Below, one piece after another: positions 1 through 64,000 of a stretch of 64,000 nt of DNA (within the stretch, counting starts at the first letter, position 1; the number at the start of each line of letters is the position of its first letter). The notes under the pieces are model-generated. The model was not told the DNA's origin and did not search any database. It saw only the letters and a program-made list of their open reading frames with translations. The stretch comes from an uncultured virus (IMG/VR IMGVR_UViG_3300035183_000083). Lineage: Duplodnaviria; Heunggongvirae; Uroviricota; Caudoviricetes. The position numbers and the translations under genes are program-made. The DNA lies in the IMG/VR virus record IMGVR_UViG_3300035183_000083; one strand, 5' to 3'.

Positions 1-1092
1 GTCATCCTCTTCCTCGAAGGCCTCTTCCTCGTCGTCCTCGTCATCGGAGTCGGAGTCCTCGTCGTCCTCGTCATCGGAGTCGGAGTCCTCGTCGTCCTCT
101 TCCTCGTCGTCCTCGTCGTCCTCTTCCTCGTCGTCCTCGTCATCGGAGTCGGAGTCCTCGTCGTCCTCTTCCTCGTCATCCTCTTCCTCGATGACCTCTT
201 CCTCGTCGTCCTCTTCCTCGTCATCCTCTTCCTCGAAGACCTCTTCCTCGTCGTCCTCGTCATCGGAGTCGGAGTCCTCGTCGTCCTCTTCCTGAGTATC
301 GTCCTCGTCCTCGTCATCCTCAACGGACTCAGGTCCATCCTCGGCCAGGCCACGGCCACCGGCGTCACTGCCAATCGGGTCGACGGAGAAGTTCTCGAAG
401 CCACGGTTGAACGTCACGGTGGTGCCGTCTTCCAGGGTCAGTTCGAGGCGATCATTATCCAGGTCCTTGATCGAAGTGCCGACGAAGGTCGCCGTTTCGG
501 GCAGATAGGCGCGAACTTCGCACAGCTCGTTTTCTTCACCCTTGAAGGACAGGACGTCACGATTCAGGATGCGGACCTCACGCCAGTGCTTGGGATCCTT
601 ATCGGTTTCGGCGACGTGCTTCTTGGTGCGCTCGCCGTTGGCCGGCCCGACGTACATGTTGAAGATCGTGGAGGTATCATTCCAGTCCAGGAATGTACCG
701 GAGAAGGATTGCAAAGACCGGCCCACTACGCGGACCACGTACTTCTTAGTGTCCTTCTTGGTACCGCGCTTGCCCCGGCCTTTCTTCTCAGCCTTCTCCA
801 CCTTAGCCTTACCGCGACCACGCTTACCCTTGGTTTCGGTTTCCTCAGCTTTGCCCTCACCGCGACCACGCTTGCCCTTAGTGGTTTCCTTTTCCTCGAC
901 CTTGTTCTTGCCGCGGCCGCGCTTGCCCTTAGTGGTTTCCTTTTCCTCGACCTTGTTCTTGCCGCGGCCGCGCTTGCCCTTAGTGGTTTCCTTTTCCTCG
1001 ACCTTGTTCTTGCCGCGGCCGCGCTTGCCTTTGGTTTCGAGTTCTTCGGCCGGACGACGGGACTTACGGGTGCTTTCGGTTTTCTTTGCCAT
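1..1092 (-). CDS. Partial ORF running off the left edge: Lys/Arg-rich repeated N-terminus, central globular domain and long Asp/Glu tract; candidate nucleoid/DNA-binding protein
   Basis: Not in the ORF track. ATG at 1092 with upstream TAAGGAGA; reads MAKKTESTRKSRRPAEELETKGKRGRGKNKVEEKETTK... and stays open to position 1, ending in D/E/S repeats. Confidence 0.85.
   Translation of the reverse strand, partial: MAKKTESTRKSRRPAEELETKGKRGRGKNKVEEKETTKGKRGRGKNKVEEKETTKGKRGRGKNKVEEKETTKGKRGRGEGKAEETETKGKRGRGKAKVEKAEKKGRGKRGTKKDTKKYVVRVVGRSLQSFSGTFLDWNDTSTIFNMYVGPANGERTKKHVAETDKDPKHWREVRILNRDVLSFKGEENELCEVRAYLPETATFVGTSIKDLDNDRLELTLEDGTTVTFNRGFENFSVDPIGSDAGGRGLAEDGPESVEDDEDEDDTQEEDDEDSDSDDEDDEEEVFEEEDDEEEDDEEEVIEEEDDEEEDDEDSDSDDEDDEEEDDEDDEEEDDEDSDSDDEDDEDSDSDDEDDEEEAFEEEDD
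871..1030. repeat. 51-bp coding tandem repeat (about 3 copies plus degenerate copies), 17-aa unit VEEKETTKGKRGRGKNK
   Basis: Unit cttgttcttgccgcggccgcgcttgcccttagtggtttccttttcctcgac is repeated directly. Confidence 0.9.
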
Positions 1093-1262
1093 GGTAGGCT
1101 TCTCCTTACGTTGTGATATGAGCGATGTAATTACGATTCTACTTTTCAGCCGTAGTAGGCTATTTGGTTTGATGAAATGCAGTAGTCTACTGTTACATAA
1201 ACACTCCTTCTTGCTCTTGTACGTCTGTTTACAGTTTACCTGGTCTAGTGACCGCTAGTTCA

Positions 1263-2285
1263 TCACTTGGTCTTGACAGCTTTCTCCACTGATTTATACA
1301 AGATAAAGTCACCGCCCATGTTAAACATGGATTCGTTGACAGCGGCCTTGCTAGGCGGGAACCAGGCTTGGCTCTCATTCGCACCGTTAAGCAAGCTATT
1401 ACGGCTCACGAAGAAGAAACCATTATCGTCCAACAGAACGCTAATCATGTTGCGAACCGCAACGTCAATCAACATGTCCGACGATATAGCTACTGCTAGG
1501 ACCATGAACACGCTGGAGTTTTTCGCAGCTAAGGCTGAGGCCAGCATATTGTAGGTCTGTTGAACATAAGACAGTTTTTCGTCCGAATCATAAAGCTGAC
1601 CGGATTGTACCGCCAGGTGCAACATACCCAGGTGACGCCTGACGATAAAGTCACCACGATTAGGGTTGCTGCCGTAATCGAAGTTCAGCCAGGACGAAAC
1701 CTTCACGAAATGATTGAACAGCATGGCTTCTTGGTCTTCATCGGCGCCGATGATCTGCTGCTGAGACCGGATGGGGATAGAGCGGTCTACCATCAGGCGC
1801 ATGTCTTCTATCAGCTTGCGGAACGAGCTTTGCGCCTGACTCGGCTTGCCGAGGAAAGAAATGTCTCTCGCCGAGAGCTGATTGGCCACACCGATGAGTT
1901 CGGAAATAGCGGCGCGGCACACGCCAACACTTTGGCTTGCAGGCTGCCCGTCCTTCGGCTTCTTCTTGAAAGGAGAGTAGACGTTATAAGTCTCGCTACC
2001 TTCGGGGTAGGCCGACAGAGCCGCTTTCGGCAGTTCCGTCATGCTGAGGTTAGTCATAGCCAGGGTTACCATGACGCCTAAGTGCAGTTGATGAATCTTG
2101 TCATCGTCCGGGTTTTCACTTTTAGCCGGTTTAGCAGCCGATGCTTGCGGTGCATTGGTCGCGTGTTGTGCCATTACTTCGGCCACTTGCTCAGGGATAG
2201 GGCGATCCTGGTTAATAGCCTCATTGGCCAGCTGGTTCAGCATGTCAAAGTTGACGTTGCCAGTGGATTGTTGGTCGTTGCTCAT
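1263..2285 (-). CDS. Hypothetical protein (340 aa)
   Basis: Long ORF with GGAG SD, co-oriented with neighbours. Confidence 0.8.
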   Translation of the reverse strand: MSNDQQSTGNVNFDMLNQLANEAINQDRPIPEQVAEVMAQHATNAPQASAAKPAKSENPDDDKIHQLHLGVMVTLAMTNLSMTELPKAALSAYPEGSETYNVYSPFKKKPKDGQPASQSVGVCRAAISELIGVANQLSARDISFLGKPSQAQSSFRKLIEDMRLMVDRSIPIRSQQQIIGADEDQEAMLFNHFVKVSSWLNFDYGSNPNRGDFIVRRHLGMLHLAVQSGQLYDSDEKLSYVQQTYNMLASALAAKNSSVFMVLAVAISSDMLIDVAVRNMISVLLDDNGFFFVSRNSLLNGANESQAWFPPSKAAVNESMFNMGGDFILYKSVEKAVKTK

Positions 2286-2318
2286 GTATATGCTCCAAAC
2301 TTCTGATTGATAGGATGA

Positions 2319-4111
2319 TTAAGAACGGGTCTTTCTCTTAGGAGAACGCTTTATTTTTACAGTTTCGGCTTTAGCTGATTTAGCTTTGGGTGAAACCTCG
2401 TTTGATCTGGGATCCGTTGATACAACCTTTTGCTTGTCATCGGTGCTTTTATTGACCGTGTTGCGGCTCTTGCTGTTTCTCCGGTTAGCACTAGCTGAGG
2501 CATGCCTACCTGCAACTCCAGTTATAAGTTCAACAAACTCAAAGTTAAACATGCGACGCCAAGCTCGGCGAGTTTTTAATTCGGTTAAAACAAATGCTTC
2601 ATTGTGTGCACCATTGTTTATATGTGATACTTCGTGCCAGGCTACATCCATCAGTTCGATCATTTTACAGTTCAAGTCCGCGTTCCCAAAGGACGCCGGG
2701 TCAAAGAATCGAGGATTGACCAAGATGGTTATTTCGTTACTAGAGTTTACGCACAAACCTTCTAGGTCTTCTGATATTACAAATCCAATAACAACAAGCT
2801 TTTCGTTATAGAACCATTGAACTTTGTCTACCAAGTCCTTTACACTACTAAAATCAATTTCCGACTCCTCGATGTGAGGATTCACGGGAGCCCAAGTAAG
2901 GTTTATCAAACTTGATCCGGCGCTAGAGCGCAGAACCGAATATACAGCCAGTTTCCAAGCCCAAGACAAGTCTTTCATCCATTTGGTCTTGACTAGCTTA
3001 ACAATTTCGCTGGTTGAAAACTCAGCTTTCGTTTGAATCCGAAGGTCAAAATTAGATGGGTAGTAGTCATTGACTACATCAGGCAGTTCAAGTTCCAACT
3101 TATCAATACCAGTTAAGTTACTGCTGTCCAACGACCTGGTTGGTCCTGCACCGACTGATAGTCCAGACTGTTCAACAGCTACCAATTGCTGGGCCAGCCT
3201 ATTCATGCGAAGCTTTACAATTTTACCTTGTTTAAGGGCAGACCGGTTATCAGCCATTTGCTGCAAGACTCTGTCCAACTCTGACCAATACTGGGACCTC
3301 AGACCATCGCGGTTCGCAGTCAGCATAGACAGGCTGTCACCTGCTAGTTCCAGAACGCCTTGGTAAGCTACGCCATTACCAGCGTAAGACCTATGAACGT
3401 ACATAGGCAGGCCACGCATGGACACAATTAAGGTATGATTGCTTGATTCAACCTCATTGAACAACACGCTACCTAAGGTAGTTTTGTTCAGGAATTTAAA
3501 GTCGGTGAATTGGCTATTGAGCTTTCGATTATTCAAAAATACCGAAAATGATCGACTAACCGTTATGTACGACGCATAATCGGTAACTACCTGGCTAAGG
3601 CGGTCTGCGTTCCAAGAACCTTCGCGATACAGCCAGACTCGAATGTGTGTGCCCTTAACCGGTGATTCGGATTCCCTAATTGAATAGTCACCACCACTAC
3701 CAATTACCAATAGCGAACCCGTGCGAATCTCATACTTCAGGTGAGCGAATAGGATTATGGTCTTTGCATAACCAAAGCCGCCAACAGAAGATCCTTCTTT
3801 GTGCGAACCGCCCAAAGACAAAAGCTTGTTCTCCAGAACATCCCGAGACATGCCGGACCCGTTGTCGTTTGCCGATACGGCTACTGAGTCACCGTCAGGT
3901 GAATCCTGAATGGCAAAGTTGATCCAAGAGGCGCTAGCATCGAAGCTGTTCTGGATCAACTCACGAAAAATGCCCAGCGCCAATCGCTGTACTCAAGCTT
4001 AGACTTGGCAAAGAATTCGCGGGGTAGCTTTACATGACCTGTGGTAACAGGTCCCGTGGATGCCGAATCATTAAGGGCATCACCTAATTTATGGCTAGTA
4101 GTGGTTTGCAT
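2319..4111 (-). CDS. GHKL (HSP90/MORC-like) ATPase with C-terminal HExxH zincin motif; frameshifted at about 3966-3970
   Basis: RELIQNSFDA, DNGSGM, GGFGYAK motifs; C-terminal WHEVSH..HNEAF. The N-terminus (ATG 4111, ...EYSDWRWAFF) joins the 3983 frame if the T5 run is T6. Confidence 0.8.
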
Positions 4112-4241
4112 AATGTTCGTCCTATACCGTTTGAGAGGGTGGCGGCAGCGCGGGCTTATTATACTGCGGCGATTTCGTGCGTGATTATGTGAGACTAGGG
4201 GCTTGCAAACCTGTAGTCTACAGGGCACAAGCCCTTACGCT

Positions 4242-4270
4242 ATTATATCACAAACTCAGTGCTATGTCAA
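4242..4270 (-). promoter_or_regulatory. Sigma70 consensus promoter with extended -10
   Basis: Minus strand TTGACA-N17-TATAAT, with TG one base upstream of the -10 box. Confidence 0.9.
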
Positions 4271-4274
4271 CCAG

Positions 4275-4760
4275 TCAATCCTCGATTGGTATGAGGTTTA
4301 TAAGCTCGGATAGAGCTATCTTGTATGCCAGCTTGGCTTCACCTTTCATGTCAGCAATGTGCCCTAACAACGCCTTTAGGCTAGCATTTGCTCCTCTATG
4401 AGCCTTAGAGTTTCCCAAGTCGTCCATACGGACTAAAGCTCCTTCCAAGTCCACTCTTTTAGGAGCCCGATTGGTTAACAAGTAATCTGCTAATTGACTG
4501 TACCCACCGTCTTTAGGTTTACCAGACACCTTAGGCTTCTTAGGTTCTTTAGGAGCCTCAGGTATGGTTTTGAATTTTTCGACCTCTTCGTTAGACAGAG
4601 GTCGTCTTGTCTTTTTCAGGGATGGAACCACAACCACATCGTTCACATCCTCTAAAAGAAAATCGGCATCCGACCCGTCATCAAGGTCCGCGTAAGCTTT
4701 TGACCTGCCTACTTTAGTCACGGTACCGGCGTACCACTCATTTTCGTCAGCTTTAAGCAA
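4275..4760 (-). CDS. Hypothetical protein, possible SH3/Tudor-like N-terminus; true start probably about 4791 (disrupted)
   Basis: ORF with ENEWYAGTVTKV beta-barrel-like pattern; upstream ATG 4791 is separated by an extra A and an in-frame TAA. Confidence 0.6.
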   Translation of the reverse strand: MLKADENEWYAGTVTKVGRSKAYADLDDGSDADFLLEDVNDVVVVPSLKKTRRPLSNEEVEKFKTIPEAPKEPKKPKVSGKPKDGGYSQLADYLLTNRAPKRVDLEGALVRMDDLGNSKAHRGANASLKALLGHIADMKGEAKLAYKIALSELINLIPIED

Positions 4761-4800
4761 AACTCGTTAACCTACGGTCACTAATTTTCATTTTAAGTCC

Positions 4801-5298
4801 TCACGATTTATAGATCAAACCTGCTTTAGTCAGGACTGCGAAAGCACCTAAGATATGCTTGCAAGCACCTGGCACATGATACGGGTTCCTTTCCGGGTAC
4901 GTAGACGTTTGCCGCTTGTACGCTGGAAAATCTTTTCCAGTGTGAGCTCCAGATTTCTTGTTATAGTAAAACCAAGTAAAGCGATAGTCCGTACACGGAC
5001 ATCTTACCATAACAGGTGACGTTTTTTCATTAAACGGCTTTACCCACACATCCTTATCGTTGAAGCTGACCTTTTTGTAGCCCTTAACCCGCTGTTTAGC
5101 GGTTACTGCTTGGGCAAACACCACTTCAACCAAGTAAGAATTATCCGATTCTTCCGACTCAACGTTGAACTTGAAATGGACCTCTTTGGCTTTAGCTGCG
5201 TGTTTGAAAAAGTAAAGGTCCACATACGCATCTTTGACCCTACGGATAACGCCCCGGAGTTTCTTAACTCCGCGACGTAATTGGCTTACTGTTACCAT
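4801..5298 (-). CDS. SWIM-type zinc-finger protein
   Basis: VRCPCTDY...PGACKH (CxC...CxH). Confidence 0.75.
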   Translation of the reverse strand: MVTVSQLRRGVKKLRGVIRRVKDAYVDLYFFKHAAKAKEVHFKFNVESEESDNSYLVEVVFAQAVTAKQRVKGYKKVSFNDKDVWVKPFNEKTSPVMVRCPCTDYRFTWFYYNKKSGAHTGKDFPAYKRQTSTYPERNPYHVPGACKHILGAFAVLTKAGLIYKS

Positions 5299-5307
5299 AA
5301 AACCACC

Positions 5308-5814
5308 TTAACTAACGGTTGCTTTCTTCACCCTACCTGCTTTCTTTCCAGAAGGACGAGACGCGGATTTTTCTCGCCGGCGCTCGACCACAAAAGACCA
5401 GGCTGAGAGAAATTCTGATTTTGAGATAACTTCAACCTCACCAACTTCCACAGAAGTCTCAACATCGTCCTCATCGTCGTACATTTCATAGACGACATAA
5501 GCATCGACGTACTCGGTCGGACTACACCACATGTCGTCGTGAAGCGACCTAATTTTCTTAGCGAATTGCTTATTTGGAGGTAAATCGGTCATCCGTAATG
5601 CGGTTAGTACATCGTTATGGTAAACGATGAACCTAGGCTTGGCCTCAGACTTCAACCGAATATCCCATAAACGTTTTAAGGTCAGGACCAACAAGTCCGC
5701 ATATTGCTGGGGGTTACGTCGCCACAAGTAATCTTGAAAGTAGAAAAGCTTGAATTTAGGTGTTAGTTTAGACATCGTTTTGTACCTATGTGCAATTGAC
5801 TTAGTACAATTCAC
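5308..5814 (-). CDS. Hypothetical protein
   Basis: ORF with AGGAG SD before a GTG start. Confidence 0.7.
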   Translation of the reverse strand: MNCTKSIAHRYKTMSKLTPKFKLFYFQDYLWRRNPQQYADLLVLTLKRLWDIRLKSEAKPRFIVYHNDVLTALRMTDLPPNKQFAKKIRSLHDDMWCSPTEYVDAYVVYEMYDDEDDVETSVEVGEVEVISKSEFLSAWSFVVERRREKSASRPSGKKAGRVKKATVS

Positions 5815-5837
5815 AGTACTCCTGTGAAATTATTAGG

Positions 5838-6089
5838 TCAGGCTGAGGGTTCGATTAACACCATCTCAAAGTCGTCCGCGTCAATGACTTCTCGGGAACC
5901 GTCAACCAATGTTACTTGGTATTGTAGGCGTGTACCTACAATTTCCAACTTTGATGCTTCAATTACCCTTGTATGACCTCCATACAACCTAAACGGCACT
6001 AAAGTGACTTTCAATTTTGATCCAGCAGATGGATTGTCGTCCATTATTAGATACCTCATGTAGGAGATGGGGGTGTGTGGTCTAACCAC
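5838..6089 (-). CDS. Small hypothetical protein (start uncertain)
   Basis: ORF fills the gap in a co-oriented gene run. Confidence 0.55.
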   Translation of the reverse strand: MVRPHTPISYMRYLIMDDNPSAGSKLKVTLVPFRLYGGHTRVIEASKLEIVGTRLQYQVTLVDGSREVIDADDFEMVLIEPSA

Positions 6090-6121
6090 ACACCCATGGT
6101 TGCTGTCAAAAACCTGATAGC

Positions 6122-6664
6122 TTAGGTCGGCTGCCCATCCTTGATGTGCTTAACGAGCAGCCGTACAATATCCATCACTGTCTCAGACTTGGCGTAGTTG
6201 GCTTTGATAAAGTATCGCGGCGAGTCTTTGCCGTACAAGGATGCGATGTATTCGCACACCCGGAGGACTTCTTCTTGCTCACTATCATCAGGATCAAGGT
6301 CTGGCTTATAAGCAAGGTCTTTCAGCTTTTCGTTAGAACCAAGACCCTTGCTTATGCGAGCTTTGGATTCAAGGTTGATTTCCAATTTATCAACCAAGAG
6401 GTCCAAGATAGAGTCTTCCGTAACTACCTCAGGAGGCATCATGACCGAGAGAATATCATCCACCAAAGCCGCAATGGTGTAGTCACCGTTCTCCTTAGGA
6501 TTAAAGGAGACCATAAAATCTCCGGGAGTAACGAAACCTGCCCTAGCTGCCGCATTAGCGGCATCGCAGGAAGGAGGCGGGGCAATGGCCCGGGCGAAAG
6601 CGCCAATCCAATTGGCGGCGACCATTGCCGCGTGGATGGACTGAGTGGTAGTTTTGTCGAACAT
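6122..6664 (-). CDS. Hypothetical early protein (start revised to ATG 6664)
   Basis: GAGG SD before MFDKTT; lies downstream of the sigma70 promoter at 6749-6777. Confidence 0.7.
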   Translation of the reverse strand: MFDKTTTQSIHAAMVAANWIGAFARAIAPPPSCDAANAAARAGFVTPGDFMVSFNPKENGDYTIAALVDDILSVMMPPEVVTEDSILDLLVDKLEINLESKARISKGLGSNEKLKDLAYKPDLDPDDSEQEEVLRVCEYIASLYGKDSPRYFIKANYAKSETVMDIVRLLVKHIKDGQPT

Positions 6665-6748
6665 AAGTCCAACCTCGCAGTTTTTGCGTGTTGTGTTGTG
6701 AAAGCTTGTGAAAAGCTGAGAATGACAGAGACAAAGCTCCGCGCGTCT

Positions 6749-6777
6749 ATTATAACATAAGCGAGAACGCTTGTCAA
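6749..6777 (-). promoter_or_regulatory. Sigma70 consensus promoter with extended -10
   Basis: TTGACA agcgttctcgcttatgt TATAAT (17-bp spacer). Confidence 0.9.
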
Positions 6778-6983
6778 CCACTTTTTCAAGGTGTATCGTA
6801 GCTCCTAATGGGTCTAAGAATTGTCAGGTTTGACAGCCAGGTTTCAGCTATTTAGGTGTTTTGCGTTATTCTGTGATAGTCTGCTGCTGAGCCAGTTGAG
6901 GTCTAACGGTGTGGTGACTGAGGGGCAGTTAGGGCAAATGGGTGAACAGAGGCAGGTGGATCGGTCTCAGCGGAAGCCAGAGG

Positions 6984-7009
6984 TAAAAAAGGCGCTCAAT
7001 TGAGCGCCT
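6984..7009 (-). terminator. Intrinsic terminator
   Basis: Palindrome aggcgctcaattgagcgcct followed by a T-run on the minus strand, downstream of the 7070 gene. Confidence 0.75.
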
Positions 7010-7069
7010 ATAAGTTTTTCCTACGCGCCTTACTTCGTAGAAAATCCAACAGTCTGTGAGACTGGAGTA

Positions 7070-7525
7070 TTAAATTATCATTTTATAATGATTACCCCTT
7101 TTGATAGGTTGCCTTTTGGTCTTAATGCTTGTAGGGCTCCTAGTCTCGACTTTGCGTCTCTTTGACTTCGACGTTATCGGGTTACCATTGCTATCCCGCA
7201 AGCCAAAGACAAAGTTGTGGTGGAGAACACCTGCGCCCGGCTCCAAGATAGATTTAATGGAAATCACGAGAGATACGTCACCGTCTGATTTAGTGGCCTT
7301 AAGCTGTTTCAGCACTTTCTTAACCATTTCGTCAAATGGCTTTGCGGCTGCATTAAGGCTATCATCTGCCAGTGCTATATTGATGGTCTGTAAGAACGAG
7401 TCTAAAGCCTCCAACCCTTGGTCTTTAACGGTGGTGACAGTGCCCTTACCATCTTTACCCGTAAAGATACACTCACCAGTCAAACGTATGATAACTGACT
7501 CAGGTGTGGCATCTTTTGTTTTCAT
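7070..7525 (-). CDS. Hypothetical protein
   Basis: ORF with AGGTG SD. Confidence 0.7.
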   Translation of the reverse strand: MKTKDATPESVIIRLTGECIFTGKDGKGTVTTVKDQGLEALDSFLQTINIALADDSLNAAAKPFDEMVKKVLKQLKATKSDGDVSLVISIKSILEPGAGVLHHNFVFGLRDSNGNPITSKSKRRKVETRSPTSIKTKRQPIKRGNHYKMII

Positions 7526-7535
7526 ACGAAATCAC

Positions 7536-8411
7536 CTATAAGGTGGATAATGGTGTGTTTTTAATTGCGGTAGACAATTCATCAACTACCGATAAAATGT
7601 ACTTTATCTCGTACTCGGTAACTTTGAATCGTTTCACCAAGTCTTTCGGTGCAAGAGGCTTGTTATTCTTTTTAGCCTCTTTATAAGCCTTGAACGCCTT
7701 TAGGTATTCTTTACCGACATCCGAAGCTAGGACATCTAGCAAAGAGTTTTTCATGGTACTCGTAAGGCCTGTTGAACCACTGATGGTATTAAGGACTTGT
7801 TTCAGCTTATCCAGGCTATGCTTCCCAAACAAGTAGGCCATTACAGCCTCTTTGACTTGGGATTGAGTAGTCGAAGGGATGGTGTAAATAAGAGTCATTA
7901 TAGGGTTGAGTAAGCTACCGCGCCGTACCATATCGGTAAGGTGAAATAAATACTGATTGTCTCGCCTAACAACCTTAGGAAAGCTTTTCTTACCGGCTGC
8001 TGCCGAATCGGTAGCCGTTGAACCAAGCTTGGCTTTAGATTCAAGCCTAGCCAAGTATTTCTTGTGCTTAGACCAATCAATTGATCTCAGATTGAATTTT
8101 ATGACAGAATCTTCGGGACTCTGCTCAAAGTCTAGACCTTCGCAATTGTCAAGCTCGGCTAATCTTAGCGGAGAGGAGAACAGAAAAACTTGCACCTGGC
8201 TATATTTTGGCCCATTCAATATAGACAGGTTTCGGTTAAAGTCTGCTAGATTTAGAGCCAGCAAGACTTTCCGTTTTGGCTTTTTGTCCTTATCCAGAGT
8301 AGCACCAGGTGTTAAGATTGCCACATCCGATTCACTCTTAATGAGCTTTCGCTTGACCAGTGCACTCAAAACTGTATCAGGCGAATGATTCGCTATTCCA
8401 AAGCAGTACAT
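7536..8411 (-). CDS. Hypothetical protein in the replication operon
   Basis: 291-aa ORF with GAGG SD, directly downstream of the SbcC-like gene. Confidence 0.75.
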   Translation of the reverse strand: MYCFGIANHSPDTVLSALVKRKLIKSESDVAILTPGATLDKDKKPKRKVLLALNLADFNRNLSILNGPKYSQVQVFLFSSPLRLAELDNCEGLDFEQSPEDSVIKFNLRSIDWSKHKKYLARLESKAKLGSTATDSAAAGKKSFPKVVRRDNQYLFHLTDMVRRGSLLNPIMTLIYTIPSTTQSQVKEAVMAYLFGKHSLDKLKQVLNTISGSTGLTSTMKNSLLDVLASDVGKEYLKAFKAYKEAKKNNKPLAPKDLVKRFKVTEYEIKYILSVVDELSTAIKNTPLSTL

Positions 8412-8425
8412 AATATAAGCCTCGT

Positions 8426-10840
8426 TTAAACTTTCACCAATGAACTCACGCCCTTCTCCTTAGTTACATACCACGTTTTCGATCCTTCCAAATAGAAGTC
8501 GGACTTCTGGGTAATGACAAAGACATGGGGTATTATTTCCCTTAATACTGGTAAGAATACGTCTCTAAATTTTGCCTTTGACACGTCGTCCATATGACTA
8601 TCTGGCTCATCTAGGATGCAAAGATTTAGGCGTCGAGAGTTAGGTACTAAGCATAGTGTTGATAACATCCACAAAAGCTTGAAGCCGTCTGATTCGGACC
8701 CAGATAAGGTCCTAACGTCTGAAACCATGCCATTACCACGATCAACTTTGATCGACACGCCAGTTTCAGAAGCCGAGACAATAAACGTGAAAGGTTCCGC
8801 TAAGATAAGGTGTCTGTGATGGTTGAGGTTAGACTCTAACAATCCACATATCTCGTTAGCAGCATTGGCTTTCAGCCCTTTATTGCTGTATGCTCGGACT
8901 AGAGCTTCCAGGATCTTCTCATCTTCTATAGATGGCTTCAAAGCCTTGATGTCCTTTTCGACCTGCTTCAATTCAGCTCGGTACAAATCTATTTCCGACT
9001 TCCTGGTCAGCATCTTGTCTAGGAAAGATGCCAGTTCTCCGCACTTGGTGCGTTTGACACTAATGGACTTGCTTACCGACTCTAAGTCCTCCTTGGTTGT
9101 ATCAAGCTTTCTTAATACTGATTTAACAGTTTTGCAACTGACCAGGTCTTCATTATTCTCTAGTAGTTTCGCCTTGGCTTCCAAGTTTTTAAGGATTTCG
9201 GTACAGAGATCAATCAAAGAGTCTGCCTCAGCTACAGACATTTCCGTACCCGGAGTGTCCACCTTTTTAGGTTTTTCAATAGACTTTAGTGCGGCCTCCA
9301 GCTCAGACCTACGCTTGTTCTTCTCTATATCAAGATCCAGGTCTGTTATTTGACTCTCTAAGCTAGAGTAGCGCACTTTGGCTTTTCTGAGCTTAGCTCT
9401 ACCTGCTTCACCAAACTGTTTTGCCAACCTGCCATCTAACTCAGCTTGTACTTCTTCTTGCCTAGCTATAGCCTTTTGGCATTGAATGCGTTTAGTAAGG
9501 TATGGAATTTGTTTTTCGGCTGCTTTCACGGCCGATCTAATCCTTTCTAAGTTCAAGGGGCTTAAGCACGTAGGGCAGTTGCTATTATTAGGCTCGTGCT
9601 TGTGTCTTTCCAGAAGAGGCTTAAGCCGGATAGTAGTTTTGCACGTTTCTAACTGAGACCGGTAATCTGTGGACCGTATTGCCTTAAATTCCTTTTTGGG
9701 CACGCCTGAATCTTCCAAAAATACCTTGATACGGACTAGTTCTGACTCTAAGTCCTTGACTTCGGACGCATAGGTCTCCAATTCTTTGATGGCCTGACCG
9801 ACCTGTGCTTTCTTGTACTCCAGGTCTGTCCGCTCAATCAACAAAGTATCTAGGTCTTCCGATCTAGCAGACAAGGCTTTTATCTTCGCCTTTATCTTGT
9901 CTACGGATTTATTGTACTCAGCCAGGCTTTCAGTATATCTCTCGTACTTACTAATGAGGGACCTCTGTTCCTTGAGCATACCTAAGAGGACTTTGGGATG
10001 CTCCTTTGCTTTATATTCTTTCCTTAGCTTATCCAAAGACTTCTCGATAGAAGCCAAGGTATTTAACTTGGAAATCAACGCGGAAAGCTCGAACTCTTGT
10101 TTAGTCAATACTTCCAACTCTTTAGTTAAGGCTTCGTGCCTTGTTTTTGCCCTATCTACGGCTTTGGTGTCTAGTTGAGATTCCGCAGATTCAGCCTTGG
10201 CTTTGAGATTTAATCTGCTGGCCTCTAAAACTTGGAGCTTAGCTTTATTCTTGGCTATGGTCTTGAGCTTATTCTGGAAATAGGACTTTAGGTCGTCATA
10301 TTTATCCAGTTTGAACATCTGAGACAGGTGATTGAGCCTGTTAATGTCGGTGTCTGACTGGAAAGGGGACGGCCTTTGGCTAGAGACATAGCAATATGTG
10401 TAAAATTCCAGCTCATCCAAAGGAAAGAGCTTGCGTATCATCTTTTCTGCCAAAGGCGTTGTACGCACCTGCAAGTCTACCCAGTCAGGTTTTTTACCCT
10501 TCTTCTTGACCTGCTTAAAAATAGTGTACTTAGATAGCCCCTGCTCTATGCGGTAACGGTGACCGTCTTCTGCTTTAATTACCATTGATTGCCGAGACTT
10601 TTTACTCAGAACCTCCTTTTTACCACCACGTTTCTTCTGCACTGTAGGAGGAGCAGCAAAGGCAATGGTAGGGATAGTAGACAGGAGCGAAGATTTACCT
10701 GCCCCATTCCCAGTAGGGTTACCAGGATCAGCATCTAAGTTTCTACCCCGTACAAAGGTCAAATTGTTTTCAACCAAAGAAGTCTCAACGCTCTTAAAGT
10801 ATAAGACGTTGGATAGGCTGATACTTTCTATCTCTACCAT
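8426..10840 (-). CDS. sbcC: SbcC/Rad50/gp46-like ABC ATPase
   Basis: Walker A GNGAGKSS, coiled coil with CPTC zinc hook, LSGSE signature, Walker B ILDEPD. Confidence 0.92.
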   Translation of the reverse strand: MVEIESISLSNVLYFKSVETSLVENNLTFVRGRNLDADPGNPTGNGAGKSSLLSTIPTIAFAAPPTVQKKRGGKKEVLSKKSRQSMVIKAEDGHRYRIEQGLSKYTIFKQVKKKGKKPDWVDLQVRTTPLAEKMIRKLFPLDELEFYTYCYVSSQRPSPFQSDTDINRLNHLSQMFKLDKYDDLKSYFQNKLKTIAKNKAKLQVLEASRLNLKAKAESAESQLDTKAVDRAKTRHEALTKELEVLTKQEFELSALISKLNTLASIEKSLDKLRKEYKAKEHPKVLLGMLKEQRSLISKYERYTESLAEYNKSVDKIKAKIKALSARSEDLDTLLIERTDLEYKKAQVGQAIKELETYASEVKDLESELVRIKVFLEDSGVPKKEFKAIRSTDYRSQLETCKTTIRLKPLLERHKHEPNNSNCPTCLSPLNLERIRSAVKAAEKQIPYLTKRIQCQKAIARQEEVQAELDGRLAKQFGEAGRAKLRKAKVRYSSLESQITDLDLDIEKNKRRSELEAALKSIEKPKKVDTPGTEMSVAEADSLIDLCTEILKNLEAKAKLLENNEDLVSCKTVKSVLRKLDTTKEDLESVSKSISVKRTKCGELASFLDKMLTRKSEIDLYRAELKQVEKDIKALKPSIEDEKILEALVRAYSNKGLKANAANEICGLLESNLNHHRHLILAEPFTFIVSASETGVSIKVDRGNGMVSDVRTLSGSESDGFKLLWMLSTLCLVPNSRRLNLCILDEPDSHMDDVSKAKFRDVFLPVLREIIPHVFVITQKSDFYLEGSKTWYVTKEKGVSSLVKV

Positions 10841-10891
10841 TGTTAACCTTTTACTGCTGCTACTGCTAATGTGCGTGTGTACGTATGAGAA

Positions 10892-12085
10892 TTAAGGCTG
10901 GCCGTTACTCTGAGGAGGACGCGGCTGTGTAAGGAAGTTCCCTATATAAGCCGTAGCCATCACGACCTCATCTATTGACATATAGTTGAGGTCTTTCTCC
11001 AGGGAGCATAGCTGATACTGAAAATTGATGATAATAGGCAACTTGATCTTCACCTTCCCACCAGAGTCTCGGATCTTAGTTGCAAGCAACCGCTTTCCAT
11101 AGGTGTTGAAGCCTTGTTGTCCAGTCAGGTCGCATACCACGTTATGGATAAGCCATCGAGCCTTGGATACCAGCTGCCGAATGTTTCCTTTGCTAGCAAG
11201 GATTGCAGTCATAGCCTGCTTGAGATTTCCAGATATAACGGCGTATATAAGGTCTGCGGCCAATTGCTCGACCTCAGCATCCGAAGTCTGCATGAACGTC
11301 TTAATGACGTCCTTAGCCGTCGCTTTTGATCCACCTTCTAGTGAGAACAAGAGGGATTCCAGAAGGGAGATTGCTTCTCTAGGCCGGCCTTCACACACCT
11401 GATAAATCGTCTTGAGGATGTCCTTGTAGTCCTTTATGTCCTTAAGATCGAAGCCTTCTTTCTTGGCAATCTGATACAGGCACTTGCACAATATTTCCTC
11501 TGAAATAGGCTGAGTCTTGAGTTTCAAGGCTCGACCGTATATCGTCCCGAGAATTTTCTCGGGATTCGTAGTTGCCAAGATCCATACTGTGTGCGGTGGA
11601 GGTTCCTCCAACATCTTTAGCAAAGCATTCGCAGCCGCTGTAGTGATCTGGTGGAATTCGTCTAGGATATAGACCCTGAAATTACCTAAAGTAGGCATAT
11701 TCTTAGCAGAGCTAATCATGCCTCGAATGTCGTCAATACCTCTGGTATTAGCCAGATTCTCTTCCATAATGTCCGGATGATTCTCCGTATACTTGCAGCT
11801 CAAGCATTCGCCACAAGGGTCACCTTCTTTAGTAGGCGACCGACAATTGAGGTATCGTGCGATAAGCCGAGAAATAGTTGTTTTGCCAGTACCCGTAGGG
11901 CCGATAATCAAGAACGTACCTGGTATCCGACCGCGCTTGGACTTCATCATGCCACGAATCTGAGAGACAATCGCGTCCTGACCAATCAGAGCATCCAAAG
12001 TCGGCGGTCTAACAGCCACGGCTAAAGATTGAACCCGCTTTTCCTTGCTGGCGCTAATGCCAGCCTTCTTAGTTCCGCTTCCCAT
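10892..12085 (-). CDS. dnaX: DNA polymerase III gamma/tau-like clamp loader subunit
   Basis: RPPTLDALIGQD, GPTGTGKTT, LNC..PCGECLSC zinc module, ILDEFH, NALLKMLEEPP. Confidence 0.92.
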   Translation of the reverse strand: MGSGTKKAGISASKEKRVQSLAVAVRPPTLDALIGQDAIVSQIRGMMKSKRGRIPGTFLIIGPTGTGKTTISRLIARYLNCRSPTKEGDPCGECLSCKYTENHPDIMEENLANTRGIDDIRGMISSAKNMPTLGNFRVYILDEFHQITTAAANALLKMLEEPPPHTVWILATTNPEKILGTIYGRALKLKTQPISEEILCKCLYQIAKKEGFDLKDIKDYKDILKTIYQVCEGRPREAISLLESLLFSLEGGSKATAKDVIKTFMQTSDAEVEQLAADLIYAVISGNLKQAMTAILASKGNIRQLVSKARWLIHNVVCDLTGQQGFNTYGKRLLATKIRDSGGKVKIKLPIIINFQYQLCSLEKDLNYMSIDEVVMATAYIGNFLTQPRPPQSNGQP

Positions 12086-12108
12086 AATCCATGTCTCCTG
12101 TCTAAAGC

Positions 12109-12528
12109 TTACTTCATTTTTACGTACAAGGCCGCTATTCGACTGCTTACTATAAAGCTCGTCGGGCTACTTTCATTTACAGTCCAGCCACGGCTTGCAA
12201 GTAGCACACAAACAAGACCATCAGGAGCAGCAGGGTCAATATAGGTATCAATAAGGTGCTCAGCAATAGCCTGCCCTAATTGCTCCTCGGTGTAATTTTC
12301 CTCCACACCGTCTATGGGGATAGATACGTCTACTTCTGGCGGTTGCATCCTAGGGAAGTATGGGGAACCCTCTACTGGCTGTTCCAACCTAATGTTGAGA
12401 TCGTCCGAAGAAACCAAGACACCAAAGTCACAGTAAGGGGCCTCATTCTCTACTACAAACTGGAATATAGGTCCCAACCGGGCCGACAAAACAGTGCTTA
12501 CCACGTCATTAAGCTGCTCTGTATCCAT
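12109..12528 (-). CDS. Hypothetical protein
   Basis: ORF in a tight operon; weakly similar to the adjacent gene (CVxV..RxWxVxE). Confidence 0.7.
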   Translation of the reverse strand: MDTEQLNDVVSTVLSARLGPIFQFVVENEAPYCDFGVLVSSDDLNIRLEQPVEGSPYFPRMQPPEVDVSIPIDGVEENYTEEQLGQAIAEHLIDTYIDPAAPDGLVCVLLASRGWTVNESSPTSFIVSSRIAALYVKMK

Positions 12529-12530
12529 TG

Positions 12531-13034
12531 TTAAGCTTCCGCATTGGGTAATGAGGTTATGACCGTGTCGGTCAAACGCTTGTATATAGCTGACAAGTAG
12601 GTCTCAGCAGTCAAGCTGGTATCAGTTTCAGTGACCTTCCAATCACGCATGGTCACATAAACACATTCATGCTGAGGGTCGTCAATACGTAAAACGGAGA
12701 CCTCAAACTGACGGATGAGGGCATGGAGAGCATCGGAATAGCTAGGTCTCTCTCCATTAAAGTAATCCTGGAAAGTAAGGGTTATACTAAACAGGTACTC
12801 TCTAGGAGAGATCGGTTGAGGCCATTGGATTCTAATCGACTGGTTATCCAAAGCCAGTTGACCTTTTGTTGTCCCTGGTACAGACAGGACTAAGGTATCC
12901 CCAGTGTTGGGCTTGTAGTGTGGTGTCCCTGAGAAAGTTAGGTGGTGAACAATGGGCTGGTTATTGGATCCTACGGGACCAATAGACATGACGCCTGGAA
13001 GTGCGGTAAGGATAGTTGCGTTAGAGATTGCCAT
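12531..13034 (-). CDS. Hypothetical protein
   Basis: ORF in a tight operon with GAGG SD. Confidence 0.7.
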   Translation of the reverse strand: MAISNATILTALPGVMSIGPVGSNNQPIVHHLTFSGTPHYKPNTGDTLVLSVPGTTKGQLALDNQSIRIQWPQPISPREYLFSITLTFQDYFNGERPSYSDALHALIRQFEVSVLRIDDPQHECVYVTMRDWKVTETDTSLTAETYLSAIYKRLTDTVITSLPNAEA

Positions 13035-13314
13035 TGAAAAACCTCTTGAAAAAGAGGAAGGTGGATAAAACTAAGCGGAACGACCAGGAATAATCAAGGT
13101 AGGTCATAGACCTATCCCAGTCAGTTATCGGCCTGTTGTACTCGTCACCTAAGTCAGAACGGTAGATGAAGTTGACAGGGTACTGAACTCGCCTAGACTT
13201 CTTATTAGTATGCTTAAGCACTTTGTAACGGTTTCCATTCCGATGGCGCCAGAACGTACCGGGAATCCTGCTAATTAAGAGTTGTATTTCTAGGGGCTGG
13301 TTCATATTACCCAC
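13021..13314 (-). CDS. DUF1653-like small protein
   Basis: GTFWRHRNGNRYKVL...IYRS...YNRP pattern. Confidence 0.6.
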   Translation of the reverse strand: MGNMNQPLEIQLLISRIPGTFWRHRNGNRYKVLKHTNKKSRRVQYPVNFIYRSDLGDEYNRPITDWDRSMTYLDYSWSFRLVLSTFLFFKRFFNGNL

Positions 13315-13861
13315 CTTTGGAATCTAGGGCTTGGATAGATCGCCAAGCACCCTCTGCTAGGTCCATAGCTTGAGCAGCAGGCCAGTTACCCACTGTCCCA
13401 TAAGTGGAGGCCCAATTAGCCATATATTGGGCTACAAAGGTGGTCTTGAAAGCCATTTCATCTAAAGACAGCTTAGATTCATTAGGGTCCACTACACCAA
13501 GGTATTCCAGGAATCGTGGTGCTGACTCCGAGCTTATTAAGAATACCAAGGTCCAGGCATCCGGTGGGTCTTCACCATGTCGCATTGGCGGCTTAGGTGA
13601 GTCAGCCCCTGGTATATTGACCTCACGTAAATAGAGAACTACAGGTAAAATTGGCTCAGCAGTCTCAAATAACGCATTAACGATCGGCGTTTTGTTGAAT
13701 GGTTGAGGATGTTTATTATGATCTTGCAAGACACTTTCAGCCCAGTTACGTACCTTGGGCATCTGGCTGGGGTCAGCAAGGCTGTACAGAATGGGTGATA
13801 CTAGGGTATCTTCGATAGATACTTGCATAAGGTTGACGGTGAATGAGCCAATGCGAATCAC
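13307..13861 (-). CDS. Hypothetical protein
   Basis: ORF with overlapping stop/start arrangement. Confidence 0.65.
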   Translation of the reverse strand: MIRIGSFTVNLMQVSIEDTLVSPILYSLADPSQMPKVRNWAESVLQDHNKHPQPFNKTPIVNALFETAEPILPVVLYLREVNIPGADSPKPPMRHGEDPPDAWTLVFLISSESAPRFLEYLGVVDPNESKLSLDEMAFKTTFVAQYMANWASTYGTVGNWPAAQAMDLAEGAWRSIQALDSKGG

Positions 13862-13915
13862 ACCGATCTTTCACCTTTTTGTTTGCTGCTATACCTAAGC
13901 TTAGACATAAGGCCC

Positions 13916-14878
13916 TCATTTAGCAGGTGGGGTTAAGGACGCTAGAGTACGCTGCACCAGTCTGGTCACGTCCTTAGGCAACTGCTTGCCCACACAATAG
14001 AGGGCAAAAGCCTCCGAGAAGAACTCGTAGGGGCTTTTCTTGGCATACTCCGTTAAAATCAATTGCTTATCCGCAATGTCTACCGAGCTTGGCCAATATG
14101 GCTTAAGGCCTTTGCCAGCGATGACCAGGGTATTCAAGCATTCCTTATCTAAGGAATGAGCATGGGCTATGTGTCGGAGACACGCCTTTAGCACAGGCAA
14201 GTCATCTTCATCTGCGTCTCGCATGTAATCAGATAAGTTCCCTGCATTTTCTATTTCCTCCCTGATAGCTTGTAGCCTATCTACCTTCACCTTGGTGAGC
14301 TTGATGCAGTCGTGATAAGCAGTAATCCACTTAGCTCTCTGCGACTGAATCATCCGCCTAGACCACAAGCCGTGGCCCCACTCATGGCTTATATAGTACA
14401 TGAAGTCGGAAAAATTGTCGTCAGGCTTCAAGGCTAAAATGTCAGTATCCGTCTTGGGAAAATGCTTGTAATACCCAGCATACTTACCTGAAGGGTTCCG
14501 TATTTCCAAGTCCAGCTTTAAACCCAAGACCCCTAACTGCTGAAACCGTACCTTGGCTTTCTTCAACAAAGATTTTAGCTGATCGACCTTCTTGGGCTCC
14601 AACGGCTTATAGATACGGATTTCGCCCCAAGTAGAAGTTTGAACCCGTTTTCTCAATGGCTCAACCAGCAGGCCATATATTCGTCCAACCGCCGGATCAG
14701 ACCCAAGGTTCGCCATCACGTCCTTAAGCGTGAACTGAATAGGTGTTAAGTCTTCTGCCTTAACTAGTTGCGCTTCCGAGATAGCCTTGTAAGGCTTCTC
14801 ATCCTTGGTGCATTTGACTAAGACGGGTTTCTTACCACCACCCTTCAACAAAAGGTAATCATCAACTTTAACTCGCAT
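13916..14878 (-). CDS. Zincin-like metallopeptidase domain protein
   Basis: ISHEWGH (HExxH) plus downstream EYAKKSPYEFFSEAF third-ligand motif. Confidence 0.75.
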   Translation of the reverse strand: MRVKVDDYLLLKGGGKKPVLVKCTKDEKPYKAISEAQLVKAEDLTPIQFTLKDVMANLGSDPAVGRIYGLLVEPLRKRVQTSTWGEIRIYKPLEPKKVDQLKSLLKKAKVRFQQLGVLGLKLDLEIRNPSGKYAGYYKHFPKTDTDILALKPDDNFSDFMYYISHEWGHGLWSRRMIQSQRAKWITAYHDCIKLTKVKVDRLQAIREEIENAGNLSDYMRDADEDDLPVLKACLRHIAHAHSLDKECLNTLVIAGKGLKPYWPSSVDIADKQLILTEYAKKSPYEFFSEAFALYCVGKQLPKDVTRLVQRTLASLTPPAK

Positions 14879-15269
14879 GACTATGCCGCTCCTTAAACGA
14901 GATTGTTTGGTCCAAAACCGTCACACGTACCAGATGCTTTTCACAGGCCTGTGTAGGGCTATAGACGTAGACCTTTACATCAAAGGATTCGCCGCGCACT
15001 TGTGCGGTTCCGCTTAGCACGTAAGCATAGTCTATAGATGGTGCAGCCTTGCCTTGCTTTTGCTTTTGCTCTTGGGCCTGTAGTAAGGCTTCCCGACGGG
15101 TCATATCAACCAAGAACAAAACGACCTTATCTTTAACCAAAGTCAGTCTTAGTCCTGTAATAAGGGAATCGGAGGACTCCACACCCGACTTAACCAAGCT
15201 CTTAGCCGTGGTTGACAGAAGGAAAGCCAAATGCGCAGTGTTGTTAGGGTACTTAGAGAGCATGGCCAA
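14868..15269 (-). CDS. Hypothetical protein
   Basis: ORF overlapping both neighbours, GGAG SD. Confidence 0.7.
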   Translation of the reverse strand: MAMLSKYPNNTAHLAFLLSTTAKSLVKSGVESSDSLITGLRLTLVKDKVVLFLVDMTRREALLQAQEQKQKQGKAAPSIDYAYVLSGTAQVRGESFDVKVYVYSPTQACEKHLVRVTVLDQTISFKERHSHAS

Positions 15270-15927
15270 TCAGCTCCAATATAAGGTTAGTAGAGGCACT
15301 AATAACGTGTTCCTGGTCTTTATTAGCATCTACGGTGTAGACTACAGGGACCGGTAGCTTTCGTATGTTGGCAAACCTAGACCGAACCCGTTCAAAGTAT
15401 CCCATACCACGTTGTTCAATAGCATCCTGTGTTGCACCACGTAGGCGTAGCCTCTCGTACATGGTGACCAAACTCACGTCCAGATGCAGAACTAGGTCTG
15501 GGATAGCAATGGGGTTAGATTGCGTCCATCGGATTAAGTTCCTAAAGGCGCTTTCAGGGATGATCTGGCATCCCTTATCATCGACAACAGCACCCTGATA
15601 TGCGTAGCCAGATAACCAGGACCTATCTGACAGGACGTGGATGCCTGAGGTCAAAGCAGGTATTACGACTTTATAGAGCAGCTCAAAACGAGCAGCCCAA
15701 ATTACCAATAACTCCGCTTGAACTGTCATCGGCTGGTCTCTAATACTCAATACCAAAGACCTTAGCTGTTCACCAACTTCGGTTCCACCCGGTTCTCTAA
15801 CAGTAATAACCTCAAAGCCAAGGCTCTCTAGCCTTTTAGCTACTGCATTCATGGTAGTAGTCTTACCAGCACCTTCAGTGCCTTCAAAGACAATGTACTT
15901 TCCAAACCCTTTACGTTGCAATGTCAT
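15253..15927 (-). CDS. tmk: Thymidylate (dTMP) kinase
   Basis: YIVFEGTEGAGKTT, REPGGT, LSDRSWLSGYAYQG, PDLVLHLDV. Confidence 0.95.
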   Translation of the reverse strand: MTLQRKGFGKYIVFEGTEGAGKTTTMNAVAKRLESLGFEVITVREPGGTEVGEQLRSLVLSIRDQPMTVQAELLVIWAARFELLYKVVIPALTSGIHVLSDRSWLSGYAYQGAVVDDKGCQIIPESAFRNLIRWTQSNPIAIPDLVLHLDVSLVTMYERLRLRGATQDAIEQRGMGYFERVRSRFANIRKLPVPVVYTVDANKDQEHVISASTNLILELIGHAL

Positions 15928-15950
15928 GGCTTACCCCTAGTTAAAGTTAG

Positions 15951-16283
15951 TCAGAGTTTAAATCGAAGTCTTTTGAATTTCATTGATCTTCTCTGCCTGG
16001 TACCATCTAGTGTTGATGTAGAAGCCTTCGACAGCAGCCCTTTTTTCACGGACCTATCCGTTACATCAAGACTGGGGAAGTGGCCGGTCAAAACCTTCAT
16101 AGCAGCATCAAAATTATCCTTTGCAGGAGCATCCACGTCTTTATATTCGGAGCTGTAGTCAGCATATAGAATAGACCATCCTTTAGGTCCTGCTTCTACT
16201 ATGACTTTCAAGCCACCACCTGTATCAAAAGTACGTTTGATAGTAACGTCACTAGATGGCATCATACCAGCAAAACGTTGCAT
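15951..16283 (-). CDS. Hypothetical protein
   Basis: ORF with GAGG SD. Confidence 0.65.
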   Translation of the reverse strand: MQRFAGMMPSSDVTIKRTFDTGGGLKVIVEAGPKGWSILYADYSSEYKDVDAPAKDNFDAAMKVLTGHFPSLDVTDRSVKKGLLSKASTSTLDGTRQRRSMKFKRLRFKL

Positions 16284-16342
16284 AAAGCCTCACTTGGTGT
16301 TGGTAGAGGCCATCCCTGGCCAATCTGGTGGCAACTTAACCC

Positions 16343-16621
16343 CTAAGTCCGAGGCTTGGATCTGGAAGAGTTACTCCCAGTATTGAACCTGGTTTCCAAT
16401 TGGTCTAGCTTGCCCTTGCTAGCAAGTGTGTTGAATCGTACCTGAGCTTGAGCTTGAGCTTGACCTTGGCCGTCGGATCGAAGTTCCGACCGAAGTATCT
16501 GCACGTCCTTAGGTGCTTCAAGTCCCAACCGAACTTGATTGTTTTTGATACTCAGTACAGTGATAATGATGTTATCACCAATATGAATGGATTCACCGGG
16601 GTTGCGAGATAGTACCAGCAT
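16343..16621 (-). CDS. csrA: Carbon storage regulator CsrA/RsmA
   Basis: MLVLSRNPGESIHIGDNIIITVLSIKNNQVRLGLEAPKDVQILRSEL; strong AAGGAG SD. Confidence 0.95.
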   Translation of the reverse strand: MLVLSRNPGESIHIGDNIIITVLSIKNNQVRLGLEAPKDVQILRSELRSDGQGQAQAQAQVRFNTLASKGKLDQLETRFNTGSNSSRSKPRT

Positions 16622-16660
16622 GGGTTTAAACTCCTTTATTTGTTACAGTTGTAATTAACA

Positions 16661-18076
16661 TCAGCCCTGGCGTAAAGTAATAGTCTGTTTGCCTCTCCTT
16701 AAACAAAGTCCATCAGGTGATTTATCAACGTAAATCTTAGCGAACGGGTACTCTCGCTCTATGTGAGAGGCCAAATTTAAGGCAACTCGCCGTAACGTTG
16801 GGTGAACAGTCGCCTGCGACCGTAACTCAGCGACATAAATTGCATGAGGTAAACTATACTCTGCATTTACAGTAGATACCAAACCTAAGGGAAGATGGTA
16901 CAGGATTTCCGTCTTATTAGGTAGCTTATCGTACTCAGTTTGGAGACTTCCAAGTTGTGACGAAATAAAGGCCAGAGCTTTCTCTCCAAGATCAGTAGGT
17001 AGCTGATTGATGTACCAAGGCTCGAACATATGGTAGGGTGTCAATAACGGAAGCCTACATGCGGCGCCTCTGTGACGTTGAAGATCGCGGAAGGAGCCAA
17101 AGTCCAGGTTAAACTGACACTGGAAGTATCCAAACCGAGAGAAGTGCCGCGGTACCTGAAGGCGCTTGCTTCTGGTCTCTAGGAAAGTCCTGGCTGCATA
17201 ACAGTCTTCACCAGTAAAGGAGTTGTACTGCATGAGGTCCTTATGCTGTATAAACCGGATAGACTCTCCCTGGCAATGGTCAGTATCAAAGAAATAAGCC
17301 TCATTCATCAACTGGATGTCTTCAAACTCAAGCCGGTTGAGGTAGTCGTGAGGATCTAAATAGGGGAAGCTGCTAGGGTACAAAGAGGTCAAGCCAGACA
17401 AAGCATTGATCGCTATTAACCGGAGTTCTTTCAAAGGGTGGACCAGCAGTTCCACCAACTTGTCTCTGGTTTTACGTATGCTGAGTTTCCAACTCAAGTT
17501 GGTCCGCATACCGATGGGTAAGAAGGCGCGTTGGATGTCGAAGGTCCTAGCATCCACTGCTGTCTGATACAAGGACTCATCTGCATCCTCCGGCAGGACC
17601 GACCGATACTTCTGTTCGACATAGGCCCTTACTTGAGGTCCGATGTTCAGGTAAAAATCCAGCCAGTTACGTTGGAGTTTCGCCAGCTTTTCACTATGGT
17701 GCTGCGGGAATACCATATTCGGATCATCGAAATTGCAGAACCTGGTGGACCGTTCTACACCGTTGTACAAGTCGTTGTCTTCCAGCACCTTGGCTGCTTG
17801 TAAAGACACGCCTTCAAAGAAGATAACGATGTCAGCGCAATCACCGATGGAATCGTGATTATAGCCAACATACCATTTGTTGAGCTTTTCCTTGATTCCG
17901 GGAATGTCCGAATCGCCTAGGTCACGAAGACGTTGCTCGATAGGAGTGTCAAGGCGACTATAAAATGCTTGCAACATAGCCAAGATTTCAGGGTCTGCCA
18001 AGCAGGGAAACTTCTTGGTATCAGCAATGACCAGGTGGGATTGGATAGAATCAGCAGTTTTCATTTGAGACCTCAT
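16661..18076 (-). CDS. thyX: FAD-dependent thymidylate synthase (long, tandem-domain ThyX type)
   Basis: YSR, GYNHDSIGD, ERSTRF, FRDLQRHR, ELRSQATVHPTLR motifs. Confidence 0.88.
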   Translation of the reverse strand: MRSQMKTADSIQSHLVIADTKKFPCLADPEILAMLQAFYSRLDTPIEQRLRDLGDSDIPGIKEKLNKWYVGYNHDSIGDCADIVIFFEGVSLQAAKVLEDNDLYNGVERSTRFCNFDDPNMVFPQHHSEKLAKLQRNWLDFYLNIGPQVRAYVEQKYRSVLPEDADESLYQTAVDARTFDIQRAFLPIGMRTNLSWKLSIRKTRDKLVELLVHPLKELRLIAINALSGLTSLYPSSFPYLDPHDYLNRLEFEDIQLMNEAYFFDTDHCQGESIRFIQHKDLMQYNSFTGEDCYAARTFLETRSKRLQVPRHFSRFGYFQCQFNLDFGSFRDLQRHRGAACRLPLLTPYHMFEPWYINQLPTDLGEKALAFISSQLGSLQTEYDKLPNKTEILYHLPLGLVSTVNAEYSLPHAIYVAELRSQATVHPTLRRVALNLASHIEREYPFAKIYVDKSPDGLCLRRGKQTITLRQG

Positions 18077-18248
18077 AAGTTATTAAAGCTTGACTAACGC
18101 CGTCTTGGTATTCAAGGTATTCCGGAGTACCAAGGTTGAAGGGGCATTCAGACATTACACCGTGTTGTTCTAGCATAAAGACGGAGGCAACACCTAGGTT
18201 GTAAGCCCGTGAGCATAGGGAGTAGGAGTCAGGTATGTGGACGGTCAA
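18051..18248 (-). CDS. Small hypothetical protein (start uncertain)
   Basis: AYNLG...CPFNLGTPEYLEYQDG pattern of small phage proteins. Confidence 0.5.
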   Translation of the reverse strand: MTVHIPDSYSLCSRAYNLGVASVFMLEQHGVMSECPFNLGTPEYLEYQDGVSQALITYEVSNENC

Positions 18249-18340
18249 AAGGAAATACTCGTCCTCTGGATCTTCCTCCTTAGGAAGGGATGAGAGAGCG
18301 AAGGGTAAAGCCTCGACAGGATCTAGTCTGGCTGTCTGGT

Positions 18341-18535
18341 CTATATCCTATGTTCAAGCTTTACTGTAGTAGGCTTACCTATGACATCTTGCACAGGTGG
18401 TAAACAAGTGAGAGGTACTTTGCATTGCGCGATACCACCTTCTAGGCTGGTAATAAGTAAGGTGCAAGAACCAACCCTCATAAGATTGACCCTAGGCTTA
18501 CTATCAAGAGGGGATGACGTGGGGTAGTTAGACAT
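18341..18535 (-). CDS. Small hypothetical protein
   Basis: AAGGAGG SD before ATG. Confidence 0.55.
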   Translation of the reverse strand: MSNYPTSSPLDSKPRVNLMRVGSCTLLITSLEGGIAQCKVPLTCLPPVQDVIGKPTTVKLEHRI

Positions 18536-18720
18536 TGATCCTCCTTGGTAGTTGGGTGCTAGAATGTTGCACCCAACTGGTTGCTATCTGACTGTGCGGT
18601 TTTCTATAAGTGATACTTGTGCGCGATTAACTCCTTTAGGTGTTTACATCCAGGGTACTTTATTTTACAGTCCGAACCAATGGATTTGTAATTTGAAATT
18701 ACAGACACTTGAGGTGAAAT

Positions 18721-19581
18721 ATGGCAACTAATTACGACGCAACCATTTATAATGACCAATCAACGGATGCAAATTTCCGGTCTTGGGTTAACTTCATTCA
18801 CAACACGTTTCTTTTGTCAGGAGCTTGGTTAGATGCCGGTGACTCCGGCCAGATGAATGTAAGCACGGTAACCCGACCTACTGCGGCTAATACATCACAG
18901 GGTTACCGCGTCTACAAAATGAATGACGGTCTCCAGTCCACCGCCCCAGTTTTCGTCAAAATCGAATTTGGATCCTCCGGTAATGCGAACTACCCTAATA
19001 TATGGGTAACCATAGGCACGGGCACTAACGGAGCTGGTACACTATCAGGTGTTATTTTTGCGAGGACTGCTATTACTACTGGCTCTGTCAACGGCACAAT
19101 AGGCACATGTTACGGTAGCGCCAGCAATAATAGGCTGACCTTAGCTATGTGGACTACTATTTCAAACCAGACTTGGTGGCTTTCTATAGAAAGGTCAAAA
19201 GACAATACGGGTGCTGACACTAATGCAGGTCTCTATTTTGCATGGGGTACTGGCGCCATTAATCATTCCAGCCAATATCTGCCCTTTAGTGGGGCTATTC
19301 CAATTGCCGAAACTGGCTTACAGTTCATCTTGTCGACCAACAATCCCACAGTATTCGGAACCTCGGTGGGTGCTGGCCTAATGATACCTATGGCAGGGGT
19401 GGGCCTGGCACCTGGATATAACATAGCTATTGTCAATAGTTCTGACTTTGCCAACTATTCGCAGTTCACCTTGAATGTATGGTCTGTCAACCATGTGTAT
19501 CAGCACATGGGACCCAACATATATGCACTACGGGCAACCCGCACAGACAGCAACACACGCCTATGCTTACTCTTTGAATAA
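18721..19581 (+). CDS. Putative virion/tail-associated protein, paralog 1 of 5
   Basis: GAGGTG SD; G/S/T/N-rich; YKMNDGLQSTAPVFVKIEFG, GTGTNGAG, SIERSKD motifs shared across the array. Confidence 0.75.
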   Translation: MATNYDATIYNDQSTDANFRSWVNFIHNTFLLSGAWLDAGDSGQMNVSTVTRPTAANTSQGYRVYKMNDGLQSTAPVFVKIEFGSSGNANYPNIWVTIGTGTNGAGTLSGVIFARTAITTGSVNGTIGTCYGSASNNRLTLAMWTTISNQTWWLSIERSKDNTGADTNAGLYFAWGTGAINHSSQYLPFSGAIPIAETGLQFILSTNNPTVFGTSVGAGLMIPMAGVGLAPGYNIAIVNSSDFANYSQFTLNVWSVNHVYQHMGPNIYALRATRTDSNTRLCLLFE

Positions 19582-19607
19582 GCTATTTGAATAAGGGGTA
19601 GCAAGAT

Positions 19608-20510
19608 ATGGCAACTGTAGCCAACACAAATTTGGTGGCTTTTAGTATGGACACAGTAGCCAAGTTTCGTGCTTGGACTACTGCCATACATTCCGTGTTT
19701 ACCCAACCTAGCACCTGGGTAAACACGGCAGATACTGGCCAAGCAGACCTTACGACGATAACTCTACCTACTGTAGCTTACGGTTTCAGTGGGTATAAAG
19801 TCTATAGGATGAATGACAGCTTACAGGCTACTAAACCGGTTTTTATACGGATAGATTTTGGCTGTTCTGCCCAAACAACTGCACCATCAGTAAAGGTAAC
19901 CATAGGCACAGGGTCTGACGGCGCAGGAACTATAACTGGTGTGCTACACCAGTCCGTAATTGCGTCGGCAGCTATATCTAATAGTGGACCTGATGTTCTA
20001 TATGGCAGCGTTGCCTCTAACAGGGTAGGCTTCTACATCCTGGGTCAGTCATATACAACTGGGGCCTACATGTGGTTTTCCATAGAAAGGTCCAAGAATG
20101 CACAAGGGCAAGATACGACAGATGGGCTAATAGTAGCTGGTGGGTCGTCCTTAACAGGTAGCTATGTTGTAATAAATTCCATGAATGCGTTGTCTCGGAC
20201 TATGAGCCATTACATACCATTCACGGGCCTTAGTACACCTGAGCCTGGTTTACACTTTGTTATGCCTTATGCAGCCCAGTCCGTCAATAACGGGATTGGC
20301 CAGTCAGTCATGCTTCCACTGTGGAATGGGGTAAAAAACCCTGGCAACAACATAATGATCCTAGGCATGGCGTACCAGCCACACGGAACCGTAACTATTC
20401 AATTATATGGGACCGCACATACTTTCTTGGTAACACGGGCAACTAATCCGCGTGGATTGTATGGCAGTTCGCTAGACAATTCACTATACATAGCTATGCT
20501 CTACGAGTAG
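19608..20510 (+). CDS. Putative virion/tail-associated protein, paralog 2 of 5
   Basis: YRMNDSLQATKPVFIRIDFG, GTGSDGAG, SIERSKN. Confidence 0.75.
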   Translation: MATVANTNLVAFSMDTVAKFRAWTTAIHSVFTQPSTWVNTADTGQADLTTITLPTVAYGFSGYKVYRMNDSLQATKPVFIRIDFGCSAQTTAPSVKVTIGTGSDGAGTITGVLHQSVIASAAISNSGPDVLYGSVASNRVGFYILGQSYTTGAYMWFSIERSKNAQGQDTTDGLIVAGGSSLTGSYVVINSMNALSRTMSHYIPFTGLSTPEPGLHFVMPYAAQSVNNGIGQSVMLPLWNGVKNPGNNIMILGMAYQPHGTVTIQLYGTAHTFLVTRATNPRGLYGSSLDNSLYIAMLYE

Positions 20511-20515
20511 ACTTT

Positions 20516-21418
20516 ATGGCCACACTAACGCAAGCCTTGACCTATTTCGCACAAGACACAGACGCTAACTTTAGGAATTGGGCCTCTTTCGTCCACAATG
20601 TGTTCACCTTACCAGGAGGTTGGGTAAACACTTCGGATACTAATCAAATAAATCTTACCACGGCAACCAAGCCAAGTCTAGCTTGGCAGAAGGTCGGGTA
20701 TAAAGTCTATAGGATGAATGACAGCTTACAGGCTACTAAACCGGTTTTTATACGGATAGATTTTGGTAGTAGCTATGATGCAAGTTTCCCAACAATCTTT
20801 ATAACCTTAGGTACAGGCTCTGACGGTGCAGGAAACATCACAGGCTTACTGGCTCCTACTTGGGCTATCGCCAACACAGTAACTAACAATAATGGCTACG
20901 GTCCTGGTTTCACTCACTATGGGTCCGCAAGCTCTAACCGAGTAGCCTTCGCACTAGCCACTTACCCAAGGATCATACCCAAAGATAACATGTGGTTTGT
21001 CCTAGAAAGGAGTAAAAATGCTGATGGTTCAGATAATGGGAATGGTTTATACGTAGCTTGGAGCACTAATTATACGAGCCAAGTGAGATCAAAGTACATT
21101 CCATTTTCAGGGCCTTCTATGAAAGAGGAACTTGGCTTACACTTCATCCTAGGAACTGCAAGTGTTGGTAATCCTGTCCTAAAGTCGAACGCTAGTAGGG
21201 TTGTGATACCATACTTAGGTAGTATTTTAAATCCCTTTGGAACACTCGTGGTAGTGAGGGATATAGACTTTGGAGAAGCAGCTACCTTGTACTTCTCAAT
21301 AAACGGTACGATGAGGAAGTTCCAACAACTTGGCTCTAATTGTAATAGCGTAAGAGCGGCCTCAGAAGTGGTAGGTAACTACGATACAGCTACACGAGTA
21401 TGTATTCTTTTTGAGTAA
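20516..21418 (+). CDS. Putative virion/tail-associated protein, paralog 3 of 5
   Basis: Same motifs; ends CILFE, like the other paralogs. Confidence 0.75.
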   Translation: MATLTQALTYFAQDTDANFRNWASFVHNVFTLPGGWVNTSDTNQINLTTATKPSLAWQKVGYKVYRMNDSLQATKPVFIRIDFGSSYDASFPTIFITLGTGSDGAGNITGLLAPTWAIANTVTNNNGYGPGFTHYGSASSNRVAFALATYPRIIPKDNMWFVLERSKNADGSDNGNGLYVAWSTNYTSQVRSKYIPFSGPSMKEELGLHFILGTASVGNPVLKSNASRVVIPYLGSILNPFGTLVVVRDIDFGEAATLYFSINGTMRKFQQLGSNCNSVRAASEVVGNYDTATRVCILFE

Positions 21419-21464
21419 AGCTATGTGTATAAATAACAGCAGACCAGTCAATAAGTAGGACTAT

Positions 21465-22312
21465 ATGGCTATTTTCACACCAACCTCGGTAACCTTAAGC
21501 ACAACGAGTTCTTTGACTTTCCAACAGCTGCCTAACTTTATCCACAATGTACTAATAAATGGTGGGTGGGTCCAAACCGCAGACCCACAAGGGACAGTTA
21601 ATGCACTGACGTGGTTAGGGTCTCCTAATGCTGACTACATTGGTGGGTACTTAATATATAGGATGAATGACAGCTTACAATCCACCTATCCGGTGTTCGT
21701 AAGATTTGATTACGGAGAGTATGACCTATACTGGCACACAATTCTAAGATTAACTGTTGGCACAGGGACAGACGCTTATGGAAACATAACAGGTGTCTTA
21801 TTTAAGACCGCAATAATGCCAAACCTCTGGTCTTCTGGTACTTCATACGGCAGTGCGACTTCAAGCAGAGCAGTTGTGGCTATTTGCACTACAGCTGGGG
21901 CTAACTACGGAATGTGGTTTTCTATAGAAAGAACCAAAAACTCCTTAGGTGCAGATAATGGCGATGGTGTGATAGTCCACACTGGCAATTCCAATGGCCA
22001 AATCAGGTCTAGGTGGTGTCCATTCAATATGGATGTAACACCGTATCATTCAAATCTTTACGCTGTGCTTCCTGGTCAGCTGACCTTATACAACGGTAAC
22101 TATCAAATGGGACTAGCTACCCCATGACTAACGTAGCGAAACAGCCTGGCATAAACATTCTTATAATGAATGCTGGGGCTGTAACGGCCAACACTAACTT
22201 TATCACTACTGTCTACGGAACGGTAAGAACTTACCGTAACATAGGGTCCTACTTTTCCTACCTTAGAGGTAACTGGGACTCCTTTACCCAATTGTATATT
22301 TTATACGAATAA
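21465..22312 (+). CDS. Paralog 4 of 5, frameshifted at about 22117
   Basis: ORFs 21465-22127 and 22124-22312 together give a full-length paralog ending YILYE. Confidence 0.7.
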
Positions 22313-22321
22313 GAGATATGT

Positions 22322-23220
22322 ATGGCTAGATTGATTACAGGTCACTACTTTCAATACGGTGGTGGAGTAGGGTCTACAGCGGTAAACCAATATAAGGTAT
22401 GGGTCACCCATATTCACAACACATTCCTATTAGGATGGGTAAACACATCTGATACTGGCCAGCTTGACATAAGTACCCTACCATCCTTAGGACTATCATC
22501 CATATCCTATAGTGGATATAAGATATACAGGATGAATGACAGCTTACAGGCTACTTATCCAGTCTATGTAAAAGTAGAATACGGTAATGGGTACCAAGGT
22601 TTGTACTGCCCAGGCTTAAGAGTTAGCTTTGGAACTGGATCTGACGGTGCGGGCAACCTTACAGGGTATTTAAATACAATCACCATATCCCCATTTATAA
22701 TTATAACTAGATGGGGCTTTCCTCTTACGGGAGTGCAGCACCCAATAGAATGAACTTCTACTTATTCGCTCAAACCCCATGGGCTTTAGGTGTGTACTTG
22801 AGTGGGTACCCTATATTTCTAGGAATAGAGAGGTCTAAAGACAGCTCAGGTGCTGATACAGGGGCTGGCTTAGTTGTAGCCTATGGCTATTATGGAGATC
22901 CAAACCTTTTATATATTCCTTTTAGTGGCGCGTATAAACCACCGTCTACCAGGCTAAACTGCATTCTATCCTCTAACTCGGCCTTTCAGGGTACAAGTAA
23001 CATCTACCTAGGACTCGTATACCCATTAAATGGAAATACAGCCCTACCGGCGATAACAAATTTCATTATTATGAAGAATTCCGATGTGCCGGCACCGCCG
23101 GTCCAGATTGGATGCTCTGTTTACGGCACAACCCGCACCTATTTGTGTTTAGGCTCATTATTTACAAACTTATTGGGCGCAAGTGACTCAATATACACTT
23201 TATGCCCATTATACGAATGA
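22322..23220 (+). CDS. Paralog 5 of 5, frameshifted at about 22713-22716
   Basis: ORFs 22322-22753 and 22711-23220 together give a full-length paralog ending CPLYE. Confidence 0.7.
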
Positions 23221-23230
23221 GTAGGTACCC

Positions 23231-23703
23231 ATGGCTATCGAAGTCTCATCCTCTCTACCACATCGCTTGTAGGGGCAGTAGACACTATGTCTTTCGTAGG
23301 GAACTATAACCCAGCAATACCTCTACACGGAATATTTACGTATAGTAGGTCTGTCAACGCCAATTACCTTAAGTACCAAGGCTATAAGGCTAGGGTATTC
23401 ACACCCAACTATGCTACTGGTGCGTCTGGGGTTCAGACAAGGCAAAATAAGACGTCATGGTTTGCAGCCATGACGCCTATACAGAACCGATACCCCTCAA
23501 CGTACAGTACCTTGACAGACGTGAGCCTGTTATGTGTAACACATGGCTACAACCAGGTCGTTAATTATGGTCTTTACAAAGATGGTCTTGCTCCCGTATT
23601 CAATGCCCAGTTAGTAATCTATACGTGGAATACTGGATCAGGATCTTCTGGATCTACCAGGCCTACTAGCGGACAGTTATGGCCCAGGGGAGTCCAGCCT
23701 TAG
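23231..23703 (+). CDS. Small putative tail-associated protein (probable start 23231 with a frameshift at about 23250)
   Basis: C-terminal GSTRPTSGQLWPRG; upstream ATG with AGGT SD is out of frame by one base. Confidence 0.55.
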
Positions 23704-26700
23704 GTTTCCAAGACCGTTCTGGTAAACGTCACTGTTATAGCTGCGGTGGATAAGCCTGTATTGGTTATAGAGTAAGCTATGGCCGTAGAAATGGGCGAGT
23801 CCATGTTAGAACCTATGACCATCGGAAACAGGTCGTAAGCCAAGTTGCCTGAGACTAACAAAAGCTCCGCTATCACACCATGCTCACCGGTGGGGTCTGT
23901 ACTAACGTCCCTCAAAGCATCCGCGGTCCTATAGGCCGTGGTTGCGTATATCCGAATCCAGCACGGAGCACTAGCTACAACTTTATGTAGCATAAAGGTC
24001 TTACCTAAAGCCACAGAACCTTGCTCAGTAGCTCCAACAGCCAGTGAAGCGGTAACGACTTGAATTGATGACCTACCTAGCTTTTGCTGAGCATCTGTGA
24101 TCCCGTAGCCAGATAAGGTGCTTGGTATTCCGGTCGTTATCTTAGACCAGTCCAAGTTCGGAATGTCCGAAGCAACCAAAGACCCACCAGACGATACCCT
24201 ACCTTGTGCTGTCACAGTGACCTTAGTATAGGTCCCAGGACTAACAATATCATCCAAGGTTGTTAGCGTATCTAATGTCCAAGACCCATCGGATGCCCGT
24301 TTGGGGTACCCAGTCCCAGTTAAGGCCGCAATTGCCGTTAAATCAGCATTAAGTGGTTGGCCATCCGTAATGCCGTAACCAGCCAGAGTAGTTGGCTTAC
24401 CAGTTGTTATCTTAGTCCAGTCCAAGTTCGGAATGTCCGAAGCTAATAAGGTAGTAGCCGCAGTCACTACGCCATTTAGGTCTACAGTAACTTTAGTATA
24501 CGTACCTGGGCTTACACCTGTAGGTGTTAAGACTGATATGGACTGCAAACTCCAGCTACCATCACTAGCTCGGACTGCAAAGCCAGTAGATGCGCCAGTA
24601 AAGGCCGATATGGAAGTGAGATTCGCATTTAGAGCTTGAGCGTCCGTAATGCCATACCCAGCCAGTGTAGTTGGTTTACCACTCGTGATCTTAGTCCAGT
24701 CAAGATTAGGGATATCAGAAGCCGCTAAGGTCGCTACTCCGGTCACGATACCTTTTATATTTACTGTGACCTTGGTGTAGGTACCAGCTGTAACCCCAGA
24801 GTTAGGTAACAAAGTGGTGTCAATAAGACCCACAGACCATACGCCGCCACCAGATCGCAGTAAGTATCCTGTACCACTTAATCCTGATATGGACGTCAAG
24901 TTGGCGTTGAGACCCTGACCATCCGTAATCCCATATCCAGCTAGCGTGGTTGGTTTACCGGTAGAAATCTTAGACCAATCTAGGTTTGGGATGTCGGATG
25001 AATTCAAGACCGTTCCTAGTGTAACCCTCCCGTATACGTCAACGGTTACTTTAGTCCACGTACCAGCTGTTACGCCAGTAGTATCCAACGTTGGAATGTC
25101 CTGCAGACTCCACGAGCCATCAGATGCCCTCTTAGGGAAGCCGGTAGTAGTACCAGAGAAAGCCGATATAGCGGTAAGGTTAGCATTTAAGGTTTGGCCA
25201 TCTGTAATACCGTAACCAGCTAGCGTGGTTGGTTTGTTTACAAGTTTAACCCAGTCTATGTTATTAGGCAAGTCCGAATTAGTTATGGTGATCCCGTAGC
25301 CGCTTACTGTAGTTGGTTTACCACTCGTGATCTTAGACCAATCTAGGTTTGGGATGTCCGAAGCACTTAAAGTTGCCACCCCAGTTACAATGCCTTTTAT
25401 ATTGACCGTGACCTTAGTGTACGTTCCAGGCGTATACGTTTGGTCGGCCATAGCTGAGATATTCTGCAAGGACCAAGTACCATCTGAGGCTCGCAACGGG
25501 TACCCAGTCCCAGTTAAGGCCGCAATTGCCGTTAAATCAGCATTAAGTGGCTGGCCATCTGTAATGCCATACCCAGCTAAGGTTGTAGGTTTCCCAGTTG
25601 TTATTTTACCCCAGTCTAACGTTGGAATATCACTGTCATGTAGATACTCGGCATAAGTTATAACCCCTTTGGAGTTGACAGTGAACTTTGTAAATGTACC
25701 TGGTGTCACACCCGAATCAGCTATGTCTCCCAAACTAATACCGGCCGTGAGAGACCAAGTACCGTCAGTGGCGCGTTTCAAGAAGCCAGTGGAAACACCA
25801 CTAAAGGCAGATATGTAGGTAAGATTAGAATTTAAGGCTTGCGCATCGGTAATGCCATATCCAGCACGGGTGGTCGGCCTATTGATTACTCGGGACCAGT
25901 CTATTTGAGAGCTACCACTTAATACCGTATTATCTACCACCCAGTTCCCACTGGTGTCTCTATACAAGAAACCATCCCCAAACGTAACCAATGAACTAAT
26001 AGCTGTTAGATTAGCGTTGTATGGCTGGGCATCCGTAATGCCATAACCAGCTAACGTGGTTGGCTTACCACTCGTGATCTTAGACCAGTCAAGATTAGGG
26101 ATATCAGAAGTACTTAGGGTAGTGCCAGCTGTAACCCGACCTTTAGAGTCAACGGTTACTTTAGTGTACGTGCCTGGGTCTACACCAGTATCAATCAACG
26201 TAGTTTGCGTTAGCGACCATGTGCCATCGCTGTTTCTCTGAGCAAACCCTATGCCAGATAGAGATGAAATATAGGCGAGATTAGATAACTGACTACTGGT
26301 CATCGAAGCAACAACAGTTACCCCTAAAGGTATGCTGGTCAAACGTGACCAGTCAATACTAGATGAACCGCTGGTTACAGTATTGTCTACTACCCAATTT
26401 CCGCTACTGTCTCTGTACAAGAACCCCGCACCACCAGGTGTCATGGAGATCACATTGGTGTCGAAAGTCCAAGTACCACCAGATGTTTTCTTCAAGTGAC
26501 CATAGCCAGACAAACCACTTATTTGGTTTAGATTAGCGTTGTATGGCTGGGCATCCGTAATGCCATAACCAGCTAACGTGGTTGGCTTACCACTCGTGAT
26601 CTTAGACCAGTCAAGATTAGGGATATCAGAAGCCGACAGAGTTGTACCATAAGTAGCAAGACCTTTGGCATTAAAAGTTACTTTGGTATAGGTACCAGCA

Positions 26701-28535
26701 CCTATACCGCTGTCCAATAAAGCGACAGACGCATCTGCAAAAGACCAAACACCTGCTTCATGGTAAAGGAATCCAGTAGCCGATGCTACATTAGCGATGG
26801 CCGTAAGCCTAGTACTTAATGGTTGCCCATCTGTGATTCCGTAGCCTGATAATGTGGTTGGTTTACCACTCGTAATCTTAGACCAAGGTAACTCTGGGAT
26901 ATCTAGGGGAGTGAGGTTGTCAGCCGCGGTTATCACACCTCGATTGTTTACGGTAAACTTTGTGTAAACCCCGGGAACGAATCCAATCTCTGGCAAGAAG
27001 TTCAATAAGTTGTCTAGTAAGGTCCAGGAGCCATCTGAGGCCCGTTGTGGAACCCCATACCCTAACAGACCAGACAAGCTAGTCAAATTCGCATTTAAGG
27101 CTTGCGCATCTGTGATCCCGTAACCAGCCAGAGTAGTTGGCTTACCACTGGTGATCTTAGACCAGTCAAGATTAGGGATATCAGAAGCCGATAAAGTAGT
27201 ACCAGCTGTTACAAAGCCTTTTGCATCTACTAGGACCTTAGTGTAAGTACCACCAGATAACCCCACTTGGTCGGGTAAGCTACCATAAGTAGACGTCCAG
27301 GTAAGGTCAAAGTCGGTGCTTGAAGCCTTAATAGGGATTTGGCCTTGAGTGCCTCCGCTAGGTAAGCCTGGACCCGGTACACCTTGGGCTCCCTGTGAGC
27401 CTTGAACCCCTTGGAAGCCTTGTGCCCCTTGTAATCCTTGGGGACCAACTGCGTCTAAAGTAAACGTACCATTATCATAGATAAGGTAACCAGGGCCTTG
27501 GGAGCCTAAAGCACATAAGCTAGTTAAGGCATCATGGTGTGCTTGGTAAATAGTGGGGTCTATTGCATAACTACCAGCGGATAGCTTTATTACAAAGCCT
27601 GGACCTGTACCTAATAAACTGATAGCTAGCAGATCCGAACTATAAGGCTGAACAGCCGTAGAAGACGCAGACCACCCAGTCTCAGTCAGAACTAAGGCAG
27701 CACCTGGAGAAGCATCTACTGGAATACTAACATCGGTCAAGCTGCCCAGTGAATGGTTGTGGTCACCAGCAGCTACAGTACCGGCTGTGGTACCAACAGA
27801 TCGTGATGCTGAGTCCCCTAAACCCAGAGCCGTAAATTGTTCAGCTTGGTCAGCCGCCGCCAGCAAAGTTCTAGCGGCCGCCGTGAACGACGTAAGAGCC
27901 GCTGTATTTACCCCACTAAGGTATATAAGATGGTCAGCACTAGTGGTTAGACCTGAGACCGATGTAAGTAGATCATTGATTGGCTGATAAGGATGGGTAT
28001 GCCCAACAGGACTATACAAGGAAGCAGCATTGGTCTTCAACAAATAAACTGGGTGTGGATCTGCCGCTTGAATGTGTGCTTGAAGTGCAGCTTGCCATCC
28101 ATTAGGACCACTTGAACCACCAGCCAATAAGCTCACACCTTGAGCTACAACATCACCATGAACAACATTTATAGAGCCTTGAGTAAGTTGGATGTCACCA
28201 GAGTAATATACATTGGGGCTAGTAATAGTCCCGTTGCCTACGGATAATAGCTCCCAAGTCCCATCTGGGTTGAATGTCAATTGGACTTTGGTTTCACCAT
28301 TAACGGCGTTTCTTAGTCGTACATGTACTTGCTTGTCTTTGTTCCTAGTTAGTTCCCTGTTAGCAGGCTCGATTTCCTCATGCTCAGGGTTTTCACCAAC
28401 TTTCAGCATACTACCGCTAGGGTGGAATAGTTCGTGGTTGCCGTCATAATCAGAGTATGTGTACAGGTCGGAGTCATGTAGTTCTACTTCCCAGCCGACC
28501 TCCTTTACTTTAGCGAGAGCTTTTTCTGTAGCCAT
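23700..28535 (-). CDS. Long tail-fibre protein with baseplate-spike-like N-terminus
   Basis: 12 PTTxxGYGIT motifs within repeats of GTYTKVTV..GRVT..DIPNLDWSKIT; short collagen-like GxQ run; AADPHPVY motif. Confidence 0.88.
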   Translation of the reverse strand: MATEKALAKVKEVGWEVELHDSDLYTYSDYDGNHELFHPSGSMLKVGENPEHEEIEPANRELTRNKDKQVHVRLRNAVNGETKVQLTFNPDGTWELLSVGNGTITSPNVYYSGDIQLTQGSINVVHGDVVAQGVSLLAGGSSGPNGWQAALQAHIQAADPHPVYLLKTNAASLYSPVGHTHPYQPINDLLTSVSGLTTSADHLIYLSGVNTAALTSFTAAARTLLAAADQAEQFTALGLGDSASRSVGTTAGTVAAGDHNHSLGSLTDVSIPVDASPGAALVLTETGWSASSTAVQPYSSDLLAISLLGTGPGFVIKLSAGSYAIDPTIYQAHHDALTSLCALGSQGPGYLIYDNGTFTLDAVGPQGLQGAQGFQGVQGSQGAQGVPGPGLPSGGTQGQIPIKASSTDFDLTWTSTYGSLPDQVGLSGGTYTKVLVDAKGFVTAGTTLSASDIPNLDWSKITSGKPTTLAGYGITDAQALNANLTSLSGLLGYGVPQRASDGSWTLLDNLLNFLPEIGFVPGVYTKFTVNNRGVITAADNLTPLDIPELPWSKITSGKPTTLSGYGITDGQPLSTRLTAIANVASATGFLYHEAGVWSFADASVALLDSGIGAGTYTKVTFNAKGLATYGTTLSASDIPNLDWSKITSGKPTTLAGYGITDAQPYNANLNQISGLSGYGHLKKTSGGTWTFDTNVISMTPGGAGFLYRDSSGNWVVDNTVTSGSSSIDWSRLTSIPLGVTVVASMTSSQLSNLAYISSLSGIGFAQRNSDGTWSLTQTTLIDTGVDPGTYTKVTVDSKGRVTAGTTLSTSDIPNLDWSKITSGKPTTLAGYGITDAQPYNANLTAISSLVTFGDGFLYRDTSGNWVVDNTVLSGSSQIDWSRVINRPTTRAGYGITDAQALNSNLTYISAFSGVSTGFLKRATDGTWSLTAGISLGDIADSGVTPGTFTKFTVNSKGVITYAEYLHDSDIPTLDWGKITTGKPTTLAGYGITDGQPLNADLTAIAALTGTGYPLRASDGTWSLQNISAMADQTYTPGTYTKVTVNIKGIVTGVATLSASDIPNLDWSKITSGKPTTVSGYGITITNSDLPNNIDWVKLVNKPTTLAGYGITDGQTLNANLTAISAFSGTTTGFPKRASDGSWSLQDIPTLDTTGVTAGTWTKVTVDVYGRVTLGTVLNSSDIPNLDWSKISTGKPTTLAGYGITDGQGLNANLTSISGLSGTGYLLRSGGGVWSVGLIDTTLLPNSGVTAGTYTKVTVNIKGIVTGVATLAASDIPNLDWTKITSGKPTTLAGYGITDAQALNANLTSISAFTGASTGFAVRASDGSWSLQSISVLTPTGVSPGTYTKVTVDLNGVVTAATTLLASDIPNLDWTKITTGKPTTLAGYGITDGQPLNADLTAIAALTGTGYPKRASDGSWTLDTLTTLDDIVSPGTYTKVTVTAQGRVSSGGSLVASDIPNLDWSKITTGIPSTLSGYGITDAQQKLGRSSIQVVTASLAVGATEQGSVALGKTFMLHKVVASAPCWIRIYATTAYRTADALRDVSTDPTGEHGVIAELLLVSGNLAYDLFPMVIGSNMDSPISTAIAYSITNTGLSTAAITVTFTRTVLET

Positions 28536-28567
28536 TTGGTCTAACCTAACTAGGGTTGATCTAATTA

Positions 28568-28718
28568 GATTAAAATTATCAAGACCTGGCTACCAATAGC
28601 AGGTTCGCACTCGGAACACAAAGGCCTTGTAGGCGGTGTTCCGTGTATAGAAGACCAATAATTAGAAACAGCAGTGGTTCTCAACACAATGGCACTTGGT
28701 GCATTCAAATAATGGCAT
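28568..28718 (-). pseudogene. Small Cys-rich zinc-ribbon protein, frameshifted
   Basis: MPLFECTKCHCVEN; removing one C at about 28676 continues TAVSNYW...PLCSECEPAIG. AGGAG SD upstream. Confidence 0.55.
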
Positions 28719-29393
28719 GTGTGTAGCTCCTAAGTAAGGTCTGGTCCTACCGCCTGGCTTATCACGGTCAGGAACTGACTCAAGTTTGACAAGAAGTCAT
28801 TTAGGTGGATGGACCGCACATAAATCCAGCTCTCTGCTAGGCCGCATTTATGTAACGTTACTATAGATGGATACGACTTAGGAAACCGGTCCCTCGTAAG
28901 CAATCACCATCAGAGCGTGTCCAACCGAAGGACTTAAGAACAGACCTAAACCCAGCTTGGGTTCGGACTAAATAGACACCACCACCTAAATCAACTAAGT
29001 TTGGTTTGGCCCCGGTAGTGGGGATGGGTCTCTAGGGTTACTAGACTCGGGACTGCACATAAGTACCTCATCAAGTTCAAGACTCACAGGTCTTGCAAAC
29101 GTGTAGGTGATCATCCCAGTCATCGGCCTCAGCCAGGCTGTCGTCCGAAGGGAAAGCGTGGTTGGGCCTCAAGTGCATGTGCTAAAACCACCTACGCTTA
29201 CTGCATTTGGCACAGACTGGCTTTAGCAAATTCAATAAGCCGACCACAGCCAATCCTAACACTATACCTAGTAACCACAAGCCTTCTGTGGGTTGTGGTG
29301 GGCTACCGTTGATCGAACACATATAGACGCTCCTTATTAGGGTATAGAAATAAGATTATTCAAAGATAGATAAAGGTGTGTCACACCTAATCA

Positions 29394-29906
29394 TTAAGCT
29401 TTGTAGCCTACACTTTGTAGTCTAAAATAGGTATCAAGGTCCGAATATGTCTCAAACTTTAGGCTATGAGTATTAAAGACTAGAGTAAGGGAAGTAGAAG
29501 TTGTAGGAGACATGTAGTCTCTAAGTACCAAGGTCAGTAAAGGGGCATCGGTAATACCATAGGTTAAGGGATCCCTAGGGTTAAACGATATATGCTGTAG
29601 AGCAAACCTTAGTTGTTGGTCTCCACAACAAGCCGTCATTGCTTGGACGATTGCGTTATAACGTCTTGCATCATCATAAGGGTATTCAGCGGGGTTAAAG
29701 TGCAGACCAAACGCAAAGGTAAAAGCATCCATAAATGTTCTTACCGCACATAAACTACCTACAGTAGGTATGTCTGGGGTGTAAGCTACTAGCTCACTGG
29801 AGAGCAGCATTGATGCTTCAACCGAAACCGAAGCCGAAGCTTTAGCTATATCCACCTTACTTAGGTCACCTGAGTAAAAGGTGATTGGGTTGATGTGCAG
29901 CGGCAC
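29394..29906 (-). CDS. Hypothetical protein
   Basis: 170-aa ORF; start uncertain. Confidence 0.6.
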   Translation of the reverse strand: MPLHINPITFYSGDLSKVDIAKASASVSVEASMLLSSELVAYTPDIPTVGSLCAVRTFMDAFTFAFGLHFNPAEYPYDDARRYNAIVQAMTACCGDQQLRFALQHISFNPRDPLTYGITDAPLLTLVLRDYMSPTTSTSLTLVFNTHSLKFETYSDLDTYFRLQSVGYKA

Positions 29907-30009
29907 ATTAACTGGTCTTGCTCAAAATGAGTTAAAGGACCCACATGACCTCTAGGTTGGAAACCGCGAGTCTTAGCTCCTGAAACGTAACGTGTTTAGT
30001 GGGTGCCAT

Positions 30010-30225
30010 CTAGCATCGTAGGTACCAATCCAGGAGATTTTTAATGGCTGCTTGTACGACCTCAGCTGATTCTGGCTTAAGGAGCTTAGTTGCATAGTAC
30101 AAACCGGGTTCAGCCGGTACTGTCGAGTCTATTACTGTATTAAAGTCCAATACATGAATTTTGGACGGGCCGAAAACTTTTACGCCTGTACCAGGAATGG
30201 TTATGCTATACATAAAAAACCTCAA
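30010..30225 (-). CDS. Small hypothetical protein
   Basis: ORF with GAGG before the internal ATG. Confidence 0.55.
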   Translation of the reverse strand: MRFFMYSITIPGTGVKVFGPSKIHVLDFNTVIDSTVPAEPGLYYATKLLKPESAEVVQAAIKNLLDWYLRC

Positions 30226-30242
30226 CGTTTATAGAAAAACTG

Positions 30243-30659
30243 CTACTTAGGTAGACCGTATGTATTGGTTACCATCACGTACAACCTGTCGATGGCTTGA
30301 CACATAGTCTGCTGAGTATCCGAGATTTCAACGGATACAGACATGCCGTTGGTGTTCGGCCTTTCAAACCGAGCCTCCCACCAGACATCTGGGCCGTACA
30401 CACGGCGCTTACTTTTTGTGCTATATCGTATGGTGACATCACCGTAGGCCTCCATTTCTTCTACTTTGGTCGTCAAAGTCTCACCACACGTAGGTTCCCA
30501 GCTGTATTTGGGGTGAGGTGTTAGAGAAATGGGTTCAAAATTGGAGGCCGCTAATAAACCAATCACTAAGGCCGAACATAAAGTGCGGCAAATCCAAGCG
30601 TTGGTCTTAAGGGGCTGCTGGTGGGGTGTAGGCGGTAATTGGTGGTTATTATGGTTCAT
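30243..30659 (-). CDS. Hypothetical membrane/exported protein (start revised)
   Basis: AAGGAG SD before MNHNN; hydrophobic stretch LCSALVIGLLAA. Confidence 0.65.
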   Translation of the reverse strand: MNHNNHQLPPTPHQQPLKTNAWICRTLCSALVIGLLAASNFEPISLTPHPKYSWEPTCGETLTTKVEEMEAYGDVTIRYSTKSKRRVYGPDVWWEARFERPNTNGMSVSVEISDTQQTMCQAIDRLYVMVTNTYGLPK

Positions 30660-30672
30660 AGATGGAGCTCCT

Positions 30673-31071
30673 TTATGCCCGTACATTAGTAGACACAGAA
30701 CCGTCAGGGTAGACGGCAAAAACCGTCGTTTTGACCTCACCAGGCCAGAGAGTAGCAACTAAGGAATTGGTCGCCTTTAGACCATCAGGATTGCCTTTAG
30801 GAGGTATGGCTACAACAACTATTTCACAGTTGCCCCTACGGAAAGCGTCCATAGACGAACCGATAAACCTTGAGTCATTGGAGGCCGCTAGGTTTCGACA
30901 CTCCAATTCGGACAAGCCTGTATATTGGATCTCCATTGGATGGAGCGTTGTTAAAATTGTAGCCATCGTAGCGATCTGTTCACTAGATAATGGCCGAACA
31001 CTTGCTAACCCTACTGACATGCGTTGGTACCACCTTGAGTTGTTTTGGCTGACCTGACCTAGGTCGATCAA
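30673..31071 (-). CDS. Hypothetical protein
   Basis: ORF co-oriented with neighbours; start uncertain. Confidence 0.55.
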   Translation of the reverse strand: MIDLGQVSQNNSRWYQRMSVGLASVRPLSSEQIATMATILTTLHPMEIQYTGLSELECRNLAASNDSRFIGSSMDAFRRGNCEIVVVAIPPKGNPDGLKATNSLVATLWPGEVKTTVFAVYPDGSVSTNVRA

Positions 31072-31159
31072 GCCTTGAGTTAAAAGTTAATCCGCGCCTG
31101 ATGCTAAGGTTTCGCCTGGCGCGCTGGACGCTGTTGCCGCTGCTCGAAACACGCGCTGG

Positions 31160-31276
31160 AAAAGCGCAAAAAGCGCAAAAAGCGCAAAAAGCGCAAAAAG
31201 CGCAAAAAGCGCAAAAAGCGCAAAAAGCGCAAAAAGCGCAAAAAGCGCAAAAAGCGCAAAAAGCGCAAAAAGCGCA
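31160..31276. repeat. Perfect 9-bp tandem repeat (AAAAGCGCA)x13
   Basis: Counted directly from the sequence. Confidence 0.97.
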
Positions 31277-31618
31277 CGACCTGCCCCGCTGCGCCCGCCG
31301 CCCAAAGGTAAACCTCGTTCTCCAAGCGATGAGGATTTTTCAAAAGACAGTTGTTCTAGGTACTAGACTTTAAGTTAAGTCTTAGGAAGGTTCTTAATTG
31401 GAGGGAGATGAGTTCTTTTTATCTAGACTCCTGTTCATCAAATCCTTGATAGACTAGGGTCTAACTAGGTCGTACATGCTTGTTAAGGTCTTGCAGTGAA
31501 AAGGAGCCTTACACAAAGTGGCAAGGCAGACCTCCCCTTTTCACAAGTCTTAGAGTTGTTTGACCGACCTTTCAGGTCTAGTAAACTGATCTAAGACTTA
31601 AGGAACTCCCTTGAATTT

Positions 31619-31671
31619 TAACTTTCCGCTCCGCTTCAAGTTATCGTAACTTTCCGCTCCGCTTCAAGTTA
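31619..31671. repeat. Two direct 25-bp repeats TAACTTTCCGCTCCGCTTCAAGTTA, each with inverted TAACTT/AAGTTA ends
   Basis: Copies start at 31619 and 31647. Confidence 0.9.
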
Positions 31672-32067
31672 CTCCTTCCTTTCTGAGTTCCTTCCTAAAA
31701 TCTAAAACTTTAAGTTCTGACCTTTTAAGCCTTTAACCCTAAAGTTTTAAATTCAACACACGATAACTAGATGACACATGTTATAGGTTGTGTGGTTACC
31801 TTCTGTACCACACACCGTTTGCTATCTCACTCATTCACTCGCCGCTCATTCTTTCGATTTACGCAACCAATTGAAACTTCGTTGATTCACTTTCTACTTG
31901 TTTATCTTCACTCTTTCAACCCTCACACCTTATCTGTTTGTGAATGTTTGAAACAGTTCGATGAAACGTTCATCAAACTACGTTTACATTTTTCGGTTTT
32001 CGTTTTTTGACGAAAATCGTCATTTTTCGTCAAAATCGTCATTTTTGCATGAAAATTTGTCTTTTAA

Positions 32068-32080
32068 AATCAATGACTTA
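32068..32080 (+). promoter_or_regulatory. IHF consensus site
   Basis: AATCAATGACTTA matches WATCAANNNNTTR, embedded in A/T-tract DNA. Confidence 0.55.
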
Positions 32081-32292
32081 GAATGCGAAAAAATATTTTT
32101 TCTCGGTAAAAATCACTTCATTTTTCGCACAAAAATACTTGGACAGATTTGCGTGTTTTGTGACTGCATTAAATCGCATAAATGACAAGAGTGACCTTTA
32201 ACTGAGGTGAAGAGTAGGTGCATACAATAAGGTGACGGCTTATACTACTGGTTTAACCAAGCCAAGTCCACATGTAAGACCTACCTTGAGGT

Positions 32293-32334
32293 AACAACAG
32301 GTAGGTGACTCATTAGAATCTCCTACCTGTTGTT
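32293..32334 (-). terminator. Stem-loop downstream of the 32362 gene
   Basis: 13-bp inverted repeat aacaacaggtagg...cctacctgttgtt. Confidence 0.6.
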
Positions 32335-32361
32335 AGGTCGCTTAAGGTTGTCGCTTAAGGT

Positions 32362-32877
32362 TTAGGGCACAATCTTTAACTGTACTGGAATTACCCGCTT
32401 GAGTTGTCGATCAACCTTCGACATCTCCAGTCTTACTAGACGGAAGAAACTGCCGTCTACTACACATACGTCATGATGAAAAGACTGAACCATTAGTTCC
32501 ATTAGAACTAATTCGAGCCTATCGTCTGACACTGGTGCTGGGAGGTTTGCATCAAATACACCGTCAGACGCTTGTTGCCTAATGCCAACAGGCCTTCCGA
32601 ATTCAGACACGGAGCAGCACTCAGACGGGTCAGACGAATAGGATGGATCCCTATCAGCCTGTTGAACCGAGTAACGGTATATATAGCCGTCAAGAGTTAT
32701 AATGAAATGCGTGGTTACCCGAAGGTCTGCGTTGGACCTGTAATCTACCACCTTGTTATATATTCCAAGGTTAGATAGGTCTTCTCCAATAATATATTGG
32801 GCCCACTCTTTGAACTGGGTCACGCGATCTGCCATTATTTGGCAAGCTTTAGTTAGGGAGACTGCGATGGAGGCCAT
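32362..32877 (-). CDS. Hypothetical protein
   Basis: AGGAG SD, 171 aa. Confidence 0.7.
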   Translation of the reverse strand: MASIAVSLTKACQIMADRVTQFKEWAQYIIGEDLSNLGIYNKVVDYRSNADLRVTTHFIITLDGYIYRYSVQQADRDPSYSSDPSECCSVSEFGRPVGIRQQASDGVFDANLPAPVSDDRLELVLMELMVQSFHHDVCVVDGSFFRLVRLEMSKVDRQLKRVIPVQLKIVP

Positions 32878-32925
32878 TGTACTTACTCCTAATGCTTTAA
32901 GTCTTTGGTGACCTGAGGTTGGTTG

Positions 32926-33573
32926 TTATTTAGGTGGACGTGGGAGTGGTCCGGACCATTGATAGTCCGAAGATCGCACCTGGCTAACATCGGTGCCTTT
33001 AGCAGGTGCCACCAAGCTTGCCGTCCTCGACCACAGTTTCCCCTCTGCCATGTGGAGTTCAATCTGCCGTATGGTCAGCTCGCCATTACGCCTTACGTAG
33101 TAAAAGCCAGGCTCAGTTGGAAGTCCCGGCTCCCACTTAGCTAAAGTTTCATGCACCTTTCTGCTCCCTAAAGCATTCGTTATGTTTACCACTACTTGTT
33201 TCATCTGGCCCAACCATAGACCTATATGAGACTGAATTGATGGTAATACCGATAGAAACGCATTCACTTCATCAGGGCATATATGAATCATTACCTTCCT
33301 CCGCTGCTGCCTAGTGACATGATGGTATTGACCTGCTTCCCTAGCTTTGGCGTCTTGCAATCTTTTCTCAGCTTTTCTATGCCGCTTTATATAAGCAGAA
33401 GATAAAGCTTTAGAGTCCAGCTCCTTTTGGATCTCTTTGCTAACTACCAAATGTTTTGGTTTCACTTAGGGTATGACGGCCACCTTCTTTTCTTTGGGTT
33501 TGTTGTCAATAGGGCTGCCAACCAACAAATCCGCTACTTGCATTACTGCCGAAACCAGTAAACTTCTTCTCAT
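32926..33573 (-). CDS. Hypothetical protein; probable start 33573 with an in-frame TAA at 33466-33468
   Basis: Upstream 35 codons are in frame with the 179-aa ORF; C-terminal LPTEPGFYYVR...WSGPLPRP motif. Confidence 0.6.
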
Positions 33574-33600
33574 CGTTATCCCCGTCTTTATAGGTAAAGG

Positions 33601-34131
33601 CTAATACGCTGACTTAGGAATCCACCGTGCCTTCCCTTTTTGGTATCCTGTTTTAGCTTCTCTATACGAGTGCTGTGTTACCCTAGGTGGTCTAGTCATT
33701 CTCTTTTTACATTCCTTGTGTAAGCACTTACCTGTGCTAACGTCCAAAAACCCTATACTGAAAACCCTCTTACACGGACATTCACACATAAAGACTTCCT
33801 TGGAAGTCAGAAGAATCATAATCGCTTCCTCTACCACATCCTTATCAATACCCAGCTTAGTAGATAGTTCTAAAGCGTTTGGGTTTGTTCCTTTAACGGC
33901 GTATGCGACCTTCTTTATGATAATCGCCTCATCCAACGTCTTCACCTTAAACCTAAGGTGTTCAACCGTCACCTTGTCTTCTGTGTGCTTAGGCCGCCTA
34001 ATAGCCTTTTCTATAGTCTTTAGCGACCTATGTTCTGGCCATCCTATGGCCTTAGCTATGTCTAGCATTGACAGGCCTTTTGCCTTTAAGGCCTTAGCCT
34101 CCTCTATCTGACTCTCCGTTAAGTACAGCAT
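33601..34131 (-). CDS. HTH and Cys/His zinc-binding protein
   Basis: LTESQIEEAKALKAKGLSMLDIAKAIG (HTH); CECPC...CLHKEC. Confidence 0.65.
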   Translation of the reverse strand: MLYLTESQIEEAKALKAKGLSMLDIAKAIGWPEHRSLKTIEKAIRRPKHTEDKVTVEHLRFKVKTLDEAIIIKKVAYAVKGTNPNALELSTKLGIDKDVVEEAIMILLTSKEVFMCECPCKRVFSIGFLDVSTGKCLHKECKKRMTRPPRVTQHSYREAKTGYQKGKARWIPKSAY

Positions 34132-34152
34132 AGCACATCTCCATTACTAGGT

Positions 34153-34626
34153 CTAAGGTTGAGTTGGCATTAGTGAAGTTTCAGGCCTGAATGTGACGGC
34201 CATAGTGTAGTCATAAGGATTGAATCTCAGCGAGACATCATGTAGCCTATCACAGATAAAGCCTTTCCATTGTTCTTTGTTTCTTTCCCATCCAGCCGGT
34301 ATAGCATATACTATCACGAACATCTCCATCTTCTTCGCCACCCTCTTTGACATACCTCTAAATGCCAGTCGTTTGGCATAAGCTTGGTTGACATGGGAGC
34401 CCCTTTTACTTATGCGAATCTCGGACCTAAGCACCATTATAACCACTATGTGCGGATCACCCCTTTCTACAGCCTTTTTGAGACTAACCAAAGTTGAAAT
34501 ACGCTCTTTGCTATTTGATCCCCACACGAATATCGCCTTAGGCATGGACGGTGGTTTACCAGCCATAGAGTCCGCCACGACCTCTAGCATATCAACTGTT
34601 TTCACCGGATTCACTATCTTAATCAC
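34153..34626 (-). CDS. Hypothetical protein
   Basis: 157-aa ORF. Confidence 0.65.
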   Translation of the reverse strand: MIKIVNPVKTVDMLEVVADSMAGKPPSMPKAIFVWGSNSKERISTLVSLKKAVERGDPHIVVIMVLRSEIRISKRGSHVNQAYAKRLAFRGMSKRVAKKMEMFVIVYAIPAGWERNKEQWKGFICDRLHDVSLRFNPYDYTMAVTFRPETSLMPTQP

Positions 34627-34713
34627 CTTGATTGGTTGACTGTAAGTGGCCTGTGTTGGTTGTTCAGGCGACTTATTTAGGTCTAGATGCTACTGCTTGA
34701 TACTGCTTGCTGA

Positions 34714-35034
34714 TTACTCCAAGAGTCCCCGTTCTTTGAGCAAGCGCCGTAGCTTCTTGTAGACGGCTACTGCTTTTTCCTCAGGGATCGCAATCCCCTT
34801 AGGGGTTGGCTTTAGCTCATCCTCGTTGTCTAGGTAGAAGTGTCGAATATCCACGTAGTCTTTACCTTTGTAGTGAGAGGTAGAGACGTTGATAGCACCT
34901 TTCCCATTAGGAATGGAATAAGATGCACCTTGGTCTTCTTGACCTTTCTTCTTTGACTTCTCAGAACCTTTAGTCTTGGAAGAGCTAGAGCCTTTCTTGC
35001 CTTCACTTTTGTCGCCAACCTTACGCTTTACCAT
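34714..35034 (-). CDS. PC4/Sub1-like ssDNA-binding protein
   Basis: VSTSHYKGKDYVDIRHFY...KPTPKGIAI. Confidence 0.85.
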   Translation of the reverse strand: MVKRKVGDKSEGKKGSSSSKTKGSEKSKKKGQEDQGASYSIPNGKGAINVSTSHYKGKDYVDIRHFYLDNEDELKPTPKGIAIPEEKAVAVYKKLRRLLKERGLLE

Positions 35035-35044
35035 TGTAGTGCTC

Positions 35045-35749
35045 CTATTGGAATAAGTCTTGATCTATACTTTGGTTTTCAACTTGACCTTGTTTACTTC
35101 CATCGGACTGACCGAATAATTCTTGGTATAAACTGGACCTTTCTCCCGTGCTTACATCTTTGACCTTCACCTTAACTTTGGGTTGAATCTCCTCATCCTC
35201 ATCGTCCCACTCATCACCATCTACGACAGGGTCCTCATCTTCATCTTCATCCTCAATGGCATCCTCCTCGTCATCGACGTCAGGATCAGCATCGTCAAAA
35301 TCATCGTCAGGGAAGAAGCTTCCAAAGGGACCAACCTTGCCTTTAGTCTGCCTAAACCCACCACCTTTTTTAGGTGGTTTTTTACGCCCTTGACCATTAC
35401 CGTCCAGGTCTTCATCGCCATCCAGTGCGTCGGCTGACATGGAATATAGATCGCTTGCTTCTCTCCGTGTCGGAGCCTTCACTTTCTCTGGTTGGTCAAC
35501 GGTCAAAACTTTGGCCACAGATTTTCCAACTCCATACCGTTGGATATTGGGGTACAGCTTGTAGTATTGGGTATAGTTCCAAATCCAACTAGGCTTGATA
35601 CCAGCCAGGGCTGTGGCAACCAGTAGCCCGAATGTTTCCTTTTCTGTTAGTAGCATGGATGACAGTACGTTAAACGTCTGGCCTGCTGTTACACCTCTAG
35701 CTTTGTTGGATTCTTCAAATGCTAACCCCATGTAAATTTCCAAGAGCAT
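35045..35749 (-). CDS. Hypothetical protein with acidic low-complexity C-half
   Basis: 234-aa ORF. Confidence 0.7.
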   Translation of the reverse strand: MLLEIYMGLAFEESNKARGVTAGQTFNVLSSMLLTEKETFGLLVATALAGIKPSWIWNYTQYYKLYPNIQRYGVGKSVAKVLTVDQPEKVKAPTRREASDLYSMSADALDGDEDLDGNGQGRKKPPKKGGGFRQTKGKVGPFGSFFPDDDFDDADPDVDDEEDAIEDEDEDEDPVVDGDEWDDEDEEIQPKVKVKVKDVSTGERSSLYQELFGQSDGSKQGQVENQSIDQDLFQ

Positions 35750-35759
35750 AGATAGGTTT

Positions 35760-36119
35760 TTAGCACCTGTGGCTTTGAGCTTGGAAGGGGGTGGACACCC
35801 CTTTCTTGGACAGCAACCCCATTAAGTCGTGACTAAAGGTCATCCATTCACCGTTACCATCGGTGTAGCAAACCAAGCAGTCAACCAGTACGCTTTCTTT
35901 TTCATAGTTGAACTGGGCTGCCTCCATTTCCGCGTCTGAGTAGGCTTTGATAGGCTGGTCATTAAGGACCGTCACACCATAGGGTTTATCCGTGTAGTTT
36001 ACCTGAACCAGGTAGAACCCATTGGGTTGGGGCTGATTCTGTTCTTTCACCATCTGGACTACTTCGGACGGTACGAAGATACTGACCAGTGCGTTAAATA
36101 CTTCTTGTGGGTAGTACAT
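35760..36119 (-). CDS. Hypothetical early protein (start revised)
   Basis: AAGGT SD before MYYPQ; CA-rich leader. Confidence 0.65.
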   Translation of the reverse strand: MYYPQEVFNALVSIFVPSEVVQMVKEQNQPQPNGFYLVQVNYTDKPYGVTVLNDQPIKAYSDAEMEAAQFNYEKESVLVDCLVCYTDGNGEWMTFSHDLMGLLSKKGVSTPFQAQSHRC

Positions 36120-36194
36120 AGTGATACCTTGTGGTTGTTGAGTTGTGAGCAGAAAACCTAGGTGGAGTAAGCCCACCTAGGTCGGGTAAGTCGT

Positions 36195-36875
36195 TTAGAT
36201 GTCAAATACAGCCACTAACCAGCAGGTCTTGTAGCCTGGGTCCATGTTTCGGTCAAACGTATAGCTTGGATACCACTCTTGGATTAAAGACATTACCAAG
36301 GTACCTTCTTTATAGAGTTTGTACCAACCCCTGTCTTCCGTGTAGGTAAATCCGTATTTACCCAGACCTTTAAGGATTTCAACAGCATTTTCCCTTACTC
36401 TCTTGTCAGGTGACGAGGTATCTAGGGGACCTTTGCTGCCGAGTCGAAAGCCGTACATAGGTTTGTTCATAACCCCTTTAATAGCCACAGGCCTATCCCT
36501 CAGACCTAGCTTGGTCAGTGTCACATACCCGTGGCCCTTGAGGATTGCTTTAATTTCCGAGCGTTTGGGCTTAGGTGCCTTGGTCTTGTCCACCGCGGCT
36601 GAAGGTATAGCCTTAAGCACAGACAGGTTGCGCTTCACATCGGCTAGTGTACCGCTTACATTTTCGACCACTGCACCAGTGGTCAGTCGGCCTGCCGCCA
36701 GCATCTGCAAGGCTTCTTGGCACTCACCTAGTTGCCGAGCTATGTAGGTCGCTAGGCCTGACTGGGTGGTAATATCCAACAGCTGGCTCTTGACAGGAGA
36801 CGCTTTAGCTATGTTGGCATTCTTGACGTTGGCTTTAGAGCCCTTAGATGCTGTGTTGTCGTTCATAAAAGTCAC
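36195..36875 (-). CDS. Hypothetical early protein
   Basis: Directly downstream of a sigma70 promoter. Confidence 0.7.
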   Translation of the reverse strand: MTFMNDNTASKGSKANVKNANIAKASPVKSQLLDITTQSGLATYIARQLGECQEALQMLAAGRLTTGAVVENVSGTLADVKRNLSVLKAIPSAAVDKTKAPKPKRSEIKAILKGHGYVTLTKLGLRDRPVAIKGVMNKPMYGFRLGSKGPLDTSSPDKRVRENAVEILKGLGKYGFTYTEDRGWYKLYKEGTLVMSLIQEWYPSYTFDRNMDPGYKTCWLVAVFDI

Positions 36876-36933
36876 CGTGTGCTGTAAGGGTTGATCAAAG
36901 TCGTGTTTGCGCGTGTATAGCTAGCGCAGCTCC

Positions 36934-36962
36934 ATTATATCACACTAGGGGCTACTTGTCAA
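36934..36962 (-). promoter_or_regulatory. Sigma70 consensus promoter with extended -10
   Basis: TTGACA agtagcccctagtgtga TATAAT. Confidence 0.9.
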
Positions 36963-37255
36963 TAGTCGCTATTCGCGCACGTACGGACCCCTTTGAGCCT
37001 CAGGTTGCACCCATATAGCTGGACTATGAATTGTTGATGGAGCCTTTTACCTAAACGCCTTTCGCATATAGCTGGAAACTGATCGTAGCCTCCTCCTCCT
37101 TTGTAGGTGTTGCACTTCCTAAACGCTCCACCATCTAGTAAGACTAGATGGTTAACGTCGAGTTGTTGGTACTTGGATATTGGCACCACTTTCCACTTAA
37201 AGTCTTGCTTTGTTGACGACATAACACTTGCCTTTTTGGTTGGGTGGTGTGACAC
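36959..37255 (-). pseudogene. Truncated radical-SAM protein remnant
   Basis: QFIVQLYGCNLR (start of CxxxCxxC), then a stop 13 codons later that overlaps the -35 box. Confidence 0.55.
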
Positions 37256-37279
37256 ACGAAAAGATCACACCACCTTATC

Positions 37280-37576
37280 TTACTGACCTAGCTCTATTAA
37301 CGATAGACGCCACTCGTGACCTATGTAGGTGAGTGCATAGGTATCTAAGGCTTCCTTCTTTTCCTTTATATGCCCCAGCTCCTGTTTTGTTAGCCGCAAC
37401 TTTGAGTGTTTGGTCAAGCTGTCTGTCTGATAGCAGTAGATGGTTTCCGCTTGATCGAACAGTCCCGCTGGTTGAGCACACAATACGCCTGGGCTTAAAA
37501 CTTTTATTTCCGTATTCCTCAAGCCCTTAAGTTGTGCAACTCCTTCTGACAACCTAACGTAATACATGTAATTCAC
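37280..37576 (-). CDS. Hypothetical protein
   Basis: ORF with GAGG SD. Confidence 0.6.
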   Translation of the reverse strand: MNYMYYVRLSEGVAQLKGLRNTEIKVLSPGVLCAQPAGLFDQAETIYCYQTDSLTKHSKLRLTKQELGHIKEKKEALDTYALTYIGHEWRLSLIELGQ

Positions 37577-37586
37577 AATGTGCCTC

Positions 37587-38177
37587 TCACTCTGATCTGT
37601 GCTTGGGTTTTTGCCCAGTCAACAACTCTATTATGCCAGGTTGTTTCTTGGCATCTAAGGGTCTGCCGGTAACCATGTAGGTCTTTTTGATCTTCACTAT
37701 CTTCACCGGACCTTTAGTCTTATTTAACGCACCTTCTAGCTTCTTCCATATAAACTGCATCTCCTTGTCATTTTTCCCAAAGTAATTCCTCAGGTCTGCT
37801 TGGTCTTTATCTGTCAACGTGTACGTACCCCTTCTGTGGTAAATAGCACAGACCGCAAGACCTAACGCAAGAACGTCCTGGTATTTAACCAGGAATTGGG
37901 CCAACTCCTTTTCATCCTTTTGTCTGTCCTTCTCTTGCTTCTCCTTGGTTGACTCTACGTGTTGTTCATACATAAACTTTGGCCTTTTTCTACCTCGTTT
38001 AGTAGAAACATCGTTTTTCTGTTCTTTGGTCAAAGCGTTTGCAGTTATCTGCGCCGCTGCCACTGCTGTAGCTTTTCCTGATTTGGCATCGGGAGACCCA
38101 CTCTTTTTAGGCTGCTTTTGGGACTGTTTGACTACCACAGGCCCCATTGGTTTTTTGGTCTTCTTGATAATGCTCAT
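37587..38177 (-). CDS. Lys-rich hypothetical protein
   Basis: ORF with SD. Confidence 0.7.
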   Translation of the reverse strand: MSIIKKTKKPMGPVVVKQSQKQPKKSGSPDAKSGKATAVAAAQITANALTKEQKNDVSTKRGRKRPKFMYEQHVESTKEKQEKDRQKDEKELAQFLVKYQDVLALGLAVCAIYHRRGTYTLTDKDQADLRNYFGKNDKEMQFIWKKLEGALNKTKGPVKIVKIKKTYMVTGRPLDAKKQPGIIELLTGQKPKHRSE

Positions 38178-38182
38178 GGTTC

Positions 38183-38704
38183 CTACTCCTTGGATCTGAC
38201 TCTTGTGAGTCTTCCGAACTGATCCCTAGAACCAGGAGGCCTAGGTGTTACATTAGCCAGCTGGTTGTGCTTATTGACAGCTCTGTTTTGCTGGACAACC
38301 AGCTCTTTGTCGATCCAGCTCCTTTCTCCACCTCGTACTTTATCAGTAGGTTGGTACAGCTTATAGCGTAGCTTATGAGGGAAGTCCAGGTAATCTTTTA
38401 CCATGTACCTAGCTTGCATAGCTTGGGCTACGTACTGATCTTCCGTAGCGGACCGACCTCTACCTGTGTAGACAGCCTTTCTAAGCAGATGGAACTCAAG
38501 GGCCTGCTGGTCTATCCTAGCCACCTTAAACTCGGTCGGCAAGGTATCAAGCATAGACCTTTCTTGGCTGATGATCCTTTGCACTAGCTTTTCTATATAA
38601 GATGGGTCTGACTCTGGAATTGAATAGTTACTCAACTCCTTAGTAAGGTTTAGGTACATGTTGTACAAAGCCGTAGCTTTCTTTTGAAATTTAGTCTTGC
38701 TCAT
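38183..38704 (-). CDS. Hypothetical protein
   Basis: ORF with AGGA SD. Confidence 0.7.
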   Translation of the reverse strand: MSKTKFQKKATALYNMYLNLTKELSNYSIPESDPSYIEKLVQRIISQERSMLDTLPTEFKVARIDQQALEFHLLRKAVYTGRGRSATEDQYVAQAMQARYMVKDYLDFPHKLRYKLYQPTDKVRGGERSWIDKELVVQQNRAVNKHNQLANVTPRPPGSRDQFGRLTRVRSKE

Positions 38705-38820
38705 TGTTGTGTTGTCCTATGATAATGAAAAACTAGCTTAGGCCACTGTTATTAATAGTGTTTGCCTGACAGGGCTTCACATAATGGAAGCCCTGTGGCG
38801 TAAGCTCGCCTGAAATGAAC

Positions 38821-39105
38821 TCAAACGGGCTTAATCGTTTTTATGGGCTTGCTGTTGGGATGAATCAGGTGAGCCATGCGCTCTAAAGCAAGGTTCGCTC
38901 GGTACGTCAAGTACGCGGCATTAAGCTGCTCTACCGCAGAGCGCACGTCCTTTCCATCTGCCGAGTAGCCCAAGATGTACCACTCCTTGTGGTCAGAGCT
39001 AAATATAAGCTTTGCGCCACTCTCAAACATTAGGACCTCACCACTAGAGTTCTCCACATGATGTTCCGTGAACCACGGTGCAAAAGGCTGTAGTATCGTT
39101 ACCAT
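38821..39105 (-). CDS. Hypothetical protein
   Basis: ORF followed by a hairpin. Confidence 0.6.
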   Translation of the reverse strand: MVTILQPFAPWFTEHHVENSSGEVLMFESGAKLIFSSDHKEWYILGYSADGKDVRSAVEQLNAAYLTYRANLALERMAHLIHPNSKPIKTIKPV

Positions 39106-39128
39106 TAACGGTATCGAACACTTGACTA

Positions 39129-39317
39129 CTACTCGGACACTATTACCTCAAGCCCTTGTGCTTGGGCTAACTTCAACTTATTCTCCCATACCTTATAGTC
39201 GGTAATTTCTCCGTCGTTGGTCCACGCTTGGTCCCACATCTTTAGACTTCGGTTGGCTTTGAGGACTAGCGTGAATAGGTCTATGCCTTTTGTGATATTG
39301 ACTGGTATCGTGGTCAT
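39129..39317 (-). CDS. Small hypothetical protein
   Basis: ORF with AAGG SD. Confidence 0.55.
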   Translation of the reverse strand: MTTIPVNITKGIDLFTLVLKANRSLKMWDQAWTNDGEITDYKVWENKLKLAQAQGLEVIVSE

Positions 39318-39434
39318 ACTTAGCCTTTAAGTGGTTGTTGGATTCCTGAACTGCTGAACTGCTGAACTGCTGAACTGCTAGAAGCACTGGAAGCGGGACC
39401 TAGTGACCTAGACCCCGCGCGCGGTATGCTTGAA

Positions 39435-39767
39435 CTATTCGGCTGTTGCCGCCATTTCCATGATGACTTCCCGTATCTCCTCTTCCATAGAGGGAACCAA
39501 CGAACTGAGGGCTTGGACTTTGAGTCCGTTATCCAAGTCCTTCAAACCGAGACCACGGATAAACCGGTTCTTGAATACCTTAAAGGTCTTACGGTAATCC
39601 ATGGTTACAAACCCATCGTCAGTCCGGTATATCGTGTCCATCACGGCCTTAATTAAGTGCACCGACGGACTTTTGGTTATTTTGAACTCTGCGAATTCAG
39701 GTTTGCCCATCAACTTTTGAATGTGCTTGACTAGCCGCTTCTCATTAAAGAACAACATTTCGGTCAC
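39435..39767 (-). CDS. Hypothetical protein
   Basis: ORF flanked by hairpins. Confidence 0.6.
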   Translation of the reverse strand: MTEMLFFNEKRLVKHIQKLMGKPEFAEFKITKSPSVHLIKAVMDTIYRTDDGFVTMDYRKTFKVFKNRFIRGLGLKDLDNGLKVQALSSLVPSMEEEIREVIMEMAATAE

Positions 39768-39868
39768 CTTGTTGTGTTATTGGACTTAAGTTACTATTGC
39801 TTAGGGATTGATTGGGGTAGTGGTCTTACCCACTACCCCAATTTTAGATTCCTAGTCGCCTTTAAGGC

Positions 39869-41164
39869 TTAAAGGCTGACTTGGGTTGCTGAGTTGTAAA
39901 TGCTGTCCAACTCCTCATCGGAGATGATGACAATGTTCTGATCGGTCACGTTGAAGTACAGACCGTCAATGTCATCGAATAACGACTCAACGAGTTCCAG
40001 GACTATATCCTGGGTGTCGTCGTCGATGGCTTCAAACCCCATGTTCCTGGCTGCATAGGTCGTCACGTCCTTGATACCTACCCGGATACCGCGTTTTTCA
40101 AACCCAGACTTTTTGGAGTGCAAGGCTATCAAACGGTCCTTGATTGCCGTTGCAGCCTGCTTTTCCATTTCATTCGCCTTATCATCAAGGCTCTCCTCTT
40201 CCTCGGTATCATCGTCAGAATCCTCTTCCTCGTCGGACTCATCCGTAGTGTTGGTCTCCACATCGGTCTCGGTATCTTCCTCGTCGTCAGTGTCGGGGTC
40301 AACTTCCGACTCACCTTCCTCCTCCATGGAGTCAGGGTCATAGTCCAGCACTTCTTGGCATATGGAGATAAGCTCCGACACGGCAAGTTCTGGTATCTGG
40401 TTGATGACCTCCAGAGTGAGGTGCCGATTTACTCCACTCATGCACATGATACGGTTGTGAGTGCTAGCTTCCTTCTCATACGGGATACCATCTGCGTCAC
40501 TGAAAGGTCCGACAACCAATCCCAGGGAGGTCAAGCTTTCACGAATCCAGTCGTCCAAAGACATGACGCCTTCATTGACCTTTTCCTTACCCGCCAGAAT
40601 GGCAGTACATCCTTCTTGGAGGAGTCTGAACCCTTCGGTTGCTTTGCCGAAGATGTCATCCATGAAGGTCCCGTGCGTGATGGCTGGTGCTTGTACTCGA
40701 CCTTCTTCCTCGCTAGAACGACCCGTTTGTTCGCTGACGGCATAAGTCTCAGCATCCGTAGTGTTGGTCTCCACATCGGTCTCGGTATCTTCCTTGTGAA
40801 CGTCACCTTCATCCGGCTGGATGTTGAGGCCAAAGATACCACCAACGTCCTTCGTCGGCTCATCCACCTCTTGATCCGTATCCAGCTCCTGGTCCGCATC
40901 CAGCCCTTCCGGCCCCTGTTCGTTGTCCAGATCGGCTGGTTGATCGTCTTCCTGATCGGAGTCCCCGTACGCTTCATCCAAGACCATCGGTCGAATACCT
41001 TCTTCGGCCAAAGCCTGGCTTAACAAGTCTTCGCTACCCTGCGTTTGATCTTGTTCGGTCGCCACACCAGTGGTGGCTGCAACCTGCTCCGGAGCTTGAG
41101 CTTGGGCTTGATCGTTGGTCTGGCTGGTCTGGTTCTGATCGTTCATTTCGCTGGTGTTGTTCAT
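39869..41164 (-). CDS. Highly acidic hypothetical protein (431 aa)
   Basis: D/E-rich throughout; duplicated EDTETDVETNTTD. Confidence 0.8.
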   Translation of the reverse strand: MNNTSEMNDQNQTSQTNDQAQAQAPEQVAATTGVATEQDQTQGSEDLLSQALAEEGIRPMVLDEAYGDSDQEDDQPADLDNEQGPEGLDADQELDTDQEVDEPTKDVGGIFGLNIQPDEGDVHKEDTETDVETNTTDAETYAVSEQTGRSSEEEGRVQAPAITHGTFMDDIFGKATEGFRLLQEGCTAILAGKEKVNEGVMSLDDWIRESLTSLGLVVGPFSDADGIPYEKEASTHNRIMCMSGVNRHLTLEVINQIPELAVSELISICQEVLDYDPDSMEEEGESEVDPDTDDEEDTETDVETNTTDESDEEEDSDDDTEEEESLDDKANEMEKQAATAIKDRLIALHSKKSGFEKRGIRVGIKDVTTYAARNMGFEAIDDDTQDIVLELVESLFDDIDGLYFNVTDQNIVIISDEELDSIYNSATQVSL

Positions 41165-41254
41165 TGCAAATACCTAATTGATGTTGACTCTGGTAATGAC
41201 CTATGTGGTCCGCTATCCTTTACAGTTGTGTGCGTCTACCTTATTTTCTACCTC

Positions 41255-41437
41255 CTATTTAAGGTAAATGGTTAACTGACGGTTTTGACGGATGCGCTGC
41301 GTAAGCGCACGTTTGGTCTGGTAATCCTTGTAAGAAGCTTTGAAAGCCATCACCAAGGTCAAGGCTATGATAATCGCTAAGACATAAACCACTAACATCT
41401 GGTTGTAGGTGAGATATTGAAGCATAAAGTCGTTCAT
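41255..41437 (-). CDS. Small single-TM membrane protein
   Basis: MLVVYVLAIIIALTLVMAF followed by a basic tail. Confidence 0.6.
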   Translation of the reverse strand: MNDFMLQYLTYNQMLVVYVLAIIIALTLVMAFKASYKDYQTKRALTQRIRQNRQLTIYLK

Positions 41438-41535
41438 TTTCTTATACCGCTTAGTGTAGAGCTAGAGCTTAGAGCATGTACCTGGTGCTGACCTAAGCAC
41501 CAGGTACATACGCGCATCGTATATAAATTAAGGTC

Positions 41536-41981
41536 TTACAGTAGACCTAACTTGGTGTTTAGGTCGAAATCTGGCCGAATGCGAGTAGACTTGCAGTCTT
41601 TGCATTGCCAAAGCTTGTGAGCGTTTGTGTCCTGCGGTACAGCGGCAAATGCGTGGTTGCATTCACGGCAAGAGTACAGCTGGATACCAGGGTTCGCAAC
41701 TTTGATTATGGTTGCCGCAAGCCTGACAGGCCACGGGAAGGTGGGGTTGTGGTCGATCAACGCCACTACCTGGTCAAACTCGCTTTTGTCCAAGCTGGGC
41801 ATTGGCACCCAACCTTCACCTTCAACCAATACGGTCAAGCTAAAGATGAAATCGCTACGGACAGCGACCTTACCGTTGGTAAATACGGTGCCAGCACCAG
41901 AGGGTCTAGCTTGGGCAGGAGTTCCCGCAAGGCGCTGTTCAAGGTGAAGAAAGTTTCAGTGGTTTCGGTGTTGTTTTGCAT
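41536..41981 (-). CDS. Zinc-ribbon protein, frameshifted at about 41951
   Basis: MQNNTETTET (AAGGT SD) joins the 41536-41838 frame if T3 is T4; CREC...CKDC. Confidence 0.6.
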
Positions 41982-42097
41982 GGTTGTGTACCTTACGGTT
42001 GTTGTGTTGTGAGCAATAAATTGTGTAATGTGGGGAGTCAGACCTGTGTTGACTGCTACGACTGTCGAGCTTATCATGCCCAAGAGCCTGCGTGTCC

Positions 42098-42126
42098 ATT
42101 ATATCACATTTGCTTATCCCTGTCAA
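42098..42126 (-). promoter_or_regulatory. Sigma70 consensus promoter with extended -10
   Basis: TTGACA gggataagcaaatgtga TATAAT. Confidence 0.9.
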
Positions 42127-42248
42127 TATCTATGGTCCGCTACGGACTATGACAGACTGACAGATCCAGAGACACATCATTTTACAGGTTTGAGCGGAAA
42201 AGCGAGGCCAATGAAAGCGCGAGGATCGCGGTGCAGAACCTAGCCAAT

Positions 42249-42274
42249 AAAAAGGGGCACTGCAAAGTACCCTT
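42249..42274 (-). terminator. Intrinsic terminator
   Basis: Hairpin aagggtac-tttgca-gtgcccc followed by TTTTT on the minus strand. Confidence 0.6.
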
Positions 42275-42297
42275 GGGATTAAAGGTCGCGCTTTCGA

Positions 42298-43026
42298 TTA
42301 CATTTCGATAGCGTCGCGTTCGTATACGGTCTTAACGAACTTGCGACCTAGTGCCGTCCATTTGATGTGCTTTCTACCCCGAGCACCTTTGACAACCTTG
42401 ATCGTTTCGGGGTGGAAGATTTCTTCCGCCACCAAGTATGCGACGTTTGCAGCTAGTTTATGGTTGTCCAAGTATTCGGTTGTCTTGGACCCAACCTTTG
42501 CCGACAGTACAACCAGCAGAGCTGAGTGAATGGTTTGCAATTGACGGCCGGTGATACCGATTTCCGCCGCTGCTGGTCCAGCTTTGAAGTCTTCGATGTT
42601 GCTGGAGTCTCCGTCCCGTTTCAGGAAGTCTTCATTCAGCGGGATGGAGAAACCTTTCGCCGTCGCCCTCTTGCGCTGTTGCGGTTGCTTCTTGCCATCG
42701 ACTTCCGACTTGGGCTTGGCATCTTCTTTGGGAGTTTCCTCAACCTTTGGACGGCGCGCCGGTTTCTTTTCGGTTGTAGGCGCTCCGGTCTTTTCGGGCT
42801 GTTTCTTGCCCTTAGGTTTAGCACCCGCTTCGCCACCGTCATCTTGGTGAAGCTTGGATTTAGCCTCTCTCTTGAGAGGTTGCTTGCCTTCATCCCCGTC
42901 GGTGATGGTCGGGCGCTTGGTCTTCGAGGTTTCAACGGTGTCGGTCATGACTTTTCTCCGGGGTACACGGGAAGTGGTTTCGGTTTCGGTTTCGTTGGGC
43001 TTGGGTGCGCGTTTTTGAATAGCCAT
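42298..43026 (-). CDS. Early basic protein with possible C-terminal winged helix
   Basis: Disordered K/R/E-rich N-half; ...GRKHIKWTALGRKFV wing-like ending; AGGAG SD. Confidence 0.7.
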   Translation of the reverse strand: MAIQKRAPKPNETETETTSRVPRRKVMTDTVETSKTKRPTITDGDEGKQPLKREAKSKLHQDDGGEAGAKPKGKKQPEKTGAPTTEKKPARRPKVEETPKEDAKPKSEVDGKKQPQQRKRATAKGFSIPLNEDFLKRDGDSSNIEDFKAGPAAAEIGITGRQLQTIHSALLVVLSAKVGSKTTEYLDNHKLAANVAYLVAEEIFHPETIKVVKGARGRKHIKWTALGRKFVKTVYERDAIEM

Positions 43027-43110
43027 CGAAGTTCTCCTAAGAGTGTTGTGTTGTGAGTAGCAATCCTGACTGTCTGGGCTTGTTTCGTTAGCTCAGTCGT
43101 CCTCGCTAAT

Positions 43111-43139
43111 AGTATAACACACTCAAAATTGAAAGTCAA
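43111..43139 (-). promoter_or_regulatory. Sigma70-like promoter with extended -10
   Basis: TTGACT-N17-TATACT with upstream TG. Confidence 0.8.
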
Positions 43140-43274
43140 GCTATTTTCACAAATATTTCGCTAGTCAGACGTTGCGGCCTACGTATTTCTACGCTTGGGT
43201 TCGTCGAATTAAGCTGTAGACGCTATAGCAGTCAAGCTAGGCTTGGGCCGTTTTGGGGCTATGGATTCTGTAGG

Positions 43275-44396
43275 TTAGCGACTTGCCCGTATGAGATCCT
43301 GTGCTGCTTCTCTGACTAGCCCCCTAGCCCTGTCTATTTGGGAGTCTGAGAAACCTGCTTGTCTCATGTAGGTTCGTAGTCCTGTAAGGACGTTGAACTG
43401 GGGAACATCCCGTAAGGTGGCTAAACCTGACAAAATTTCTGTCTGGAACTCACCTTCTTTGTTCTTTTTTGCTTTCTTTACTCCATTGATGGATGCTATG
43501 CTGGGGTTTTTAGTCATAACGTCCTTTGGGACCACAACCCCCTCTTCTGTTAAGACCTTGTACCGTATCGACTTGTCATTCCGTATCTTCAACCAGTCAT
43601 CCTTTTCCGATATGACCAGCGTCTCCAACTTGAACTCCGGTCTAGCATTTATAAACTCATGGTCTACCTTTAGGACCTTGTTCTGGTATCTGGCCTCAAA
43701 AGCTATGAATCCCTTCGGTCTCTTTTCACCAAAGTTCTTTTGGTACAAACTTCCGTTATAAATTAGGCGTTTCTTTGCCAAATATTGATATTGGTGTATA
43801 TGGCCTGATATAAGGAAGTCCCCAGGTACCCGTTCAATCTCTACCTCTTTACACCGTAACGGTAGACCATTATCCCCAATAGCCCCAGGGTATTCTATGT
43901 GGCAGAATACTAAAGGCGGCCGTTTGGTCTCCTTGAGCTTCTTATGTGGGAAAGGTAGAAACTGAACAGTAATACCGTCTATGGCTCTTACTTCCGGCTT
44001 ATAAAACAGTTGGACTGACTTTAGGGCCTTGTTGGTCGTTAAAACGTTCAAAACATCAACCGATGTTTTTTGGATGCTATGAACATCATGGTTGCCAAGC
44101 ACATACCAGGTATTTATGTGACCTTCATAGCCCATCAGGAAGGCTATTAAGGCTATTAGCTGGTAGTCTTCTAGGTTCGGCACATCCGATATGTCACCCG
44201 GTATGAATACATGCTTGATGCCGTTTTCTACTGCATATTGGTAGGGCTTGTGCATTTCTGCTATTTGACGATCCAATGCGTCGGGGAACATTCTGTTTAG
44301 GTTGGCACTATTCAGATGCCAGTCAGAGGTGGATACACCTCTCAGGCTTTGAGCCTTATCATTTTGACTGTGTTTGTTGGACGATTTAATACCCAC
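43275..44396 (-). CDS. sbcD: SbcD/Mre11/gp47-like metallophosphoesterase nuclease
   Basis: SDWH, GDISD, GNHD, FCH, SGHIH, YNGSLYQKNFGE. Confidence 0.9.
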   Translation of the reverse strand: MGIKSSNKHSQNDKAQSLRGVSTSDWHLNSANLNRMFPDALDRQIAEMHKPYQYAVENGIKHVFIPGDISDVPNLEDYQLIALIAFLMGYEGHINTWYVLGNHDVHSIQKTSVDVLNVLTTNKALKSVQLFYKPEVRAIDGITVQFLPFPHKKLKETKRPPLVFCHIEYPGAIGDNGLPLRCKEVEIERVPGDFLISGHIHQYQYLAKKRLIYNGSLYQKNFGEKRPKGFIAFEARYQNKVLKVDHEFINARPEFKLETLVISEKDDWLKIRNDKSIRYKVLTEEGVVVPKDVMTKNPSIASINGVKKAKKNKEGEFQTEILSGLATLRDVPQFNVLTGLRTYMRQAGFSDSQIDRARGLVREAAQDLIRASR

Positions 44397-44397
44397 T

Positions 44398-45249
44398 TTA
44401 GGCCCCCATCATGTGCAAGAAATCAGATAGGTCGAATACTAGGAATGAAGGCTCTGAGTTCAGGCCTTGCAGTGCTTCTAACTGAGTCTCTAACTCCATT
44501 ATCTCTTGGATCAACATCTGTTTATACTGCCTTTCGATAACAGGCTTGACTTCCGGGTTTTCCTCTAGCAGCTTATATACCATATACGTCTTGGATCCGT
44601 ATATGGCCGCTAGCTTATTCCTCAGGCTAGCTACCTCTAACTTTAGACCACTAAGGTCTATTTGACCTTTTTTGTAAGCTTTTACTAGCTCCCAAATAGT
44701 CTTCATTCGCGTAAGGTCTTTCTTCGCATAAGCATCTAAAGCCTCTACACTCAACGCATTTAATGCCTTGTTCTTCACTTTATCAGGATGTGTCCTAACC
44801 ATTATCCGTCTGAATAGGGATTTCAATTCTTTTTCCCTATTGGATCCTTCGGACTCCACCTCCTCCGGTTCTTGACTTTGATTTTGGCTTTGATGTTGGC
44901 TTTGATGTTGACGGTCGTCACTGTCGAAATCTTGCTGGAAAAAATCCTCTGGATTATGGTCTTCATTCTCCTCTTCTTGCTTCTTATTCCTATAAGCTTC
45001 GGCCCTAGCTTCGGCCTCTAATTTACTTATTTCCGCCAAAATTTGGGCCTTCTGCCTCAACAATTGAGGATACAGGGCATTGAAGTCTTGGACTAGCTTA
45101 CTGAGCGTAATCTCTATCCCTTCTATTTTGAGTTTCAACCCCGCCCGTTCGCCTATAAGTGCGTATTGCTCAAAAAACTCAGAGGCTTGATCTACTATAC
45201 CTACTGGAACGGGTAACCCAGGTACTTTCGTCATCATTTGACCGACCAT
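44398..45249 (-). CDS. J-domain-containing protein
   Basis: ELKSLFRRIMVRTHPDKV...AY. Confidence 0.75.
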   Translation of the reverse strand: MVGQMMTKVPGLPVPVGIVDQASEFFEQYALIGERAGLKLKIEGIEITLSKLVQDFNALYPQLLRQKAQILAEISKLEAEARAEAYRNKKQEEENEDHNPEDFFQQDFDSDDRQHQSQHQSQNQSQEPEEVESEGSNREKELKSLFRRIMVRTHPDKVKNKALNALSVEALDAYAKKDLTRMKTIWELVKAYKKGQIDLSGLKLEVASLRNKLAAIYGSKTYMVYKLLEENPEVKPVIERQYKQMLIQEIMELETQLEALQGLNSEPSFLVFDLSDFLHMMGA

Positions 45250-46109
45250 GTTGTATTTCTCCTTAGCGTAGAGTTTATCTGTGTGAGGGTCTTGGACATA
45301 CCCAGTTCTTTACAGATTGTTTCGATCTTATCAAAATCTGGTTGCTTTAGCTCGCAGTCTTTTACTTTTAGTCCTAAGTCCACGCTTGTATCCAGTGTTA
45401 TTAGTTGAACGTTTCTCTTTAAGATGGGTTTCGAGGCTTTGACGCTATCCCTTAATTTGGGTGTGAGATCATCTAAGTGGTGTAGAACGCCTTTGATGGT
45501 CTTGTATTGTCTTAGTAGAGCGGAGGCTTTTTTATCCGCAACGTTTTCAATCCCCTTGATATTGTCTACTCCATCTCCCTTCATTGCCAGAAACTCTACG
45601 ATCTGACTAGGTTTGACACCGAACTTCTTCAATACAGCACGTTCATCTAAGATTGTATTGGTAAACGGATCCAGAATCCGTATAGGCCCACCTACCAACT
45701 GACAAAAATCCTTGTCTCGACTCTTTATCAACACCTCGTCCCTGGTACTCAATTTTAAGGCTAACGTTGCTATGATGTCGTCGGCCTCTACACCTTTTAA
45801 GCCACACACGCGAATACCCATAGCCCGCAACAATCTCCGTGTGCCCTGCATTTGTACCTTTAAGGTCGTGTCTGTCTTGGATTCCCTATTAGCCTTATAT
45901 TCAGGATATATCTTTTTCCTCCAATCAGAACCACCTCGGTCAAAAGCTACCACCATATACTTAGGGTTGTAGGTGGATATATCTTGGAGAACCATGTTCA
46001 CCATCCCCATTATAGCATTAGTCGGTATCCCGTCCTTATTTGATAAGTACGGTACAGCGTGGTAAGCCCTGTGCATCATGTTGTGCCCGTCAACAAGGAT
46101 TGCTGTCAT
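45234..46109 (-). CDS. 5'-3' exonuclease (Pol I N-terminal / flap endonuclease family)
   Basis: LVDGHNMMHRAYHA, YPEYKANR, EADDIIATL, SRDKDF, GDGVDNIKGI. Confidence 0.93.
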   Translation of the reverse strand: MTAILVDGHNMMHRAYHAVPYLSNKDGIPTNAIMGMVNMVLQDISTYNPKYMVVAFDRGGSDWRKKIYPEYKANRESKTDTTLKVQMQGTRRLLRAMGIRVCGLKGVEADDIIATLALKLSTRDEVLIKSRDKDFCQLVGGPIRILDPFTNTILDERAVLKKFGVKPSQIVEFLAMKGDGVDNIKGIENVADKKASALLRQYKTIKGVLHHLDDLTPKLRDSVKASKPILKRNVQLITLDTSVDLGLKVKDCELKQPDFDKIETICKELGMSKTLTQINSTLRRNTTWSVK

Positions 46110-46152
46110 AAAAGCCTCGGAGGTATGTGGTTGATTGGACGGTCTATAGTAG

Positions 46153-46180
46153 AAAAGGGTAGCTATACAGCTACCCTTTT
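46153..46180. terminator. Intrinsic (possibly bidirectional) terminator
   Basis: aaaagggtagct-atac-agctaccctttt. Confidence 0.75.
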
Positions 46181-46209
46181 GAATGGCCTGACCTAGGCTG
46201 GCGTAGGGG

Positions 46210-46605
46210 TTATTCGTTTGATGACGCTGTAGCTGGTTCTACTAATTTAAAACCCCGGAGGGTGTATTGACCTTGGCCGTTAGGGCTTTCTGAGAAATCG
46301 TAGGTGATCCATTTACCACTAATCATATAAACCGCCATGTTTAGCAAATATAGACCATCAATCACTGGATGGCCTGTGACTGGAGCCAGGCTCACCGGGA
46401 AATACGGGTGGTCATTCATAAGCCGAATATTAGAAACCATTCTATTTGATGCAACTAAGTGGATTCCAGATGGATCCATTTGAAAGGCCATATTAAGAGC
46501 ATCTAATATGGCGTTGGCTTTAATCCCACCATCTATAGTGATGGCTCTGGATGCTAATGTATCCAACAAAGGACTAAGTGGTTGTCTATTACTTATGGTG
46601 TCCAT
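46210..46605 (-). CDS. Hypothetical protein (start revised)
   Basis: MDTISN start immediately after the upstream stop. Confidence 0.65.
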   Translation of the reverse strand: MDTISNRQPLSPLLDTLASRAITIDGGIKANAILDALNMAFQMDPSGIHLVASNRMVSNIRLMNDHPYFPVSLAPVTGHPVIDGLYLLNMAVYMISGKWITYDFSESPNGQGQYTLRGFKLVEPATASSNE

Positions 46606-46609
46606 AGTT

Positions 46610-47164
46610 TTACTCGTCGTCAACAATGTCGAAAGGATCGTTACTGTCACCACTTGAGGATGAAGACCCAGCTTTGATCTTCCAGTCCTTAAAATGGAAT
46701 GTCAAAACCTTGCTAGTTTCCTCAGGATCCCCTAGTAGGAGCTGCGCCGATCTCAAAGTACAATCCGACAGCACTAGGTCATATTTATCCCCTTTGTTGT
46801 AGTTGATGTGGACCGTTATGTTAAACCCTAGGGCTTTACGACCAGTAGTGAAGGCTTTCACTAAGTTCAGGCTTTGAATGAGGTATTTCTCGGTATTTAC
46901 GATGTTTACCTCCATCTCCCTTCTAACTAAGTCGATAGCCGTTGTGTCCCGCAGGCCATTTAGGACCTTCAAGGTTTCTTTGCTGGTGTAGGCTGCTGAA
47001 AACCGATAGACCGAATGATCTAAGACTTTAGCGCATTTGAAATCCAGTGGATCTGCGCTCTTGGCTTCCCGTCTTCCACCGTCCAATACAGTTATCTTAG
47101 AGCCTTGGCCATTCGAGTTGCTATTCGCCGTTGGACCTTGTTGGTCATCATCTTTCTTACTCAT
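46610..47164 (-). CDS. Hypothetical protein (start revised)
   Basis: GAGG SD before MSKKDD; overlaps the recA stop. Confidence 0.65.
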   Translation of the reverse strand: MSKKDDDQQGPTANSNSNGQGSKITVLDGGRREAKSADPLDFKCAKVLDHSVYRFSAAYTSKETLKVLNGLRDTTAIDLVRREMEVNIVNTEKYLIQSLNLVKAFTTGRKALGFNITVHINYNKGDKYDLVLSDCTLRSAQLLLGDPEETSKVLTFHFKDWKIKAGSSSSSGDSNDPFDIVDDE

Positions 47165-48554
47165 CAAGGGATCCTCGGGTCTTAGCCATTTCACGCTTGT
47201 GTTGATAGTACAAATCCAAGCCGTTCCTATCAGCCAGTTGTCGTTTACAGTACTCTCGTATGTTCATCGGCTTTTCGATTCCCACCTTCTTAAGAACCTT
47301 TTCCATGACGGCCCGTGAACCCAAGATAAGCTGCTTGAACTGATTCCACGTAAGCTGTTTCGACCGGAACTTGTTTGGTCCCAGATTTAGCTTTAATTGC
47401 TTACCAGAAGCAAGCTTTCCTTCTATCTGACCAGTGTGAACCAGATACTGGTAGGTATCCCATACAGGATCTAGCCCTCTGGCTACCCCATCAGAGTCCG
47501 ACACCCAAATCCTAAACCAAGCTTCTAGGTTTGGTTGAGACAGCTTGTTCTTGATTGCTCTAGCGTGAACGAAGCGGTAGGTGTCTACCCCATCACCGAA
47601 TGCTGCATCTTCTTGAAGAACTATCCCCTTACCAAACCCCTTAGGGATAACTCTGGAGGTCTTTTTGATTCGACAATCCGAATAGAGCTTAAGGGCATTA
47701 CCACCTGGTTCTTCTTCCATAGGACCGAACCTTGCCATCGGCTTAGCTCTTAACTGATTGACGCCTACGACGGTGATTTTCTTGCTCCGCATACGACCCT
47801 TGACTCGTTGGAGCTGCCGGGAGAACATGCGGGCTTGAAGTGCGATAGAGTTGTTAGGATCGTCCACATCCGAGTCTTTCGGCAGCATAGCTGGGTAACT
47901 ATCCGTGAAGACCAGAGCTTGCATATTACCGTCAGGGGACGGAGTCCTGATAAGCCCAGTCTTTTTGTAGTACTTATGGTCGTAGTCTGTACCAACTAGT
48001 GCCTTATTTCGCTTGGTATCTTCATAGACGTACCACCATTCATTATTGATCTTTACCTTATCGGGTAAAGCGCGTTCCAGTTTGGCCACGAAGTCAAAGA
48101 ACTTTTCTGCGATGATTTCGCTGTAATAACGCACCCTAGGTTCAACAACCCATAGGCCTTTATCATCCCTTACACCGAACACCTCTTCAACAGGTATGGT
48201 GATACCATTTGTTATCATAATGTTTTCGAGGTAGTCAGGTCGGGTTGAACCTTCGTAGTCCCAGTGTGAGATAATGGGAACAAAAGAGTTTAGGGCTTCT
48301 GTCATAATCATGGATATATCCGTAGATTTTGCGCTTTGTTCCGCACCTAGGATAGTGTACCATGCTCCACCTACTAACCCGCCCCCTAGAATGAGGTCAT
48401 ACATCAACATGCCTACTGATAATCGACGCTCATCCTTATCCATAGCTGTACTAGACAGCGAGAAGTCCTTTTCAATGGAGTCGATTAGGTTGGTGACCGT
48501 GTCGTACGGGTTGAATACCTTAGCTTTAGCTACTTCTTTGGATTTAGATTTCAT
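47157..48554 (-). CDS. recA: RecA/UvsX-like recombinase with a large insertion
   Basis: DLILGGGL, Walker A GAEQSAKST, Walker B VFTDS, ALQARMFS, VNQLR, PGGNALKLYSDCR, KNK. Confidence 0.88.
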   Translation of the reverse strand: MKSKSKEVAKAKVFNPYDTVTNLIDSIEKDFSLSSTAMDKDERRLSVGMLMYDLILGGGLVGGAWYTILGAEQSAKSTDISMIMTEALNSFVPIISHWDYEGSTRPDYLENIMITNGITIPVEEVFGVRDDKGLWVVEPRVRYYSEIIAEKFFDFVAKLERALPDKVKINNEWWYVYEDTKRNKALVGTDYDHKYYKKTGLIRTPSPDGNMQALVFTDSYPAMLPKDSDVDDPNNSIALQARMFSRQLQRVKGRMRSKKITVVGVNQLRAKPMARFGPMEEEPGGNALKLYSDCRIKKTSRVIPKGFGKGIVLQEDAAFGDGVDTYRFVHARAIKNKLSQPNLEAWFRIWVSDSDGVARGLDPVWDTYQYLVHTGQIEGKLASGKQLKLNLGPNKFRSKQLTWNQFKQLILGSRAVMEKVLKKVGIEKPMNIREYCKRQLADRNGLDLYYQHKREMAKTRGSLDE

Positions 48555-48585
48555 ATAATCACCTGATACCGGACCAATACATCAA

Positions 48586-48609
48586 GAAGGGGGCTTAAGT
48601 GCCCCCTTC
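48586..48609 (-). terminator. Stem-loop after the SSB-like gene
   Basis: gaagggggc-ttaagt-gcccccttc. Confidence 0.65.
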
Positions 48610-48620
48610 CACGCTAGCAA

Positions 48621-49979
48621 TTACCAAGGAATGTCGTCATCGTCATCGTCATCGTCGTCTTTGGATTTTTTCTTGGACTTCTTCCCCTTATCTTTTCCTT
48701 TACTCTTTTCCTTACTTTTCTGCTTGTCTTTTACCTTACCTTTGGCTTTGGACTTTTTGGGTTCATCATCCTCGTCATCCTCGTCGTCATCATCCTCGTC
48801 GTCATCATCCTCGTCATCATCCTCGTCGTCATCATCCTCGTCGTCATCATCCTCGTCGTCATCATCCTCGTCGTCATCCTCGTCATCATCCTCGTCGTCA
48901 TCATCCTCGTCATCATCCTCGTCGTCATCATCCTCGTCGTCCTCGTCGTCATCCTCGTCGTCATCATCCTCGGCTTTACCCTTCTTACCCTTAGGCTTTA
49001 CTTTGTCCTTGCCTTTCTTCTTGGACTTCTTAGGTTCATCGTCCTCGTCATCCTCGTCGTCATCGGAATCAGAGTCTTCGTCCTCATCGTCATAATCCTT
49101 GGCTTTGTTTTTACCCTTCTTGCCCTTACCCTTGCTACTGCCAAGGCTAACCGAATCGTCGTCATCTTCGTCATCCTCCATGTTTTCTCCCACCAAGTTC
49201 ATCTTAGCTAGCTCCTTCTTAGCTTCTTCGGGGGTTTCGCGACCGGCCAAGTCTAGCAGTGCGTCGTCAAGCTTCCAAAGGAGGTACCCCTTTTCCTCCT
49301 CGGTGATCTTGGTGGAGTCGGCCAAACTTACCTGGTACTTGTCGGGTCCAATACCATTGCTGTTGTACCGGATATTAACGTCACGGCCATAGATAGGGTG
49401 AGAAATCCGAACTTTCTTGGTCCCTTCATCTGTTTTGACCTTGTTGAGGTCTTTGAGACCTTTAAGTTTAAATGCCAAATACGCGGTCACTCGTAGTACT
49501 CGCATCGGTGTCCAAGAGTCACTGTTCTTGTCCTTGAACCCACTTTTCAGCTCGGCCTTAGTAGGCTTGCCGGCATTTTTCGGCTTGCCGTCTTCCTGGG
49601 TCTTGCGATCAATAACGTTGACCAAGAACCCGTCTTCATCTTGGTTGTCCGGAATAGAGCAGTAGCTGCAATGTATCTTCTTACCCCTTTTATCCTTACG
49701 GGGACCGCCGGTGTCCGAAGCCGGATCAAAAGCTACGCAAATCTTAGGGATACGAACTGCTCGTGTGTCTCCCGTCCCTTTACCCTTCTTGCCTTCTTCC
49801 TTCTTGGCCTTTACCAGTATGTTGATCCAATGCTTGCGGTAGGGGAACATCTTAGACTTTTTAGTCTCCATGATACGTACAGTGACCCATTCACCATCGG
49901 GAAGTGGAAGCATTTCAACAACGTCTCCGAAGTCACGACGTTCACGACCAACTCTGGGATTGATGGAATCAAGATTCAT
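48621..49979 (-). CDS. Putative gp32-like single-stranded DNA-binding protein with very long acidic tract
   Basis: VRIM..KHW..C..CSYC..FLVNVIDR..GRDVNI..KYQV pattern; ends DDDDIPW like an SSB tip; adjacent to recA. Confidence 0.7.
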   Translation of the reverse strand: MNLDSINPRVGRERRDFGDVVEMLPLPDGEWVTVRIMETKKSKMFPYRKHWINILVKAKKEEGKKGKGTGDTRAVRIPKICVAFDPASDTGGPRKDKRGKKIHCSYCSIPDNQDEDGFLVNVIDRKTQEDGKPKNAGKPTKAELKSGFKDKNSDSWTPMRVLRVTAYLAFKLKGLKDLNKVKTDEGTKKVRISHPIYGRDVNIRYNSNGIGPDKYQVSLADSTKITEEEKGYLLWKLDDALLDLAGRETPEEAKKELAKMNLVGENMEDDEDDDDSVSLGSSKGKGKKGKNKAKDYDDEDEDSDSDDDEDDEDDEPKKSKKKGKDKVKPKGKKGKAEDDDDEDDDEDDEDDDDEDDDEDDDDEDDDEDDDEDDDDEDDDDEDDDDEDDDEDDDDEDDDDEDDEDDEPKKSKAKGKVKDKQKSKEKSKGKDKGKKSKKKSKDDDDDDDDDIPW

Positions 49980-50104
49980 AACTACTCCTGTTTGAGTCTA
50001 CAACAAAACTTTGAGGGCTTAGACTGCTAAGCCTAGTCCCTCATCTTAAACGCCACATTCGGTATACCCTAATGTGTTTCCACTCGCATAACAATGAAGC
50101 TGTC

Positions 50105-51238
50105 TTATTTACAGTTTGTCACCTTATACGTACCTTGGCTCTCCATGTAATCTCTCATCTGATCTAACTCTTGGACATTGAAGACCTCGTCAATATCCAT
50201 GTATAGTCTAGCTAACCCTAATGGGTCTGCGGCCTTTGCTAGTCGTCGGATGACTAAGGCTTGTTCCTCTGTTTCTAGGTCTTGATCTACTGATTGCCCT
50301 CCCTCTAGCTCTTGTATATACTCATTGCCGTCATCGTCCGTTGCATGGAGACTAACGCTGAAATTGGATGGCTTGTCTTTAGATATTGCCATGTTCCGTC
50401 GTTGCATATAGGGTATGGTATACGCTATGCCGTATTCATGGCTGTGGTCTGTATGACTGCTGTCCCTAGCATTCATCAGCCACCATTTAACATACGTGGT
50501 TAAGGCACCTTTGGAAGAGTCATACTTATCTAGTGCTGTTATCACCGCGTGAAGGAGGTTTTGAGCCATATCTTTTGAATCCATATTGGGTTTGTCCGTA
50601 CAATACGCGACGGAATACCCTCTGGCCAGTTTGATATACTGGTGAACTATGGAATTTCGGAATTCGTAGGCTAGGTCTAAGTAGTCCCTAGCTATGTAGA
50701 TGGCGGAGAACAAATGGTCTCTATGGAACCCTAGGCGACCCTCAATAGCGGATAGTTTTAAGTCTAGTTTTCGATGTTTGTTGGGGTCCGTTGTTACCAG
50801 AAACTCATTATAAATAATGTCATAACCCTCACATTCTTTTAGGAAGTTCACTACAAACTTGTGGACAAAAGAGCGCTCCAGTTTACAACTGGCAAGCAAA
50901 TAGAACTTAGTGTTCTTATCCGGAGTGACTAGATATTTGGCGAGGACTGTGACTAACTCTTCCCTGGGCATAGCAGACAACTTACGTTTCCTATTCCTAG
51001 AGGCTACGCTCAGCAAGTAGGTTATTTGAAGATCGAATATATTGCTATGTAGGATTATAGGTTTTATAGACTCATAGATTAAGCTGTCGAATATTTCTTG
51101 GATTTGACCCCCGGTTAAGTTGTGACCACTAGCTGTTTGGCTGGCTGTGGTGGTCAAAGCTGGTTCAATAGGGTCATCATTGACAACGACCTTAGTGGGT
51201 GGTTCTTGCTTGTCAGCCGAGAGTCGTTTACTTGCCAT
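50105..51238 (-). CDS. Phage sigma70-family sigma factor
   Basis: Region-2-like DMAQNLLHAVITALDKYDSSKGALTTYVKWWL; region-3-like VSLH. Confidence 0.8.
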   Translation of the reverse strand: MASKRLSADKQEPPTKVVVNDDPIEPALTTTASQTASGHNLTGGQIQEIFDSLIYESIKPIILHSNIFDLQITYLLSVASRNRKRKLSAMPREELVTVLAKYLVTPDKNTKFYLLASCKLERSFVHKFVVNFLKECEGYDIIYNEFLVTTDPNKHRKLDLKLSAIEGRLGFHRDHLFSAIYIARDYLDLAYEFRNSIVHQYIKLARGYSVAYCTDKPNMDSKDMAQNLLHAVITALDKYDSSKGALTTYVKWWLMNARDSSHTDHSHEYGIAYTIPYMQRRNMAISKDKPSNFSVSLHATDDDGNEYIQELEGGQSVDQDLETEEQALVIRRLAKAADPLGLARLYMDIDEVFNVQELDQMRDYMESQGTYKVTNCK

Positions 51239-51239
51239 A

Positions 51240-51719
51240 TCAATCCCCTTGCTTTATTACAAGTTTGGCCAGAGCTACCAGATGTTTACACACACCAGGG
51301 TGATTTGAGGAATTTGTCCAAGAAGCAGGCTGGCCATTGGAGTGTATTATATTAGCAGCGCCCCAAGTACTCATAGCATACTCCCAAACAAAGGTCCAGT
51401 TCCCGCAGTTACAACTGACCAAAACTTTAGCTTGGTCTTTTATTTTTACCCCTTTTTCAAAACCAATAATAGTTACTTGTTTAGGTGTGTGGTGTTCACC
51501 ATCTACGGTTAGAAGTGTTCCTATGATAGCTGGGTAGCCAGATTTGGTCCTCCCCTTAGGGTTATAAGCCTTTACCACTACGTCCTTGGCTTTGTTGAAG
51601 TTGTAAGGTGGTGTGAACAGTAATGCTTGCCTAAGGCTTAGACCACCCTTCCTTTTAGCATCTGCATACTCTTGGGCAATAGTTGGCCTCTTTGCTTTAG
51701 GCCTAGGGTTGCTTGGCAT
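51240..51719 (-). CDS. SWIM-type zinc-finger protein (paralog of 4801-5298)
   Basis: VSCNCGNWTF...PGVCKHL. Confidence 0.75.
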   Translation of the reverse strand: MPSNPRPKAKRPTIAQEYADAKRKGGLSLRQALLFTPPYNFNKAKDVVVKAYNPKGRTKSGYPAIIGTLLTVDGEHHTPKQVTIIGFEKGVKIKDQAKVLVSCNCGNWTFVWEYAMSTWGAANIIHSNGQPASWTNSSNHPGVCKHLVALAKLVIKQGD

Positions 51720-51740
51720 GGTAATGTCCTATGGCGTTGA

Positions 51741-51771
51741 AACCTGGCTTCTTTAATGTTGAAGCCAGGTT
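51741..51771. terminator. Stem-loop at the 3' end of the modification cluster
   Basis: aacctggcttc...gaagccaggtt. Confidence 0.6.
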
Positions 51772-51797
51772 GGTTAGTCTTTAGATCCCAAGTGGTA

Positions 51798-52916
51798 CTA
51801 GATAAGTTCCTTTATACTGTCTATTATGCAATCCATTGCATGGAGGTATTTGTCATCCAGCCTTACATCGAAGTCCTCATTATGCAAGAACCACTCCACT
51901 TTTTCGATGATCTCGTCCTCATCGTTGTATAACATCCTATTATTACCCAATAGCTCAGGATGGCTGAACTTATTAGCCGCAACGACCGGGGTATTATAGA
52001 ATAGGGCCTCAGCGATGCAGTATCCGAAGTTCTCCTCAATAGAGGTTGTTAGCATTACCCTACTTTCGGACAGATGGCGATGGTACTCGTCTTTAGATAG
52101 ACCCGACAGGATTTTGATAATACCTGCGGACTCTAAGGTCCTAGCGTAATCAACAAGCCATTTCTTATTTGACCTGAACTCCGGTCTGGACGTAGTGACC
52201 AAGATTTCCAACCCTGGATTTCTCTGCTTTAACACCACAGCTATGTCCAAAGCTATGTTTGGTCGCTTTTCCCAATCGAACCGATTGGGTAAGATCAACT
52301 GATACTTCTTATTGTATGGAAATTCCTTGTAATCGGAGGCGAAGACTGGGTTTCCAGTTACTAACACCTTATTAGCAAGGCCCATCCAATCGTCAGGCCC
52401 GCCATCTTCTTTGGAGTCCGGTGCGATAGCTTTCAATCGTCTGGTGATAACAGAATCAGCGTGATAGTGTGATCCCACGAATACCGCGTCGCAACAAGCT
52501 ACCCACCCCACCTCGGTATAGCGTTGATACGGTGACGCTACCGCAAAGGCGTCTTCAATAGTATAAGACCCTGCATGTAGGAATCCGCAGATTTTTATGT
52601 TTACCTTGTTCATTGCGGCCATTAAGCGCAAGCTTTCTAGGCCCCAGAATTCAAGGTCTGCGAAGAAGAAAACGTCACCATCCCTGATTTCCTTGTTATG
52701 GAACATTTTAGAAATAACCATCATCTGGCTATTCTTGTAATGAATCGTGCTGTTTATGTCGAGGAATGTCCCCGTCTCGACCACAGACGTTAACGGTTGG
52801 CCATCTATCACCAAGCATTCCAATCCGCGTTTGTTGAACGATAGTGGTATGTTGCGGTACCAAGATTCAGAATACCGCTCAACCAGGGGTTCGATAGGTA
52901 CGAATATGACTCTCAC
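51798..52916 (-). CDS. GT-B (GT4-like) glycosyltransferase
   Basis: PNRFDWEKRP, SIEENFGYCIAEA (Ex7E), FSHPELL. Confidence 0.88.
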   Translation of the reverse strand: MRVIFVPIEPLVERYSESWYRNIPLSFNKRGLECLVIDGQPLTSVVETGTFLDINSTIHYKNSQMMVISKMFHNKEIRDGDVFFFADLEFWGLESLRLMAAMNKVNIKICGFLHAGSYTIEDAFAVASPYQRYTEVGWVACCDAVFVGSHYHADSVITRRLKAIAPDSKEDGGPDDWMGLANKVLVTGNPVFASDYKEFPYNKKYQLILPNRFDWEKRPNIALDIAVVLKQRNPGLEILVTTSRPEFRSNKKWLVDYARTLESAGIIKILSGLSKDEYHRHLSESRVMLTTSIEENFGYCIAEALFYNTPVVAANKFSHPELLGNNRMLYNDEDEIIEKVEWFLHNEDFDVRLDDKYLHAMDCIIDSIKELI

Positions 52917-52969
52917 AGACTTGTCCTCTCAATGTTTTGGTGACTCAGTAAGGCTTGTTGGCTTTAAAG

Positions 52970-53668
52970 TTAAATCCGACCTTGGATCGCTCGGTCTTTA
53001 TCATTTTTGATAATGTCGGTACATCCTTGATGTTTGTGAGGGCATTCATCTGGCATGCCTTCAGGGAAGGATACACAGCAGTCGGGACAAATCCATGCGC
53101 ATTCCCCACGTGCTGCCTTATCGAATAGGTCTTGGGTCACTAAGTCCATAGAGCTTATAGCTTCCTTAAGCTGCTGGTGATTCTCTGCTTTTGCGATAGC
53201 TATTCCAGGAATCTCAACCCTACTTTCCTCAGGTTTGCCTACGCTGAGGTCGATGTCGCCGTCGAACTGGTCTGGCGTTGTGATCGTCATGTTCTCCTTA
53301 GTGACGCAGTAGACCAGCCGATCCTCATTGACGAACTTGACCTGGTCATGCGGCTTCAACTTGAAGAAGCTGGCGTCCTTCAAGTGTAGCATAACATTAA
53401 CCCAGTCGGGAAAGTTTTGCTGTAGCTCATGGGTTTCAATCGTAACCACATAACCCATGGCGTGAAATACTTCTAGTCCAAACAGTACATCTTCCGATAG
53501 GGTTGTTACGCCATCTATGTACAGCTGGTGAGCATTATTCAGAGATAGAGCTTCTATCACTTCGTTCCTTGTAAAGGAATCATCAGACCAACCATCTAAT
53601 TGTCTTGCTTGGACAAAAATTGTCCGTAGACCTTTAAAGCGGCCTTCTACTTCTATACCAAAACGCAT
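52970..53668 (-). CDS. QueE-like protein lacking the CxxxCxxC motif, with a C-terminal Cys cluster
   Basis: EGRFKGLRTIFV, GYVVTIET and DQVKFV resemble QueE segments; C-terminal CAWICPDCC...ECPH...GC. Confidence 0.5.
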   Translation of the reverse strand: MRFGIEVEGRFKGLRTIFVQARQLDGWSDDSFTRNEVIEALSLNNAHQLYIDGVTTLSEDVLFGLEVFHAMGYVVTIETHELQQNFPDWVNVMLHLKDASFFKLKPHDQVKFVNEDRLVYCVTKENMTITTPDQFDGDIDLSVGKPEESRVEIPGIAIAKAENHQQLKEAISSMDLVTQDLFDKAARGECAWICPDCCVSFPEGMPDECPHKHQGCTDIIKNDKDRAIQGRI

Positions 53669-53685
53669 AGCTTTTGTCCTTTTGT

Positions 53686-54558
53686 TTATAGGTAATTGTA
53701 AACGACAGTTGACCCGTTTTCATTGTCCTCGAACACTGATACTTTACAGGATCGTCTAGGTCTTAATAATATGACCATGTCCAAGAATTTCTCGGCCAAC
53801 ATTTCACACGACTGGTAGTTGAGGTCGTCACCGAGACTTCGTATCATGTTCTCTACCTCGTGCTTGAACATGACGAACTCGATTTCCCGGTCATTATGGA
53901 ATACGGAAATCTCTATAGTAACGTGAAACACGTGCCTATGAGGGTATTTCAAGTAGGCCACTTCCTTAGGTGCATCAGGATATGCGTGGATGCCCTCGAA
54001 GGACGTTTTGATTGTGATGGTCTTCTCCAGATCCGACTGTTGGATGGACTCGAACAACCAATATTTGTCATCCCTAAGCCATAGCCTTTTCTGGGAGGGG
54101 AAAAGAGTATTTAAAGCCTCTAGTTTCCTCTCTGCTTTAGGTTGGTCAAGAACTGATAGCTCAGTGTTCATATCTACTGAGTAGAACAGAATCTTTTGGC
54201 CAGGTAGAAGGCCAGACCTACCTATCTGATTCACCGCCTTATGGTGTGGGTGTAAGTCCTTTATATTGGGTACTAGGATTGTCTCAAAATTAGTTGAGTT
54301 CATGGCTCCCCATGATGTCGCACCTAGTACGACTGGGTTGAACCCGAAGTAACTAGCCGAAGCATGAGCCTCCTTAATCCTTTTAGGATCCAGGTCAAAG
54401 AAGTACACTACATGGGATACTTTCTTTGCGGCTAGCAAACTAAAGCACCCTATCACCTCGTCATCCACATGTGGTGCCAGAATTACACAGCTACGGTCTC
54501 TTATGGTTGCAAGCATGGTCTTCAAGTTCATCGCGTTTCTCTTATTTTTGCTGGTCAA
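53686..54558 (-). CDS. Fusion: PIG-L/LmbE deacetylase plus QueD/PTPS-like T-fold domain
   Basis: N-terminal LAPHVDDEVIGC and DLHPHH; C-terminal FEGIHAYP..PHRHVFHV..REIEF..SCEMLA..VSVFEDNENG. Confidence 0.75.
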   Translation of the reverse strand: MTSKNKRNAMNLKTMLATIRDRSCVILAPHVDDEVIGCFSLLAAKKVSHVVYFFDLDPKRIKEAHASASYFGFNPVVLGATSWGAMNSTNFETILVPNIKDLHPHHKAVNQIGRSGLLPGQKILFYSVDMNTELSVLDQPKAERKLEALNTLFPSQKRLWLRDDKYWLFESIQQSDLEKTITIKTSFEGIHAYPDAPKEVAYLKYPHRHVFHVTIEISVFHNDREIEFVMFKHEVENMIRSLGDDLNYQSCEMLAEKFLDMVILLRPRRSCKVSVFEDNENGSTVVYNYL

Positions 54559-54563
54559 TTAAG

Positions 54564-55085
54564 CTACTCGGTATACTCCTTAGACACCTTTATGCCGTTG
54601 TACTTAAGATACTCCCACACTTGTTGCTCTGTCCAGTTGAAGATGGGGTACAGCATAGATAGGCCGAAGATACCCCGTTTGACGAACGCAGGCATGTTTT
54701 CCCGAGACACGTTCTCACCGTCCACGATCAGATCCGTGGACTTTTCATTCCTAGTGGCTTCGTCCCTGCGAGTGCCGTCTATCTGACACTCCAACCCATT
54801 GGCTTGAATAAAAGAAGGCATATCGGCCGACCGTACGAAATTGACTGGGCGCTGAACCGATAGGTCGTAGATAAATTGAACTGTATCGGGGTGAGTGTCA
54901 GCTTTAGGGTTGTGTGTCACTCGAATTTCAGGGCAGACTTGAATGGTGAGATCATAGATAACACAAGAGTCCTTACCTCCCGAATGACCTAAGAAAAGGG
55001 CACCGTGATAGGTGTTGAGTGCGCTCCGAATCCGCATCCGGGCTTCGATAACATGGGTCATCAAGTTTACATCAAAAGCGTTCAT
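54564..55085 (-). CDS. PAPS-reductase-family PP-loop protein
   Basis: HSGGKDS, DTHPDT, DGTRRDE, YPIFNWTEQQVWEYL. Confidence 0.85.
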   Translation of the reverse strand: MNAFDVNLMTHVIEARMRIRSALNTYHGALFLGHSGGKDSCVIYDLTIQVCPEIRVTHNPKADTHPDTVQFIYDLSVQRPVNFVRSADMPSFIQANGLECQIDGTRRDEATRNEKSTDLIVDGENVSRENMPAFVKRGIFGLSMLYPIFNWTEQQVWEYLKYNGIKVSKEYTE

Positions 55086-55124
55086 ACTAAGTCCTCTATA
55101 TAGCAGATGGTTGGTACAAGTGCT

Positions 55125-56570
55125 TTAGGAAAACAATCCTTTAGCCTTTGCTTGCTGTTGCTTACGTTGCTCTTTCGACTGTTGAGTCCTTTCAATGTCC
55201 TTAGACCTTTGTGGACCTTCAGTCCTAACCTTACTAAGGTCTAAGTCCTGTCCTACATGATAGTACAGGACACCGTTGTGTTCGGAGCATTGAGCCCCTA
55301 GCTTTCTTAATCCATAGTAGTATTCTCCCCAAAACTTATTTACAGGATTTGCTCCGTTAGCTTTCCATCCCATCAAGCTGTAGACTTCTCGTTTTGTCAG
55401 AGGCTTAGTCTCCAGCTTTTTCATCACGGTCTTAAGCTTTGGACTTTTTGCAGCCACTGCACTGAGCTTAGATTCCAAGACCTGATTAAGCTTGCGCTTA
55501 AGCCTGCCCTTGTAGCCTTCCTTGGACACCACATTAGTTCTTAAACCCTCCATGTTATAGTCCACTATGTGCTGTCTGAATTTGCGGTCCGTGTAAATCC
55601 TATGTAAGGTCTCCACCATATCCTTTCTTTTTACAGTAGACTCAGACCCGCCTATCACACGTTGGAAGGTTGGGTTGTTGCAGTCTAAGTTTAGAGTAGC
55701 TACTTGGTGCTTTATAGCATCAAAAACGGAAATGCCGTGATTCTCTATCAATGCCGTGTTGATCGTAACATTAGCCTTTAGCAGTACCGACCTGTATTCT
55801 TCCGGATCAGTGTGAAAGGGCACTATCGTAACCCATTTTTGAATATTAGGTGGTATGTGGGAAAAGACTAGCTTCTCAGTTAGAGAAGAGGTCACAATGA
55901 CCTCTATAGGTATCTTAGGATAACGGTCATGGAACTCAGATACGATGCCAAAGAAAGCCTTCGGGTTCTTAACTGCATTGAGTCTATGGTTCCATAAGAA
56001 TACCATTTTGCTAAAATCCTTCTTACCTTTGTACTCACCAAACTTAAACATATCAGGTGGTGGCAGCACCAAGAACTTCTGCCTTAGAGCCGCTACAGCT
56101 TTGACTGAAAATACCTCTCTTAGTGTGTCTCGGAAAACCATTTCCAGTGGTGGTGACAGCATGATGACCTCGGAAGCCATCATAGCAGTGTATATGTCCA
56201 TCATATGGGCTTTGTTCTTTGACCATTGCTTGGCTAGAAGGTCATCCTCAAACAGACTATGCGCAATCCGCATCACCTTAAGGAACTCGGAGAAATAGTC
56301 AAAGTGGTTGGGACTATAGTTAAGTAGGTCATTATAACTCAAGCTATCTTCCATTAAGAAGAAATCAGAATCTAGTGACCAAAAATCAAGGTCTGCAAAG
56401 GCTTCCCTAGTAAACATGACTGACCTAGGTGAGACCTGGACCAACCTGGATGTAGGGTACAGTTCCTTGTGCAGTATGTAGTAATGAGGCACATACTTGT
56501 TCTTATTGGCGTTAGTTTCCTTAATACCCAGAATGGTAAGGCTAGGCTCGTTTTTATACATAAACATCAC
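55125..56570 (-). CDS. Second, divergent GT-B glycosyltransferase
   Basis: FLWNHRLNAVKNPKAFF and IENHGISVFDA align with the NR..KRP and ENFG..EA motifs of the 51798 gene. Confidence 0.7.
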   Translation of the reverse strand: MMFMYKNEPSLTILGIKETNANKNKYVPHYYILHKELYPTSRLVQVSPRSVMFTREAFADLDFWSLDSDFFLMEDSLSYNDLLNYSPNHFDYFSEFLKVMRIAHSLFEDDLLAKQWSKNKAHMMDIYTAMMASEVIMLSPPLEMVFRDTLREVFSVKAVAALRQKFLVLPPPDMFKFGEYKGKKDFSKMVFLWNHRLNAVKNPKAFFGIVSEFHDRYPKIPIEVIVTSSLTEKLVFSHIPPNIQKWVTIVPFHTDPEEYRSVLLKANVTINTALIENHGISVFDAIKHQVATLNLDCNNPTFQRVIGGSESTVKRKDMVETLHRIYTDRKFRQHIVDYNMEGLRTNVVSKEGYKGRLKRKLNQVLESKLSAVAAKSPKLKTVMKKLETKPLTKREVYSLMGWKANGANPVNKFWGEYYYGLRKLGAQCSEHNGVLYYHVGQDLDLSKVRTEGPQRSKDIERTQQSKEQRKQQQAKAKGLFS

Positions 56571-56573
56571 CTG

Positions 56574-58064
56574 TTATAGGGATTTCTCTAGGAGTTTAAT
56601 AAGCTTTAAATAATCCTCAGCTGTGGCTGGTGATCCGCTGCTAAGGCTGGTATCGCTTGCTAGACCGGTGTGGCCCACGTGCCCACTGAACATATTTTGG
56701 GCTTGTACAACACCTTTACCACGTTCCCTATCCAGGAAGTGCAGGTATTTCTTCCTAGCTGCCTCTAACCCTTTATCTTTAACCGTATCAACGAAGTCCA
56801 GGCAATATCGAACCTCTTTGATATCCGCTCGTGTCCTTAGCTGCCCCATTATCAAGTGTGTATATTCCCTATTGGTTAGGGTTTGACGGGCTTCCTTTAG
56901 GAGTCTTGCATACTGATTCATCGCCAGCATGTTGTGGATGATTATCAATTTACGGATCATTTCCGTAGGTGCTAGGCCTAGCACATCCGCGTACTTGACT
57001 GTACGGCATACAGCACACTGACACGGCAGTATGCGTTCCATGTTGGCCGTTGAAGCCTTTTTGCCTATCGGCATGTGTACTAGCGGCTGTGTTATGTCTG
57101 CTTGGTAGTAGTAAAGCCTGTTAACTGCACATTGGATATGGTTCGTGCTATCACTGGTTATGTGAAGCCCTTGCTGGTCGGACATTGAGACTAGGATAGG
57201 TATGTGCGTCGTTTTGAACACGCCTAAGACATGGTACTGCTTATACGGTAGTCCATGGGTGATTATGTCGTACAGTGCATTAGCCATGGTTATAATGCCT
57301 TGTGCTTGTACACCACCAATAGCGCACCTGGTTACCTTAGGGTTCTCTACGATCTCCCTTAGCTCACGGCGTTCTTTGTTATTCCTACCGTGGAATATAT
57401 TTATTAGTTCTATGCCTTTGCTAGCTTTTAGCATCATTTCCGTCATTTTCTTTTGAACTATAGATGCTTTCTTCCTGACCACCGGGTCGTTAATGGTTGG
57501 TGTGGGTACATCCAGTACCATGCCAGCGTCAACATTTCGGTTGTAGAAGTCAATAAGCTCGTTAGGACTGATGGTTAGACCGTCCTTAACGTTTCGAGCC
57601 ATTTGTAGCCCACCTGAGTCAGACAATACTGTTACCCTAGTCCTGTCTCCTTTCAGGCCCACACCTGCTCTAGTGTGTTCGCTAGTGTTTGAGTGGTGGG
57701 CGTAGTTGGTCATTATGTAGTCTAGACCAAAGGCCGTAGCTACGTTATCGTTGAACAGATTAAGGTCTAAGCATTCGTCGAATGCTTCACCAATTGGCCT
57801 AATAGATTCTAACTGGTCGTTGTGCCTCACAACTAATAAGTCTCTGTCAGGACAGGCTAAGAAGATGTGGTTCTTCCCAGTCTCCACTACCTCCATCTTT
57901 CGTCTAAACTTCCGATGCCGTGTGTAGATGCAAATGTTGCCAAGGTTCTTATATACCGTACCTGCCGGTACAAATGAATACCCCTGCTTTTGGCTTTGGT
58001 CTACCTGTTGGTTGACCTTCTTATGTTGATCTTTGTTTTGTGATGCCTTTCTTTTTGTAGTCAT
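56574..58064 (-). CDS. tRNA-guanine transglycosylase / DpdA-like base-exchange enzyme
   Basis: LSDSGGLQM, MVLDVP, AIGG, YHVLGV, TSDST, zinc site CQCAVC...HN. Confidence 0.88.
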   Translation of the reverse strand: MTTKRKASQNKDQHKKVNQQVDQSQKQGYSFVPAGTVYKNLGNICIYTRHRKFRRKMEVVETGKNHIFLACPDRDLLVVRHNDQLESIRPIGEAFDECLDLNLFNDNVATAFGLDYIMTNYAHHSNTSEHTRAGVGLKGDRTRVTVLSDSGGLQMARNVKDGLTISPNELIDFYNRNVDAGMVLDVPTPTINDPVVRKKASIVQKKMTEMMLKASKGIELINIFHGRNNKERRELREIVENPKVTRCAIGGVQAQGIITMANALYDIITHGLPYKQYHVLGVFKTTHIPILVSMSDQQGLHITSDSTNHIQCAVNRLYYYQADITQPLVHMPIGKKASTANMERILPCQCAVCRTVKYADVLGLAPTEMIRKLIIIHNMLAMNQYARLLKEARQTLTNREYTHLIMGQLRTRADIKEVRYCLDFVDTVKDKGLEAARKKYLHFLDRERGKGVVQAQNMFSGHVGHTGLASDTSLSSGSPATAEDYLKLIKLLEKSL

Positions 58065-58944
58065 TCCAAGCGTCCTCTAATGTAGCCCGTAATAAAGATT
58101 GGTTAAAGCATACCCCATTATGTGCTAACGGGCACCTGCTGAGACTATCTTCGTACTCAGCCTCATAATCCGCATGTGTCTTGCACGGCTTCCTATCAAC
58201 CAATAACTTGATGTTCTTAGCCGTCAGGTCCCTAGCTAAGTGGAATTGTTCGTCATAGCTCTTAATCTTTCTTAACAGTTTCCTTTTCTCATCCGAACTT
58301 AGGGTTTCCCCTACAGGTAGTGCTATGCTAGGGGTGTCTCTCGACACATATAGGAGAATCCATCCAGCTATCTTTATCTTGATTCCAAGCTCCGCCTTTA
58401 GCTGTCTCTCAACTAACGGACAGTAAGCCTTAATCTGGGCAACGTTTTTCTTGTAAGGTAAGGTCTTTTTTGTCCTTTGACCGTAGATAATCCTAGTGGA
58501 GCAGGTCTTATAGTCTATCACATAAAACTTACCTGTCTTAGACCTAAAGATGCCATCAAGGTGACCAGAGACCTCCTTAAAGGCCTGGACCTCTATCTCC
58601 GTGTACTTCATTTGAGACTTACACTTAGGGCACTTACTCTTACACGAAAACTTGACGGTATTCCGACACCTTGGGTTCAGGCACTTCCAGTTGCCATATA
58701 TCTGTCCACTCATTCCCATATGGCGTTGTAGAAGGTCATGGGTGACTGTCCCAACAGAGGTGTAATAAACAGAGCCGAAGTCTTCTAATTGGTGCCCTTG
58801 TGGCGTGATCTTTTTAAAGGCGTGCCTCAACCCACAATACGGAAAGCCAGATACCCGTAGCTGCTCCTTCCTAGGCTCTACGAATACCCCGTTCAGTAGG
58901 CTGCGGCTGTAATAGGACTTGAATTCTCTAAGTATGTCTTCCAT
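58021..58944 (-). CDS. Cas4-like PD-(D/E)xK exonuclease with inserted zinc ribbon
   Basis: FPYC, GTVTH, SGHLDG..VIDYKT, QIKAY, C-terminal C..CPL..C. Confidence 0.82.
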   Translation of the reverse strand: MEDILREFKSYYSRSLLNGVFVEPRKEQLRVSGFPYCGLRHAFKKITPQGHQLEDFGSVYYTSVGTVTHDLLQRHMGMSGQIYGNWKCLNPRCRNTVKFSCKSKCPKCKSQMKYTEIEVQAFKEVSGHLDGIFRSKTGKFYVIDYKTCSTRIIYGQRTKKTLPYKKNVAQIKAYCPLVERQLKAELGIKIKIAGWILLYVSRDTPSIALPVGETLSSDEKRKLLRKIKSYDEQFHLARDLTAKNIKLLVDRKPCKTHADYEAEYEDSLSRCPLAHNGVCFNQSLLRATLEDAWNDYKKKGITKQRST

Positions 58945-59035
58945 ATGGGTTTACTGTAAAAGTATAGTGAAGATTTATAGTCCTAAATTAGGTAGGGCAT
59001 GCCATCGGAACTACCTAGGTTGAAGTAATTTAAGT

Positions 59036-59569
59036 ATGAATCAACCACAAACGTCGGTGACCACTATGCACGCCTATATCGCCCTTAGTTCAGTTTCTTT
59101 CGACCTTTATCATGGGTCTCCTAGAAGGACTGAATTCGATGCCTTTAAAACCACGTTCTTTACCCAAGACCTTAGTGTTGCTCGGCAATACGCTAAGGGC
59201 CAAACTTTTAAAGTAGGTGGTCCTACAAAGGTTGATACACCTAGGGTGTACTCTGTGAAAGTAACAGTAACAAAAGCCTTTGATATGCGAGGGCTTCCGC
59301 ATAAAGACCTGTATGAGTCCTTACGGGAAAAGTACAAGGAGCACCCTTTGTTTGAAGACGACCCGCTTCCCAAGTTATCTAGCCAAGGGTTTATTAGTAG
59401 TCACTCAGGTTTACCCACCTACAGTCATGTACAGCAATTCAAGACGCTATTCCAGCTAGAGAAATTACCATACGACAGCATGTGGGTTGATGAAGGCTCA
59501 CAAGGTATTTCTTTAGCCGTCTTTGATCCTAGGGGTAAGGTTGAGGTGTTAGGCACAACGTACATTTAG
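59036..59569 (+). CDS. Possible ADP-ribosyltransferase-fold protein
   Basis: LYHGS...FFTQDLSVARQYA...YDS...AVFDP pattern. Confidence 0.6.
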   Translation: MNQPQTSVTTMHAYIALSSVSFDLYHGSPRRTEFDAFKTTFFTQDLSVARQYAKGQTFKVGGPTKVDTPRVYSVKVTVTKAFDMRGLPHKDLYESLREKYKEHPLFEDDPLPKLSSQGFISSHSGLPTYSHVQQFKTLFQLEKLPYDSMWVDEGSQGISLAVFDPRGKVEVLGTTYI

Positions 59570-59581
59570 ATAGGAGTAGGT

Positions 59582-60685
59582 ATGGCGAAGAAGCAAGCGC
59601 AAGCAGCCGAGGCTAATAACAGCAGCAACAGAGGTGAGTCAAATGGTGATAAAGGACATGATAACTTCGACATCATTATGGAGGAGATCGAGAAGTTACC
59701 TGGGCCTAAGAAGTCTACTGCGACCTCTATCCTAGCGCAGTGTGTTTTTCACGATGACCCTTCACCGTCTATGGGTATATATGTCCTGGTAGATGGTGAC
59801 ATCCCGTTAGGGTGGTTCAATTGCTTCGGCTGTGGTGAGAAAGGTCCCTGGAATAAGCTCGCAGAGCAAGCAGGCTTAGAGAAGATCAAGGAATGGAATA
59901 CGTCAGCCACTCCTTACAACATAGTCAACAAGGCTGTAGATGACGCTTTATTAGGTGAACCGGAAGGGGACTTTAAGGTTTTGCTAAGGAAGCTGAAAAA
60001 GTCAGAAGCACACCCTTGGCCAGAGTCGCTAGATTGGCGTGGTTACCCAGGAAAGCTGGTACGTAAGATAGGCGGTCACATTGTCAATGAAGATGATAGA
60101 ATAACCAAAAGCGGGGCTAGAATCTCAGGTACAGTAAGTGTGTTGTTCCCTATCAAAATGGAGGGTAAGGTACGCGGTGCTGTTACCGCTATTTACGAGA
60201 AGCAATACAAAGGTCAGGTCGCTTACTGGACTAGCCAAGGCTCTTGGGTTAAGAACTACGGTTTATTCCCCTATTCTTACGTGAAAAACCTTATTGGTAA
60301 GAAAAAGCTGAACTTTGTAGTTCTGGTAGAGGGACCTAGAGACAGCTTGCGTTTAATAAACAACGGAATACCTGCTTTAGCGATATTGGGTGCTAACAAT
60401 TTTAGCGCCACGAAGGCGTTGTTCGTAGAATCCTTAGACGTGGAGTTTGTGTATGTGATGACGGACAACGACACAGGTGGGGCCACTATGTGGAAAGCCA
60501 TAAAGAAAGTCTTAGGTAATAGCGGTCTGCACTTGAAACGGATAAAGCTACCTACTGAGGAGGATAAACACGGAGACCTTATAAAGATGGATCCAGATAA
60601 CATGCCTAAAAAGATACTAAGGCAGTTTGTTACGTTTTTGGAGGCTGAAAATGGCTTTGTCTTTACTAAAGAAAAATTGGTCTAA
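59582..60685 (+). CDS. dnaG: DnaG-like primase (CHC2 zinc finger plus TOPRIM)
   Basis: CVFHDDPSPSM..FNCFGCG; LVEGPRD; MTDNDTGG; KMDP. Confidence 0.88.
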   Translation: MAKKQAQAAEANNSSNRGESNGDKGHDNFDIIMEEIEKLPGPKKSTATSILAQCVFHDDPSPSMGIYVLVDGDIPLGWFNCFGCGEKGPWNKLAEQAGLEKIKEWNTSATPYNIVNKAVDDALLGEPEGDFKVLLRKLKKSEAHPWPESLDWRGYPGKLVRKIGGHIVNEDDRITKSGARISGTVSVLFPIKMEGKVRGAVTAIYEKQYKGQVAYWTSQGSWVKNYGLFPYSYVKNLIGKKKLNFVVLVEGPRDSLRLINNGIPALAILGANNFSATKALFVESLDVEFVYVMTDNDTGGATMWKAIKKVLGNSGLHLKRIKLPTEEDKHGDLIKMDPDNMPKKILRQFVTFLEAENGFVFTKEKLV

Positions 60686-61322
60686 AGTTCCCTTAATAGA
60701 CAACGGTTACCACTTAGAAATATTGGAAACGGTAGCCCAATTGGTTAAGACGGAAGGCGTAACGGTATATCCGAAACGCTCGAACGTGTTTAAAGCGTTG
60801 GAACTTACGTCATTCAAGCAAACCAAGGTAGTCATATTGGGTCAGGATCCATATCATGGGGAAGGACAAGCTCAAGGGATGGCTTTTTCGGTACCATCGG
60901 GCTTCCCTATCCCACCCTCCCTGTTCAACATCTTCAAAGAGGTGAATCGTGATGTCTACAAAGGTAAGAAGGATATCTTTGAGTCAGACTTGACCAGATG
61001 GGCGACCCAAGGTGTACTATTGCTAAATACCCATCTTACGGTAGAAGATGGGAAGCCTGGATCACATTATGCTTTAGGGTGGGCAGACCTTACGGATTCT
61101 ATAATAGAAACTTTGAGTACTAAGCGACAGCATATAGTCTTTATGCTGTGGGGACGTGAAGCCCGGGCTAAAGCTAGACTTATTGACGACCAAAAGCATT
61201 TGGTGTTAGAGACGACTCATCCATCACCGTTGTCCGTGTATCGTGGCTTCTATGGATGCAGTCATTTTGGGATAGCAAATGAATACCTGAAGGCTAACGG
61301 TAAGCAGAAGATTATCTGGTAG
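60651..61322 (+). CDS. ung: Uracil-DNA glycosylase, family 1
   Basis: KVVILGQDPYH, PPSLFNI, QGVLLLN, VFMLWG, HPSPLS. Confidence 0.96.
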   Translation: MALSLLKKNWSKVPLIDNGYHLEILETVAQLVKTEGVTVYPKRSNVFKALELTSFKQTKVVILGQDPYHGEGQAQGMAFSVPSGFPIPPSLFNIFKEVNRDVYKGKKDIFESDLTRWATQGVLLLNTHLTVEDGKPGSHYALGWADLTDSIIETLSTKRQHIVFMLWGREARAKARLIDDQKHLVLETTHPSPLSVYRGFYGCSHFGIANEYLKANGKQKIIW

Positions 61323-61365
61323 GTGCCATCCTTGGCAATCCCTGTCCTTACCCCACGTGACTACC

Positions 61366-61983
61366 TTACTTCATGGACATCAGCATTTCAGCGGCCATCG
61401 TCTTGACTTTGGCATGCTTGCTATTGCTGACCAGGTATTCCAAGTCATCGACGGTGAGATTGGTGATATTACCGGCCAACATCGTCGATGCTTGCCCTTC
61501 ATCCAGATCCGACTCAACCAAGTTGAGGACGAACAAGGACTCTTTTCTTGTCCGCAAGTCTTCACCAACATCCGGATGGCCATTGTGATTCCGATGTAGG
61601 TCGTCAACCACATTGTCCAAGTTCTGCTGGTAGTTGTAAATACGCCGCTCCTCCGCTCTGGCTTCTTGGTTATCCAGGGCGCTAAGAGCGTCTTCTTCCT
61701 TGATTAGTTTAATAATGCCTTTGGTGACCATTCGACGGAAGTTCTGACTGGACAGAATGGACGCTTTGGGTGCCACAGTCGTTACGTCAATTGGAATGGG
61801 GGTGACCGGGATGGTAAGTACGATTTCCTTACCACCGTTAGCTCCGTCAACACTAATGTTGACTACACCCTTCGGTTCAGACGAGTTAACCACCCATACC
61901 GAGGTGGACGAGTCCTTCTCCGCGTCGGCTACGCGCAGAGCTTGGGCTTTTTTCAAAATGGTTACGGTTTTGATTAAGGACAT
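61366..61983 (-). CDS. Hypothetical protein
   Basis: GGAG SD, 205 aa. Confidence 0.75.
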   Translation of the reverse strand: MSLIKTVTILKKAQALRVADAEKDSSTSVWVVNSSEPKGVVNISVDGANGGKEIVLTIPVTPIPIDVTTVAPKASILSSQNFRRMVTKGIIKLIKEEDALSALDNQEARAEERRIYNYQQNLDNVVDDLHRNHNGHPDVGEDLRTRKESLFVLNLVESDLDEGQASTMLAGNITNLTVDDLEYLVSNSKHAKVKTMAAEMLMSMK

Positions 61984-62812
61984 GGCGTTTCTCCGGTTTC
62001 TTTTTGGCCTTTATGGCCGGTGATAGTTGATGTGATAGATTACCCTTCTTGGCTTTAGGAGCTGTAGGATCTTCCTTATGAGGCTGGTATGAAGCCTCTT
62101 GCTTTCGCTTTCGCTTCTGTTTGTGCCGATGCTGCTGTTGCTCCTCTTTTTGCTTTAGTGGTTGTTCAGATAAGCCGGTAATGTCAGTAGTTTCAGTCTT
62201 ACCTTCTACTACCGTTTGAGTTTCAGCCTTTGACTCTGCCACTTTAGTCAGCTTGGGTTTAGAACGGGACTCCTTAAATTCTGCTTTTACCACCCCCAAT
62301 AGCTTGTTGAATTTCTTTTGGGTAAGACCCAAAAGCTCTCTAAGACTTATTTCACTGCAAGTGCCTGTGTGCTTGACCAAAAACCTTTTATAGACCTTGG
62401 CCTTGAATAAGAAGGGTAACATCCAAGTCTCAAACCCAATCTCAGGCACAGTCAACGGGTAGTTATTGACCAACCGGACTAACCGGCGATGCTTTGGATT
62501 GTTACCATCCTTGGGCTTGTACTCTTGCTTAATGAACTCAATGTACTTATACAAGGTCAATATGGCCTTGACGCTAGCCATTGCTTCCTTTCTTTTTAAA
62601 GAAACCATCCGTGTTGTTATCCCTTTATCGAACTTAAAATAGTGTAACTCTGCATCAGTTATAGCCTTCCCGTTGCAGTCGGGAGTTCTATCTAATTCTA
62701 AGCACTTCCTTTGCGTCTTATTATTGTGGCTTTTGCAACTTGTTATAGGACAGGGCCCTTTAAACAAAAAATTTTTATTGTACACGCATTGATTAAGTTT
62801 ATCCGATGACAT
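61886..62812 (-). CDS. Hypothetical basic protein with N-terminal Cys cluster
   Basis: C...CPITSC...C; low-complexity tail overlaps the next gene by about 100 bp. Confidence 0.65.
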   Translation of the reverse strand: MSSDKLNQCVYNKNFLFKGPCPITSCKSHNNKTQRKCLELDRTPDCNGKAITDAELHYFKFDKGITTRMVSLKRKEAMASVKAILTLYKYIEFIKQEYKPKDGNNPKHRRLVRLVNNYPLTVPEIGFETWMLPFLFKAKVYKRFLVKHTGTCSEISLRELLGLTQKKFNKLLGVVKAEFKESRSKPKLTKVAESKAETQTVVEGKTETTDITGLSEQPLKQKEEQQQHRHKQKRKRKQEASYQPHKEDPTAPKAKKGNLSHQLSPAIKAKKKPEKRHVLNQNRNHFEKSPSSARSRRGEGLVHLGMGG

Positions 62813-63431
62813 GGCGCACCTTCCTGTTAATGACTTGACCCTGGTTGGTCCGGTTTATTTGCTTGGCTAAAGCCTCTTCGGCTTTCTCTACAGATGGATC
62901 AAAAAACGTAAAGGGTTTCTCACCCAACCACAAAGCTGCACTGTACAACCCGATACCCACTGAATCAACTTGATGCGGTGTACATTTCACCTTCTTATAG
63001 AAGGCTTCAAGGTCTGAGTGCCTATTCCACGCATTCTTCCATGTAGCAGAAGTCAGCAGTATAAACCTGTCCGATTTATCATGAAAGAAACCCATCGTTA
63101 AGCCAATCATAGAATTGACCAGTTCAATGTTGGTTCCTCCGTGTCCTCTGGACATGTAGCGCTCCATTACTACTGAATCTACTTGGTACTTGCGTCTTAG
63201 AGCCTTAAGCTCCTTTATAAAATTGGATGCCTGGATGGACATAGGGCCTTTTAAGGCTTTGACCGTATGCTTTAGGTCTCCCGAGGCAATTACTCGAAAA
63301 GTAAACGGCTTGCGTACCTTCAAGATAGCCCATGCAAAATTCGCTATACCTGGATCCATCGCTAGTATGGTAATTGACCTAGCATGTTGGCTAGCCTTGG
63401 TTTTCATGTATCTAATCCTTGGACGTTTCAT
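62799..63431 (-). CDS. ruvC: RuvC-like Holliday junction resolvase
   Basis: ILAMDPGIANFAW, VVMERY, ATWK, HQVDS; GAGG SD before ATG 63431. Confidence 0.8.
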   Translation of the reverse strand: MKRPRIRYMKTKASQHARSITILAMDPGIANFAWAILKVRKPFTFRVIASGDLKHTVKALKGPMSIQASNFIKELKALRRKYQVDSVVMERYMSRGHGGTNIELVNSMIGLTMGFFHDKSDRFILLTSATWKNAWNRHSDLEAFYKKVKCTPHQVDSVGIGLYSAALWLGEKPFTFFDPSVEKAEEALAKQINRTNQGQVINRKVRHVIG

Positions 63432-63568
63432 TGATAACCTCAAATTAGCTAAGAACGGGTTGTTTTAGAAATGTTTTTACCTATCAACAAAGATTTACAT
63501 TTATCAAGTAATTTTATAGGTAAAATGCTAACTGTTAAGGCCAGCCCAATAAACCTAGAAGGTCGTAT

Positions 63569-64000
63569 ATGAAACGCGGATCAGGTAACATCAAGGCAGT
63601 ATACGCCAAAAACTTTACGTCCAAACAAGCACAGGCTAGAATGGACGCAACTATTAAACCTATGCAACGGCAAGGGTTGAATGCGCTAGCCGTGGACAGC
63701 TATCCTGTCCTGTATTACCAGAATACTATGAGTACCCTGGTTTGTACGTGCCAGCAAACGGAATTGACTGAGGGACTATCCCAAATTTCTACCGAAATGC
63801 CGCCTAATGCGATTGACCAAGAGTCAGAAGTCGGGTCCATTATCAGCATTGACCATTCCAGACCACTGTTCGGCTTTAGGTCTGACATGCCTGACCCAGT
63901 TACACCTGTTCCAGACATGGACTTTACCATAGATGAACACCATTCTAATACCACTCATATGGACGTAGTGGATAGCTTGTTCCAAGCTAGTACGGACTGC
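63569..64000 (+). CDS. Partial ORF running off the right edge, possibly virion-related
   Basis: Not in the ORF track. ATG 63569 with AAGG SD, open for 144 codons (MKRGSGNIKAVYAKNF...LVCTC...). Confidence 0.75.
   Translation, partial: MKRGSGNIKAVYAKNFTSKQAQARMDATIKPMQRQGLNALAVDSYPVLYYQNTMSTLVCTCQQTELTEGLSQISTEMPPNAIDQESEVGSIISIDHSRPLFGFRSDMPDPVTPVPDMDFTIDEHHSNTTHMDVVDSLFQASTDC

Follow-up and report, generated by a model that had tools for sequence, protein, structure and literature searches.

Organization of the Gene Block

The window, a 64,000-nucleotide stretch of DNA from an uncultured virus, belongs to a jumbo phage whose sigma factor relates it to Lu11, PaBG, and NCTB. Its genes of interest lie in the order transglycosylase, GT4b, PP-loop enzyme, fusion, QueE-like protein, GT4, conserved gene, and sigma factor, and the features considered here are as follows (positions are those of the window):

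56574..58064, minus strand: predicted tRNA-guanine-transglycosylase-like DNA base-exchange enzyme (DpdA2-like), 26% identical to BCSR5 QRE00062 (E 2e-14)
55125..56570, minus strand: GT4b, a second, divergent GT-B glycosyltransferase of 481 aa, 38-47% identical to homologs in loci L107, L131, and L151
54564..55085, minus strand: PP-loop (PAPS-reductase-like) protein of 173 aa (Pfam PF01507, E 2e-14)
53686..54558, minus strand: PIG-L/LmbE-DpdL fusion ORF, 290 aa from TTG
54028..54501, minus strand: PIG-L/LmbE-type metal-dependent amidohydrolase domain of the fusion, residues ~20-177
53686..54027, minus strand: DpdL T-fold domain of the fusion (family assigned from sequence), residues 178-290, with the LxxxHRHxF motif and an invariant SCE
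52970..53668, minus strand: QueE-like protein, of which residues 1-142 are a probable QueE paralog without iron-sulfur cysteines (structure matches)
51798..52916, minus strand: GT4 (GT-B) glycosyltransferase of 372 aa with E-x7-E (Pfam PF00534, E 3e-13)

In NCTB, Peetri, and GR11A, the conserved gene occurs within about 300 bases after the transglycosylase gene and the five-gene block is absent from this site; in the window and in L131, the block lies between these two genes. The cultured jumbo phages NCTB, Peetri, GR11A, and PhiXhv-12 (L290, L291, L292, and L294) carry transglycosylases (30-35% identical) that are mostly annotated as hypothetical, with no deazaguanine synthesis genes annotated immediately next to them, and are candidates for DNA modification with host-made precursors. 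None of FolE, QueD, QueE, and QueC was found among the 79 ORFs of the window; FolE, QueD, and QueE are encoded by relatives.

The window's transglycosylase matched TIGR00432 (E 1e-6) and gave Atlas TGT matches, and its BCSR5 homolog, QRE00062, is listed as DpdA2 (Cui et al., 2023; PMC10516641). The GT4 is 42-50% identical to homologs in phages BUDD, X1, and BCSR5 and is a member of the PIG-L-linked GT4 clade described below. Since it scored only 18 and 17 bits against the BshA and MshA models, far below their cut-offs of 274 and 463, GT4 model scores do not fix the sugar donor; Pfam QTMAN_N was found in 0/29 glycosyltransferases scanned (E <= 0.05). Two of the GT4b homologs (L107, L131, and L151) pass Pfam PF00534, and in profile comparisons between families, made for 28 chosen pairs, GT4b matched the main GT4 with a probability of 95.6.

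All 26 members of the PP-loop family carry SGGKDS while none has ECG[LI]H. Taking these motifs in their presumed roles, with ECGLH as the catalytic tail, retention of the first and loss of the second suggest from sequence that adenylation is a more likely activity of the PP-loop protein than reduction. The QueE-like protein ends in ~90 aa of unrelated tail (phrog_31156) with a cysteine-rich end. Structural search placed three QueE structures in its top four at middling Z-scores (7.0, 6.7, and 6.7), and Atlas features gave 0.91 for QueE. The match to the QueE profile was weak (probability 8.4), Foldseek at E 0.001 gave no match, and CxxxCxxC occurs in 0/23 family members. The protein is a probable cluster-less QueE paralog, the structural search and Atlas being the two analyses that favour QueE. 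Members of this family, which lack the iron-sulfur cysteines, accompany the module, and a related 170-aa form occurs in 13/29 DpdL+GT4 loci.

Elsewhere in the window lie a CsrA-like regulator (16343-16621), a phage uracil-DNA glycosylase that adjoins the primase (60627-61322, plus strand), and tandem paralogous genes with a common N-terminal motif (18721-23220, plus strand), the last of which appears to be split over two frames (22322-22753 and 22711-23220, plus strand). A divergent 471-aa thymidylate-synthase-like protein (16661-18076, minus strand; phrog_36506, E 1.5e-12) had no PDB or NCBIfam match, and a hydroxymethyl-pyrimidine acceptor for the glycosyltransferases is neither supported nor excluded by it.

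A Two-Domain Protein

A previous, sequence-only reading of this DNA held that a single ORF joins PHxDDE/HPHH deacetylase motifs to an HxH...SCE...VxE segment forming a T-fold. All of these motifs are present in the ORF: PHxDDE at H30-E34, D-x-HPHH at D101-H106, HxH at H207/H209, SCE at 250-252, and VxE at 275-277. In the database, the gene is called from the ATG of residue 10, giving 281 aa, and this ATG, at position 54531, is probably the start of the protein. By sequence, both halves score below model cut-offs (17.2 vs. 28.2 bits for Pfam PF02585 PIG-L; 14.8 vs. 89.25 bits for TIGR03367 QueD), and a PDB sequence search with the fusion as a single protein gave no match. An AlphaFold2 model built on a 36-row alignment (mean pLDDT 92.0, pTM 0.82) was recognized by fold search as PIG-L/LmbE over residues 20-177 and as a T-fold over residues 176-290, with concordant Foldseek results. 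The C-terminal half matched 3d7j (Z 12.7, rmsd 2.4, 112 aligned) and the QueD structure 3qn0 (Z 12.6), bearing out its prediction as a T-fold. The modelled boundary falls at residue ~177, about position 54028, close to the ~54020 previously given for the junction.

This architecture is shared by other proteins. Among 88 homologs matched, 36, one of which is the window's own protein, align over 87-97% of the query, and the other 35 full-length homologs are 37-53% identical to it. Sorting of the best 150 representatives (50% clustering) by domain content gave 53 with both domains, 76 with PIG-L alone, and 21 with the T-fold alone; a strict motif check of both sites was passed by 39 of the 53 two-domain proteins. 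In addition, one contig from a second sequencing run (same year and habitat as the possible source run) covers positions 53694-55089 with 0 differences and spans the junction. The fusion is therefore genuine and recurrent. An assembly or frame artefact, for which it could be said that the two domains are encoded apart from each other in the three cultured phages that possess both, has next to no probability given the 35 further homologs, the 53/150 two-domain representatives, and the junction unchanged in the second run. No fused form of greater length (509-2000 aa) turned up in a search, which is weak evidence, and the fusion profile had no match in five related cultured jumbo phages in a search made without a positive control.

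Six PIG-L structures topped the list of fold matches for the N-terminal domain. The best statistics were obtained with 2ixd (Z 16.1, rmsd 2.9, 157 aligned), and further matches included 3we7 (Z 15.2), the GalB hydratase 5cgz (Z 13.9), and MshB 1q7t (Z 12.1). Among 171 family domains, H30, D32, D33, and H106 are invariant, R60 is kept in 170, H103 in 168, and Y126 in 170 or 171. The PHxDD, HxxH, and conserved Arg motifs aligned to those of 1uan and 8bgn, and the roles of the metal and base residues are those that we assume from MshB. Despite its sub-cut-off Pfam score and its shortened length (~155 residues), the domain is a member of the PIG-L superfamily by fold and by metal/base motifs; some of its homologs do carry the Pfam label (P0030, P0036). 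Its family and neighbours point to an N-acetyl sugar as the probable substrate.

Where PIG-L is a split gene (L107:10004-10672, L001:10031-10678, and others), it has a tail of 60-75 residues in 13/13 well-flanked loci with a separate DpdL. This tail matched the T-fold profile weakly (probability 24.9 over 34 columns) and may be a decayed T-fold, which could conceivably dock on DpdL. Fused, tailed, and bare PIG-L forms are intermixed on the tree.

Identity of the C-Terminal Domain

The C-terminal domain had been described as a QueD-like T-fold, and its relatedness to QueD stands; its motifs, however, are those of DpdL rather than of QueD. In a translated search of cultured phages, the T-fold half matched phiST CGPG_00067 and ACP17 gp125, and in 26 of the 29 phage records the DpdL half only was matched. 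Both proteins are DpdL, a paralog of QueD in which LxxxHRHxF stands where QueD has CxxxHGH and for which decarboxylation of 7-carboxy-7-deazaguanine (CDG) is a proposed reaction (Cui et al., 2023; PMC10516641). The T-fold domain is 37% identical to phiST DpdL (E 9e-20) and had no match to phiST QueD. Its motif, L203-x3-H207 R208 H209-x-F211, is invariant in 41/41 fused domains. All 12 pocket residues in the supplement of Cui et al. (phiST numbering: G15, H17, L33, H37, R38, H39, F41, R54, E57, S83, E85, and E104) are kept, their equivalents in the fusion being G189, H191, L203, H207, R208, H209, F211, R224, E227, S250, E252, and E277, respectively. CxxxHxH occurs in 0/135 DpdL domains, 41 of them fused, vs. 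CxxxHG[HY] in 44/45 neighbouring QueDs. A second DpdL was found at 0/6 fused loci, and QueC at 0/59 DpdL-containing loci and, above cut-off, in 0/5 genomes. Judged by its sequence, the domain belongs to the DpdL family, and its putative activity is most likely that of a CDG decarboxylase. In P0069 and P0074, DpdL is fused to a MazG-type pyrophosphatase domain.

Whether the domain might instead be a working QueD (CPH4 synthase) feeding the pathway was also considered. The fold is shared, the three metal histidines of QueD are present, and the window holds no other QueD. The SCE cysteine, which lies outside the listed pocket residues and is invariant in 135/135 DpdL domains, might replace the lost one, and CPH4 fits the DpdL pocket as modelled in the supplement of Cui et al., which has the pocket accepting free base only (PMC10516641). 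Against this, the total loss of CxxxHxH is joined by the presence of separate QueDs: a true QueD lies within 6 kb at 3/6 fused loci and scores above the Pfam cut-off in 3/5 genomes searched, and separate QueDs are listed for BUDD, BCSR5, ACP17, and PA5oct (Cui et al., 2023; PMC10516641). A QueD role for the domain is therefore very improbable.

Conservation of the Neighborhood

The loci analysed comprised the viral set, the stronger metagenome matches (to L178), and one genome match; weaker matches were left out because they were taken as generic PIG-L enzymes. From 178 loci with an anchor gene, 155 remained after removal of near-duplicates, and 87 of these had 3 kb on both sides. Since the loci were retrieved through their likeness to the two domains and are related by descent, the counts below are not independent events. 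Results showed a GT4 within 6 kb at 6/6 fused loci, at 12/12 loci with separate PIG-L and DpdL, and at 27/28 PIG-L loci without DpdL. Likewise, a GT4 accompanies 29/29 DpdL loci without DpdA3 (one of which, L127, came in through a weak PIG-L match and could be a member of the split class) vs. 0/12 loci with DpdL and DpdA3, i.e., the phiST type with plain dDG. The transglycosylase adjoins 6/6 fused and 10/12 split loci, and the PP-loop gene adjoins 5/6 fused, 10/12 split, and 0/41 DpdL-anchored loci. Considered from the side of PIG-L, the nearby gene is a GT4 in 45/46 loci, DpdL in 18/46, and a PP-loop gene in 18/46. The remaining 28 of the 46 have no DpdL within 6 kb; five of them have a transglycosylase and nine have QueC.

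In a tree of 39 GT4s, those from PIG-L+DpdL loci formed one branch of 16 rows (SH-aLRT 88) with a 13-row core (99). This branch spans three transglycosylase subfamilies, and grouping of the GT4s by transglycosylase type b was rejected (p-AU 1e-5). The tree carried long-branch warnings and its groups were named after the first tree, so that the comparison was not blind. In quick trees of either domain of the fusion, fused and unfused forms were interleaved with modest support, which indicates that the join has been made or lost repeatedly.

PIG-L is thus tied more tightly to GT4 than to DpdL, and a single pathway is best supported by the gene neighbourhoods rather than by the fusion. The earlier claim that the fusion is the strongest internal evidence did not hold up, given its repeated gain or loss, the additional fusion of DpdL to MazG-type domains, and the many PIG-L loci without DpdL. 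Nevertheless, the fusion gene very probably does belong with the glycosyltransferases and the transglycosylase, as had been suggested; here more weight rests on neighbourhood conservation, on the GT4 tree, and on the position of the block, inserted behind the transglycosylase gene, than on the fusion.

Other arrangements of PIG-L and GT4 were also seen. In a second system (L099, L106, L114, L121, L125, and L175), they occur with QueC, QueE, and often QueD and FolE, without DpdL, together with a further radical SAM enzyme, a short-chain dehydrogenase, a ~140-aa protein, and a different transglycosylase-like gene. A large clade (L105, L108-L113, L115-L119, L124, L126, L128, and L130) has bare pairs of PIG-L and GT4 next to a DNA polymerase gene, in many cases accompanied by a small PnuC-transporter-like membrane protein, and with no transglycosylase within the flank. 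In L087, L088, and L134, the order is PP-loop, PIG-L, QueE-like, and GT4, followed by a CmcI-type (rhamnosyl O-) methyltransferase, and DpdL is absent from the flank.

Proposed Pathway and Alternatives

We propose that the five-gene block probably attaches an amino sugar to the 7-deazaguanine of phage DNA, as an add-on to a 7-deazaguanine modification system, a reading to which we give a probability of roughly 0.55. The synthesis of CDG by FolE, QueD, and QueE is an established pathway, and these enzymes would provide CDG to the window phage. The DpdL domain would then convert CDG, most likely by decarboxylation to 7-deazaguanine, and the transglycosylase, a member of a base-exchange family, would swap this base for guanine in phage DNA. 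GT4 would attach an N-acetyl amino sugar to the deazaguanine at N2 or C7, GlcNAc being the most likely one. The PIG-L domain, with the fold and catalytic residues of a deacetylase family, would presumably remove the acetyl group to leave a free, charged amine. In the weakest step, the PP-loop enzyme, which may acylate the amine, and GT4b would elaborate the product; by analogy, ligases act after the GT4 and deacetylase steps in mycothiol and bacillithiol synthesis. The product would shield the DNA from host nucleases. The fusion would unite two neighbours of one pathway and would not be required for it. We infer the donor, the attachment site, and the order of steps, and since the DpdL pocket is modelled for free base only, the fusion might hint, at the level of a guess, that the sugar steps precede insertion.

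A more specific version, which is somewhat less probable than the general proposal, is that the DNA contains an amino-sugar purine, 7-deazaguanine plus glucosamine, perhaps acylated or bearing a second sugar. It would be made by a mycothiol-like GT4-deacetylase-ligase relay, at least in part while the base is still free, and then be inserted by a widened transglycosylase. As part of this version, the module would reuse paralogs of the folds of three queuosine enzymes (QueD-like DpdL, the cluster-less QueE, and the PP-loop enzyme). For the general proposal, a precedent is the transfer of GlcNAc to a 7-deazaguanine derivative in huimycin synthesis (PMC7439116), and the DNA of PA5oct, a phage with DpdL and GT4 but, like ACP17, without PIG-L, resists several enzymes with G in their sites (PMC12191111). 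Against a sugar stand the 28/46 PIG-L loci without DpdL, few of them with a transglycosylase, which indicate that PIG-L and GT4 can work in other settings. Plain 7-deazaguanine is also without an obvious hydroxyl for a sugar, and the PIG-L fold includes a hydratase (GalB, 5cgz).

The same DpdL-less loci also support a different role, in which GT4 and PIG-L, with or without the PP-loop enzyme, make a small amino-sugar metabolite or decorate a non-DNA target (host surface glycan, protein, or tRNA), the fusion to DpdL being an accident of adjacency. The fusion of DpdL to MazG-type domains is consistent with such an accident, and the gene trio resembles low-molecular-weight thiol pathways. However, DpdL and a long transglycosylase are joined by a GT4 of this very family in all 29 non-DpdA3 loci, the block sits directly behind the transglycosylase gene, and the nine DpdL-less PIG-L loci with QueC still have deazaguanine genes. 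We consider this role unlikely, albeit the most serious competitor of the amino-sugar proposal.

Slightly less likely still, the DNA base could be modified while PIG-L has as its substrate not the N-acetyl group of a sugar but an amide, located on the base or on its side chain. It would then act as a deformylase or trim an amide that the PP-loop enzyme had formed. PIG-L is fused to an enzyme whose modelled pocket takes free base only (PMC10516641), its domain is shortened and below the Pfam cut-off, and roseomycin synthesis includes QueC-like enzymes that form amides with CDG (bioRxiv 10.64898/2026.04.15.718813). The gene associations argue otherwise, PIG-L being near GT4 in 45/46 loci and near a PP-loop gene in only 18/46, and the GT4 tree sorts by PIG-L presence.

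If the amino-sugar proposal is true, a purine with a charged amino sugar would add a new kind of chemistry to DNA and would be likely to affect restriction, CRISPR, and modification-dependent nucleases. The module also suggests why DpdL and DpdA alone yielded no product in E. coli: expression of the ACP17 pair gave no dDG, and the authors allow a need for other enzymes (PMC10516641). A vague prediction, a glycosyltransferase beside DpdL, becomes specific, namely an N-acetyl sugar that loses 42 Da, and three cultured phages (BUDD, X1, and BCSR5) carry module genes.

Comparison with Known Systems

None of the eight 7-deazaguanine derivatives that Cui et al. give in their abstract and table (PMC10516641) bears a sugar, and the word "glycosyltransferase" is absent from the text of their supplement that was searched. 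DpdL and DpdA2 of BUDD and BCSR5 are listed there and are already known; within the literature searched, which included PMC7824862, PMC13326640, and bioRxiv 10.1101/2025.10.29.685425, no description of the PIG-L gene, the fusion, or the module was found. Amino-sugar decoration of deazaguanine in DNA was likewise found in no paper within that literature. In a genomic setting, the clusters of BUDD, X1, and BCSR5 have their PIG-L and glycosyltransferase genes annotated as hypothetical. Glycosylated deazaguanines may reportedly have been predicted already by Iyer et al. in 2013 (NAR, on DNA base-modification systems).

The dDG system of phiST (FolE, QueD, QueE, DpdL, and DpdA3; PMC10516641) resembles the window in its DpdL (37% identity, 12/12 pocket residues), in the lack of a nearby QueC, and in having a transglycosylase in the cluster. 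It differs in that the window's DpdL is fused to PIG-L, its transglycosylase is of the long, DpdA2-like type, and it adds two glycosyltransferases, a PP-loop enzyme, and a QueE-like protein; as noted, phiST-type loci are devoid of GT4 (0/12). Closer in content are Xanthomonas phage BUDD and Burkholderia phage BCSR5, in which PP-loop, PIG-L, QueE-like, GT4, transglycosylase, and DpdL genes occur together, and Xanthomonas phage X1, in which matches to PIG-L, DpdL, PP-loop, and GT4 were the ones seen. Unlike in the window, PIG-L and DpdL of BUDD and BCSR5 are separate genes, and their PIG-L has the 60-75 residue tail. The huimycin pathway (HuiG; PMC7439116) resembles the proposal in placing GlcNAc on a 7-deazaguanine-derived base, a likeness by description rather than by comparison of HuiG with GT4; it differs as an actinomycete secondary metabolite built on preQ0, as described without transglycosylase or deacetylase.

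At the level of the two domains, QueD/PTPS (4ntk, 3qn0) has the same fold and three histidines as the T-fold domain, but the catalytic CxxxHGH there is LxxxHRHxF here, in line with the low TIGR03367 score (14.8 vs. 89.25 bits). The PIG-L domain shares its fold and metal/base motifs with MshB, BshB, chitobiose deacetylase, and Dbv21 (1q7t, 6ull, 3we7, and 3dfi, respectively), although it is only 12-20% identical to them, ~60 residues shorter, below the Pfam cut-off, viral, and adjacent to DNA-modification genes. In the logic of their pathways, MshB and BshB are partnered by the GT4 enzymes MshA and BshA, and the fusion likewise has a GT4 partner.
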